Below, piece by piece: positions 1 through 64,000 of a stretch of 64,000 nucleotides of DNA. The notes under the pieces were generated by a model that was given only the letters and a program-made list of their open reading frames with translations, made no database searches and was not told the DNA's origin. The position numbers and the translations under genes are program-made. Each line of letters begins with the position of its first letter. Position 1 is the stretch's first letter. Origin of the DNA: Octopus vulgaris (taxonomy: Eukaryota); contig OX597819.1 of assembly GCA_951406725.2 (NCBI GenBank), positions 21,080,001 to 21,144,000 of the forward strand, given 5' to 3'.

Positions 1-246
1 ATAAAAGCTCCGCTCATTACGTGACAGTAATCAGCTGCTACGGACATTTCCCAAGTCCTCTACTGGCTGTTACGGAGACGCACTAGATGCGCATGAGTGA
101 ACACCGCTTCCTGTGCCAGCAGCCTGATCTAGAGGAAAGGGAATTCCTAGACCTCTGGTTATCAGTATCATCGAGATCGGAAGAGATACTACCACTTACC
201 TCTTTATAGAGAGAGAGGGGGGAGACGGAAGAGAGAGAGTGAAGAA

Positions 247-379
247 CGCATGGCTCAGTAGTTCGAGCGTCGGGATCACAATCACAAGGTAGTGATTTCG
301 ATTCCCAGACCGAGCTGTGTTGTGTTCTTCAGCAAGACATTTCCCCCCTGTTCCTCCTGTTCACTCAGCCGTAGAAATC
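247..379 (+). mobile_element. tRNA-derived CORE-type SINE (family B), 5' half
   Basis: A-box-like TGGCTCAGTAGTT and B-box-like TTCGATTCCC, then TGTTCTTCAGCAAGACA. Homologous to 1304-1547 and 11162-11491. Confidence 0.8.
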
Positions 380-1025
380 TTAGCAATGCTGCTAATCTGC
401 CGCACCTCAGTGACTCTAAATACGTGTGTTGTCTCGAAATGAAAACCAACGTTAGCCTCGCCGAAATTTGAACGCAGATTGGACAGAGAGACATGATCAA
501 CGGCACAAATACTTCTGTCCATTGCTTTAATGAAGCTACCAAAGCTTCGTCTATCGCAAGATAAATGAAACTTCCTCAAACACTGAATTAGAAAGGAAAA
601 AAAAAACGATGAAATTATGGTGACATTTATGTAAACACTTTAAGCAAGGGAAAATAATAGAAAATAACATTTAATAAATTACAGATCAAAACCTCATCCT
701 GTAAAGAACTGCAAATAGAAAATGTTTTCCAGGTGATATTTCCGGGAAAATTACTTTGTATGTTAAGAGGTTCCATACAAAGGAAGGAAGGCAGTACATT
801 TTGTTCAATAGATTAAGCCTAACCTCGAAGACATTTGAAGAAATTCTTTCACGGAGTTACCAAAAACATTTTCCTTACATTAATAATTTTTCAAATACCA
901 TTTAACTCGTATGAACTTTTGCACCGAGTGAACATGTTGCAAAACTGTAAACAAAGGAAAAGACGTTTAGTTGACAAACATACATTTGCACGAAAAGATG
1001 AAGACACTAACATATATATATATAA

Positions 1026-1252
1026 GGCGGCGAGCTGGCAGACACGTTAGCGCGCCGGGCGAAATGCTTAACTGTATTTCGTCTGTCGTTACGTTCTGAG
1101 TTCAAATTCCGCCGAGGTCGACTTTGCCTTTCATCCTTTCGGGGTCGATAAATTAAGTACCAGTTTCGCACTGGCGTCGATGTAATTGACTTAATCTGTT
1201 TGTCTGTCTTTGTTTGTCCCCTTTATGTTTAGCCCCTTGTGGGCAGTAAAGA

Positions 1253-1257
<5 letters not shown>
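1026..1257 (+). mobile_element. tRNA-derived SINE (family C), full length
   Basis: Head GGCGGCGAGCTGGCAGA, B-box GAGTTCAAATTCC, central GCCTTTCATCCTTTCGGGGTCGATAAATTAAGTACCAG. Flanked by (TA)n; an inverted copy is at 30341-30572. Confidence 0.9.
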
Positions 1258-1303
<46 letters not shown>

Positions 1304-1306
<3 letters not shown>

Positions 1307-1547
1307 TAGTGAGTTCGATTCCCAGTCCGAGCAGTGTTATGTTCTTCAGCAAGACAATTTTTTCCCGTTCCTCCTGTTTACTCACTGGTGCCAAGCTGTA
1401 TCGGCTTTTGCCTTTCCTTTGGATAACATCGGTGGAGTTTGGTACGCATGGGCGACTGCTGGTCTTCCATAAACAATCTTACTGGGACTTGTACTTCAGA
1501 TGCGAACTTCCAGGGTCTAATCCGATGGCCATTCAAAAGGGGTCTTT
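1304..1547 (+). mobile_element. SINE family B, 5'-truncated with internal deletion
   Basis: GAGTTCGATTCCC...GGGCGACTGCTGGTCTTC matches the reverse complement of 11162-11491. Confidence 0.8.
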
Positions 1548-1598
1548 CACATTTATATAGATAGATATACATACATACATGCATATATACTTGCAGAC

Positions 1599-1649
<51 letters not shown>

Positions 1650-1659
1650 CTTATACACA

Positions 1660-1848
1660 CTTCATTCAATATTCTCATTCAATATGTGACCGCGTGTGTA
1701 TAGTTGGCGATTTTCTTTCTCCGTCTTCACTTCCTTGGACCTTTCCTTTTTCTATGTTCTTGACGAAGAGCTCCGCTTCAATAACACTATGCTTGTTTCA
1801 CGTCCTCGCGTTATTGTGTTTTCTCTTTGTTCATGTTTGGATTAACTA
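1660..1848 (+). mobile_element. Short (TA)n-embedded element with a deleted hammerhead core
   Basis: Homologous to 12708-12932 (GACGAAGAGCTCCGCT, CACGTCCT, GTTTGGATTAACT then (TA)n), but lacks the GAAAC...GTC half. Confidence 0.7.
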
Positions 1849-1868
1849 TATATATATATATATATATA

Positions 1869-2252
1869 GGCGAAGGAGTGGCTTGTGATAAGTAGTATGC
1901 TTACCAACTACATAGCCCCGCGTTCAGTCCCACTGCGTGGCACCTTGGGCACATGACTTCTACTATAGCCTCGGGCCAGGCAAAGCCTTGTGAGTGGATT
2001 TGGTAGACGGAGTCTGAAAGAAACCCGTCGTACATATGTATATATATGTGTCTGTTTGTGTGTGTATATGTTTGTGTCTGTGCTTGTCTCCTCAACATCG
2101 CTTTACAACCAGCGCTGTAACATAGCGGTTCGACAAAAGAGACCGATATACACTAGGCTTTAGTCCTGGGGGCGATTTGCTCCACTAAAAGCAGCGCTTC
2201 AGCATGGCCGCAGTGAAATGACTGAAACAAGTGAAAGAATAAAGGAATAAAA
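1869..2252 (+). mobile_element. tRNA-derived SINE (family A)
   Basis: GTTCAGTCCCACTGCGTGGCACCTTGGGCA, internal TA/TG tract, tail CAGCATGGCCGCAGT..GACTGAAACAAGT. Further copies at 21451, 44238 and 52731. Confidence 0.9.
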
Positions 2253-3563
2253 TAACATATATAGATTATCACGTATGCTTAAAATATGTATATGTTTATA
2301 TACACAGCCTGTATGCGAATATCTATAGGTGTGCCTGTGAACGTTTATGGTGCCAATCCGGAAGAATCGTCAGCTCGTCATTTATAATTGGTAAGTGGCA
2401 CTTCTTCCGGTTATGTTCGGAGTTCAAATAATGGCTTGACATTCCACTGGGGGGGGAGGTGTATATATGCAACAATCAGTCGGGTCGACGCAAGTTTCCT
2501 ATCGCCTCAATATTGCTGTTCTTGAACCGTACAACAGTCCGGCGTCCCCTTCCGTGAAATATTGTATTATAGGTCTCCCATTAATCGTGGAAAGCGACGA
2601 GCCGTATTTATGAAAAATAGAGCTGAAGTAAAAACGGAAAAACAACCCCCACCACCACCAAAAAAAAAAAGCCTCTCTGCATGTATTTAAATACCTGAAA
2701 CACGATATATTTCTGTAAAAGGTCTTTTCTGTTAATTTTTTTTTCTTTTGTTACCTTCCATAATTAGTTTTAATTATCCGACAATTTCGAGGCTTTAAGG
2801 GCTCCTCATCTTCTTTTGATAGCTAGGTATTGCTGTTATGTTCAGTTATACCAAACTTGGAATCAATAGAACAATGACGTAACTAATGAGATCGTCTTTG
2901 CCGGAATGAATATTTTTTTTTAACAACTAAATCTTTCATATTTGCTGGATTTCGGTTTGCTGATAGGATTCTTTCCTTGCATTTTGGAATTAATAAAGCT
3001 TCTACAGCAAATCTAAGTTTGTTTTTTTTTATTCTTATGTGAAAATATATGCATCATGGCAGTTTTATCAACTAATGTCTTTGCTGGGACTTATTTTGTT
3101 CTATTTTTATCTATCATAATTCATTGTGTTGGCTCGCAGGTATAAAATCGTTGTAAAGCGATGAAATAAATGTACTTTCAGCAATGAATAAAATTTCCTT
3201 GTTTATACTAATATTTCTGAATAAAATTGTTTTATAAATTATACCCGGTTAACTTGCATACATCCAGTTTCGTGGTAATTAAGTATATTTTCTTTAATTC
3301 TTAAATTTTCTACCAATATGTTCCGTTAATTTGTGGTGCGATATGAGTTTGCAATTTGTTTGTTTTTCAGTGGCATATTCTTCTAGCCTTTAATTATAAT
3401 GCATTTAGTACATGTGGCGTACTATATGTATGAGATTTGTATGTATTTACGGGGCCGAATAACATTGCTACATGTTGGATTAACTGACTTTCTCAGGTTT
3501 TCTTGTTGACATCTTGTTATATCAACGTATTTCTAATTTACGTCGTAAAGTTTTGGTGATTGT

Positions 3564-3794
3564 TTTACTCTTTAGCATTCAACTTGATCATATCCGGCGA
3601 ACGTTTTGTAGCAGTTTTATGTTCAAATAAGCAAAGATCCAGTTTTTCACTCCTACGAAGAAAATTCATTCAAGAAATAAACGAACAGCACATCATTGAA
3701 ATTTTGAAGCAACAAGATAAAGCATGATTCATTGAAATGAATGAAAATAAATGGATTCTGCATTTAGCAGAGTAATCTGAACGCTGAACGTTAA
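3564..3794. mobile_element. Degenerate TTAA-ended (piggyBac-like) MITE
   Basis: Imperfect inverted termini tttACTCTTTAGCATTC ... GAACGCTGAACGttaa. Confidence 0.4.
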
Positions 3795-4159
3795 ATGATA
3801 GCTTCGTAAGAGATTTGCTTGCAGGTCATCGATGACTATAGTGATCACCTCACGTTACGCCAGCGAATAGACTCGATTCGTTTTTAGTATTATTGTTTTT
3901 GTTTTGTATACGAAGTTGTTATACGGGTTCTTCATTATTCCAGCGATTCTATTCGAAAGAAGAACTGTGCTATGACCGAACTCCAGAATTATGTTGAATT
4001 GCAAATTTTAAGATGGACGTATTATTGAAATCTCTTAAAAGCGTTTCGTGCTTAAATCTTGCGTCTTCAATGGATGAAACGATTTATTATGGCATCACAA
4101 TGAACATACCATCAACGTTGCTTATTTTTATTCTATAGATTATCCCTTGCCGTTTATCA

Positions 4160-4470
4160 TTTATCTTTTACTTGAGTCAGTAATTAGATTACGGCCATGC
4201 TGTAGCATCCAATTAAAGTGTTTAGTCGAACAAACCGCCCCAGGATTTACTTCGTAGTTTGGTATTTGTGCTAGTAATGTCTTTTACCGGATCCGGGAAA
4301 TAAGCAAACACCCGATGTCAAGCATTAGTGTGGGACAAACACACACACACGCGCGCGCGCACGCACGCACACACACGCGCGCGCGCACTCACACACACAC
4401 ACACACACACAGAACGCGGTATCACGTGGCTGTAAAACAAGCTTCCTAACCACACAGCCATGCCTGCACC
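4160..4470 (-). mobile_element. SINE family A, old degenerate copy
   Basis: Tail CGGCCATGCTG at about 4192 and head AACCACACAGCCATGCCTGCACC at 4448-4470, with an internal CA/CG tract. Confidence 0.6.
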
Positions 4471-5864
4471 TATGTTATGTTTATTATGTTTAGGAATAGA
4501 CACGTTTTCAGTTCCAGACACCACAAATATGTTGCTGTCTGGAACGGTGCTGTCACTCTCTTATATTCGTTTAGAAATTGCTTCGTGGAAAACTAAGGAA
4601 ATATTCTTTGTAATGCCTATCAGAGATTTTAGAAACGATTTTAAATTTTGCATATTATCTGCTATATTTTAATTATATATATATGACGACAGAGAGAGAG
4701 AGAGAGAGAGAGACCGTGTTAAATATAATACCTGTATTCTCTTCCCACAGTCATTGGTAAATATGTTTTCTGCATCCGTAGAGGCAATGTTGTCAAATGT
4801 TCGCCTTTTCTTGAGGAATTTCTTGTAGAATTTCTAAAGAACATCTCTTTGGTGTACATCTTTAAAGATTCTGTGAAGACGTATGGTAATTGTGTGAGTG
4901 GAATACTGATTGGGAAAATTATTGGTTTCAGAAGGGAATTTCTGTTGTGAGTTTTAATGGTGTTTGAGATGCTCTCTAAGGTAATCTCGGCCTACGTCTT
5001 GGATACGATAGGTAAATAGATGGATGAAAAATATATAGATACATATTGTTTCCATATATAGGCAGATAAGTCAACAGATAGACAAAAACATAGATTGATG
5101 GATGGATAGAAAGAGATGAACATCTTGGGGAAAATAGATTGATTATATAGGTGCTAAACTGAGAAAAAGAGGCTAGACATAGGAAGTGATAAACCTTACG
5201 TTATTTACGTAATTTATGTCGAGAACTTCAAGAATTTTTATATTTATGCATGTGTATTTAACAGTACAAGTGAGCGACTGTATGTATTTGTGTGTATGTG
5301 AGCGAATATAAGTGTCATTGTGTAAGTGTTTTAAATGTGTGTTGGGTGTACACTGTGTGTGTATATATGTACAAGTATGCACGCTTAAGCATTTCAGTGC
5401 GTCCGTCTGTATGTGGTTCGGGTTGATAATTATATGTTAGAACCGTGTTATTTGCAAATTGCTTCCTTTCGCTGGATATTATGAGTTAAGGTAGAAAACA
5501 TAAACATCACAGAATCACAGAGATATAAGTCGGTTTGTATTGCTATTTCATTCTCCTTTTTCTTTTTGGTGGAGGTGTTGACATCTTGATATATTTTTGA
5601 AATAATAAACTGTAACGGCTATAAAAAACAAAAAACAAAATAGGCGTTTTATTTCGTTGCTATAGTTTTTAACATAATATAAAATGTTATACACACACAC
5701 TCACACATACATATCTTTATAGCCTACCTGTGAGTAAATATATACGTGTATATGGTTGTATCTATATACATGTGTCTATATGTATGCATGTATGTAAGCA
5801 TGTGTAAGTTAATGTGTCTTTACACTGTTAGAAAAGGATATAATTATAGGGCTGATATTCTTAA

Positions 5865-5922
<58 letters not shown>

Positions 5923-6119
5923 TCACACACACTCGCATAACACACATATAATAGTTCGATCTCTGTCACCGTTCCTCCTGATTTAAGGCAATAAACAATT
6001 TGATTTTCATTATCGTTTTTTTTTTCACATTTTATGTAAGACGTGCCTTTTTTGCGTTAGGTTTCTTGTTCTTTTTAGATTTTATTTTATCTTTCTCTTC
6101 CCCGCCTCATCAACACTAT

Positions 6120-6907
<788 letters not shown>

Positions 6908-6917
6908 TTCTCTTTAT

Positions 6918-7520
6918 GACAGGTTTTCTTGGAGCTCCTGGAGTCTCGCATGCGTAGTGGGCTTACTACCTGCAATCTGCGTTACCATGCTATCCATTCT
7001 TTCCAGGTATCTAACACTTCCCTGATTATTATAGCCGTGCCAAAGAGGCAAAACTTTAGTAACATTTCTAGTAGGTACTCTATTCCAATTTCCTTTGTAT
7101 TCCACTTGGTGACTTCTGATATTGTTCCCAAGGGCCCAACAATAATTGGTACTATCTACACAGTCTCCTTTTTCCAGAACCGAGCTATTTCGTACATAAG
7201 GTTGTATCTATGTATCTATCTATGTTTTCACCTTCTGTCTTGAATATTCGTGGGTCAAAGGGGCATGCAACATCAACTATACAGCTTGTGGTGCACGTAG
7301 CCCACCACAACTACATCCGGCACCTTATGCTCTATTACATGATCTGTTTGGATTCGGAAATCCCAGAGGACATTTCTAATCTCCGACCCCGCCATTCCCT
7401 GTGGTTTGTGCTCAAAACATGTCGAGACTCTCTCTAACCTTCACTTTTCGCACAATTATCAATGTAGCACTTTTGCTACCTGGTCGTCACAACGTGCAGT
7501 GGTTTGCAGCAAATCTAGGG
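6918..7520 (-). mobile_element. R4/Dong-clade non-LTR retrotransposon, 3' end (restriction-like endonuclease), decayed
   Basis: Minus-strand peptides LWDFRIQTDHVIEHKVPDVVVV, DVACPFD, EIARFW, VPIIVGPLGTI and LFGTAIIIREVL. The 3' end lies next to (TAA)n. Confidence 0.85.
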
Positions 7521-7830
7521 TATTCGTTCGTGATATTGGCAATGGATTGTTCCATCTTGTATCTTGTTACAGTTACGACACAGCGGAGACCCTGTGTTAG
7601 ATAATATCGCATAATCACAATATGACTCTCCCCACATACAATATATGTTATTTGTAATTTCAGAAGGCAACCAACGGTTTCTTGTGAAGGGATGCTCCCA
7701 ATTGTTTAACCGTGTCATATGGGATTCGTTTCGATTTTGGATAAGAATACACAGGATTACACGAATGAGTTATTGAGCGCACATACTCACCGTTCGATAT
7801 TAGCATGCGCATGTATATATAGAGACGTGC

Positions 7831-7884
<54 letters not shown>

Positions 7885-8156
7885 ATATATGTATGACTAT
7901 ATGCGTGTATTGAGAAACGAAACTAAGAATATACTCTGAGAACTCTATCCTCAATAAAAGGAAGAATATATTTAAATTATTATCAAAATATAGAACATGT
8001 TTCAATCGTAAATAAGACGATTATTATTGCAATAAGACAACATAAAATGTCTTGAAATAAATGAAATTTATCTTTTATGAAATCAGTTCTTTTCTTTCGA
8101 ATGCATTGATTACAAAATCCACAATGGGTACTTCTAATAGGCTTCGTTATAAAGCG

Positions 8157-8203
<47 letters not shown>

Positions 8204-8320
8204 TGTATGTGCTTATATGTGTTTATATATATAGATGAGTGTATCAGTGGAATTTTCGAAACATGCGTCGAAAGTAAAAATATTTGATTTACACCTGCGT
8301 TAAACTCCATTTATTTATTC

Positions 8321-8365
<45 letters not shown>

Positions 8366-9229
8366 GCATATGTATATTTATATACCTAAATATACACAGT
8401 CATGCACACATATCTACCCTACTATCAATATATATATATATATATATATACATGTGTGTCTGTGTGTCTGTGTGTGTATAGATAGATATAAAAGTACAAA
8501 TACATATTTATGCGTATATATACGCATGTACATAAATGCACATTTGTAATATGAGTGTGTGTGCTATTCAGATATATTTTTCTCTCGGCATGAACATTAA
8601 ATAGCTGCAAAACCTATGTAGACCACTCCATCACCGACTTCGATCAAAATATCTTGTTGACAAGACAGCCACAATAGAGGCAGCGACTTGCTGCTTGCTT
8701 GCTCACTTGGTGGCCAAGAGATTCAATCATTTTGACAGTGTTTAACAGTCATGTTGTGACAGATGTATGAGTGAAGTGCATTCTTCGAGGCTTGCTGTCA
8801 TAGCTATCAATATCAATGTCGAGCTAGTTGATATGTCCTCGTATTGAAATGTGTAACGCACGTGGAGAATGGTGAGATGAGAGATAGACGTACAGCTTGT
8901 TATTTGATGAAAATAACTGATCTACACTGACAGAATGAAATCTCTAACAAATAAACACATACTGAACATTGTATTTAGTAGATATTGCTTGAAAATTTTT
9001 TTCATATATAAGGCTGAGATACAATTGCCAGGAATTCAGTCGAAGGTGTTAATTACTTTAGAATACCTTTCGTGGTATAGACTTTATCACGAGCAAAGTT
9101 TTGGTAAACTTGTGAATATATATATATATATGTATGTGTGTGAGTGTGTGTGTGTTTGTGTGATCGTGTGTGTCTATGACTATGCGCGAGCAAATATACC
9201 CCACAGCATTATATATATATCTGTATGTG

Positions 9230-9262
<33 letters not shown>

Positions 9263-9263
9263 C

Positions 9264-9748
9264 TTTACAAAATAAGGGCAAAATAAAAATTCTAATGCCA
9301 AATATGCCGAAAAAAAGACAAAAATTGTCAATAACCATTATAATTTATGCGTCTCGAAACAAACCGATAGAAATTTCTAAAAAATCCGTTATTATTATGT
9401 CTGCTCAGGACTTAGTGCTTGCTTTTTCCATGGGTATGAGTAAGTATTTCACTTATATCCCACGTATTTATCGCTGAAGAGGGGAAAATTCTTATGAATT
9501 AACCCCGAAATTGGGACAAATACGGTCATAAAGGATTTTTTAGAAATTTCTATCGGTTTTTTTTGAGACGCATAAATTATAATGGTTATTGACAATTTTT
9601 GTCTTTTTTTCGGCATATTTGGCATTAGAATTTTTATTTTGCCCTTATTTTGTAAATTATTTATGAGTTTAACATTTAAAGGTATTTTTTGATATGCTGG
9701 CCATTGATAAAAAATTTTTCCCTAAAAAATTTTTATCCTACATTAGTT
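9264..9748 (+). mobile_element. Penelope-like non-autonomous element with 124-bp inverted arms around a hammerhead-like core
   Basis: Arms 9264-9387 and 9533-9656 are reverse complements with about 2 mismatches. Inserted in (TA)n. Confidence 0.75.
9466..9532 (+). ncRNA. Type I hammerhead ribozyme-like motif
   Basis: CTGAAGA(9474)-GGGG..AATTC..GAATT..CCCC-GAAA(9507)-TTG..CGG-TC(9527). Helix III is weak (two G-U pairs) and helix I is out of register by 2 nt. Confidence 0.6.
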
Positions 9749-10347
9749 ATATATATATATATCTGTATGTGTATATATATATATATATATATTTCGCTTT
9801 GAGATTTGATTTGCAAGATTTGCTTTGTGAGTTCGTGTTTTGAAGCATATTCTGTTGTGTCTAGGGAGAGTCATTTTCTTTTTGTGCTTTATGATTTAAT
9901 ACACTCACCGGTAAAATTTCCACTTCTTTCTTATTTTTATTTTCCTAAAATTTTCGTTGCATCTTGCAAACATTTCAGTTGTCTTGACTGTCCGTTATTT
10001 ACGTTTTATTACTTCTTGCGCTAGTGCGTGGGTCAGTGTGTGTGTTTGTGCCTATGCATGCATGCATATATGTATGCATGTGTGTGTATGTATATATGTG
10101 TGTGCATGCATATGTATACCTCTATGTATGTGTCTACATCTGTATGTATTCTGCATATTCATGTGCTTGCATGTCCGTGTTTGTGTATTTTTATGCATGT
10201 GTATGTGTGCGTGTGTGTGTTTGTATATGTATGCGCGTCTGTCTCCTAGTGTGTGCATGTCTGAGTGCGTGTGGGTGTGTGTTTTGCAACTATGTACCGT
10301 GTTTGCATGTATGGAATTATATCTAGGGCAGGTAGCACTGGTATCAT

Positions 10348-10965
10348 TACCAGTGGTACCTGCCCTAGATATAGAAACAAAGAATGGAATAGAATACAAA
10401 GAACTTGTGACAAAGCAAACAAGGCGAATACCTGGTACAAAAACCGACAAATATCATGGAGTGATGTTTGTAGAGGCCACAGCCCATGGAGAACTAGCCC
10501 ATAGATTTAGAAAAGCTATGAAGGAGACCAAACTCAACATTAAGATTGTTGAAAAGCCAGGGAACTCCGTCAGTTCACAACTTTGTAGGACGTACCCCTT
10601 TAAGAATACCATTTGTACCAATGATAACTGCATGGTATATAGGATTAGCCCTGTCATTAACTGTAGATCTAGAAATGTAGTCCACAGCAAAAGATGCATA
10701 GAAGGTGCTTGTAAAGACATGAACATGACATACATAGGAGTGGCATCTAGGAGCATTGCGGAACGAATGAATTAACATTTGAGACAATACTGACGACAAA
10801 AAGCAGTCCTTCATACGCTACCAGCATGCCAAAGACCAACATGGAGGCAACTTGGGTCAACTTGACATCCGCATCTTATCCAAGCACCCAAAAGATCCAA
10901 CGCCCATAGAAATACGGGAGTACGTCATTTTAAATGAAACTTCCCCAATACTAAATAGGAAATAT
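10348..10965 (+). mobile_element. Penelope-like retroelement relic: linker plus GIY-YIG endonuclease, frameshifted
   Basis: GTCPRYRNKEW..WYK / VMFVEAT..KIVEKPG..C..C..NVVH..C..C..YIGVASRSIAERMN*H / HAKDQHGG..REYVILNETSPILNRK. Confidence 0.85.
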
Positions 10966-11161
10966 ACAAAGTAGATATCATACCTCCATACCTAAAGTTT
11001 ACACAGGTAGAGTAGAATAGTTAGTGGGCTGTTATGTAGATAGATGTATGTATGCGTGTGTGTATATATGTGTATACGCACGTGTATGTAAGCATATGGG
11101 TATGAAAATAAACAGATCAACATACAGATGAATAGGTACATAGGTAATATGCGTAATATCT

Positions 11162-11491
11162 GAGACACCCTTCGGTCATGACTGTCCATGGGATTGCACC
11201 TAGAAAGTTACCCTCCCAGGCAGGAGTCCGGGCAAGGTTGTTGATGAAAGACCAGCAGTCGCCCATACATACCAGCCTCCCCTTTCCACGCCACCAATAT
11301 TATCCATGAGAAAGGCGAAGGGTGATACAGCTTGAAACCTGTGACGTCGCAACTCATTTCTACAGCTGAGTAAACTGGAGCAGCTTGAAATAAAGTGTCT
11401 TGCTCAAGAACACAACACGGTCCTGGTCCAAGATTCAAACTCAAAACTTCACGATGATAAGGTCGACGCTCTAACCACTGAGCCTTGCGCC
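11162..11491 (-). mobile_element. SINE family B, full length
   Basis: Reverse complement starts GGCGCAAGGCTCAGTGGTTAGAGCGTCG and contains the CORE-like TGTTCTTGAGCAAGACACTT. Confidence 0.9.
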
Positions 11492-11501
11492 TTTACGTGC
11501 T

Positions 11502-11511
11502 TTATATATAT

Positions 11512-11545
<34 letters not shown>

Positions 11546-11565
11546 GTAAATATATATATACATAC

Positions 11566-11597
<32 letters not shown>

Positions 11598-11664
11598 TAT
11601 ATATATACATACATCATATATATATATATATATATATATTGTAAATATATATATACATACATTC

Positions 11665-11695
<31 letters not shown>

Positions 11696-11753
11696 TATAT
11701 ATACATACATTCATATATATATATATATATATATTGTAAATATATATATACAT

Positions 11754-11797
<44 letters not shown>

Positions 11798-11897
11798 CAT
11801 ACATTCATATATATATATATATATATATATTAAATATATATATACATACATTCATATATATATATATATATATATATTAAATATATATATACATACA

Positions 11898-11943
<46 letters not shown>

Positions 11944-12035
11944 CATTCATATATATATATATATATATATATAAATATATATATACATACATTCATATAT
12001 ATATATATATATGTGTAAATATATATATACATACA

Positions 12036-12071
<36 letters not shown>

Positions 12072-12387
12072 AATATATATATACATACATTCATATATAT
12101 ATATATGTAAATATATATATACATACATTCATATATATATATATATATATATATGTAAATATATATATACATACATTCATATATATATATATATATATAT
12201 ATGTAAATATATATATACATACATTATATATATATATATATATATATACATATATGTAAATATATATATACATACATTCTATATATATATATATATATAA
12301 TACATACATTCATATATATATACATACATACATACACATACATACATACATACATACATACACATACATACATACATTCATATATAT

Positions 12388-12420
<33 letters not shown>

Positions 12421-12459
12421 TACATACATACATATATATATACATACATACATATATAT

Positions 12460-12502
<43 letters not shown>

Positions 12503-12531
12503 CATACATACACATACATACATACACATAC

Positions 12532-12568
<37 letters not shown>

Positions 12569-12569
12569 C

Positions 12570-12602
<33 letters not shown>

Positions 12603-12637
12603 CATACATATATACATATATATATACATATATATAT

Positions 12638-12709
<72 letters not shown>

Positions 12710-13041
12710 TTCAACATGTGATCTCTTGAGCACCACCAGCTCAAATATTTTCTCCTCTGTCTTCCCTCCTTGGGATCTTTCCTTCTCCTTGTTTCCGACG
12801 AAGAGCTCCGCTCGAAACGTTACATCCTCCTTCCCTTCTTTCCTGAGCGTCAATAATCCTTTAATTGTTCCACGTCCTGCGTTGCTGTGTTTTTTTCTCT
12901 TTTTTTCTGTGTTTTCTTGTTTGGATTAACTTTATATATATATATATATACATACATAGATGCATACATATATACATACATACATATATATATGCATATA
13001 TATACATACATACATACATTTACATACATATGTATACATAC

Positions 13042-13096
<55 letters not shown>

Positions 13097-13115
13097 CATA
13101 TATATACATACATAC

Positions 13116-13152
<37 letters not shown>

Positions 13153-13459
13153 CATACATATATATATACATACATATATATATACATACATATATATATA
13201 CATACATACATATATATATACATACATACATACATACATATATATACATACATACATACATACATAAATATATATACATATATACATACATATATATATA
13301 TACATATATACATACATATATATATATACATACATACATATATGCATACATACATATATATATGCATACATACATACATACATATATATACATACATACA
13401 TACATATATATACATACATACATACATATATATACATACATACATACATACATACATAA

Positions 13460-13492
<33 letters not shown>

Positions 13493-13562
13493 TATATATA
13501 TGTGTGTGTGTATGTATGTATGTATGTATGTATGAGTATATACATATGCATTGATATATACA
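11502..13562. repeat. About 2-kb (TA)n/(TACA)n array with a higher-order unit, interrupted at 12708-12932
   Basis: Unit GTAAATATATATATACATACATTC(AT)n repeated over about 11546-12300, followed by a TACA/TA mosaic. Confidence 0.95.
12708..12932 (+). mobile_element. Short (TA)n-embedded element carrying a hammerhead-like motif
   Basis: CCGACGA-A-GAGC-TCC-GCTC-GAAA-CGTT...AGCG-TC at 12795-12851. Related copies at 1660 and 40270. Confidence 0.7.
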
Positions 13563-14057
13563 TACCTGTTTTCGTCCAGGCGCACCCCAGGGTCTGTTAC
13601 CGTTGTAGGAACCCATGCGTTTCCTATAAAATTTTACCACCAGGGGTGCTATTAAGCTAAACATGGTCTAGGCAGATTCAAGCTGAAAGTTATTTTAGTA
13701 CCTATGAATACACACACACTTCCACATACACATATGTATGTATGACTATATACATATGTTTGTTACTATATATATATATTTATACACACACACACACACA
13801 CGAGTGTGTGTACGTGTATTTGTGCATGCGTGATATTGAGATAAGTACTTTGGAAAATAGATAGATGGATGGATAGAAAGATAGGTGTATCGACAAGTAA
13901 TTAACTTCCTTGTTTCACCTGTCCATGATTCCATTTCTGTTTTTCTTTTGCTATCATTCATTTATGGCCGCTGATGATCGCTATAATCTGATCGGAGATA
14001 TGCCTGAAACTACAGTTTGCATTTCATTCCAACACATACACGCACACACGCTTGTGA

Positions 14058-14106
<49 letters not shown>

Positions 14107-17100
14107 GACACATATATACACATATACATTCACGCACGCATGTACACATACACATATATATACATGTCCTAACACTACGTATATAAATGTTTGTGTATGG
14201 ATATGTTTATGTTTTTGTTTGTATGTGTGTGTTGTCATATATGCAAGTGTGTACACGTTTTGTGGGTGAGCAAATCAGAATCGGTCCCTCAATAGATCAT
14301 CTGTGAATGTTACATTATAAATATATTTCCATTGAGACTGTTACAAAGTGACGCCCGGTCTATCAATAACATCACAGCTCTACGGCGGCAACAATGGCGC
14401 TCTTTCATCGAACCGAAATACTGGCTCTCTTTTATCATAACAGAGAACTCTTTAACAACTGCAAAGACTCGAAGAGATAATCACATTGCCATCTCTTCAT
14501 TCATTCGACAACATGAAACGAAATGCTTAATGTCGTAAATGTCCTGTTGAAATATTGTTGATGATGCTGTTGTTGACATGCTAGATAATTGGCAATATGT
14601 TATCGCCACTTACCTACACACTTTTCATGCTTTACGGCGCAGACTTTCTTTCCCCTTGTTATTAAATCTTGTCATGTTTATGATAATCTGCAGCCATATT
14701 CACTATCGTTAGAGATACAGATTTTCCCCTTCCTCCTCAACATACAATAATATCTAAACCCATATATATATATGACCGTATACGCAATCACAAATATACT
14801 ACCAAACACACACATACTCACGCACGCAGGCATGCGCACGTACGGACACACGGACACACACTTCGGGACTGAAGGTTTAGGTTAGCACAGTTCATAGTAT
14901 GGCTTTGACGAATAGACATGCAGGGTGCTTTCAGCTTCCGAGTTGAAGATTTTAGATTGCTTCTGTATAAAGGCCACACACGGGAGAATAGAAATGAAAT
15001 AATATGCGTGTGGCTGCACGTTGAGTCTTGTATAGGAACATAAAAGACTATGGCAATACGGATGCATAGAAAGATTTATAGAAGTACCCAAATTTGAGAT
15101 GAACCAAATGATATGTACATATCTGCACCCAAAATCTTCAGAAAATGACTAAGTGTGTTGTATCTTCCTTACATTCTGATAAATATGAATTTCTTTAAGG
15201 AATATATTCAGGGAGAGATATAACTATGACGCGAGAGAAGGAGGCAGGAATTAAATGTGTATGTTTGTGTGTGTGTGTGTGTGTGGGTGTGTGTGTGGAT
15301 AGCAGTTAGCATGGCTGCTCAGCCTCTCTAAACTTGACTTTAAGGCTTCTTCGAATACCATTCTTCTGTCTTACATAACTCTAAGAAATAGTGCTTCTAC
15401 CAAAAAATATACATCATGTAATTACGTACGCATTTGCTCTAAAATATAGGCAAGATGCTTTTGGTTAAAACATCTTTAATCGTCGGTCTACAAACCAAAG
15501 CTTAACTTGATGATATACTTGATCAATATATACCAATATGAAGTAGCATTAGTGTCCTTGGAACTGCATCACTCTGCTATCACTCTGAACCAAACACTTT
15601 TCATATAATCATGAGATATAAAGAAGATATTAAATGCACATTTCAAAAGAAACTGCTGCTGAAATTGTTTTGGCAAGTTTAATTTTACATCTTGCACAGT
15701 TGATCTGAGCTACAGTTAAGTGACAGAAGCATGAGAAGTCCTGAACTTTTTCATATGATTCAGTGCCGGTTTTGTAACGCGAATACCTTCGTAAGGCACA
15801 ATATAACATCGCTTTATGAAATTTTACTTAAATATACACAATCAATTCATAATAGAGTAGAGGAGGCAAAACGCCAAAACTCAAAAACCCAAAAAAAATG
15901 TACTGAATACAATGAACAAACGATTAGTTTAACCTCGAACCCCACAAACTGCAAATCTTTCTGTAACTTACGTTTATGTATGTATTCATACAGATACTTA
16001 CATATATACAATATTTACACACACAAAGCTTTTATTGGAACTGGGAAAATGCCTTGTGTTCTGAATTTCACACCACTTTAATCTTCAAGTGAGATCGAAA
16101 AGCTGAGCAACAATATAGAGCAGGCACCTGTCCATATTCCTACAGCAATACATACACCTGACCATGTCTTAGTTGTAATACTTTTTATCTGTTGATCGCG
16201 CTGTAGCGTAAAAGAATTGCAATTTTAATGATATGGAAAATATCCTCCATTTAACATTGTTCGCTCATTCCTCATTACTCAGACATAAATCAACATATAA
16301 TGGGTGAGTGTTAAAATAGGCGTCGCTTTTCTGCCTCATTTACATGTAATATGCATAAAATTCAATGGGAATTTTAAACGAGCTCCGTTTGTTTGGCTGA
16401 CATTACCGTTAGGGGTCCCTACCGCTTGTTTAACTCAAACATTCATGGATTTATTCACAGCCGCAAATTTTCATGTCACGGTTATCTGTACATATTGTTC
16501 TGCTGTTAACTTTAGGGTTATATTTTTAGAGAGTATTTAAGGTGGTATCCATCACATTCTACAAGAACATCGAGATTGGTGGGAAGATGAGAGACTTATG
16601 TCATCAGGTTGTAGACATTACTTGATTACTGCAACTTAATGATCAACCATTGAGATGACAATACATGACATGAAAGAATGAGACAGGTTAAGTCTATGAA
16701 TCTAGAGAAGATGGTGAGATATAAACAAACGCAATCAACTGAAACTAATATCGCCGATCCGTTAGAACATTGGCTTTAATTTGTACATTTTCTTTAATGC
16801 AAAATGAATGAAGCGCAATTTCCTACCTCGGTTTCATTTGAGCTCAAAGTACGGAGAGTCTGGTCAATTATAGTGCGACCTTGTATACAAAGAGCTAACG
16901 GTGGTGTCAGTTTGCGGGCTGATTGTGCCGAGGCAACATCTCTTATTTCTATGATGCAGAAATGCTGCTGCCAGCCATGACACACCATCCACCATGTGTC
17001 AACACGTCCATTTGCTCTATTCCTCTAAAGATATCTAGCTGACCATGTCATTTCATCCGCATGTACTGTTGGCCGAGTAACCTAGGACGGCGCTGCGAAA

Positions 17101-17723
17101 ATTGAATCGACTCATTATCACCACCATCACCAACAACCACTCCTCCTCCTATTCCTCCAAATCATCCTCATTCTCACCACTACCATCATCACCATCCTCC
17201 TCCTCCTCTTCCTCATCAGCGTTGTCTTTTTCATCATGGTCGTTGTCGCCGTTATCACCGTCATCGTCGTCATAATCACCATCAGCAATTGTTCTGTAAT
17301 TGCCAAGATGGAAGAGAATCTGAGAGAAATAAAACGAGAAAGAAACAGAAGAGAAGAAACACTTTATTTGTTTTAATAATCACAACAAAGGATTCGAACT
17401 CAGCGCGGTCGCATAATCCATATAATTATTCATTATATTCGCTGGTAAATGCCACGTGATATGGCTATTGCGAAGTGGAGATGGTGATGACGTTTTGCAT
17501 CTCATCACAAATGCTTGTCTGATCTTTCCCAAAACTTACAGAAAGAGCCCACCATCCTTACATCTTTATCTCTCACTTTCTTCCTTCAGCTCCTTCTCTT
17601 TCTCTTCTTTGACACACAGACAGACAAGCACACACACACACACACATGCCCGCATAGAGGCAATGGTGCAGACGCACGTTGCGCGCACATGCGTGTTATT
17701 GTGTGTGTATGCATATGCATACA

Positions 17724-17780
<57 letters not shown>

Positions 17781-20700
17781 ATGTGTGTGTGTGTGCTTAC
17801 TTATATAGGGAAAGGACAGAGTGTGATAGAGACAGAGGCGGGCAAACTGACAGTGGAGCAGAAAAGGAAGAAAATCAAAGAATTAAACAACTCTGGAATT
17901 ATTTATGAAATGAAATTTTAAAAAAACAACGGGCTACAGATTCAATAATTTTAGCAAAATGCTGCTCACCAGGGAGTATCAGTGTAACAGGGACATTGAC
18001 AAAGTAATAAGATGTCTTCGATACCAGTTTGAATTAGAGTTGAGAAAGGTGGCGTTAGTTGTGGTGGAGGTTGTGGTGTCTATTCCAAGATCATTCCTGC
18101 TCGAACTGACTTATAAGCCAAATGTTTCCTCCAGGCGCCCCCGGTTGCCTTATTATATTAAAATGTCATGCGGCTTTGGCGCAGTTCAGATGGATGTATG
18201 TTGTCAGAGGTAGATGTGATTGCTTTTTCTAGCATATGGACAGCACACAGGGAAGTTCCCTCGTTAACTAGAGAATTATTGTCGACAATACTACAAACTA
18301 TCATCTGAATGTTGATACTCTTTAGGCAAAGTTGTTGCTGGTTCAAAATAAATGTTTTCCTGTTATCATCATCCATGTTGCTTTTACTGTCTTTCGTTTT
18401 TTCCCCTTTAATTCCAATCTAAACCTAATCGAACTCCCTCGTCTACTATCAAAGTTCCCTAAACATTGTCCATCCTATCTTTTGTCAATTGATTTAGAGT
18501 GTACAAGTCTGTATTCATGTATAGGGGAAAGGAGATGTTTCTACAGCATTTTCGATTCTGAGAAAATAAAAAAAAAACATATTTTGTAAATCTTCACAAC
18601 CTTACAAAAACTGTATAAGCTAATCGAAAGATCTTCTTTAAAGTCATCATAACAATCTCAACAAATTTTCCCAGATATTTTATTTGCTAGCTCAATGATG
18701 GAAATGTTTTTTAAAAAAAAAAAACATGCCGGTCACCTAATCATATACCAAACTCTCTCAACTCCAACAACAGCAACAACTATTCTGACCAATTTTTACT
18801 CCTAAATATGATGAAACAGTACAAAATGACTTACAATGTTATGATATCAAACTGCTAGGGAGAAAATAAAAAAGTCAGTAATTACTCATTTTGTTTCGTT
18901 TACTAATTTCACCCGCCTCCCTTAGTCACTTCTTAAATAGCAATAAACAGTAAAAATTGTGCGGAATTTGACTGCTCTGTCTAGCAACAGGTCCAAGAGT
19001 CTTCGTAAAGGACCCCTTATTAGTTCGTTGACATAGAAGCCTTGTGCACTGAAGATCTGATGTATTTTAGGAAGTGTCTATTCAATGACCACAATCCAAC
19101 ATAGATTTTCGCTCTCCTCGATTGAATAAGATTAAAAAAAAAACAATCAACGGAAAAGCAGTCGATTATTATGATGAAATTAATCGATGATTTCCTCCCT
19201 CATCAAAACTTAGTCGGTTTGCCTATTTCAGTAATCATTACGCACACAAGCGACATCTGTAATTAAATTGTTAAAGTGTTAGTTTAAAGCGAGTTATTTT
19301 ATAAATGTAGATGCAAATCTTGATGAAGTCTGAAGTTTCTATTCTCCCAAGATGGGAATTAGAAGTTGTTTAAGGAGGAAATTGAGAGGCGGGGGGGGGG
19401 ATTTGTCTAAAACGAGAAACAATAATTGTTCCGGTGAGGATTGAAATCAATGAGGGGAATGGAAGTAAAGAAATCTCGCAATTGTTTCTGTGGAGGTTTT
19501 CAAGTCTCCTTGACAGACAGGAACTGTCGTAAGTGATTCATTCCTGATTTATCACAATATCAAGCTGTTTGGTGTGTCCGAAAGTGTTATAAAAATGCCA
19601 GTGTGATTCCTATAGGGGCCGAAATAGACAGTTTAATGTCGAAATAAACATTATTTTATAATTGAGATACAATTACAATTTCCTTCTTTCTGTTTCGTGT
19701 ATCGTTTCAATTTATTTCCTCTATACAACATGTTTTCTCTCAGTTACAAATCCTTAATCAAAATTTCAGCAGTTTTTACATACACAAATATGCACGCTCA
19801 CACATATTATAATTCGCATTTTTACACACACACACACGCGAACATACACGCACCACATACACATACTCATGTCTATATGTGTGTGTCTATAAACATAGAG
19901 AGAGGGGACAAACATACATAGATAGATAGATAGATAGATATGAATCATATTGACCAAATTAAATAACAGTTCGTCATGATAAGAAGAGAATCAATGACTC
20001 CCCTCCTTACACATTTCTATAAACACATTAGTAAAGTAATACTGGACAACCATCTAGTAATTGTGAGATTCTTTCGTATTGTAGGATGTTTACACGCCTA
20101 TTTATGTCACATTACACTACTGAGTATGAAACATAGGAAGCGGTGAAACGGCAGAAATCGGTGCTGTATGCATTACATATTTCTCTTCGGACAGATGATG
20201 CTACAACTGAAAGAATTTGGTTTTTGATTCATGGACTTACTGAATTGCTCTTGTCCAGAAAATTTCGAAATTATTTCAAAGACCACTGCTCACGATTGTA
20301 CCTCAATTGATTTAAAAGAAACGATAAAGCTTTTCCAATCAGCTGGCAATTGAAACCGTAGATTGACACCGTCTCGCCATTCCCAAAAATAGTATGGTGA
20401 CGTCTTTTGAAGAATACGATAAAACTGTTCCCAAAACTCAATTTAAACATTAAATTCAAAGAAATCGAGATGAAATATACTGAGATGAATATATTCCAGA
20501 TTAATTCATAGTTAAACATCGTTTTCTGCAGGAACAAACATGACTACTGGGAAATACTAATAATCTATTAATTTCTTTAGTTTTCCGCTGAAGGATAGCA
20601 TACTTGAATCTAAAAGTATTTCTGTTATTTTGACATTACCATAAGGATAAGCACGTATCTTTCATATTTAGGGGAGGGAAAAAACACTATTGTTTTTGTA

Positions 20701-21317
20701 TGCAATATTTGTTAAAAGTTAAAAACCATCTTAACATTGAACAGCATATCAATTCATCAGATTTATGCACCATAGCAGTTATCTCCTAGTGATAAGTGTC
20801 TGTTAAGTATTGTCAACAGGTATTCCGTACTCTGCTGTTCCTTGTCTCGACAATTTTTCATGAAATGCTATTCCTTGCTTTCGAATTTTTTTTCACTTTT
20901 CGCTTGTCTCAGAAGCATTCTACGAACTCAATCATATTCGACAATGAATTCCAGACTCAAATTTCTTTCGTATAAGAATGATGTTCAAACTAGCAACTGC
21001 ACTAAATACCACACCACCAGTAATGAACAGTGTGAATTATGTGTTTTTTTCTTGCAGAATATTAACAAATAATTTTGTTTCTCTGGTCTGTATGTCTGCA
21101 TTCATAATCATAACATCTCATAAACACCATTTTGCATTGCAACAGAAAGCATCCATAAGAAGTAGGACACAATTCTGAGATTTGGGTTTCCTATTGGGGA
21201 TTGCGAATGGGATATCTTGTATTAATAAAAGCGAGAAGCTTACAGCACCGAGGTTTCCGAAGCAGTCAACCCCTATGGAAGAAATTAGTTACAGTTCTAT
21301 AATCATATGTACGTGAC

Positions 21318-21369
<52 letters not shown>

Positions 21370-21406
21370 GTGTGTGTGTATAGTTTCTCTCTCTCTCTCT
21401 CTCTCT

Positions 21407-21450
<44 letters not shown>

Positions 21451-21453
<3 letters not shown>

Positions 21454-21666
21454 CTCTTTACTCTTTTACTTGTTTCAGTCATTTGACTGCGTCCATGCTG
21501 GAGCACTGCCTTTAGTCGAGCAAATCGACCCCGAGACTTATTCTTTGTAAGCCTAGTACTTATTATATCGGTCTCTTTTTGCCGAACCGCTAAGTGACGG
21601 GGACGTAAACACACCAGCATCGGTTGTGAAGCAATGCTAGGGGGACAAACACAGACACACAAACAT

Positions 21667-21724
<58 letters not shown>

Positions 21725-21884
21725 GACAGGCTTCTTCAGTTTCCGTCAACCAAATCCACTCACAAGGCATTGTCGGCCCGAGGCTATAGCAGAAGACACC
21801 TGTCCAAGATGCCACGCAGTGGGACTGAACCCGAGACCATATAGTTGGTTAGCAAGCTACTTACCACACAGCCACTCCTGCGCC
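21451..21884 (-). mobile_element. SINE family A, full length
   Basis: Reverse complement starts GGCGCAGGAGTGGCTGTGTGGTAAG. Expanded internal (TA)n; (TA)n on both flanks. Confidence 0.92.
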
Positions 21885-21907
21885 TATAATATATATATAT
21901 ATATATA

Positions 21908-22206
21908 TATAATCAGGGCTCAGTAAAATCATTTACTTTACCACATACTGAAACTTTTAGAAATAGCAGCCAAAAAGTTTTTTTAGCCATTTCTTCTACT
22001 ATAAGAAAAGTCTTCCAGGTAGTGTTTACTCAAAAATAATTTGAGTGATATTTTGTTGTTTTTCCCTCCATATTTATTTTTGAGTAAACACTATCTGGTA
22101 GACTTTTCTTATAGTAGAAGAAATGGCTAAAAAAAACTTCTTGGCTGCTATTTCTAAAAGTTTCAGTATGTGGTAAAGTAAATTATTTTACTGAGCCCTA
22201 ATTATA
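21908..22206. repeat. About 132-bp inverted repeat with a 34-nt spacer
   Basis: 21908-22039 versus 22074-22206 (CAGGGCTCAGTAAAA..TTTAGAAATAGCAGCCAA..GTGTTTACTCAAAAATAA). A diverged single arm is at about 57200-57285. Confidence 0.9.
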
Positions 22207-23084
22207 AAACATAATATTTTGAATATACCTTGAATGGTCCTTTTACATACTGAACACTACTTGGTGAAATTAATAAATAATTTATTTATTTTACCCTTTT
22301 ATTATTGATAATTATATAATATATTATCGAGAAATATTTCACGGGTGCAAATTTTAACATTTTTACCAACGCATTGCTACATATGTTTCAGCATAACATG
22401 TATTTTTAAGAGACTACCTCATCAAATCCACAAGATTTTATTAAATATTATTTAGAGTATCCAGGGAGCCTAGGAGAGTCCTTTAATGTGTCATGCATAC
22501 GTCTTTAGGCAAGTTTGCATTAATGTTTTTAGGATTGCTTTGTTGTTTTGACTTCAGGATATTAACCATTGTACACCAATCAAAATGTTCTGCTGGGTTA
22601 ATGGGCGGTTCTTCTGAATTATTGCAAACGACAAAACAGGTGGATGTATCGATAAAGAACTTTGAAAAGGATGTTTTTTATTCGTTGTTTACGTATCAAC
22701 TCAAGATGAGGAAAGAAAAAGAGGAAATAAAATTGTGAATTGTATACAGTCAAAAATGCGCAGACTGGAAGATAAAAAGAATAGAAGACCATAATAGCAA
22801 CAAGCAGCTGCAGCAGCAGTAACAACAGTAGTGGTAGTAGTACCAGCCCTTGATAGACCGAACTCAATCATATTCTGACATTGCAGATCAAGCTTATCCC
22901 ATTCACAACATTGTCAAAACGCTTTTTAAGGGCTCGCTTAAAATCTTCATGAAAAATGCATAATTTAATGAAAGTACCACTGCTTTTCTTTGTACTCAAA
23001 TGTACTTTATACAGAAAGTGCAAGTGAGACATATACCAATATACTAAAACATTTTGAATATTAACGAAACAATCCTCTTTCCAG

Positions 23085-23151
23085 AGAGTGTAAGGGGACA
23101 TGACAATGATACGGTTAAAAGGATCCCTCACCTCTGATATGTTTTCACAAG
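23085..23151 (+). other. Candidate exon
   Basis: Branch-like TTAAC, acceptor CCTCTTTCCAG, donor CAAG|GTGAGT. Confidence 0.35.
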
Positions 23152-23592
23152 GTGAGTACTGCAAATGTGCATGCAAGCATCTCAGATCTTCGCAAAGGAG
23201 AGTAATTTGCCATTTTCCAATGTTTGCAATCCTGTAGCTTATGCTAAGTTTGTTCGAGTAGTTTTCACTTCGATCGATCATTGTTTGATTGATTGGATTT
23301 CGTCTTTGGTTTTCTTATCACTTTGGACAATGCTTCTCTTGGTTTCTCGTAGTTTTCTCCGCAGGTCCAATTGTGGATAATAGCGTATTTTGACGTTATT
23401 TAAGGGCTCACATTTTGGGAATATTTTTCGATACTATCTGTTTGCACTTTGACCTACTTTATTTTTAATTGCTTTACCTCTCTTTCTTCATCTCTTTCTA
23501 AAATGTAAGCATAAAAGATTATGGAAGCCTTGCACCAAGAAAAGAAAGTCAGTTACAAAACTGATTTTAACGTAATATTAAGTACAAACGTA

Positions 23593-23846
23593 CATCTATT
23601 TGTGTATCATATATAAGGTATTTCACAGAAAAGCGAACTTACTGCGATACTCACCGGAAAAAATATTTTTGATGGATGCGCTGTGCGTAAAAACAAACTA
23701 ATATCTCAGTAGCAAATGAAAATCGTTCAGCAGTCTGTTATTGAAATGTGTGAGCTTTCTCAAAGAGATACATTCTTCGGACACACACAGCAATAAGTTC
23801 GCTTTTTTTTTCTTGACATATTTAACTTAAATGTGATACAGAGATG
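23593..23846. mobile_element. MITE-like element with about 50-bp imperfect terminal inverted repeats
   Basis: AAAAGCGAACTTACTGC (23629) versus GCAATAAGTTCGCTTTT (23790), extending outward to TGTATCA / TGATACA. Confidence 0.55.
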
Positions 23847-23914
23847 GCTAGTTTAACATACACTGCTTCCATTGCGTATAACGAATATATAAATATTTTC
23901 TTTTTATCTTTCAG

Positions 23915-24006
23915 AGAAGGCCAGTACATGGCCCATTGCTGGGAAACCAGAATTTATCCTCAAGCCTGAAGCACCGTCCGAATACTGGCAACACAGTGGA
24001 TTCTAA
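23915..24006 (+). other. Candidate exon
   Basis: Strong acceptor TATTTTCTTTTTATCTTTCAG followed by GC-richer unique sequence. Confidence 0.3.
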
Positions 24007-24480
24007 TTAAGAGATTCAATATGTCAAGCGTTGATGCAAAATCGGCTGATGGGGTAAATCAACGAGCCGTGTAGTGCAGATTGGAATAAGGCAGGCATCC
24101 AGTTCGACTTTACTACAGTTTTGCAAACACATTTCCGTAGATAGGATTTTTTTCTCGTTTTCTAAACAGAAATTTTAAACATGTATGCCGTAGTTATAAG
24201 GAATATGTTGATATCTGACAAGTGTTTCATCTGTACATCTAACGAGCATACGTAACATATTAATTCATCAATAGATTTTTTATGCGCTGGGTTTCATGAA
24301 ACGAAAAAGGACAAGCTATTAAATAATTACAATTGCAAGTACTTAGTAAACTCAAGAAAATTCGAAGTGTCGCACATACATATACATATGTATAGACACG
24401 CGTTTACTATGAACGTTCAGATGTATAATGCAAAAGATACAGTAACAAACAAGCAATGATATTCGTGTATACATACATAC

Positions 24481-24800
24481 ATGATGATGGCTGCCCCCTC
24501 TTTATCGACTATGGCCCCTGCACGAGGCTTAACTGTTAACGGTGCTGTGATCGAACGTGAATTTTTAGCCCAACTAAAGAACTACAATGTGTTGTACAGA
24601 ACTGGCAGCTAAAACCTTTACTAACAATAGCCCGCTGTAGTTGTAACTGGGCTTCATGTACCTCTGCATGTCGTTTAAGTCCTCCCGCTGAATTACACTC
24701 TCTTCCACATGCCTGACAGATATGATTAGTATGGTGTGTAACACCACCACCAGCGGCCTGGTGGTTGTCAATCATCTGTCTCGCCTTATGACTACAAAAT
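24481..24800 (-). mobile_element. RTE-like LINE 3' end with two C2H2 fingers
   Basis: CQACGRECNSAGGLKRH..H and CQFCTTHCSSLVGLKIH....H*, a short 3' UTR, then a (CAT)n tail. Confidence 0.75.
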
Positions 24801-25009
24801 GACTCTTGAGCCCAGCTTTACTGAGGCAGGGTCTTGCACGGACACTGCATGTCCGCATCATAGGAAGACCTTTCCCATTTGGAAGTGCAACAGCGATGCA
24901 CTTCCTGACATCCCTCCTTACTTTCTCATGCGCAACTCGACATATCTCAAAAGTAGCTGTCCCTTGTCTGATAACCTTAAATATATGCCCATAGAATTCA
25001 CACGACTGT

Positions 25010-25685
25010 ACCGCAACATACCGTCAGACGAAAAGATGAGCATATATGAGCAGAAGACTATGCATGGGTATGTTAGTAGAAAGCTATGAGATGATAGTAA
25101 CATTGATCATCAAAGCAGTCTGTCATGGACCAATAGCCGGATTACTACCTCCCACTCTGAAGGGTGTGAGTTTGCAATCCAGAAACAGGAAATATCAACC
25201 AAAAACCTGATACACAGAATAGACAGAGAGGCAGAAAAAGTAGCAAGATGTGATAACCGATGCAGACGTTTTGGTGTTAACAACGAAGATATCACCCACA
25301 CCATAAGCAGTTATCCGAAAACATCATCAACATATTATCTAACGATGATACATCACGTTGTAGTTAGGACACTGTATAATGAGATTCGTCGAAAGGATAA
25401 CCCCGAGGTCAAAGAAACAGGATCTCACAGTAAGCCACACCCTCTCATAATAGAAAGGATTACAGTTCGAATGACCCAGTGAAAACTTCAATAAAATACA
25501 AAAACAACAGACCTGATATAATGATTTGGGACTGAGATGAGGAACAGCGTACAGTTGATTACAAGTTCAAGTTTCTTCTTATAATTATTTCGGGACCTTG
25601 GCCATGTAACACACTACTTAAATACCAATCTTGAGAAATTAGGCTTCTCAAAATCAGAAAGGAGAAAGCTGATTCGAAGTCCACA
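25010..25685 (+). mobile_element. R4/Dong-clade LINE relic
   Basis: KTMHGY..SLSW..SHSEG..AIQKQEIST..CDNRCR..EDITH..HHVVV, later NRPDIMIWD. Confidence 0.75.
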
Positions 25686-25965
25686 AGGTCGACCCGGGAC
25701 GGCATAGTCGCTTCAGAGCAACGCGACACTCGCGTTACCATTCGCCCTTCCGCAGCCTCTTTTTCATCTACGACTGCAGTTCGGTCATGGATACGAGCTG
25801 TGGGAAAGCGTACCACACAAGCGGTGACCACACCTGTTCACCGTCATCTACGTAGAGCCGGATATGTCGCAGTCTCAGTGCGTGTCTACGCATCATCAAC
25901 CTCGACATGCCCAGCCTTCCTTTTAACGGGTGTTGACAGCAAATGGATCGCCTGATAATCGGGAC
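25686..25965 (-). mobile_element. Tx1/L1-clade LINE ORF2 fragment
   Basis: GC-richer island translating PIIRRSICCQHPLKGRLGMSRLMMRRHALRLRH, resembling the post-RT GGLG motif. Confidence 0.6.
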
Positions 25966-25994
25966 GTATCCTCTTTTATATATAAATATATATA

Positions 25995-26640
25995 TATAAA
26001 GGAATACAAAAAAATGGGACAAGAACGCAAAATATCCATACACACGATACAAAACAATGACGGGTAATTCGGAGTTTTCTTTCTTCAGGCGAGTTCCAGA
26101 TTATCTTTGCAATTTCGGCTGGTTATACTCGAAAATGCTCCAATCTAGCCAGCCCCTAGGAAAAACAAAGCTAAGAGCACTATATTCCTGGGAGGAAAGC
26201 AGCGAATTATGTGAAAACAAGGACGGAGAAATGGTACGCAAATACAAATGCAAATAAAGGATATTAAGAATAGGTATCAATCGACTAAGGACGAATTAAA
26301 TTAAGCTGACGTGCGTGGAAGTGAAGCCTTACGCAGGGACATAAGAGATGACAGGCATGGGGAGGAACATAGATGTTGCACGGATGGTAGTCGAACCAAG
26401 AAAGGTCAGGCTTGGCCGAACAGCGGTCACGTAGAAAGAGAAGAGAGAGGTATGGGCAGAGGGATAGAAGAATTAGGGAGGGACGAGAAGAAAAAGTAAA
26501 GGGACAGAATGGAGTGAAAGAGGAGGGAAGGTGAGAATGAAGAGAAGGCCATGAAATGTGAGAGAGGGGGAACGAAAGACAGAAGAGTGGAAAGAACGAA
26601 GTAAGTGCGAAGGGGATGGTAGAAAGAATGAAAGAATAAT
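25995..26640 (-). mobile_element. Unclassified (TA)n-flanked interspersed element with a purine-rich tract
   Basis: Bounded by TA tracts. Degenerate CTGAAGA...CGAAT..GTC on the minus strand at 26059-26088. Confidence 0.35.
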
Positions 26641-26667
26641 TGAGTCATACAAAATTTATATATATAC

Positions 26668-26705
<38 letters not shown>

Positions 26706-27381
26706 TGAAAGGAATAGAGAGAGTGTGTGTGTGATGCCTATATAGGTAGATACAGAGAAAGAGATAGCAAGAGGGAGATAGAAAGATATGCCTATATAAA
26801 TAAATACATAGATATGTACAAACGTATGCATGATGTGCGCTCTGACAACGTTTCTCTGATGTTCCAAATGAACAAAGCAAAATAATTTTCTAAACGTCAA
26901 AATGAGAAATTAAAATATTTAATCATTCATATACGACATGGTGTTTTATTGAAATTATTTAAACAAGCTTTGTTTCTTTGCCATCGTGGAAATACAAATA
27001 AAACTCAACTTGCTTCCATATAACTACGATGTTCAAAGCAAATAAAATAACATGTGCGGTTTGTTGTTGTGGTTATTGTTGTTGTTGCTGCAGTTGCTTT
27101 GGTGTTATTTTTATAATTATTCTTTTGATCAGGGATAAGGGGATTATTAATTAGATAACGGTTAATTGAGCATATGCATATCGTGCATTGTGAATTTTAC
27201 TCTTTCCATTTAAACGGAATATAAATATTTCTATAATATTTCTGAAAAAGAAACCGTAATAATTTTTTTACGTATGTAAATATGTTTTCTATTATTTCTA
27301 AACCAGTGCGGTGTGTGTGTGTGTAGGCAGGTATATAATGTAATATGCATGCATATATACATATATGAAAATGTGAATATA

Positions 27382-27430
<49 letters not shown>

Positions 27431-27829
27431 ACATATGATTATATATATATATAATAAAATAATAGAAAATAAAATGTGTGGTTCCATGTATATATGTATA
27501 TACACAAATACATGTATACAAGCATATAGATATATGTGTGTGAGTGTATGTATGTATGCATGCATATGTATTCATACACATACATATAAGTTACGCTGTA
27601 TAGATTGTGTAATTTTGAGATAAAATTATTTTTAATAAATTTTGAAGTAATTCATTTTGAATCAAAAATGAAAATGATTTAATAATTAGATAAATTAAAC
27701 TCTGTTTCTTATTATTTGTTACTGAAATATCTTTAATCTTTAATTAAAAGGGAAGATATTTGATCATTTTTCTAGTTTGCGTAACTAGATTTAAATGGTT
27801 TCCATTCGTACGTACGTCACTTTTAATCT

Positions 27830-27862
<33 letters not shown>

Positions 27863-28949
27863 ACGTATATACATGTGTGTGCGAGCAAATGTGTGAGCGT
27901 ACATATGTACGAGTGCATATGTTAATATATGTACGATTGCTTGTTTATAAATACATAGGTATTTATTAATTTATATATGTATATGATGGTATATATGCAT
28001 ATATATATATGTATGATGGTATATATGTATGTATATATATATGTATGAATATAGGTATGTATATATCTATACTTGTATATGCTTAAAGTTGAACAAAAGA
28101 GAAAAGTGCTCATTACTACGATCGAATGAATATTGCAGCGCTATAAAATGGCAATGGTTTATGGGAACTGTCGCACTTTTGATTCTTTGTGAATTTAAAA
28201 CTAAGAGAACCTTGTCTTCTAAACGTTCATGTTCGATATACAAAGTAACAATTCGCGATGATGGTCTGATGAACATTGAGGATTTAACTTCTCTCTTTTC
28301 CCCGTGAATTAAAATTCAGCCAAGTGTCGGAATTCCCACTGATTTCCGATACGTATTTATGGTATGCATACATACGTATAAAGTGGCCTATATATTTTAG
28401 TCTAGAAAATCTACATTGCTCTTATTTGCCAGAGGGATTGTTTTAATGATGGCAATTAATTTCTTCTCATAACGTTCGTCACCGCATTTTTGAAGTTTTC
28501 TCCATTATACAAACGAATGAAGCAGGTGGAAAATGAACAAAATCCAGCGTCGCATATTTTGCTGAAACATAACATGAAGGAAACTGCTATTAATTTTGTA
28601 TCGCCCTACCTTTAACCTTATTCCCCAACTCTTTTAACGATACACTAACTCACACTTTTCATACGATGGCCTTCGAATCAGATTGTGGCGTGTAATGTCT
28701 TGTTGTAATACGTTTTGTATTAACGTAACAAAGCGGATTATCGACCCCACATTCATCACCTCTTCTATGTTCTACAGAGTGATTGCAATAGGATAACATA
28801 ATGCACATTTATTGTATTAGAATGTAATGGTGGTTGTTCATCGTAGAGACGACTCTACCTTTGATCATGCCAAATCAGTTTCAGTCATAGAACATAAGGC
28901 CTGCTCATTTCCATTCCAGGAGCAGTACAGTTCCTCTCTATGTTCACTC

Positions 28950-29135
28950 TATTGGTCGGATCACAATATTGTGGTTTCTATTCTCGAAGCAGTTGGTGTT
29001 CTCCTCTTGAGCAAAACACTTCATTTTATGTTGCCCTGCTAATCTCAGTTGTAAATGAATGACTCTGCAAGGGAATGGCGACCCGTCCAAGGGACAGGTT
29101 GTAATATTCTTTAAACACCATGGAAATCCGGCAAC
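28950..29135 (+). mobile_element. Degenerate SINE (CORE-like plus V-domain-like)
   Basis: CTTGAGCAAAACACTT..CAGTTGTAAATGAAT..TGGCGACCCGTCCAAGGG. Confidence 0.5.
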
Positions 29136-30174
29136 CATCACAATAAATTTTAGGTATTGATTTTGAAAAAAGAATGTCCAGGGTATGATAATGATGATGA
29201 TGCTGATGATGATGGAGATGACGACCAAGACGAGGACAACGACGATGATGATGATGATGGAAGTTAATTTGAAGGTCAATTTCTATCACATTCCAAGAAT
29301 GTAATGAGTGTGTTTTGAACTCAGAATGTAGAACCGATAAACGAGATTACACCAACAACCACACTACTATCTCTAGCACAAGATTATACATTAAAATGTT
29401 TCAGTACATTGAAGTGAAAATAAGTTAAATGTTGCAATATTTTATGCTTCACAGCATGTATACGAAACGTATAGATAACAGTGTAAACTAGAAGCAAACA
29501 TTAATGAAATAATTATAAAAACAAATCAAACTGAAATTAAGAGAAACTATAAAATAATGAAATCCTAAAAAACAGAGGAAATAATTATCTTTTTTTGATA
29601 ATTATTCTAATTTCTAACGTTAATTGTTCTTAATTAGGTTAATGAGGGTTAAATCATTATTTAAATGTAAATTATAACATTGTAACGAAAGAGAAGTCTG
29701 TGATTTTGAACTATTCCGATGATCTCCAGTATGTATGACCCTAAACCATTCTTTTTTTTTTTTCATTCATTTTTAATTACGCCTAAACTTGGCCATCTTG
29801 TCATCCACCCTCAACAGAGCAGCTTCAATTGTGACTGAAGAATAGTACCTTCTAGACTATTCTATTGTCTCCATTAGGTGATTCGGTAGAAAGCTACCCC
29901 ATGACCACCTTATCGTATACACTTACGCATAAAGATTAAGCACATGGAATTCTATATAAATAAAATGGAAAGGTTCAAATCACTTCTTCTGTGCGCTCAA
30001 TACATAGTGCTTAAAATCGTGAGTAGCTGCGACATCATTTAGTAATACGAACTGTTACTGCGGAAGCGCAAATGTTGTTGATGCTGTTGTCGTCAAATTA
30101 AAACAAATCGAATAGGTTCAGTATTACAATAATGCCATCACGTTCATTAAATCTTTTTAAGCCGTAATAAAAAA

Positions 30175-30572
30175 TAATCTTTTCTACTTTAGGAACGATT
30201 CCAAACTTTTGGAGGAGGGGGCAGTCGATTAGATCAACCCCCGTACAAATCTGGTACTTAATTTATTGACACCGAAAGGATAACAGCAAAGTCGACCTCG
30301 GCTGAATTTGAACTCAGAACGTAAAGGTAGACTAAATACGTATTTCTTTACTACCCACAAGGCTTTAAACACAGAGGGGACAAACAAGGACAGACACAGG
30401 GATTAAGTCGATTACATCGACCCCGGTGCGTAACTGGTACTTAATTTATTGACCCCGAAAGGGTGAAAAACAAAGTCGACCACGGCGGAATTTGAACTCA
30501 GAACGTAGCGGCAGACGAAATACCGTTAAGCATTTCGCCCGGCGTGCTAACGTTTCTGCCAGTTCACCGCCT
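30175..30572 (-). mobile_element. SINE family C: full copy (30341-30572) fused to a headless copy with a different tail (30175-30339)
   Basis: CTGGTACTTAATTTATTGAC..AAAGTCGACC..GAATTTGAACTCAGAACGTA occurs twice. Confidence 0.85.
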
Positions 30573-30599
30573 TGACTTAAAAAAGTAATAATGAACTTA

Positions 30600-31320
30600 T
30601 TGTATACAGTGCTCCGGTGCAATATACCTCATCCGAACTAAAACTGAATGAACAGTACATAAAATATGCAAAGAAATGCATAGTTGAAAAGCCTCTAAAA
30701 AAGGAAGAAGTGGGTGTACAGGGCGTCAGGTGTACTGTTGTCGAATTCCCAGAATCATGGACGTTTTAAACGATGTATTGTCTCTACATCTAACAACTAA
30801 TGGAGGTAATTTATTCCATGCTTCAGCAATTCTGTGTGTTGCTTTTTATAATTTTTATTTTGTAAGCACGTCCCCGAGTATTTGACACATGGATTTCAAA
30901 AAGATGCGCAAGCTTATTGTTCAAAAAATGGTGGATAATCTTGAGGGTGTCTACAAAGTCACTTGCCAGATGTCGGAGCTTTAATGTGTCCAAGCTTAGA
31001 GAAGCAAAATGTTCAGTGTATGGTAGATATCTGGCGGGGCGTGTATATGTTTAGATGCATGAACAGATCCAAGGAGACTGATATGCCGAGCAAGGTGGCG
31101 GTTACAGACGGATGATGCTAATTCTAACTGTGGGCGTGATAGAGTCATGTTCTGTTTTAAATAGATATTTGGAGAGCGGCTGACAACGGTCTTACTGGGC
31201 GTTGTTAAGGCACCGTCGACCTTTTTGACTATCTTAAAGATGTGGTTTGTCTAACGGAGATCGTTGTTGGCAATAATACTCAGGTTACGTTCGCTAATAG
31301 TTTCACCCGGTGCTCTGCAA
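30600..31320 (-). mobile_element. CR1/L2-group LINE 3' relic
   Basis: Minus-strand LKLRHLASDFVDTLKII and THRIAEAWNKLPPLVVRCRDNTSFKT. Confidence 0.65.
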
Positions 31321-31382
31321 CAACAGAAAATTAGACCAAAAAAATATATATATTTCTTTTTTGGCTTTGCAATGTTGTAAAG

Positions 31383-31653
31383 CAGTGGTTTTCAACCAAT
31401 TTTCTCCCATGCTTCCCTTCTATTCATATTTTACTCTGGCGGACCCCATTACCATTTTTAAAGAATCCTATTGTACATTTATAATCAAATAGCTTTAAGA
31501 TTTATATAGAAAAAGAACCTTTATTTTGTGTATTTTACAAGTATATCAAGTATAAGCGATTCATTGCCCAGAGATTTTAACGACAAAAATATTTTAACCA
31601 GAAAACCTTATATAGACCTCCAAGTGTCATGTGGCCCCAGTTAAGAACCGCTG
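31383..31653. mobile_element. hAT (Charlie-like) MITE
   Basis: Terminal inverted repeats CAGTGGTTTTCAAC ... GTTAAGAACCGCTG. The 8-bp target duplication has decayed (4/8 match). Confidence 0.7.
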
Positions 31654-34579
31654 CTCGAAACTAATACTAAACTGTTTGTTTCTTATAATCTATAGCTTCA
31701 CCAACCGAGTTCTCCTCATACAGGGCTCCAAAACCTGATGCACAGAGAGAATAATAATTTGACTGAGAAAGAAAAATAAACCTGGGTTAACCAGTTCTGG
31801 AGCCCGTTTCGTAGCATTTCAAGAGAATCAGTGCCGAGCCTGCAGGTGAACAGCAAACATCGGTTACAGCAACAACACAACAACAATAATGAGAATGACA
31901 ACAACAAGCAATACAAGTAATAAATGGTCACATGATTTATGTATTGTTCTATGTTGTTGCATACGCTAAGAGAGTGAGAGGGTGAGAGAGTGAGAGAAAG
32001 AGAGAGACAGGCAGACATACACACACATATGAAACACGCACACTCACACACACAAAGTCTGCTGCTTTATTAATCTAGTGAAGATATGGACAACGGAAAT
32101 TGTTAAAAGCCATCTCTGTATTGGCTACGGCAATGACAACAGCAGGAGTTGACTATGTGTGCAGAGACCAGATGTGTTGTAATCATATACAAAACTATTC
32201 AAATCTAGCACAAAAGATTAATATAGATGGCGGTAAGCGCACATTACTTGCTAAATTAGCTATAAAATCGAATGTGATGTAATTACTCATAGTCCTCGTT
32301 TCAATTGGCGTTTCTTCAGCCAACAAACTATACTGAAACATCACTTTAATAATGCATCACCTGATGTACCCTTATGCCGAAAGTTATGAGATTCTAAAGA
32401 TCCGTCTTTTATTTGTATCACATTTTCTGATTGGCATCCAATATTGGTGATATCAAATATACCGTACTTAGAATTTTCTTCTTTCCTAAAGGATCAATAA
32501 ACACTGAGATGACGATATCCTAGAAGATTTCTGTTCAATTTTCAACATTTTGCTTCAATGACCAATAATTCAAGATTGAGAATTCCCAAATGAATAGTTT
32601 ACCTATTAGAATCTTATGTTAATTAATTTCTTGTGAGAGGATGCTCTGCGCATATGAAGTGATGCATGTGACCAATTGAACGAGAATTCAAAACTAACAG
32701 CGTAGAAAGCAGAGATTAGGGCAAAATTCCCAATGGAGATTGAAACTATTCACTGATGAGAAATCTGCATTGAACATTCCAATAAATATCTCTTACAATT
32801 CTTATATATATATATGAATATATGTATAACCATCATCTTGGTTTTAATATATATTGAGCGAACATTAATTTAGGTCATTTCAATAACCTAGTTTTCATAT
32901 ATTTAATGATTTTTCTTTGGCGTTTTATCGTATTTTACATTTCGCATTTGTTACAATGCATGTTATCGATATATCTACCATTAAATTAAACTGTAAAACG
33001 ATTTCTTTTCCCTAGTTTCCAAATATTTTCCGAGTCCCATGTGTATACTATCAAGAATCGAACAATGTCTGTGAATTAGATTTTATCTAATCATTTTAAT
33101 TCTTTCAATTTACCTGAAGACGTAAATCTATCATAAAACTGTTATTCATTATTCCAATTCATATAAATAGCTGTTGGCGAAGAATATATTTTCGACCTAA
33201 CTTTGGCCGAAGACTCACGATATTCTCTTTTGCAATACGTTTTTATACTTCTTTAATTCTGACATGCCTTCAATATCATAGATTTAAATAGTTTTCTGAT
33301 ACAATGATCTTTTTGTGATATATAACATTACCTGCTAAATAACTTACAGTAATAATCACGGAATATTCTGATTCAGGGGCGAAGAATTCCGTTATAAAAT
33401 TTCTAAGAGAAAGCAAAACTGTGTATGATGAGTTAGAATCTCCCTCAAACCTCAACATTCCTAACTTCAATTAGCACACGACCTTATCTTATTGCCAGGA
33501 AGAGAGTTTGGGCCCTTTTTCCTGACCCAGCTTACCACATGATTCCTTTGACACTGTATACGGTGCTCTGCTCATCTCCCGCCACTCGTTTTCTAGTATC
33601 TGAAATCATTGTCAAATATACGAAGATTAATGAAAAACAGATTTCCAATATCCAAATATACTGAAAGGTTGACTGTGATCTGTGACTGATTATTGGCAGT
33701 TTGATCTTTGGATTATTTCCAGCGCATTAATATCCAATACTTCCTAATTAAAACATACAAATTGTTATTTACTGCATTGGTAGTGCTGTAGTATTCAAGA
33801 CTGAGAAATCCCACCGGAATGTTCATATGATTGTGTAATATTTCGAATGAGTTTCAGCAATGTCCTCTAAACTAATGACAGGAAGTAATATTTGTGTAGG
33901 CGTTAGCCATCAGCCAGCAACACAACACTTCACTGGATGACATGTTAGTCACATTTTCCATTTTACATATTTCCATTTGATCCAAGCATGCTTACTTCAC
34001 TCAGACATTTACAATCGCTTTCCTCTAATTCAATTACATAATAAAAGATTTCAAGAACAACATTAGAGTAGAGCAGACAATATATTTTGAAATAGCTATA
34101 AAGAAGAGTTCTTCCTTAATACATAGGAACATGTTTCCTGGTTTAAAATCGTGAATGAAATTCTATGAACAACCTACTTGGCACAGAATTTGTTACCAAT
34201 ATTCCACCAGCAGTGTGCAGAATGTACTGGGAGGAAGTTCACAAATTACCCACGGAAAGACAGCTTGCCATATGCACCCGACAAGAATCAAGTTCACATC
34301 ACATAAGCATAATGTAGCATATTTTAAAAATGCAACTGATATTGTTATATTCAAAATTATGCTGGTAAAATAACTTAGATAATGCCCCATTACATTCCAA
34401 AAGCATTTGGACACATTATACCCAAAATCTACCAGACAAACCAAAAGCAACTTCATTTAATTCTGGAAATGTTACCTTTTTACACCAGTGGTTTATGATA
34501 ATGATAACAGTAATAAGAATAATAATACTAAAAATAGAAATAATAATTGGCTGCAGAAAAGAGACTTAAGTGCCCAGTG

Positions 34580-35280
34580 ACGCATTAGTATGCAGCGCTC
34601 AAGAACAAGCTCTCAAAACAAACTACACCAAATATCATATTGATAAAAGCACTGACTCGCCACAGTGTAGGATGTGCTCTGAGAAGGGAGACACTATAAG
34701 CCATATTAAAGAACGATGTACGCTCGCACAACGCGAATAAAAACGGAAACACAACGATGTTGCCAGATTGTCCACTGGCTATTGTGCGGTGACGCAAACC
34801 TCGAGAAAGCCGAACACAGGTTTGAACAGAAGGCAGAGGGAGTAATGGAAAACGAACATTACAAAATACTCTGGGATTTTAACATACAGTGCGACCAAAT
34901 CATACAGGCGAGACGGCCAGATATCGTGATCATCCATAAAGGTGAAAAAGAAGCAAACATAAAGGAAGCGAAGGTGAAGTTGTATTGGGGAAGAGGCCGG
35001 CCAAACAATAATAATGTAGAAAACCCTGAAATAAGAGAGGATGAGACTGAAGAACAGAGAAACCCCAGCATAAGACACTAGGATATCATAATTCCAAGAA
35101 AAGAGACCAAGAAATTCAAGAAACTTCGACCATAACAATGTGAAACAGTTGAAGAGATTCTGAAGTATATTTTGAAAAAAAGATCTCACAGAAAAAAAGT
35201 GACTTTATCAGATCTGCTTTTATAAGGTGAAGTATTTGGAAAGAAAGGGAAGAAAGTGAACGGACAGAAAGAGCCATGGG
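34580..35280 (+). mobile_element. R4/Dong-clade LINE relic
   Basis: SAQEQALKTNY..CRMCSEKGDTISHI..HWLLC..KILWDFNIQCDQIIQARRPDIVII. Confidence 0.85.
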
Positions 35281-35304
35281 TGATTAGATCAACATGATGA
35301 AACA

Positions 35305-35540
35305 ACACTTATTCAGGGACGCTTTGAGCAGAATAGGCTACTCGACCTGAAGTAAATGCTAACTGGGCCCCACCTGCAAGGTCATGCGCAGTTTATTTTG
35401 GTACGAGATCACCATGTCGCCCACATATATTTGAGATGCATTTGCCTGATGTACCCTTATCAGACGATTTGTTACAATGGCTAAACTGGGCTTCGTATAT
35501 TTTGCCCCAGTGTCAATTTGATCGCATGCTCTACTCTCTC

Positions 35541-35583
<43 letters not shown>

Positions 35584-36152
35584 TGCCCTGATGCAGTACC
35601 AGGCTGTGGCTCTCGTGGCTTCTGATCTTAACTGATCTTAACTAATAACAAGTGTTATCATGTACATTGATTTGTCTTGGTATAAAAGATGGGCTACAGC
35701 AAATATTCTGCTCAATACCACAGATTTGCTTGTCAATTGTTTGACCTTAACCAGTTGAGCATGTCCCTTAGTGGCTGACGATATGTGCACCTCTGACCAC
35801 GAGCAGATGTAGTGGGGGAGCATCATAGCCATGTGTTGAGAGGGATTATTTTGGGCTTGAAAAATTCACATCTGGAAACATGGGTGTTTTATTCAACATC
35901 TTTAAACAGCCCTTATTCAGGGACCTTTTGAGCGGGATGGGTTACTCTACAGAAGAAAATTCTAACTGGGCCTCACCATCAAGGTCATATGCTGCTTATT
36001 TTGATATGAGATCACCAGGTCGGGCACATATGGTTGTGATGCATTGCCTAGTGTACCCTTATCAGACGAGTAATCATGATGGGTATACTGGGTTTCGTAT
36101 ATTTTGCCCCAGTGTCACTTTGATGGCATGCACTGCTCTCTCACTCACTCAC

Positions 36153-36206
<54 letters not shown>

Positions 36207-36732
36207 CAATGATAATAATAATAATTATAAAGGAATGGGCTACATCAAATATTCCATATCAAAGATTTAGAGAGGTAGGCTACAGAAAATATTCTTCTGA
36301 ATACGACACGGATGCTTGTCTGTTGACTGACCTTAACCGGTTTAGCATGTACCTTAGTTGCTGACGATATGTGCATCTCTGATCACGAGCAGAAGTAGTG
36401 GGGGAGCATCATAGCGATGTGTTGAGAGGGATTCTTTGGGGTTTGAATGATTCACCTCTGGAAACATGGGTGCTTCGTTCATCATCCTTAAACAACCCTT
36501 ATTCATGTACCCATTGAACGGGATGGGCTACTCAACCTGAACAAATTTCCAACTGGGCCTCACCCCCAAGTTCTGTGGGTTTATTTTGATAATAATCTCC
36601 ATGTCCCGCATATCTGTTGGTGATGCATGTGCCTGGTGTACAATTATCAGGCGGGTAGTCATGATGGGTATATTGGGCTTCGTATATTTATACCCCAGTG
36701 TCATTTTGATGGTAGGCACTGCTCTCTCACTC

Positions 36733-36762
<30 letters not shown>
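35305..36762 (+). mobile_element. Three head-to-tail copies of an element of up to about 570 bp, each ending in (AAT)n
   Basis: Copies at 35305-35541, 35582-36153 and 36235-36733 share CTAACTGGGCC..GTACCCTTATCAGACG..CCCCAGTGTCA..CTCTCTCA then (AAT)n. Confidence 0.9.
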
Positions 36763-36763
<1 letters not shown>

Positions 36764-37776
36764 TGTATGCCCTTCATTCAAAGATACAACATTCAAAATT
36801 CAGTCGAATGACTGTCTAGAGATAACTGCCGAAACTCCCTGAAACTTATAGTTCCCAGCAAAAAGAGAAGATGGCAAATAATGTGTTCCATGAAATGCAA
36901 TGTATGTTGAAAAGATTAACGCAACTGGAACTATTGTTCGAAAAGGTATTTCACCACAGTTCACCCAACATTAGCAAAAATATTATGTATGGTTGCGGCG
37001 CCTATTAGAAACAGCAAACATGTCCTCCAAATATGAAGCTTCTGTTTACACTATATCACCTAAAAATGGAAAGTTACATAGGCAAATGCAGTTCTAAAAT
37101 GCTGCGCCTGAAAATAGGGTTGGTTTGACTACAGTTGGAATGAGGTGTATACATAGGACTGGTGAATGAGGATTCGCCGGGCGCTAAGCAACGACAACCA
37201 AAATATTTTATATAATATCTGGATCCCAAAATTTTAGAAAAAGAAGAGAAGCTGTGTTAGCAGTTTGTATTTCTCCATTCAAGCTAAATCAGATTTAACA
37301 AATAGAGTCCTAAAGACCGAAATAGAATTTAACGATCCAAAATTACTTCAGCATAGCTATCAAACCACGAACACGTAATGGGCTGCAAAGCTCTAAAAAT
37401 ACCATGGCTACGCTTTATATCATTAAAATTATCCAATACCACCGCTGATATAAATTAGTATAGAATGCTGATGGGAAAGAATTGCATTGTGGGATATATT
37501 TCGAAACGAACGGTAATTTGTGACCGATAACAACTTATCAAGATGGCGGTCAGGTTGTCTGAAATTCAATTTCGCCAATTACCATTCTGCAGATACGAGA
37601 CGAATATACAGAGATTAACATAAATGTTTACGTACGTATGTTTGTATGTAGATACTCATGGTTACATGTATGTACGTACGTATCTAGGATTGTGTGCGTA
37701 ATATAATCATATACATAGGTAAACTTATACATACGCACGCATGCACATAAATACGTTAAAGAATATACACTCACAC

Positions 37777-38710
<934 letters not shown>

Positions 38711-39104
38711 TAGGTATTTATAAATTCATACAGTAATTCATATACATAAGCCAAAGTACGCACCTATACACACGCTACCAAAGAGCTGATAAGTTTTATG
38801 ATGGGATGTTTAAATTAGGTTGCTGCGGCTATATAACACACGTGAATATGATAAAGTCAATACTGACTTGAAGAACATAATTTTCCTCTACCAAGATAAT
38901 AACGATATAAATCTTTCTAAAGCACTCCCCCACCGCATACATAATGGAATAATAAATAGACGATAGTAAAAATAATAACACGTATACGTATGTATGAGCC
39001 TGTGTGTATTCATATCAGTAATTATAAGCACATATATATATATGTGTGTGTGTATGTGTGTGGTAAATAAAATAAGAGAAAACGCCTTATATATATTTTG
39101 GTGA

Positions 39105-39278
39105 AGAGTCAAGTCATTTACTTGGACTCCAGTCGTCAACTGGTATTTATTTTACTGACTCCGGAACAATGACAGGCAACGTGAACCACGTCGAAATTTG
39201 AAACTAGAACGTAAAGACGGAGGAAATACCGGTAAAAATTTTGCAGTTCGTGCTAATGATTCAGCCTGCACACCGCCT
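39105..39278 (-). mobile_element. SINE family C, degenerate
   Basis: CTGGTATTTATTTT..AATTTGAAACTAGAACGTAAAGACGG..CCGCC. Confidence 0.65.
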
Positions 39279-39294
39279 TTAATATATGCGTGTG

Positions 39295-39995
<701 letters not shown>

Positions 39996-40044
39996 AATTT
40001 ATATTTAAATATAATATGTGTCTATTATTCGGTAGCCATGTTAA

Positions 40045-40094
40045 GACTCCGAGTTTCGGATGTCGGTGCGGAATCTACGGTGGCATCTCTTCAG
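40045..40094 (-). ncRNA. Hammerhead ribozyme-like motif within an inverted pair
   Basis: Reverse complement CTGAAGA-GATG..CATC-C-GAAA-CTCGGAG-TC. A decayed inverted copy is at 40128-40178. Confidence 0.6.
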
Positions 40095-40351
40095 ATTTTC
40101 ATAACATTTTTTGTGATGGTTACATACCTCAAGAGATACCTGCGTGGGTTTCCACCCCGACATCCTAAACTCGGATTTTTATCATGGCCACTGAATAATT
40201 GTCACATATTATATATATATATACATATACAACCACACACTCGCATGCGTCGCGTTGAATTAAATAATAAATAATAAAAATATATATTGGTGAAATTTAT
40301 AGAAATACAAAAGCCGAAGACAGGCGTATGGACAAGCAAGTGTATTAGTTT

Positions 40352-40406
40352 GACGCTCGAGAAAATGAAAATGTCTGATACGTTTCGAGCCTACGCTCCT
40401 CAACAG
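40352..40406 (-). ncRNA. Hammerhead-like motif, same family as 12795
   Basis: Reverse complement CTGTTGA-G-GAGC-GTAG-GCTC-GAAA-CGT...GAGCGTC. Confidence 0.55.
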
Positions 40407-41529
40407 AAAAGAATAAGGGAAAATAGAGAAAATGAAAAGTATTTTTATGTGTATGTGTATTGTCTTTCGTCCAGGTTGATATTTCTCTTTAAGTAACTTC
40501 TGGAAACAGTCGTTCACGTAATCAGCTTTCCTTGCATTATCTACCAGGGAATATAGCACATGCGCTCAATCGTTGTGACTTCCCTAATCTGATAAAAGAA
40601 CAGGGCTCTCTATGGAAAGGTTGTGAAACATTCCCTAGTAGAATTGTTCTCAAAATTACCTTTGTTAGGTCATTTCCTGAAATTCTTTCAACTTGTGTAC
40701 ACATACATATCTGGAGAATAAAACATGCAATTCAAAATTGGTGATATTTTCAATAAACTGCGCCACAAATCATGGCTAGATACCCTGTTATATCCTATCT
40801 ACGTTACATTTAAACAGGGAGCATTAAGGTAAAGACGAAAGGATATCAGAAATGTTTACGCCATGAAAGTCTTCGTGTCTATGTTTTGATTTTTTCGTGT
40901 TCACACCAAAATAGAATTGATAATATATATATTTCTCTTACAGAGATCCCAATTTTTAAAAGATAGACAAATGTTAATGATAGACAGATACCTCTACAGA
41001 TCGTATCAAATTAATGAGTAACGTGTTTTGGGAAGTATTTCTGACATTTCATTTGAAACATGTAAATGTCGCTGGTTAACAAATAACTTGAGCATTCAAC
41101 CATAGCAATTCTCTAGATATACCTGTTTACTGCAGGTAATTTTGCGAAGTATTAGGGGAAATGGTATCGGATGAGGTTGTCAATCCAATATCAAACGTTT
41201 ACTGTGTTTGTATCCCGTTTTGGCACACGTCCAGCTGTTTTGAGGGAAGGAGGAAGATATTACATGAATACTAGTTAATACTCAACTAGTATTCATCTTA
41301 TCAACTTCGAAAAATGAAAGGTAAATTCGACCTCAACGGAATTTCAACTCATATCGCCACCTGAAACATTTTCTATATTAAGCTTCAATAAATTTATCCA
41401 TTTGACTACATTCCAATGCATGCAAAAAAAAAAAAAAAATTTCAAACAATGTAACAGATTCTGTTTCAACTTATTTAATGAAGACCGGAAACAATTCTAT
41501 CCACAACAATCCAACGATATCATCAAAGA

Positions 41530-42590
41530 AGTCTTAAATGGTTTTCAACGAGACATTAACAAGCGTGGTCATATATTCCAATATACAACTCCACACAGTT
41601 GGAACTGCACTAACACTCTTACGCTTTTCTGCTGTTTGTCTCAAATATGTTTCTAACTATAGTCAACAGGTTGCAGCAGCTTTTGATATCAAATTTACCG
41701 CAGTCGGTCAATATTCTGCTGGAATTTTAGAACTACAGAAAGACCTGAGTGAAATATACATGTAGGCTGATGAAAATAACCTTCACTTCAAGGCCGAGAA
41801 ATTTCAAGCACTATATTACCCACCCAAAAACAGATCACAATCAGAATACATATGACCAGGTGTTATTGCAAAATTGGAGCCAGAATTGGTGCGTGACCTG
41901 GGAATCTGCAAGACTTATAATGCAACAGAATATGTGCATATTACCAAGATGGCAACATGCGCAGACAGGTGGCTAGTTGTGTTCTGAGATCGGTCAGAAC
42001 CAGGAATAGGAATACCATACTAGTTCTTCGAATAACATTCGTTCACTCTTGCTTGGATACCTGCATCGGAAGAGTCCAACAAACTACGCAATAAGAGGCA
42101 ACCCGACGCCACAACACAAAGAAGACTGACTCTGTGCAACTGATGAGCTATTGGAAGAGGCTAAAGGAACTGACAACTTAAACCCTAGAAAAAGATATAC
42201 AAGATCATGGAAGATCATGGAAAGTCTAACTCCCAACTTTGAGATTGAAGGTTTTATCAAACACTAAACTGGACATAACTGCATAGCAGCAAATATATCA
42301 TTTTTCATTATCTAGAATAAAGACCATGTACTGTAACAGGTTAGGTTCTAAATGCCCACAATTTGTCAACATTCTTGCAAACATCGGAGATCTGCGAGGT
42401 GAAGTCGTAGCGGTTTTCAGATACATTTGCACATATTCTTATCTGAGACACCAGATGAATCGATTTCGCAGCAGAGGACACAAAGTAGAGAAGCTCAGGC
42501 CAACTCCAAATACGAGACAGAAAACCAATTACACTAAAGGCGGTGACCCAGCATGGCCTCAGCCTCTTGCTTAAACTAGTAAAAGATAAA
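41530..42590 (+). mobile_element. CR1-like LINE relic (RT to 3' tail)
   Basis: ELQKDLSEIYM*ADENNLHFKAEKFQAL, SYWKRLKEL, LGSKCPQFVNIL, then the 3' tail. Confidence 0.75.
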
Positions 42591-42647
42591 CAATAATATA
42601 TATATATATATATGCATATTTTTATATATACATGCATATACATATAT

Positions 42648-42692
<45 letters not shown>

Positions 42693-43314
42693 TATGGATA
42701 TGTATGTATATATAAAAATATGTATGTATGTTTGTGTAAGTATGTTTGTGTCTGTATAAATATATGCGGGCGTACGAGTACTTTTATCGGCGCAGCTATC
42801 TATAAAGCATATATAATTTAATAATTTTATAAAGTAAATGCGTAACTATTGTACGTATTTGAAAAGCTTAACGTGTGAGGAGGGAACGAAAGCAAATCAG
42901 ATATTGGTGGATTATATATATATATATATATATATATAGATAGATATAGATATAGATTTGCATGTGTGTATGAATGTGTGTGAGTAAAAGTGAGAGGGAA
43001 ATTGGATGCGTGTGTGTGTGTGTGTTACTGTATTAATGTGCGTGTGTGCGTATTTTGGCGACCTAACACGTGTGCTTCTGTTTATGAGTATATTTACATA
43101 TTAATACTAAAATATACATTGATTGAATATAAGGTGAGTGATGTATAAATAATAGGTTAAAAATTACGCGCTTATGTACACACATTGTTTCCCTGATTGT
43201 ATATATATATATATATATATATATGCAGATACACATATGCATATATATACATACATACATTCATATAAATATACATATTTGCATTTTTATGTGCACACTG
43301 TATCTACACACACT

Positions 43315-43353
<39 letters not shown>

Positions 43354-43811
43354 TGATTCTTCATGTATAATGAATAAGATTTTAAACCATACAATACAAA
43401 TGAGAAAAGTTAATTGCAAAAATATAGCGAAATAAGAATGTACGGTAGACATAACCGTGTGTTTGAAGGCGTCATAAACTGTAGTGAATTGAGGCGGTAA
43501 TTCGTAAATAATTGACGTAGAAGAAGAGGTCAGGTAGTATTAAAGTTATTGAAAAATAGCTAAGTCACCCGAACGTGCAATGGCTTCCCGTGTTAGAAGC
43601 AAGCAATGATTCATTCTGTATGAGCGAGCTGTTAATTTTCACATATCTACTAAGACTTCAGCTTTGAAATGAAACAATTACCCTCGGCTGCACTTTGTTA
43701 ATTCAACTGTCACAAATTTCACTTCCTTCTTCAGCAAGATAGTCGTACAGATTTCAATTCGCTACATACGAATGGCTAAACCACTCCAAATGCATTAGAA
43801 ATGTTTTAATA

Positions 43812-43843
<32 letters not shown>

Positions 43844-44237
43844 TTGTCTTTCTTTTTTGTCTGTTATTTTGTTTTTCGTTTTAAGTTTTGTTTGTGTATT
43901 TAATTTATTATTACTATTTTTTAAAATTCTTGATTTCTTCATTTTTTCTTTGTTTAATGAGAAAAATTTCAATGAATTTATTAAACTTTACTTAAAGGGA
44001 AACTGAGTTGTAAATTAGTGATGGCTCACTGATACAGGATAACTTTCAAACAATTAAGCAAATGCGTGCTGCCTTGTGTACCAGAGACTTCTTTCTTAAG
44101 AAGATTCCACACTTTCAGACAATATGATTTTCTTTTGCATTCAGGATCTCACAATAAAAACGATTTGAACTAAATTCATTGACACATACGACATATAGGA
44201 TATATAGGTTAAAAATATATATAATATATAATATGTA

Positions 44238-44638
44238 GGCGTAGGAGTGGCTGTGTGGTAAGTAGTTTGCATGCTAACCTCATGGTTCGGAGTTCAGTCC
44301 CACTGCGTGGCACCTTGGGCAAATGTCTTCTACTATAGCCTCGGGCCGACCAAAGCCTTGTGAGTGGATTTGGTAGGCGGAAACTGAAAGAAGCCTGTCG
44401 TATATGTATGTGTTTGTTTGTGTGTATAATTTTGTTTGTCTCTGTTTGTCCCCCAGCATCGCTTGACAACTGATGCTGTTGTGTTTACGTCCTCGTAACT
44501 TAGCGTTTCGGCAAAAGAGACCGAAAGAATAAGTACTAGGCTAACAAAGAATAAGTCCTGGGGACGATTTCTTCGACTAACGGCGGTGCTCCAGCATGGC
44601 CGCAGTCAAATGACTGAAACAAGTAAAATTGTAAAGAG
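44238..44638 (+). mobile_element. SINE family A, full length
   Basis: GGCGTAGGAGTGGCTGTGTGGTAAG ... GACTGAAACAAGTAAAA. Confidence 0.92.
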
Positions 44639-46081
44639 ATATATAGTTTGAACAAAAGACCTGATGCAGATGAAAATATTTTACAATAAAGTGTCGTTCG
44701 TTTTAATTAAATCCTGCACCGAGAGGGGTGGGGTTCTGAAATGATGGATTCTTCTTTACCTCGATGCAAACGGACTAATTTAAAAATATAGTGCGATCAA
44801 ATCTGTCCCTATGTCTTTCAGACTAAGTTTATTTTGTATGTACGATGAACGCTGTGTAACTAAATAGATGGATTACTTTTCAGACGTCACATAGTCCTGA
44901 GCTCGACTCATTTGAGTGACATCTTAAGTGCTTTTTTTTTAACCAAAGACTTGAGTCCATTCAAACTGTGTAACTGAAATTAGATAGAAATTCCTTAGAA
45001 GCTCATCAGATAGACTGAGCGTCTGCTTTAGTTTTCTAAACTTATCGTACACCATTTAACACAAAATCTACTTCATAACTGCATTACATGTATATATGGC
45101 AGTGGAATATTCAGTTACTGAGATGCCACTCCAACCTGTGAGCAACCCACTTAATCTGATAACTGAATACTAATGGACGAAACCAGGATTGATCCAGTGT
45201 CCGTTATTATTTATGCATAGGATTTGAGTAATTTCAGCTAAAGTTTTTCCTAGTTACGGGATTTTGAACGAATGAAACAGCTTTTAGTTGGTTCCTCGCC
45301 TTCCTAGCTCTTTATTTCATTTGGACCTTTCAGATAATGACTCATATCATTTTGAATGTAATGAAATAAGGACAATACTCATTAAATAGTTTGCCTGTTA
45401 TATAAGAGTTGGTCTGGAAGTAATCAACGAAATAATCGCGATTATTTGTTACGTCGTATAATAGAAATCTAGTGTAAAACACATAGAATCGCAACGTGTT
45501 TTCATTATTCCTTGCTGTCATTATGCTCAACAAAACTGTAATTCTTAGGTCCATAGATATAACTACTAATGATTCCTCATACTATAAATCGAAGTCTGTC
45601 AGCGATTAATGTGAAGAGGCACTTGAACGTGTAACAATGCTATGAATCTGTACAACATGGCGAACCGGAACTACCTTCGTTTTCGTAATCATTTAGTCAA
45701 CGGAATCGAATGCAACGTTAGGTTTATTAGTTTATCGAACAGAGATAAACTAAATACCACGTCGACCGTGGCAGATTTTGCATTGAAAGACTTAAGGAAT
45801 CTCATATTTAGTGCCAAGTGTATTCATTATCGATTTCATAACATGAAATGAGAGAATTGAGCGAAATTATTAGATAAGTTATGTCAACTACAAAACAAAA
45901 ATGTTTTAAATAACTCATACATTTCAAAGTGTTAATTTCAAACATTAATACAATTATAACTTAATTTTTCAATCGTTCAGAAAGAATGATAGATTGCATA
46001 ATACCGTCATTCCGACCACGGAATACAAGACATATGAGAACTATCGAAGTACTTCGATTTTTGTCTGAATATCTTCAACCG

Positions 46082-46139
<58 letters not shown>

Positions 46140-46534
46140 TATATACACACACAACTTATAAACAAGGGCAAAAGAAAAATTATGTCTATGCCAATATGCT
46201 GAGAACAGACTTTAAATCGTCAATTTCCACATTTCATTTATACATTCACTATAAATACACGTCGCGCTGAAATCTAGGAAGCTAGCCAAGAGAATTTTTT
46301 TAAAACGTTCGTTATTTCTAGGTTGAACCAATTTCGGGATTAATCCACTTCTCTCATTCAAATTCAAAACGGCCGAGAAATAGCATCAGACTTGGAACTT
46401 GGAATAACAACGAATTTGAATTATACATGATATATACATGTAACTCACAATAAATTTGTTAAGTGCGCTTCTTTCGTTTGTCTACTCACACGTATACACA
46501 CACACACACACACACACGCACACATATATTCCAT

Positions 46535-46588
<54 letters not shown>

Positions 46589-46615
46589 CATACGTACAAT
46601 TGTATACATACTTAC

Positions 46616-46718
46616 AGGCGTAGATGAGAATCCTGCCGAGTTGTTGCAGGAAAGAATTTGCACAATTTTTGATACATTTGCTCAAAATTGTTTGGCAGTA
46701 GGAAAATCCACCATGTGA
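46616..46718 (-). other. Candidate exon (103 nt)
   Basis: Minus-strand acceptor TGTCTCCAG and donor CCT|GTAAGTAT. A second donor GTAAGT lies at 46806. Confidence 0.3.
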
Positions 46719-48479
46719 CTGGAGACATGTAATGATGGTTGCACTAACCGCAAAGAGCAATTCTGGCGGATTGATTTTAACAATTGACGTAGCATTGCCC
46801 ACTTACTCGGACTTCGCAAATTCTTTGCATCTCGTGCTGCTGAATAGAACTTTTTGTTGTGGATTAGAATTGAGCAAAACTGAGAATATAGAGTGCAGCT
46901 GCTAATAAATTCTATTGACATATTTATACACACGAACAGGTAGATCGATAGATAGATAGATATAATATATGCATACACACATAATATATAAGGTACAATA
47001 GCATTTATAGATAAGAAGCTCCATTTTCCTTCATACAAAACACACACGGGCTCGTGTGTACGTTGATATATGAAAAAATGGCGAGGATTGATGTGTCTAT
47101 ACGCTTATTACTATAAACATCACTATTTTTCTCTTACATAAACTTTCTTTAATTTCTATTTCATGTAATGGGAGTAACATTCCTCACCCTATGCGCTCTT
47201 TCCCGGCTCTTCCCCGTGGTGCAGTTGCATATTTTTTTCTATATTTTGCGATTGTTCTTTCGTTACTTCTGTTTTGCGATATTCTATTCCCACTGTGATG
47301 CAAACCCTACATTGTCTGGATATATATTTATACACACACATATGTATTGAATTGTGTGGATCTACATTTTATATAAATATATAAAACAACCGGGAAATTG
47401 TATTATCGTCCTACTAAATAGCCATTCTCTTGTATGACACATTTTCTCTCTACAATGGAGGTTTATCTATTTAGTTTTCTTTTAGTTGTTCTGCGAATTT
47501 AGTGATTAATTACATAGATAAATTAGCTTCCTGACCAATGACAAATCTACGTGGAAATAGATACTTAAAAATGATAGTTTGTATAAAGCAATCGATCAAT
47601 AGACTGTGCGTAGCAGAGATCGGTTTCCGCTCTGTCAGCAAAGATTTCAATATGTTTGTTTATCAGTTCTGATCATATGGAGAAGAGAAGAGAGACGGCA
47701 TAATGAGATAGAATAACGTCTAACATCCGTATGCATTACTCATATCTACTTGTTTGATATTCTTCCTCTTCTTTTTTTTTCTATTTCATTATCAACTTGG
47801 CTATGTATATAACAATTTTAAATCTTTTGTTAGCCTCACTGAAACAAAAATAAGAAGGAGTTACACAGACTATGAAAACTGCTTGCTTCCTTTTCTTTTT
47901 GTTGTATTTTTGTTTGTATTGTTATTGTTTTTAGAATTGATCGCATCATAGGCAGATGGCCAGTAACGCTTGAACGAGAAAATTTATGATCAGATGCAAC
48001 TGACGTACGAGTATTCTTATTTAACAGATTGTTGTTCCTACGACATTTATCAAATGTGTTCTTGTGACTTTTTTAAAGTAAGGTGTAGCGTGAGGAAAAT
48101 CTTACTGTTAAACATAGAAGAATTAACAATGATTCAGAAGCTTCCTCATTAGTTCACGCACAGGTATCACAGACCAGTTATTCGAATTAGAGAGACGGAC
48201 GAAATACAATACACATACACTCGCGCGCCTGTACTTTCGTGTATAATTATAAAATCATACATACATTTAAGCGATGTGTGTGCGCGCGTGTGTATATGTA
48301 TGTGCGTGCGTGTCGTATTACTGATTACGTTGATGTTGTTGTTATCAGTCTCAGGTGTAATTGTAGAAGCGGATTATCATGTAATGCAAGGTTTATTTCG
48401 CAATCCGGTCAGAACAGGACGTTGGCAAGTAAAAGGTGTTTCTCTCATAAGTGAAGTAATAAACCATGTTTTCTTTTAG

Positions 48480-48571
48480 GATGGAGTAATCGGCATAATT
48501 ATAGATGAAAACCTTGAAATAGGCATTTGAAAGGCCATCTGCCCTTAGAAGTCTCATGACGACGGGGCTAT
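48480..48571 (+). other. Candidate non-coding exon (92 nt)
   Basis: Acceptor GTTTTCTTTTAG|G and donor AT|GTAAGTAT. Stops in all three frames. Confidence 0.3.
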
Positions 48572-49050
48572 GTAAGTATTTATGCACTCACAAACACACA
48601 TATATGTGCGCCAACCCAGCATTGCCAAAACCTCCAGCTGGAAATAGAAACAAGTATTGTGTGGGTATGTGTGTTAATCTGAAAGTATCATGTAATTAAA
48701 CAGGTATTCGAATGCTTGCAACCGAGGGGTCAACGCTAAAGCGATATTACTGGTCAGATGGTGAGACTGAATTCTGTGGTGGACAGTGCAAATCCAACAT
48801 TCAGCCAGAAAATAACGGGATTTGGACGGGAGAATACCGGAAATCCAAGACGTCATTTTTACAGATCAATTCATTCTGGTATCCCATGTTCACCTTTTTA
48901 TTCTTTATTGATCTTTGAACGGATGAAATTCACATTTGATCTCAGTGGGAATGGAAATGAGAAAACGAGAAACGGGTTAGTCTGACGAAGTGTCAGTAAT
49001 GTCCAGTGACATATTTAATAGAACGTATATGTCAACATAAGCACACACAA

Positions 49051-49107
<57 letters not shown>

Positions 49108-49539
49108 CTGAAAATACTGGACCCTTTCCACACAAGAAAAAATATAGTCAAATTTGTCATTGAAAATGCACCTAAATTTTAAACACTTGTAATTGTTTAA
49201 AATGTATTTATTTACACATATACCAACCTAGTTTCAACAATGGTAACACGTTTTAACAATGGTAACAATTTAGAATTATGAATTAGAAAAACACTTTCAA
49301 AAATTTCGATGTTGACAAGTTTAAATGTTCATAACAGTCAAACTGTGCATCAGTTTGTTTGAATCTACAAAGCTCATGTTAGTAGCGATCGACAAGAAAT
49401 GAATATCAGCAAAGTTTCAGTCATACTATGTTAAGTGAGGAGAAATGAAGATAGTAAAAATAGCTATTTAGTTTACAATTTCTCTGTTCATCTTTCCGTC
49501 GTGTGTAGCAACATTTGCTTGTAACGGATGAGTTTGGAC

Positions 49540-50300
49540 TCCGGTGTATTTTTTTTTCTGCGAGCGGATCTGATATTTGATTCGTTAAAGTACTGGTGAC
49601 GGTTTATTTTTCTGGTGGTCAATATTGTCGTTCTGCCTGGTTGGCTTCTCTGTAGGGAACGGTCATCAGTCGTTCCAGCTGCTTTATTCTCTTAAAGTGT
49701 CTTTTCTTTTTTTTTCTTTTGTATTTGCTGAAGTTCGTTTTTGATTGGTCCAGAGTTAGGTGAAGGCAGCAACTGGTGTTAGTAAATTTCATTGATCTTG
49801 AGATAGGTAACATCGGTAATATGGTGTTATTTTATGGTGATTTGGAATTGCGGTTTCAAAACCAGGGTGGAAGCCTGTTACTAAAGTTTAAAATTGTTGT
49901 TCCTGGTTGTCTTTTTATGGAGAAATTAAATATTTTTTTCCTTTTTCTCTTTAGTGTTTTTCTTCTTTCTAAAGGATATTTAGCTGTGGTTTATAGCTTT
50001 TAATGAGGATGAATTCCTTATTTAAACGGAGTTGTGTGGCCCCGGCATTATTGCCTGTGCACAGTTAGTCTGTCCCTCAATGTTAAACTAGTTTGATCTG
50101 AGTAGTTTCCACCACACCCTCCACATTTGGGAAGACATATTAATTTGTATGTTGAGCCCTTTAAGAGAAAGATGCAAGTTCCGCAGTTAGAGCGGTTGCA
50201 TTTCTTTGCTAGTAGGGTTGTAGCTTTGGTGGGTAATTTGGCGCTGGTGAAAATTTGTTATAAATATTTGTATTCGTTTACATTGAAACTTTTCATGACG
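49540..50300 (-). mobile_element. Penelope-like relic (Cys linker plus GIY-YIG) with internal deletions and 3' UTR
   Basis: FTSAKLP..KCNRSNCGTC..CGGCGGNYSDQTSLTLRDRLTVHRQ / RLNKEFILIKSYKPQLN. Confidence 0.75.
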
Positions 50301-50340
50301 TTTTTCTAATTCATCATTTTACATTTTTAACATTGATAAA

Positions 50341-50606
50341 GAAAAGATACTGGTGAAACTAGTTAGGAGAGTCCAGCTTGCTGGACATTGTTGTAGAGCT
50401 GAAAAAGAAGTAATTTCTACTCTTCTCCTCTGGAAGACATCTACTCGCAATACCAGAGGGCGCACACTCTCCTACCCTGATGTAATCTCCAGGGATACAG
50501 GCATCCAGCAACAGGACCTCCGTAATGCCATGATGGACCGTGAAGTCTGGCGTAGAATGGTAAATTCCATTGTCTCGACCACGGTCGAACAATGATGATG
50601 ATGATT
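50341..50606 (+). mobile_element. RTE-clade LINE 3' end
   Basis: QLAGHCCRAEKEVISTLLLW..RGR..AMMDREVWRRMV*, immediately followed by a (TGA)n tail. Confidence 0.85.
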
Positions 50607-50778
50607 TATATACAAATAAGAAAATGGAGGAACAGATTCATTTCAATCATCAACTTACAGATATTACCAAGCCATATTATTTATTAACTACCTGAATAGG
50701 AACAACCAAATCCAACAAAATAAAACAATATACATCAATAAGTAAGATAATACCATAAAAATAATACACATAAAATGG

Positions 50779-50918
50779 ATCTTACAGCTGTTTCAGCCTG
50801 TAGATGAATGAATCTCATTCTGCCTATATTAGTCAGATGTATTGAGGTAATATGCAGTTAAGAATGAGTTACTTATATATATATATATATATATATATCT
50901 CAAGGCCTCGTCAGAGAT
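50779..50918 (-). ncRNA. Type I hammerhead ribozyme with intact core and long helix II insert
   Basis: Reverse complement ATCT-CTGACGA-GGCCT-(103 nt)-AGGCT-GAAA-CAGCTG-TA-AGAT. Helices I, II and III all pair. Confidence 0.75.
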
Positions 50919-50984
50919 TATAAAGTACAATTATAAAAATATAAAAATGCAACTATAAATATGAAACAAAATGCACATACACAA

Positions 50985-51019
<35 letters not shown>

Positions 51020-51221
51020 TACATATATAATAATACACATACACATAAGGTTACAGATAATCAAATATATATATACTGGAGTATACATATACATCCACAT
51101 CAATGGGTACATATACCAAGTACAAAGTTCATTAAATTACCAAAACTATTAATATTATTATTATTATTATTAATAATAATAATAATAATACCGATATTAG
51201 ATTGTGTGCATTCTGCTATTC

Positions 51222-51258
<37 letters not shown>

Positions 51259-52730
51259 TTTAAACAATTATAAGTTTTTCAAATTTAGGTGCCTTTTCAA
51301 CAACAACTTTGCCTGTATATATAGGCAAATATATCTCGAGTGGGGAGAAAATATATTAAAGAAATAACATTTATCTTATTAAGCTCTAATTTAAGGTTGC
51401 TAAAGTGATATACAGGGATATGTGTAAACGATCATGGAGGTATGTATGTGATTGCAATGCGTGGGGTGGGGTGAATTTATATTTAGATTTATGGAAGAAT
51501 TTAAAAGGACAGAAGACTTTGTGCTAACACATTGTGAAGGCTTCGCTGTGTTTGGTAAGCAATTGTAGTGAGTTACGGGTTCAAATTGTAAGGGCTTCTT
51601 TTAAGTAGAGTCCACAAGTTACGGATCTAATCGGAAAGTACCTCTTTAAACATTATATAGATATATATACACATACACGTGAAAATTCACAGGTACTTGG
51701 TTAGCACTACACTTCCACTACAACATTGGCCCATAATTCGCACTAAGAAAGAATTAGTTCAGTTTCTGCCTTGTAACATAGTTCACTGGTTGTAACTGAA
51801 ATGCAATCGACGGTTGCTGAGAGCAAAGTTGTTCTAGAAACAGGCGCACGTGCAAGCACACACACATATATTTATCGGCCTTTATACGTACACTAATAAA
51901 TACATAGATACATATATTTATAGGTGATTGTGTGAGCGAATACGTATTTCTCTCTGTCTCTGTGTATCTTTGCGCGTACATGTATATGTATATCCCAGTG
52001 GTAAAAATACATTATCATATTTGTGTATGTAAAGTAGGTCGCTGCTCTTCAACAGGTAACCATTCGGTAAGAAAGTTCAATTACGTGAGTATTATGCTAA
52101 GTATTTCACTCGATAGAATTTACTAAATTCCCATTGGACGATTTCCAGCGACCAAAACCAGACACACCGCCATAGTGAACATGTAATTCATATATGCTTT
52201 TACGTCTAAAATAACCTGAGGGAAATATAAAATAATCTGAAGAAATATTAAGTAATATTACGGAGAAAGTTTTCTCTTTTCACGAATATACTAAATTCAT
52301 TTCAATTCGCCATTTGCCATAACAAATTTCCTCATCATTTCGGATTTATTTGCCGATAGCTATAGAGACTTATCCAAAACTAGTGAAATTAAATCTCTGT
52401 ATTGTAATTAACCAACTCAAAAGCCTATATTCATTTGAAGTTACCAATTAAATGAAGGAATATTTTATAGGCTGTTCAGGTTAAGGAAGTGAAATATGAA
52501 TTTTATTCGTAGTATTAGCAATATGTGGATTTCACCTAATTGATATCCAAAATATGGTGCTTGATTACTTTGGACAACCACATGAAATGTGGCACGTAAA
52601 ATTTCATCAGAATACCAACACAATGTATTCAATCTTCTTCTCCCTGCCTTGGCAAACCTCAGAAAATTCTTTATAAAGGGGCCAAGAAATCTAAATTTGA
52701 ACCATCTTTTGAGAAATTCAGTGCCACTGT

Positions 52731-53135
52731 GTGGCTGTGCGTTAAGTGGCTTGTCTACTAACCACATGGTTCCGGGTTCAGTCCCACTGCGTGGCACCTT
52801 GGGCAAGTGTCTTCTACTATAGCCTCGGGCCGACCAAAGCCTTGTGAGTGGATTTGGTAAACGGAAACTGAAAGAAGCCCGTCGTATATATGTATATATA
52901 TGTATGTACGTGTATGTTTGTGTGTCTGTGTTTGTCCCTTAGCATTGCATAACCGATGCTAGTGTGTTTACGTCGCCGTCACCTAGCGGTTCGGCAAAAG
53001 AAACCGATAGAATAAGTACTGGGCTTGCAAAGAATAAGTCCTGGGGTCGATTTGCTCGACTAAAGGCGGTGCTCCAGCATGGCCGCAGTCAAATGACTGA
53101 AACAAGTAAAAGAGTAAAAAGAGAGAGTAAAGAGT
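52731..53135 (+). mobile_element. SINE family A
   Basis: GTGGCTGTG..GGTTCAGTCCCACTGCGTGGCACC..GACTGAAACAAGTAAAAGAG. Confidence 0.92.
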
Positions 53136-53380
53136 ATATACACACATATACATACAAAACTTGCATACACACACTCAAAGATGTCTATATAGGTACATGT
53201 TCATATTTGTGCACATACACACACACACCACACATACATAATTACACATAACATAAAAAAATATTCATTACATATAATTAAATATTCCTCTCTGTGCTTT
53301 AATAAATCTATGAAAGTTTGGTGATTTTAGCCACTACCCTTGATTTTTGTCCGAGTATTTGTATCTTTATTTTTCATTCC

Positions 53381-53425
<45 letters not shown>

Positions 53426-54567
53426 ACATACGTATAAATATACATGTATTGATATATATGCACACTTTACTTTTTACGAAGGCCCAACGGTTCTATTTTA
53501 CACGGCATTATCGCTTGCTTTCTCTTCTTAGAGTCTCACCTTTATATATTTCGTGTGGAATATGTGACCGCGTGTGTGTGAGTAAGTGTGAGCGTGTGTG
53601 TGTAGTATGTAGAGACGTTGATATAACCTATCGTTGTTATAACGTCCGTTAAGAAGCCGTCTCTATATGACAAACTAGAAATTTTAATCTCCCAAAATAT
53701 AGGAAACTGGCCCTCAACTATATATAAGATACACAAACACATACGTACACATTCGCATACTCCATTCCATCCGCAAGTACACACACATATGAATGCGTAT
53801 ATATGTGTGTGTGTGTGTGTGTGTGTAAATACGTATACACAAGCTTGCAGAAATATACACACGCATCAGCATACACATATACAGTCATAGTTAGTATACA
53901 TTTCTACAGAGAAAGACACAAACTAAGACATAGGTAAATCTAAAAGATAATAGGAAATGGTGGTTAAGAAGCATGGAAACTGTGCAAGTCGAATTGTTGA
54001 TTTGAAGGCAGAGAGTAAAAGAAGAGGGAAATAACAGGCATTAGAAATTATATATCAGAAATGTTGTAACATAAATAAACGCAATATTTTTCTATAAAGA
54101 TATAATCTTCTTGTATGCACTTTGCTATATTATGGTTGTCTGTGGCGTCTAAATTGTATCCAAATATAGCATGCCTCGCATTGATTTATCGTCCAGACTG
54201 TTAAAACAGACTATGTGATATCTTCCATTCTATCATGTGTTACTTGTAGTCGTAGAGATTGGTTTCGTTTTGTGTGTTTTGTTTGTTGTTGTTTTTGTTA
54301 TTGTTGTTGTGGTGGTGGTGGTGGTTGTGATTGTGGTTGATGTGATTGATGCTACGAAGCTAATAATTGGGTTGGGCTTGCAAGTCATGTTCTTTCTTCT
54401 TTTCCTTCTATTTCATATTATTATTATTATTGTTGTTGTTGTTATTTATATTTTTATTCCTGATTCATTGCAAAGAGATTGTTGAACTTGTTTGTCGATA
54501 CTGAAAAGTTTGCTTGGCACAGTCGCAGATAGTAAGATATTTCACCCGAAATCAAGCACATAAATAC

Positions 54568-54618
<51 letters not shown>

Positions 54619-55083
54619 GATATAGATATATATAGAGAGAGATAGGTAGATATATATATATAGATAGATAGATAGATAGATAGATACATACATACATACA
54701 TAGGTATTTACATTTATATGAATATTTATATAAATGTGTGCATATGTATGAGTATATATATGTATATACAACCATGCTTTCCCTTACACAACGCACAGAA
54801 GTCCCACACGTATGAAAGCCTACCCGTGAATATATGCGTGTTTGATTTCTACACATATTGATACACATCCGTACAACACCGAAGAGACTCAGATCGAAGC
54901 AACGTGGAAACGTCTGTATAATTCCTTCATCTGCTTTAGTGGCCAATAGCCCCTCAGAACGTCACCTGTCATCTTAACGCAAGATAGTCCTATATTTGTT
55001 GTAACGTATAGAAAATGCATTTGCGTTACAACACGATATTCAATGTTGATGCCTCAATTGGGTTTCAACTGAAAGAAGTTATA

Positions 55084-55748
55084 CGTAGTTTGATCAATAA
55101 GTATTCAGACTGTTGCCATAGTAAGGAGTCTAAAAAAAGCAGGGGGAAGCCGTTTGGCATAGCTCGATCTTGAACACCGTTGTGCACGCACACTAAGTTT
55201 TGACGTTCTAGATCAGCTCTCCTTGTCTACTGCAGTGTTTGACAGGAATGTGTGTAGCGTATAATCGTCGCATTGTTCATGACAGGCAGATTTGAGCAGA
55301 GAATCTTCCCCAAATTTTGCTAAAGACTTGGCGATACCTGCTCAGATACCTGTAAACTTTTTAAAAAGTTTCCATCGTTCTCGGCACAATCAAGATCTTG
55401 TAAATCTGAAACCTAAGTGTCCTTTTGGTCAGTTTGAAGCAGTTTGGGCTCAAACGTGGCAGACACGCGTCTCATACCCAAATCTTCAGTGATAATGGAC
55501 TGAAGTGAACCGTAACTAATCTGCACATCATCTTATAACGCAAGCTGGTAATATAACGATTTCCCCTCACAGCTGCATGCACAGCTGCGATGTTTTACAC
55601 AGTTTTTCTGGCTGCGTTTCTCCTAGAATGTTCGATGTTTTCGACATTTTTTTCGGCCATCTTGGAAACGGCTGAACCTCTCATACACTTGTGTGTGACT
55701 CTCACACTCCACTCTATACACTTTCTTAAAATTTGCGTCGGTCACTGA
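55084..55748. mobile_element. Mariner transposon relic with an internal inversion
   Basis: TIR-like TA|CGTAGTTTGATCAATAAGTA. Plus strand: MTGRFEQRI..KFC*RLGDTCSDT. Minus strand: KKVY..QVYERFSRFQDGR..EDLGMRRVSATFEPKLL. Confidence 0.8.
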
Positions 55749-55769
55749 AGCAGAACATGCTATAAAATG

Positions 55770-56640
55770 ACAGGCCTATATACCAGACATCGTATCATAG
55801 CAAAGTCATAGATTGCATTGTCAAATGGAAGTTGATGTTCCTGGAAGAAAATCACTTGCTCACAAAACACGACATAGTTTCAGCCTTGGGAAGAGCTGCC
55901 TCACACAACTACAACAGGATTATGGCTACGTACAGAGACAGCTACTTAACAACTCAAATGTGAGTGTAATATTTCTCTACTTTGCCAAGGCCTTTAACAA
56001 AATTAAGGAGTGGATGATATGTCATAAACTTCATGATCTTGGTATCACTAGAAGTTTGGCGGCATGACTAGGTAGCAGTCAGACAGATGTAGCCAATGTT
56101 CTCTCTGGGAGATATCAATATGCAGAGGAGTCTCTCAAGGTACTGTACTGTACTATTGTTTGTGCTGTTTCTCTCAGACATGCCCTCTGTCATACAGTCA
56201 ACTATTCTCACCAGCTGCACTCACGATAAAAAACATATCAGGCAGTTAAAAACCCTGATGACATACTAAAACTGCAAAACGACTTGTATGCAATTTATAA
56301 ATTGGCTGGTGAATAAAATATGCAGTTCAATGGTGAGAAGTTTCACGGATTCTGTTATCAGCAGAATACAATTAAAGTACACAGGTCAAGGTGGTCGTGA
56401 AGTAAGAGTCTCTCCGGGACTTGGGAATCCACATGAGTAATGATGCAACACATTTTATGGCTATTACCAAGATGGCAACATTCAGCAGGCGTGAAATGGG
56501 TCGGTAGATTCAGAGATCATCAGAACCAGAAGAAAAAGTTACTCCCATGGAAAAACATTCGACCTCAGTTGTCTGGATTCCTGCTTCCAGCTGTGGCCAC
56601 TCTGGAGAGCCAAACCAGTTGCAAGAATTGAGCTACATGA
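55770..56640 (+). mobile_element. CR1-like LINE reverse-transcriptase relic
   Basis: HSFSLGKSCLTQL..IFLYFAKAFNK..GVSQGTVL..LQNDLYAIY..NMQFNGEKF. Confidence 0.85.
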
Positions 56641-56684
56641 GCTACTCTATTCCCAAAGGAGGAGGCGTGAAAGATGTGCAGTGG

Positions 56685-56725
56685 TATAGATAGAGAGACA
56701 GACAGATAGATAGACCGATAGATGT

Positions 56726-56800
<75 letters not shown>
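56685..56800. repeat. (GATA)n microsatellite
   Basis: Visible directly. Confidence 0.95.
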
Positions 56801-57125
56801 TAACCCTTCAAGGTCTAGCTCACACTTTTGGGAATTGGAAGTTGTACTGACCACCGAACTGGACGGCAATGTATAGTACCAATGTTCTTGTCTTCTCCAT
56901 CTCGAATAAAGCCCCAATACTGTAATAGCTGTTCGGCGTAGTGCTAAACAACCCGACATTTCCGAGTTTTGATATAGCGGTCTGCAAGTTCACATCGCGA
57001 CAGGTGACAGAGAGAAGAGCAGCTTCATCCAACTATTTAACCAAGAAACTGAATGAGAGAGCCAAACGCTATGAAAAGCAGTGCTCCACCATGACTCCAG
57101 ACACTACCAGTGCAATATAAAAGAT

Positions 57126-57157
<32 letters not shown>

Positions 57158-58374
57158 TATTTGCCTTTCAAGTGCTGTGGTTTTACTGAGATCTCCCTTT
57201 TAGTAGAAAGAATAGCTATAACTCTTTGACTGCTATTTCTAAATTCGGTGTGTGGTGAGGCAAATCGTTGCTAAACCCTTAATTACTTAGTATATATATA
57301 TATATACATGTTCCGAGAAACGTGTGACCAAGAAATGCAGCAATAACATTAATCTTAAAGTTAACATTGATATGATTTGAACGCCGAGCATTATTAACTA
57401 ATGCAAGATGTCGCAACGTTGTTTTATATGCAGTTGGGAGGTTGGGGGTAATTTAATGGAGATGTGGCAGTTATTTCTAGCATACCGAGTAATTGCGTAT
57501 AAGCTCACTTATTTCTCCCCCGGTGAATTGAAGCAGTGTTCTCTTACGAGAATTAACCAGAATTTAGAAACAAGAATTGCTATCGTTTTGCTTTCAAAAT
57601 ATTTCACTTTCCAGCAGCAAAATTCTTCGTTTGTAACTTTTTACAGATTTTTACAGTTTTTCTCATTTTGTATTATACTATTTTGTAATAATATCGATTA
57701 TTTTGTTTCCCCGGAGTTTAGCTTAGAAACTGATTGGCTCCACTGGGGCTGACCTACACTCGATGCACTGAGGAAAGCCGAATATATTTACCAAGTGATC
57801 GATCACATTTGAAACATCACTTCAAACATGATCAATTGAAAGGGAATTGATCCAGTCGACTGAATGGCTCCACCTTGAAATTATTCAACATCAAAAGAGA
57901 AATCAGTTTCAATTTTATTCTAGAGCCTTGCACTAAAGCATTAAATAATTCTCGGAAATTGCAAAATAGGCATGAAATAATATTGGTGTTATTGTTATTT
58001 TCGTTGCCGTTTTTTTTTCTATTTTGTTTTCTGCTACTTCTGCCAATGTTCCTGTTCTTTTTTTTGGCTGTGTTTTTTTTTTCTTTTTGGCTGCCATTTC
58101 AACCTACATCTGCCATAATTGATCAGAACTTGGTCATCGTTATTCCATCCAGGACCATCGCGTTTTCAAGCAATATTCTTGTATATTAATTTTTTGCAGA
58201 GTTGAGAAGGTTCTTCTCAGTTCATTCACATGCCCCAGGAGACCGACAAGATCATTATTAACTTGATTCGAACTCAGTTTGTAAGACAGCGTGAAGAATC
58301 TCGACATTTCAAAGTTATTGAAAATTTGAATGATCTAAAAGTATACCTGAAATTGGGTCAAGTGTTTTATCGTT

Positions 58375-58755
58375 TGATTTTTATCTGTAATTGTTCCAGT
58401 CAGTGTTGCCATGCTGAGGCATCACCGTGAAGAATTTGTAATGGAAGGAATCTATCTCAGTATGAATTTTCTTAAAGCTAGGAACTTATTTTCGTGGTTT
58501 CTTTGGCCACCAACTTCGATTTTTATGCGAAGTTGGACGAACTCGTGCAGAAAGGTACACACACAGACACACATACACACAGACACGCATACACACACAC
58601 ACACGACAGGATTCTTTCAATTTCATTCTTTAATCCACTCATAGGGCTTTGAGCAGCCCAAAGTTAAAGTAAATAATGCTTCTACACACAGGCAAACTAA
58701 ACTTGGAACCATGTGATTGGGAATCCAGTTTCTTAGCACACAGTCACGCCTGCCT
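58375..58755 (-). mobile_element. SINE family A, degenerate
   Basis: GCCATGCTG tail, CA tract, AATCCACTCATAGGGCTTT, GGAACCATGTG..CACACAGTCACGCCTGC. Confidence 0.6.
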
Positions 58756-59373
58756 CTAAAAGTCTTCAATTTGGTTAAATAAGAGGTGATATACTAGATA
58801 CTACACGTAAAATATAATTTATTAACTAAAACTTTATGCTTATTTGCAGGACGGGAGCAGTGTTCTAGATTCATTCGAAAGAAACTTCTTAAGGAAAGGG
58901 AAATCTCAGATACAATTTATTTATTTCAGCGAAATGATATCAGAGTATAAATATATTTATAATTGTAAGCGTTTTTTATTTCAATTACCGCTCTTATAGT
59001 GAAAAGGAGATGATATAATTTTTCTTTGCTGAGACAAGTGACATTCTTTATTTCAATGAATTCACACTTTTCTGATCATCTTGCGTCTAACCTAGTAATT
59101 ATAGCAGATCGTGTCCCCTATCGCTTTTCATTTTATATACAAAAAAAAAAGAGTCGATAAATGAAGTATTACTGAAAATTTCTTGGGTTTATACAATTTA
59201 TTATAATTCTCCGTTACTCATTAGGCCTGCCGACTATGTCAGAAATTAGTATTATAAGTGCATACGATGGCAGAATCAGTCGGGAATCGAAACAAATCTG
59301 TTATAAATGTATTTGGGTAATCGTACATTATAAGTTCAAATCCTGTCGGGGTTGATTTCGTTTAGCTATAGAT

Positions 59374-59416
<43 letters not shown>

Positions 59417-60391
59417 CTATTAGATATGCAAATTGAGCGGGTTTGTGCCAACATGAAAGTTTGCTGAGTGTCCTCATTGTTGAAACAAACTAGTTGTGAT
59501 ACGCAGTAATCGTTATATGGCAGTTGTCTAGATTTTAATATTGCTTAGCTGGAGTGCGTTATATTAACTAAGAGACGATTGAATGCCGCAATTATCTTTG
59601 ACAAATTTTATCTACTGCTGGGGCAAGATCCAGTTAGCCACTAGTGGAATGTCCATCCATGTTCATTATAGCTTTAAGCATCTATGATGTCTAACTGCGT
59701 TTTATTTCGTATTGTGGTGCCATAATGGAATGATTAGTTTTGACCAGCAGTAATATACTGAAATCCATTCTTATGAATTTCATACATCGTACCAAGTATA
59801 CGAAATGATTTTATTAAAACTTAACAGGTTTTGTAGCCTGCTTATCACGTAACAATATCTCGAAGTCTAAGGATTCTTGTTTCACTTGTCATTTTGCTCC
59901 AAATCAGCCCCGATCTAAATATTATATCTGGTTCTACCATACAAAACGTCCTTCATTTTCGAACATAAAAAGACCCGATTTAAAAACGATTTAGCTGCTA
60001 CAGAAAACTGGAAGAGGAACAAATAAAAGGATCAAAACTTGAATTAATAATTATATTTTATCTTCAATCTAAGAGAGCGTTTTAAAGTCATTCAGAAATA
60101 GAATCTTATTTCATGTTGCCTACATTTAATAATAGTTCCCTCTTTTACTATTATTAGAGGCAATGTTAAGTGTATCATTGTTATCGCAAAAAGCAAAACG
60201 AACAATCTATTCCCTTAACTGAATTTTCTATTCATCTCGACCCTCTTTGTAGCTTCACGATTATAACTCCATCAGATTTTCCATTTACTCGTACTATTTA
60301 TAATCAACTTTCTAATAACATCTCTAATCTCGACCATCGCTAAATATTCTATTATCTAGAAATGAGAAATATTTTGGTAGCTCATTTTTTT

Positions 60392-60424
<33 letters not shown>

Positions 60425-60634
60425 GCATTTAGACCACACTTCAAGTTGCTCATCCCTTCATGTGATCCTAGAGATGCTCATTTATCTCTTAATATATTGT
60501 TCGGAGAATATCCACTCTCATTCCCTCGACAATTCTTTATTCGTAGTAATTATATATTTTGGCGAAACCTTTTATACAGAGGAAATGTGTGTGTGTGTAT
60601 ACATTGCGTGCGTATGTTCATATATATGCGAATA

Positions 60635-61691
60635 TCTATATATATATATATATAAAACTCAACTTGTGTATTTGTGTGTGTATCTGTGTGTTTAACATCC
60701 CGGCACATCTCCTAGCCAACAAATCGTAGAACCATCAAAAATGGGTCACTTAAAGTTTAGGCGAATGAAAATTGAACTGCACTATTTCTGTTCCGAAATT
60801 CATCTCGCAAGTGCAAAATTTGATAATGTGTTTGTTTAGGCCTTATCCCATGCACTGAATAGTGAACTTTACTCAGTCAGCTGTTTGACGTGAACTGTGT
60901 TCACCACGCGTGCAAGCATGCGTAAATTGCAGGAAAAATAAAAAAATCAAGATATAAAAACGAATCGCCGTAAACATTGTAGAAATTCGGCAAAGAAAAG
61001 AATTTTCGGGATGTAGCCTGGAGGGTTTTTTCGTATTAATCGTTTGGAATTTGTGAACACATACCGATTGTTTTCATAATATTTTTAACGTTTTGAATCA
61101 CTTTAATCAAGTTTTAGCAGGCCGGATTTTTGATCATCACGATACATCGCCAGCGACTCCCTGAAACTCTACCCTGAAATCCCCGTTGAGAAATCTCTAT
61201 ATATAAAACTCAACTTGTGTGTCTCTGTGTGTGTGTCTGTGTGTTTAACTTTTGGATCTACCAAATTTCCTTATTAAGGATGGAAAGTAGTTTGTAGCAA
61301 ATCTATATATATAAAGCTGAAGTTGTCTGTGTGTGGCAGGTTTGGTAGCCTTCAACTAACACTATCTCCTTCGAGACCCTGCAGCACAAGCTGACCAAAA
61401 TTGAGAGTATGATAGACGACGGCTTGTTCTTCATTCTGTAGAAGATAAAATTCAAATCGGACCATGTTAACACCAAAAATTATTTACATCAAAAAGGTGC
61501 TTTTTTTCTATGAAGATCCCTATTTTTTTACGATTTTTGACTGCTGTGTCACCATTTTTTGGTGTATTTCAACTGGAAAAATGTTCACTTAAAGAGAATA
61601 ACAAATTGCATAAGGCGAAATTTTTACTTTTCAAAATTTGCAATTCTAAAGGGTCGAAACAAACCCAAGCAACACCGGGTGATACTGCTAG
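60635..61691 (+). mobile_element. Compound non-autonomous Helitron: three 5' ends, one 3' end
   Basis: A|TC(TA)nAAA starts at 60635, 61194 and 61302. The 3' end is ACCCAAGCAACACCGGGTGATACTGCTAG|T at 61691. Confidence 0.8.
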
Positions 61692-62990
61692 TATATATAT
61701 AAAGAGAGAGAGAGAAACAGAGAGCTCGAGACAGACAGACAGATAGACAGGCAGACAGATAGATTTGAGGAACATGCTTTAGGTTTCACCATTACAATTG
61801 TTATGTAGAAGAGTCAGTCAGAAAATGCGCGTTCTCTTCAATTATTCATGGCAAATGTGCAGTATCACGTGACAATAATTCACGTGTATAAATCTTAATT
61901 TCTTGAAAATCATGTGCAAAATCTTACAGATCAGGGTTAAACATCTACTGTGTTGATAAATATATAATGTTTCTGCAATGTTAGATTCTTAGTTACATTA
62001 TGGCAACTTCCTTCTGTGGGGAACACTTTCCCAGACTGTTAGCTACAGACAATTTTTAAGACTCATTGATGGCTCTGTCTACAGAGCCTAACTAGTTGAG
62101 GTCTTTTGTTGAAGAATGCAAAAGATTGAACGTAGAATTTTACAATTTGCAAAGAGAAATTACCACTTTTTCTATTAAAAAAAAATATTGTAGAGCGGAG
62201 CAGGAACTATCAGAGAATAAGCGATATTTTCCTGTTGTATATGCTTGCGTGCGTCTGTGTATATGCATGTGTGTGGCATGTGCATGCGTTTCTGTGTGAA
62301 CAATCTAGTAATAAAGCGTATTTTGGGGTGAGTGAATGCGTACATATGTTGCGTGATACTGTGTTTTTAATGAATTCAGTAAGTCGAATATAACTTTACG
62401 CTCCTTCATCATCTGCATCAGAAAACGTAGTTTAATAAAATAATATGCTACATAGAAGGAAAGCGCTCAGTACATAACGTGTTGTTGCAATTATGTACAT
62501 CGGGAGAAATATTTGCATGTTCGAAGTTTAAGTATAAATCATGGAGTTGTTAGTGCAACTGAAATTCATTTGTAACGGTATTTGAATTGAAAGTCTTATA
62601 ACTAAAATATATAAAGAATTTCTAATGTATGGTACCGAAAATATTCTTTGCAACATTAGGACGAACGCGTAAAATAAAGAGGGAAACGTGCCACATTATG
62701 CTTTGAATAGCAACATCGCGTGTATGAATATCAGTGTTCTGGTGTAATTAATGTCTTCTATAGATGGTCGTTGTTATGGTCGAAGAGTTTGCTATGAAAC
62801 TACGAGGACAAAGGTTCGAGTAAACAGCGGCTTTTTGGAAAATGTTCAACCATAGCGTGGGAACGACAAATAACTTGTCAAAGGAGTTTTCTAGAAGCAC
62901 ATACAGAAAATGTAGTCCTCGCTCGAATACTCGCATGAAACACAAACGTGCAAACATATACAAATACGCATGCATACATACATACATACA

Positions 62991-63026
<36 letters not shown>

Positions 63027-63134
63027 TATATATGAAATATACATACACGGGTAAACACACAACTGCAAAAAAATAGTACCCGAATAACGGAGATAGTGTA
63101 ATATGCTCTTTATTATTAAAATAATGATAAAACA

Positions 63135-63184
<50 letters not shown>

Positions 63185-64000
63185 TCAACAATTTCGATGA
63201 GTCATAAAAAAAAGGGTTGAATTGAATTGTATAAAAACAATCCAATAAATGACTGGTACCTATTTTGATGACGTTGAAGTTTTAGAAGTTAAAAAACGAC
63301 TCCAGCAAGATTTGAACTGAAAACTTTTTTAAAAATACGAATTAATTACAGTGCATAGAATTTTATCATGCACTGAACTTTTGATGGTAATTATAATGAT
63401 TAAAATTGAAAAAAATAATATTATTGCTATTAATAAGAACTCTTGCTCCACAATTACATCAAGAAGTATAAATTAATAGCGGAAATAATAAAATAATGAG
63501 AGAAACAGAAACGAAAGAGGATCGAGAAGGAGAAAATTAGAAATAAACATTACCGTAAAACAAATATGACTAATTAAATAATTAAAAAAAATAATTATTT
63601 ACAACTAACAAAATATAATAATAAATTAAATGAGCGCAAACAGTAACATTATGATCAGCAGAAGCAACAACAGCAGTCAAATCAATATTAAAACAAACTG
63701 CTTTTTCGTTTTTTTTTTAATTAAATTCGAAAGGAAACATTTTAGTATTAACATTAAACTAATGAATTAAAACCTGCAATTAACATTGGAACTACATATA
63801 AATATATATTATAACCGGGTGAGAAAAACAGAGCAAACATTCCAATAAAATAATTGACATCAAAGAACAGATTAAATATTTTAATAAGTTGAAGTATAAA
63901 TTAATTTCCTTATTATTATTATTACTGCGAATTTTTTCGTGATTTTAGAAATACATCTAACATTTCCTTACATATACACAAACACACACACATTATTATT

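What the first reader, a model, noticed from the sequence alone, without database searches (positions are those of the whole stretch)
50779..50918. Intact hammerhead whose helix II carries a 103-nt insert containing a (TA)n microsatellite
All core nucleotides are canonical: CUGACGA, GAAA and a GUA cleavage site. Helix I is ATCT/AGAT, helix II is GGCCT/AGGCT, and helix III is the palindrome ACAGCTGT typical of dimer-acting minimal Penelope hammerheads. The insert self-pairs (CTCATTCT/AGAATGAG) and includes about 24 nt of TA. Standard descriptors with short loop limits would probably miss it.
Basis: partly seen in the sequence, partly recalled or inferred. Interest (0 to 1): 0.75.

Follow-up and report, generated by a model that had tools for sequence, protein, structure and literature searches.

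The report
Long-armed hammerhead of Hydra-clade retrotransposons
This is the broken-off end of a Penelope-type jumping gene whose self-cutting RNA motif carries, across the whole family of over 600 copies, a side arm roughly ten times the usual size that is predicted to fold as one long hairpin; this copy is likely weakened, and cutting has not been shown.

Summary
The hammerhead is real and lies as described (minus strand 50918-50779, 103 nt between the helix II arms, GUA site). Two points need correcting. Helix II closes with G-U, not G-C. The 'insert' is not a one-off event: 619 exact-pattern copies in this genome keep both half-cores 82-112 nt apart (controls 0), against 1 short-spaced copy. 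The motif sits in the pseudo-LTR of an endonuclease-bearing Penelope-like element with the Hydra-clade protein motifs; young sister copies have an intact 947-aa ORF between two such hammerheads 5.6 kb apart. Across subfamilies 54-83% alike, stem II stays 85-110 nt and is predicted to fold as an irregular rod (19 of 27 representatives z<-2; a few compensatory pairs; not recovered on the deepest alignment). The (TA)n run belongs to one subfamily and is incidental. The window copy is a 614-nt 5'-truncated fragment whose helix II is predicted to be mostly unpaired (P 0.04). Published Hydra hammerheads have 3-10 nt loops. This scan noted long-stem-II hammerheads before, in retrozyme-like repeats of this and another genome. 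Verdict: new variant of a known kind; cleavage untested.

The parts
50612..51225 (-). 5'-truncated 3' end (3' UTR remnant + pseudo-LTR) of a Hydra-clade Penelope-like element, about 614 nt, bounded by (TA)15 at its 5' end and a short TA run at its 3' end
   Evidence: homology limits against 29 other copies; coordinates
50779..50918 (-). type I hammerhead motif
50915..50918 (-). helix I, 5' strand (ATCT)
50908..50914 (-). core CUGACGA (positions 3-9)
50903..50907 (-). helix II base, 5' arm GGCCT
50800..50902 (-). extended stem II (the '103-nt insert'); predicted irregular rod of three further helices
50874..50898 (-). (TA)n run on the 5' side of the first internal loop; subfamily-specific and length-variable
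50861..50873 (-). 5' strand of the middle helix of stem II (pairs with 50821-50810); carries the compensatory changes
50810..50821 (-). 3' strand of the middle helix of stem II
50795..50799 (-). helix II base, 3' arm AGGCT; position 11.1 (50795) is U
50783..50794 (-). core GAAA, palindromic helix III ACAGCTGT and cleavage triplet GUA; predicted cut after 50783
50779..50782 (-). helix I, 3' strand (AGAT)
50612..50778 (-). pseudo-LTR downstream of the cut site, ending at the nearer of the family's two fixed 3' ends

Best explanation
The stretch is the hammerhead motif in the terminal repeat of a 5'-truncated Hydra-clade Penelope-like retrotransposon, and its 103-nt 'insert' is the family's normal, greatly lengthened stem II, predicted to fold as one long hairpin that would hold the two half-cores together so that the RNA likely cuts as a pair. 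Shown: family membership, linkage to RT + GIY-YIG ORFs, pLTR-ORF-pLTR layout with two hammerheads 5.6 kb apart in young copies, conserved stem length. Predicted: the rod fold and the intermolecular helix III. Inferred from published Penelope hammerheads: read-through RNA from a tandem unit carries two motifs whose ACAGCUGU palindromes pair, giving slow, possibly protein-assisted cleavage after GUA/GUC and a unit-length RNA that starts about 520 nt before the AUG. The window copy has no partner in cis, closes helix II with G-U and is likely a weak or silent relic; its (TA)12 is slippage after insertion.
For: Linked long-spacer pattern 552 + 67 matches, controls 0; short-spacer family pattern 1 match. 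L056 carries RT and GIY-YIG remnants about 3 kb upstream of the same hammerhead, collinear with L054. L105 and L106: ORF of 960/962 codons stop to stop between two long-stem hammerheads 5579 and 5604 nt apart. Hydra motifs RWR, DKT, CxCx5C, CxxC, CxH present; GxKF/Y and CX2-5CxxC absent (definitions). 3' ends run into (TA)n and inverted copies are common. Stem II median 85-105 nt in seven subfamilies whose reference copies are 54-83% alike. 27 of 27 representatives close the stem at its base when the domain is folded alone; 19 of 27 have z<-2 with the closing 4 bp held fixed, against 0 of 8 downstream and 2 of 8 upstream flanks. RNAalifold on 25 copies of subfamilies A, B, E, F predicts the rod unaided, 17 pairs, 5 with two-sided changes; 89.7% of cells paired against 29.6-43.7% for slid partners. 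82 of 93 distinct copies keep AGCT-GU(A/C). Palindrome duplex -13.1 kcal/mol.
Against: No cleavage or transcript-end data. RNAalifold on the deepest 27-row alignment does not recover the rod. The number of pairs with two-sided change does not exceed shuffles (6 vs 6.1; 11 vs 9.9), so the independent compensatory events are few, and the counted structure was drawn from these sequences. Core conservation is partly built into my search patterns. 5' truncation points show no significant pile-up at the cut site: 4 of 81 within 2 nt, P about 0.09. In subfamily A, 33 of 37 copies have U11.1 with median helix II probability 0.26, yet the subfamily multiplied. In Anolis, hammerhead mutants did not impair insertion in vitro (PMC11167929, passages).
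Confidence: 0.72

Rival explanations
1. The long arm is tolerated baggage: an AT-rich stretch grown into loop II that merely has to avoid disrupting helix II, with the ribozyme itself weak or dispensable for the element.
For: Few independent compensatory changes; deep consensus fold fails; apical part varies (77 to 105 nt inside the closing pairs); other hammerhead families in this genome also show AT-rich stem II growth of 36-66 nt (285 matches); subfamily A spread with a weak helix II; hammerhead dispensable in vitro in Anolis.
Against: Length held at 85-110 nt over 17-46% divergence; the young, ORF-intact subfamily has the most stable rod (z -7.3); two-sided changes at adjacent positions of two helices; only 1 short-spaced derivative found.
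Confidence: 0.2
2. The loop is a spliceosomal intron whose removal makes or unmakes a compact hammerhead, as the intron end at helix I does in Drosophila virilis Penelope.
For: Subfamily A reads TTTATCTACAG|G at the helix II 3' arm with a CTAAT-like element upstream; several subfamilies have GTAAGT/GTGAGT near the loop's 5' side (alignments); PLE pLTR introns are known (PMC4209133).
Against: The AG is absent in subfamilies B and E, the donor is absent in E; AG is required anyway to pair with CT of helix II; contigs of guessed-RNA runs cover both half-cores of subfamily E unspliced and show no joint across stem II (RNA status only guessed).
Confidence: 0.04
3. A short canonical hammerhead that took a one-off insertion with a microsatellite at this locus.
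For: The loop contains (TA)12, the preferred target of these elements.
Against: All 30 copies aligned carry the same loop sequence; 619 long-spaced matches against 1 short; subfamilies B, D, E have no long TA run.
Confidence: 0.01
4. The repeat is a non-autonomous retrozyme rather than the end of an autonomous element.
For: Most copies are short and non-coding; this scan noted retrozyme-like 492-nt units with long stem II in the same genome.
Against: No short tandem unit here; 5' ends are spread evenly and the sequence runs collinearly into RT + GIY-YIG ORFs.
Confidence: 0.03

Closest known systems
Hydra-clade Penelope-like elements, e.g. Hydra-1_Obim (Craig et al. 2021, PMC8557442; section 11, passages, supplement tables S1/S2 read)
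   Same: C-terminal GIY-YIG, DKT, RW(K/R), CxCx5C, CxxC/CxH, (TA)n targets, type I hammerhead near the 3' end with short palindromic helix III; U at the position before GAAA is common in their table too
   Different: Published Hydra hammerheads have loop II of 3-10 nt in 26 table rows and elements generally under 3 kb; here stem II is 85-110 nt, the unit is about 5.6 kb with a 2-3 kb 3' UTR and Asn-rich insertions in the ORF
[quoted passage not shown]
   Same: type I topology, 4-bp helix I, palindromic helix III suited to dimers, dispersed truncated and inverted copies
   Different: their 'larger than usual' helix II is 6-8 bp; no extra base between A9 and G10.1 is needed here; G10.1-C11.1 is replaced by G-U in four subfamilies
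PLE-X1_sMoe and PLE-X1_sTam hammerheads (same supplement)
   Same: PLE hammerheads with a longer loop II (35 and 29 nt), marked as deviating
   Different: plant EN-minus elements; loops a third as long; no conserved rod described in the table
Discontinuous Clec2 hammerheads of mammals (Martick et al. 2008, seen only as described in the review PMC2950038, passages)
   Same: half-cores separated by a long stretch and missed by standard patterns
   Different: the review names loops 1 or 3 as the insertion sites sought; single-copy 3' UTR motif, not a retroelement family
PAc Poseidon hammerhead of Anolis (PMC11167929, passages)
   Same: pLTR hammerhead; two RT start sites give two fixed 3' ends
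   Different: compact stem II; ORF starts inside the motif; tail 30-40 bp against about 170 nt here

Membership tests
Hammerhead ribozyme (type I) | core CUGANGA and GAAA with NUH triplet | tested here: met
Hammerhead ribozyme (type I) | three helices round the core, ends in helix I | tested here: met
   helix I 4 bp, II 5 bp, III 2 bp in cis; family pairing 77-79%, 94-96%, 96% of cells
Hammerhead ribozyme (type I) | G10.1-C11.1 closing pair | tested here: inconclusive
   G-U in the window copy and 33 of 37 subfamily A copies; G-C in 19 of 20 B, 8 of 8 B2, 8 of 8 E
Hammerhead ribozyme (type I) | match to an Rfam hammerhead model at gathering score | tested here: not met
   0 matches in the window; expected with a 103-nt loop
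Hammerhead ribozyme (type I) | self-cleavage at the triplet | not testable with these tools
   no raw RNA reads offered; truncation ends not enriched
Minimal dimer-acting PLE hammerheads | palindromic helix III/loop III | tested here: met
   ACAGCTGT; AGCT-GU(A/C) in 82 of 93 copies; duplex -13.1 kcal/mol
Minimal dimer-acting PLE hammerheads | located in both pLTRs flanking an RT-EN ORF | tested here: met
   L105, L106, L110; for the window's own subfamily only the 3' pLTR downstream of a broken ORF was seen (L056)
Minimal dimer-acting PLE hammerheads | compact helix II (about 4-8 bp, short loop) | tested here: not met
   85-110 nt domain
EN+ Penelope-like elements | single ORF, RT followed by GIY-YIG | tested here: met
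   YRDD at 376, VVY...YIG at 828 of 947 aa; 697 relatives at E<=1e-20; Pfam scan itself gave no family
EN+ Penelope-like elements | partial tandems, inverted 5'-truncated copies, two alternative 3' ends (tail) | tested here: met
Hydra clade | DKT instead of DKG; RWK-type motif; no GxKF/Y | tested here: met
   DKT 138, RWR 37, no GxKF/Y
Hydra clade | CxCX5C linker; CxxC and CxH round the conserved E and N; no CCHH | tested here: met
   CNCRNKNKC 809, CSLC 907, CIH 935; same linker in L056; absence of CCHH judged by eye from the translation
Hydra clade | (TA)n insertion preference | tested here: met
Hydra clade | placement in the Hydra clade on an RT tree | not tested
   reference sequences were seen only as cut text in a supplement
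Nematis / Neptune clades | CX2-5CxxC linker and DKG | tested here: not met
Non-LTR retrozymes | short non-coding tandem unit with one hammerhead per unit | tested here: not met
   unit about 5.6 kb and coding

The most novel reading that the evidence does not exclude
The 85-110 nt stem II is a selected structural module of this retrotransposon lineage: a docking rod for the element's own RT-endonuclease (or a dimerisation scaffold) that switches on cleavage only in tandem transcripts. Long-armed hammerheads of this type would then be a hidden class in Penelope-like elements now scored as lacking a ribozyme or having only a half-core.
Probability: 0.2. Interest if true: 0.7.

Novelty: new variant of a known kind. 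Interest (0 to 1): 0.42.

Why it matters
Penelope hammerheads are catalogued with short-loop descriptors (spacer 7-17 nt, half-cores to 35-50 nt, in PMC8557442), so a family of more than 600 copies with a stem II of about 100 nt is invisible to them and to Rfam. It suggests that some Penelope-like families recorded as ribozyme-free may hide long-armed versions. Young copies with intact ORFs and two motifs in cis (L105, L106) give a ready system to ask what these ribozymes do and whether the element's protein activates them. The single copy in the window is an ordinary decayed fragment.

Tried and rejected
Nematis assignment (my first reading): dropped after the motif test. Microsatellite growth as the cause of this copy's weak fold: within subfamily A copies with U11.1, TA length against helix II probability gives rho -0.27, p 0.13 (33 copies); modelling 5 to 17 TA units leaves it at 0.04, whereas modelling C at 11.1 gives 0.99. 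The subfamily bins and the correlation printed were wrong (B copies binned with A) and were redone. Cut-site signature in genomic 5' ends: 4 of 81 within 2 nt, about 1.7 expected, P about 0.09; the set leaves out 20 listed copies already held and 18 unlisted ones; one search had duplicates and was redone. Intron reading: no joint across stem II, but only for subfamily E and only in contigs of guessed-RNA runs; the tool skipped 50860-50980. Expression: no RNA holder listed on record; not evidence either way. Cross-species linkage of the half-cores: contigs of three coded organisms cover 50660-50859 only, so not shown. Pfam found no family for the ORF pieces. A long-stem hammerhead was not found near the more distant relatives L112/L113 (RT 59% alike), so the depth of origin is open. 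Lunse et al. 2016 (PMC5785218) is not held; known to me only through the review PMC6765202 (passages). Six paper searches listed no description of a Penelope hammerhead with a stem II of this length; subscription papers, Repbase/Dfam entries and the supplements of PMC4209133 and of the bioRxiv preprint 10.64898/2026.07.22.740005 were not seen and could hold one.

Full report
Observation. The minus strand holds the motif as described: helix I ATCT/AGAT, core CTGACGA at 50914, helix II GGCCT/AGGCT with 103 nt between, GAAA, palindrome ACAGCTGT, triplet GTA with the predicted cut between 50783 and 50782. The TA run is 25 nt. The closing pair of helix II is G-U. Rfam finds nothing in the window. 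Folded freely, the 140-mer does not adopt the hammerhead shape; the fully constrained shape lies about 8 kcal/mol above the free ensemble, which is partly expected for a motif with a 2-bp helix III.

Copy number and linkage. The window lies in a 2.8-Gb animal genome. A DNA search gave 994 candidates, of which 40 were scored, yielding 44 matches; all 30 loci fetched carry the same long loop. An exact pattern joining both half-cores across 82-112 nt gives 552 matches with U and 67 with C at position 11.1, controls 0; the family pattern with a 3-30 nt spacer gives 1 (L031, which looks like a deletion). Among 60 distinct subfamily A copies with both half-cores the loop is 71-153 nt, median 90, and the longest ones differ by TA growth up to 75 nt. 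Many copies lack the 5' half-core only because they are 5'-truncated: 46 of 81 anchored copies appear to end within the motif, a few of them long TA expansions that my aligner stopped at.

Parent element. Walking upstream led to L056 and L054, where RT and GIY-YIG remnants lie on the same strand, in L056 about 3 kb before the same hammerhead. A protein search in the genome led to young sister copies: L105 and L106 have an open frame of 960/962 codons between two long-stem hammerheads 5579 and 5604 nt apart. The 947-aa protein has RWR, DKT, YRDD, CxCx5C, VVY...YIG, CxxC and CxH, and lacks GxKF/Y and CX2-5CxxC: the diagnostic set of the Hydra clade (PMC8557442 section 11). The best named database relatives are from an octopod. 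Copies end at two fixed 3' points about 170 nt apart, both followed by (TA)n in most cases, and inverted partners are frequent. The window copy spans about 51225-50612 and uses the nearer end. No tree was built, so clade membership rests on motifs.

What the loop is. From the loci held at that point, 93 distinct motifs fall into seven subfamilies whose reference copies are 54-83% alike; stem II medians are 85-105 nt; the TA run has median 11 nt in the window's subfamily and 4-9 nt in the others. After dropping 4 aberrant rows and clustering at 90%, 27 representatives all close the stem at its base when it is folded alone, and 19 of 27 have z<-2 when the interior is shuffled with the closing 4 bp fixed (mean -2.8; window copy -1.5; young copy -7.3); flanks give 0 of 8 and 2 of 8. 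On a hand-picked, cleanly aligned set of 25 copies from subfamilies A, B, E and F, RNAalifold predicts the rod unaided with 5 of 17 pairs changed on both sides. Against this, the deepest alignment gives no rod, and the count of pairs with two-sided change is no higher than in shuffles, although cells paired and covariation score are. I read this as a real but loosely kept rod with few independent compensatory events.

State of this copy. Predicted pairing of helix II in the monomer is 0.04 here, median 0.26 in 33 subfamily A copies with U11.1, 1.0 in the 4 with C11.1, and medians of 0.98-1.0 in the other subfamilies. Modelling shows position 11.1, not TA length, to be the main cause. U11.1 is likely CpG decay in a source element (inference). 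Subfamilies C, D and F also have U but a stronger adjoining helix.

How it likely works. Minimal Penelope hammerheads with palindromic helix III are reported to cut weakly and as dimers (PMC4209133, parts 1-2; review PMC6765202, passages); in Anolis cleavage needed the element's protein and was dispensable for insertion in vitro (PMC11167929, passages). By inference, RNA read through a tandem unit carries two motifs that pair through ACAGCUGU (-13.1 kcal/mol for the 14-mer duplex) and cut to release a unit-length RNA starting about 520 nt before the AUG (L106: cut after 882, AUG at 1401). The rod would keep the half-cores together; whether it does more is open. I found no in vivo trace of cutting: 5' truncations are spread evenly, with 4 of 81 within 2 nt of the site (P about 0.09). 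Only contigs were offered; in guessed-RNA runs one contig covers both half-cores and the cut site of the young subfamily unspliced, and no joint crosses stem II.

Comparison and novelty. The 26 Hydra rows in the published table have loop II of 3-10 nt; the longest PLE loops there are 35 and 29 nt. Six searches listed no Penelope hammerhead with a stem II near 100 nt; unseen supplements and repeat databases could hold one. Long interruptions in hammerheads are known in principle (Clec2, via review). In this genome stem II growth is not unique: 285 matches with 36-66 nt spacers belong mostly to other families and 63 have short spacers. Earlier notes of this scan describe long-stem-II hammerheads in retrozyme-like repeats of this and another genome; a sequence look-up found no note on this family. 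Verdict: new variant of a known kind, interest 0.42.

Noticed in passing
L056 oriented 7590-8070; many loci: The family has two fixed 3' ends about 170 nt apart, far longer than the 30-40 bp tail described for Penelope-like elements; may mark two RT start sites.
   Followed up: partly
L142-L149 and 285 matches: Other hammerhead families in this genome with 36-66 nt AT-rich stem II hairpins and a recurring internal loop near the base; may include the 492-nt retrozyme-like unit noted earlier by this scan.
   Followed up: partly
L057:7058-9882: A young (99.6% identical arms) inverted Penelope-like insertion of another family with a CCGAAGA core variant and a 31-nt stem II.
   Followed up: partly
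L024:825-967, L073:669-811, L110:6456-6586: The CCGA core variant (U4C) also occurs in some copies of the long-armed family.
   Followed up: no
L105:4774-7614, L056, L109: The ORF carries long Asn-rich low-complexity insertions between RT and endonuclease, and the 3' UTR is 2-3 kb, making the unit about twice the usual Hydra size.
   Followed up: no
L110:673-776 and 6468-6574: The two hammerheads flanking this ORF belong to different subfamilies, suggesting insertion of one element into or beside another.
   Followed up: no
L092:1484-1646: A copy with the 5' half-core duplicated in tandem.
   Followed up: no
window 9915-10775 (+) and 34710-35081 (+): Short coding remnants that resemble other retroelements (judged by eye).
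   Followed up: no
window 44247-44639 and 52731-53122; 49142-49222 with 51238-51318; 49252-49336 with 50256-50340: A dispersed repeat present twice (83-88% alike) and two inverted-repeat pairs near the element, probably other mobile elements.
   Followed up: no
window 9474 (+): A second weak hammerhead-like pattern (18-nt loop, non-canonical helix III) from my relaxed scan; may be chance.
   Followed up: no
window about 50610-50400 (-), also L017 and L025: Another dispersed repeat abuts the element's 3' end and recurs beside it at two other loci at 94-95% identity.
   Followed up: no
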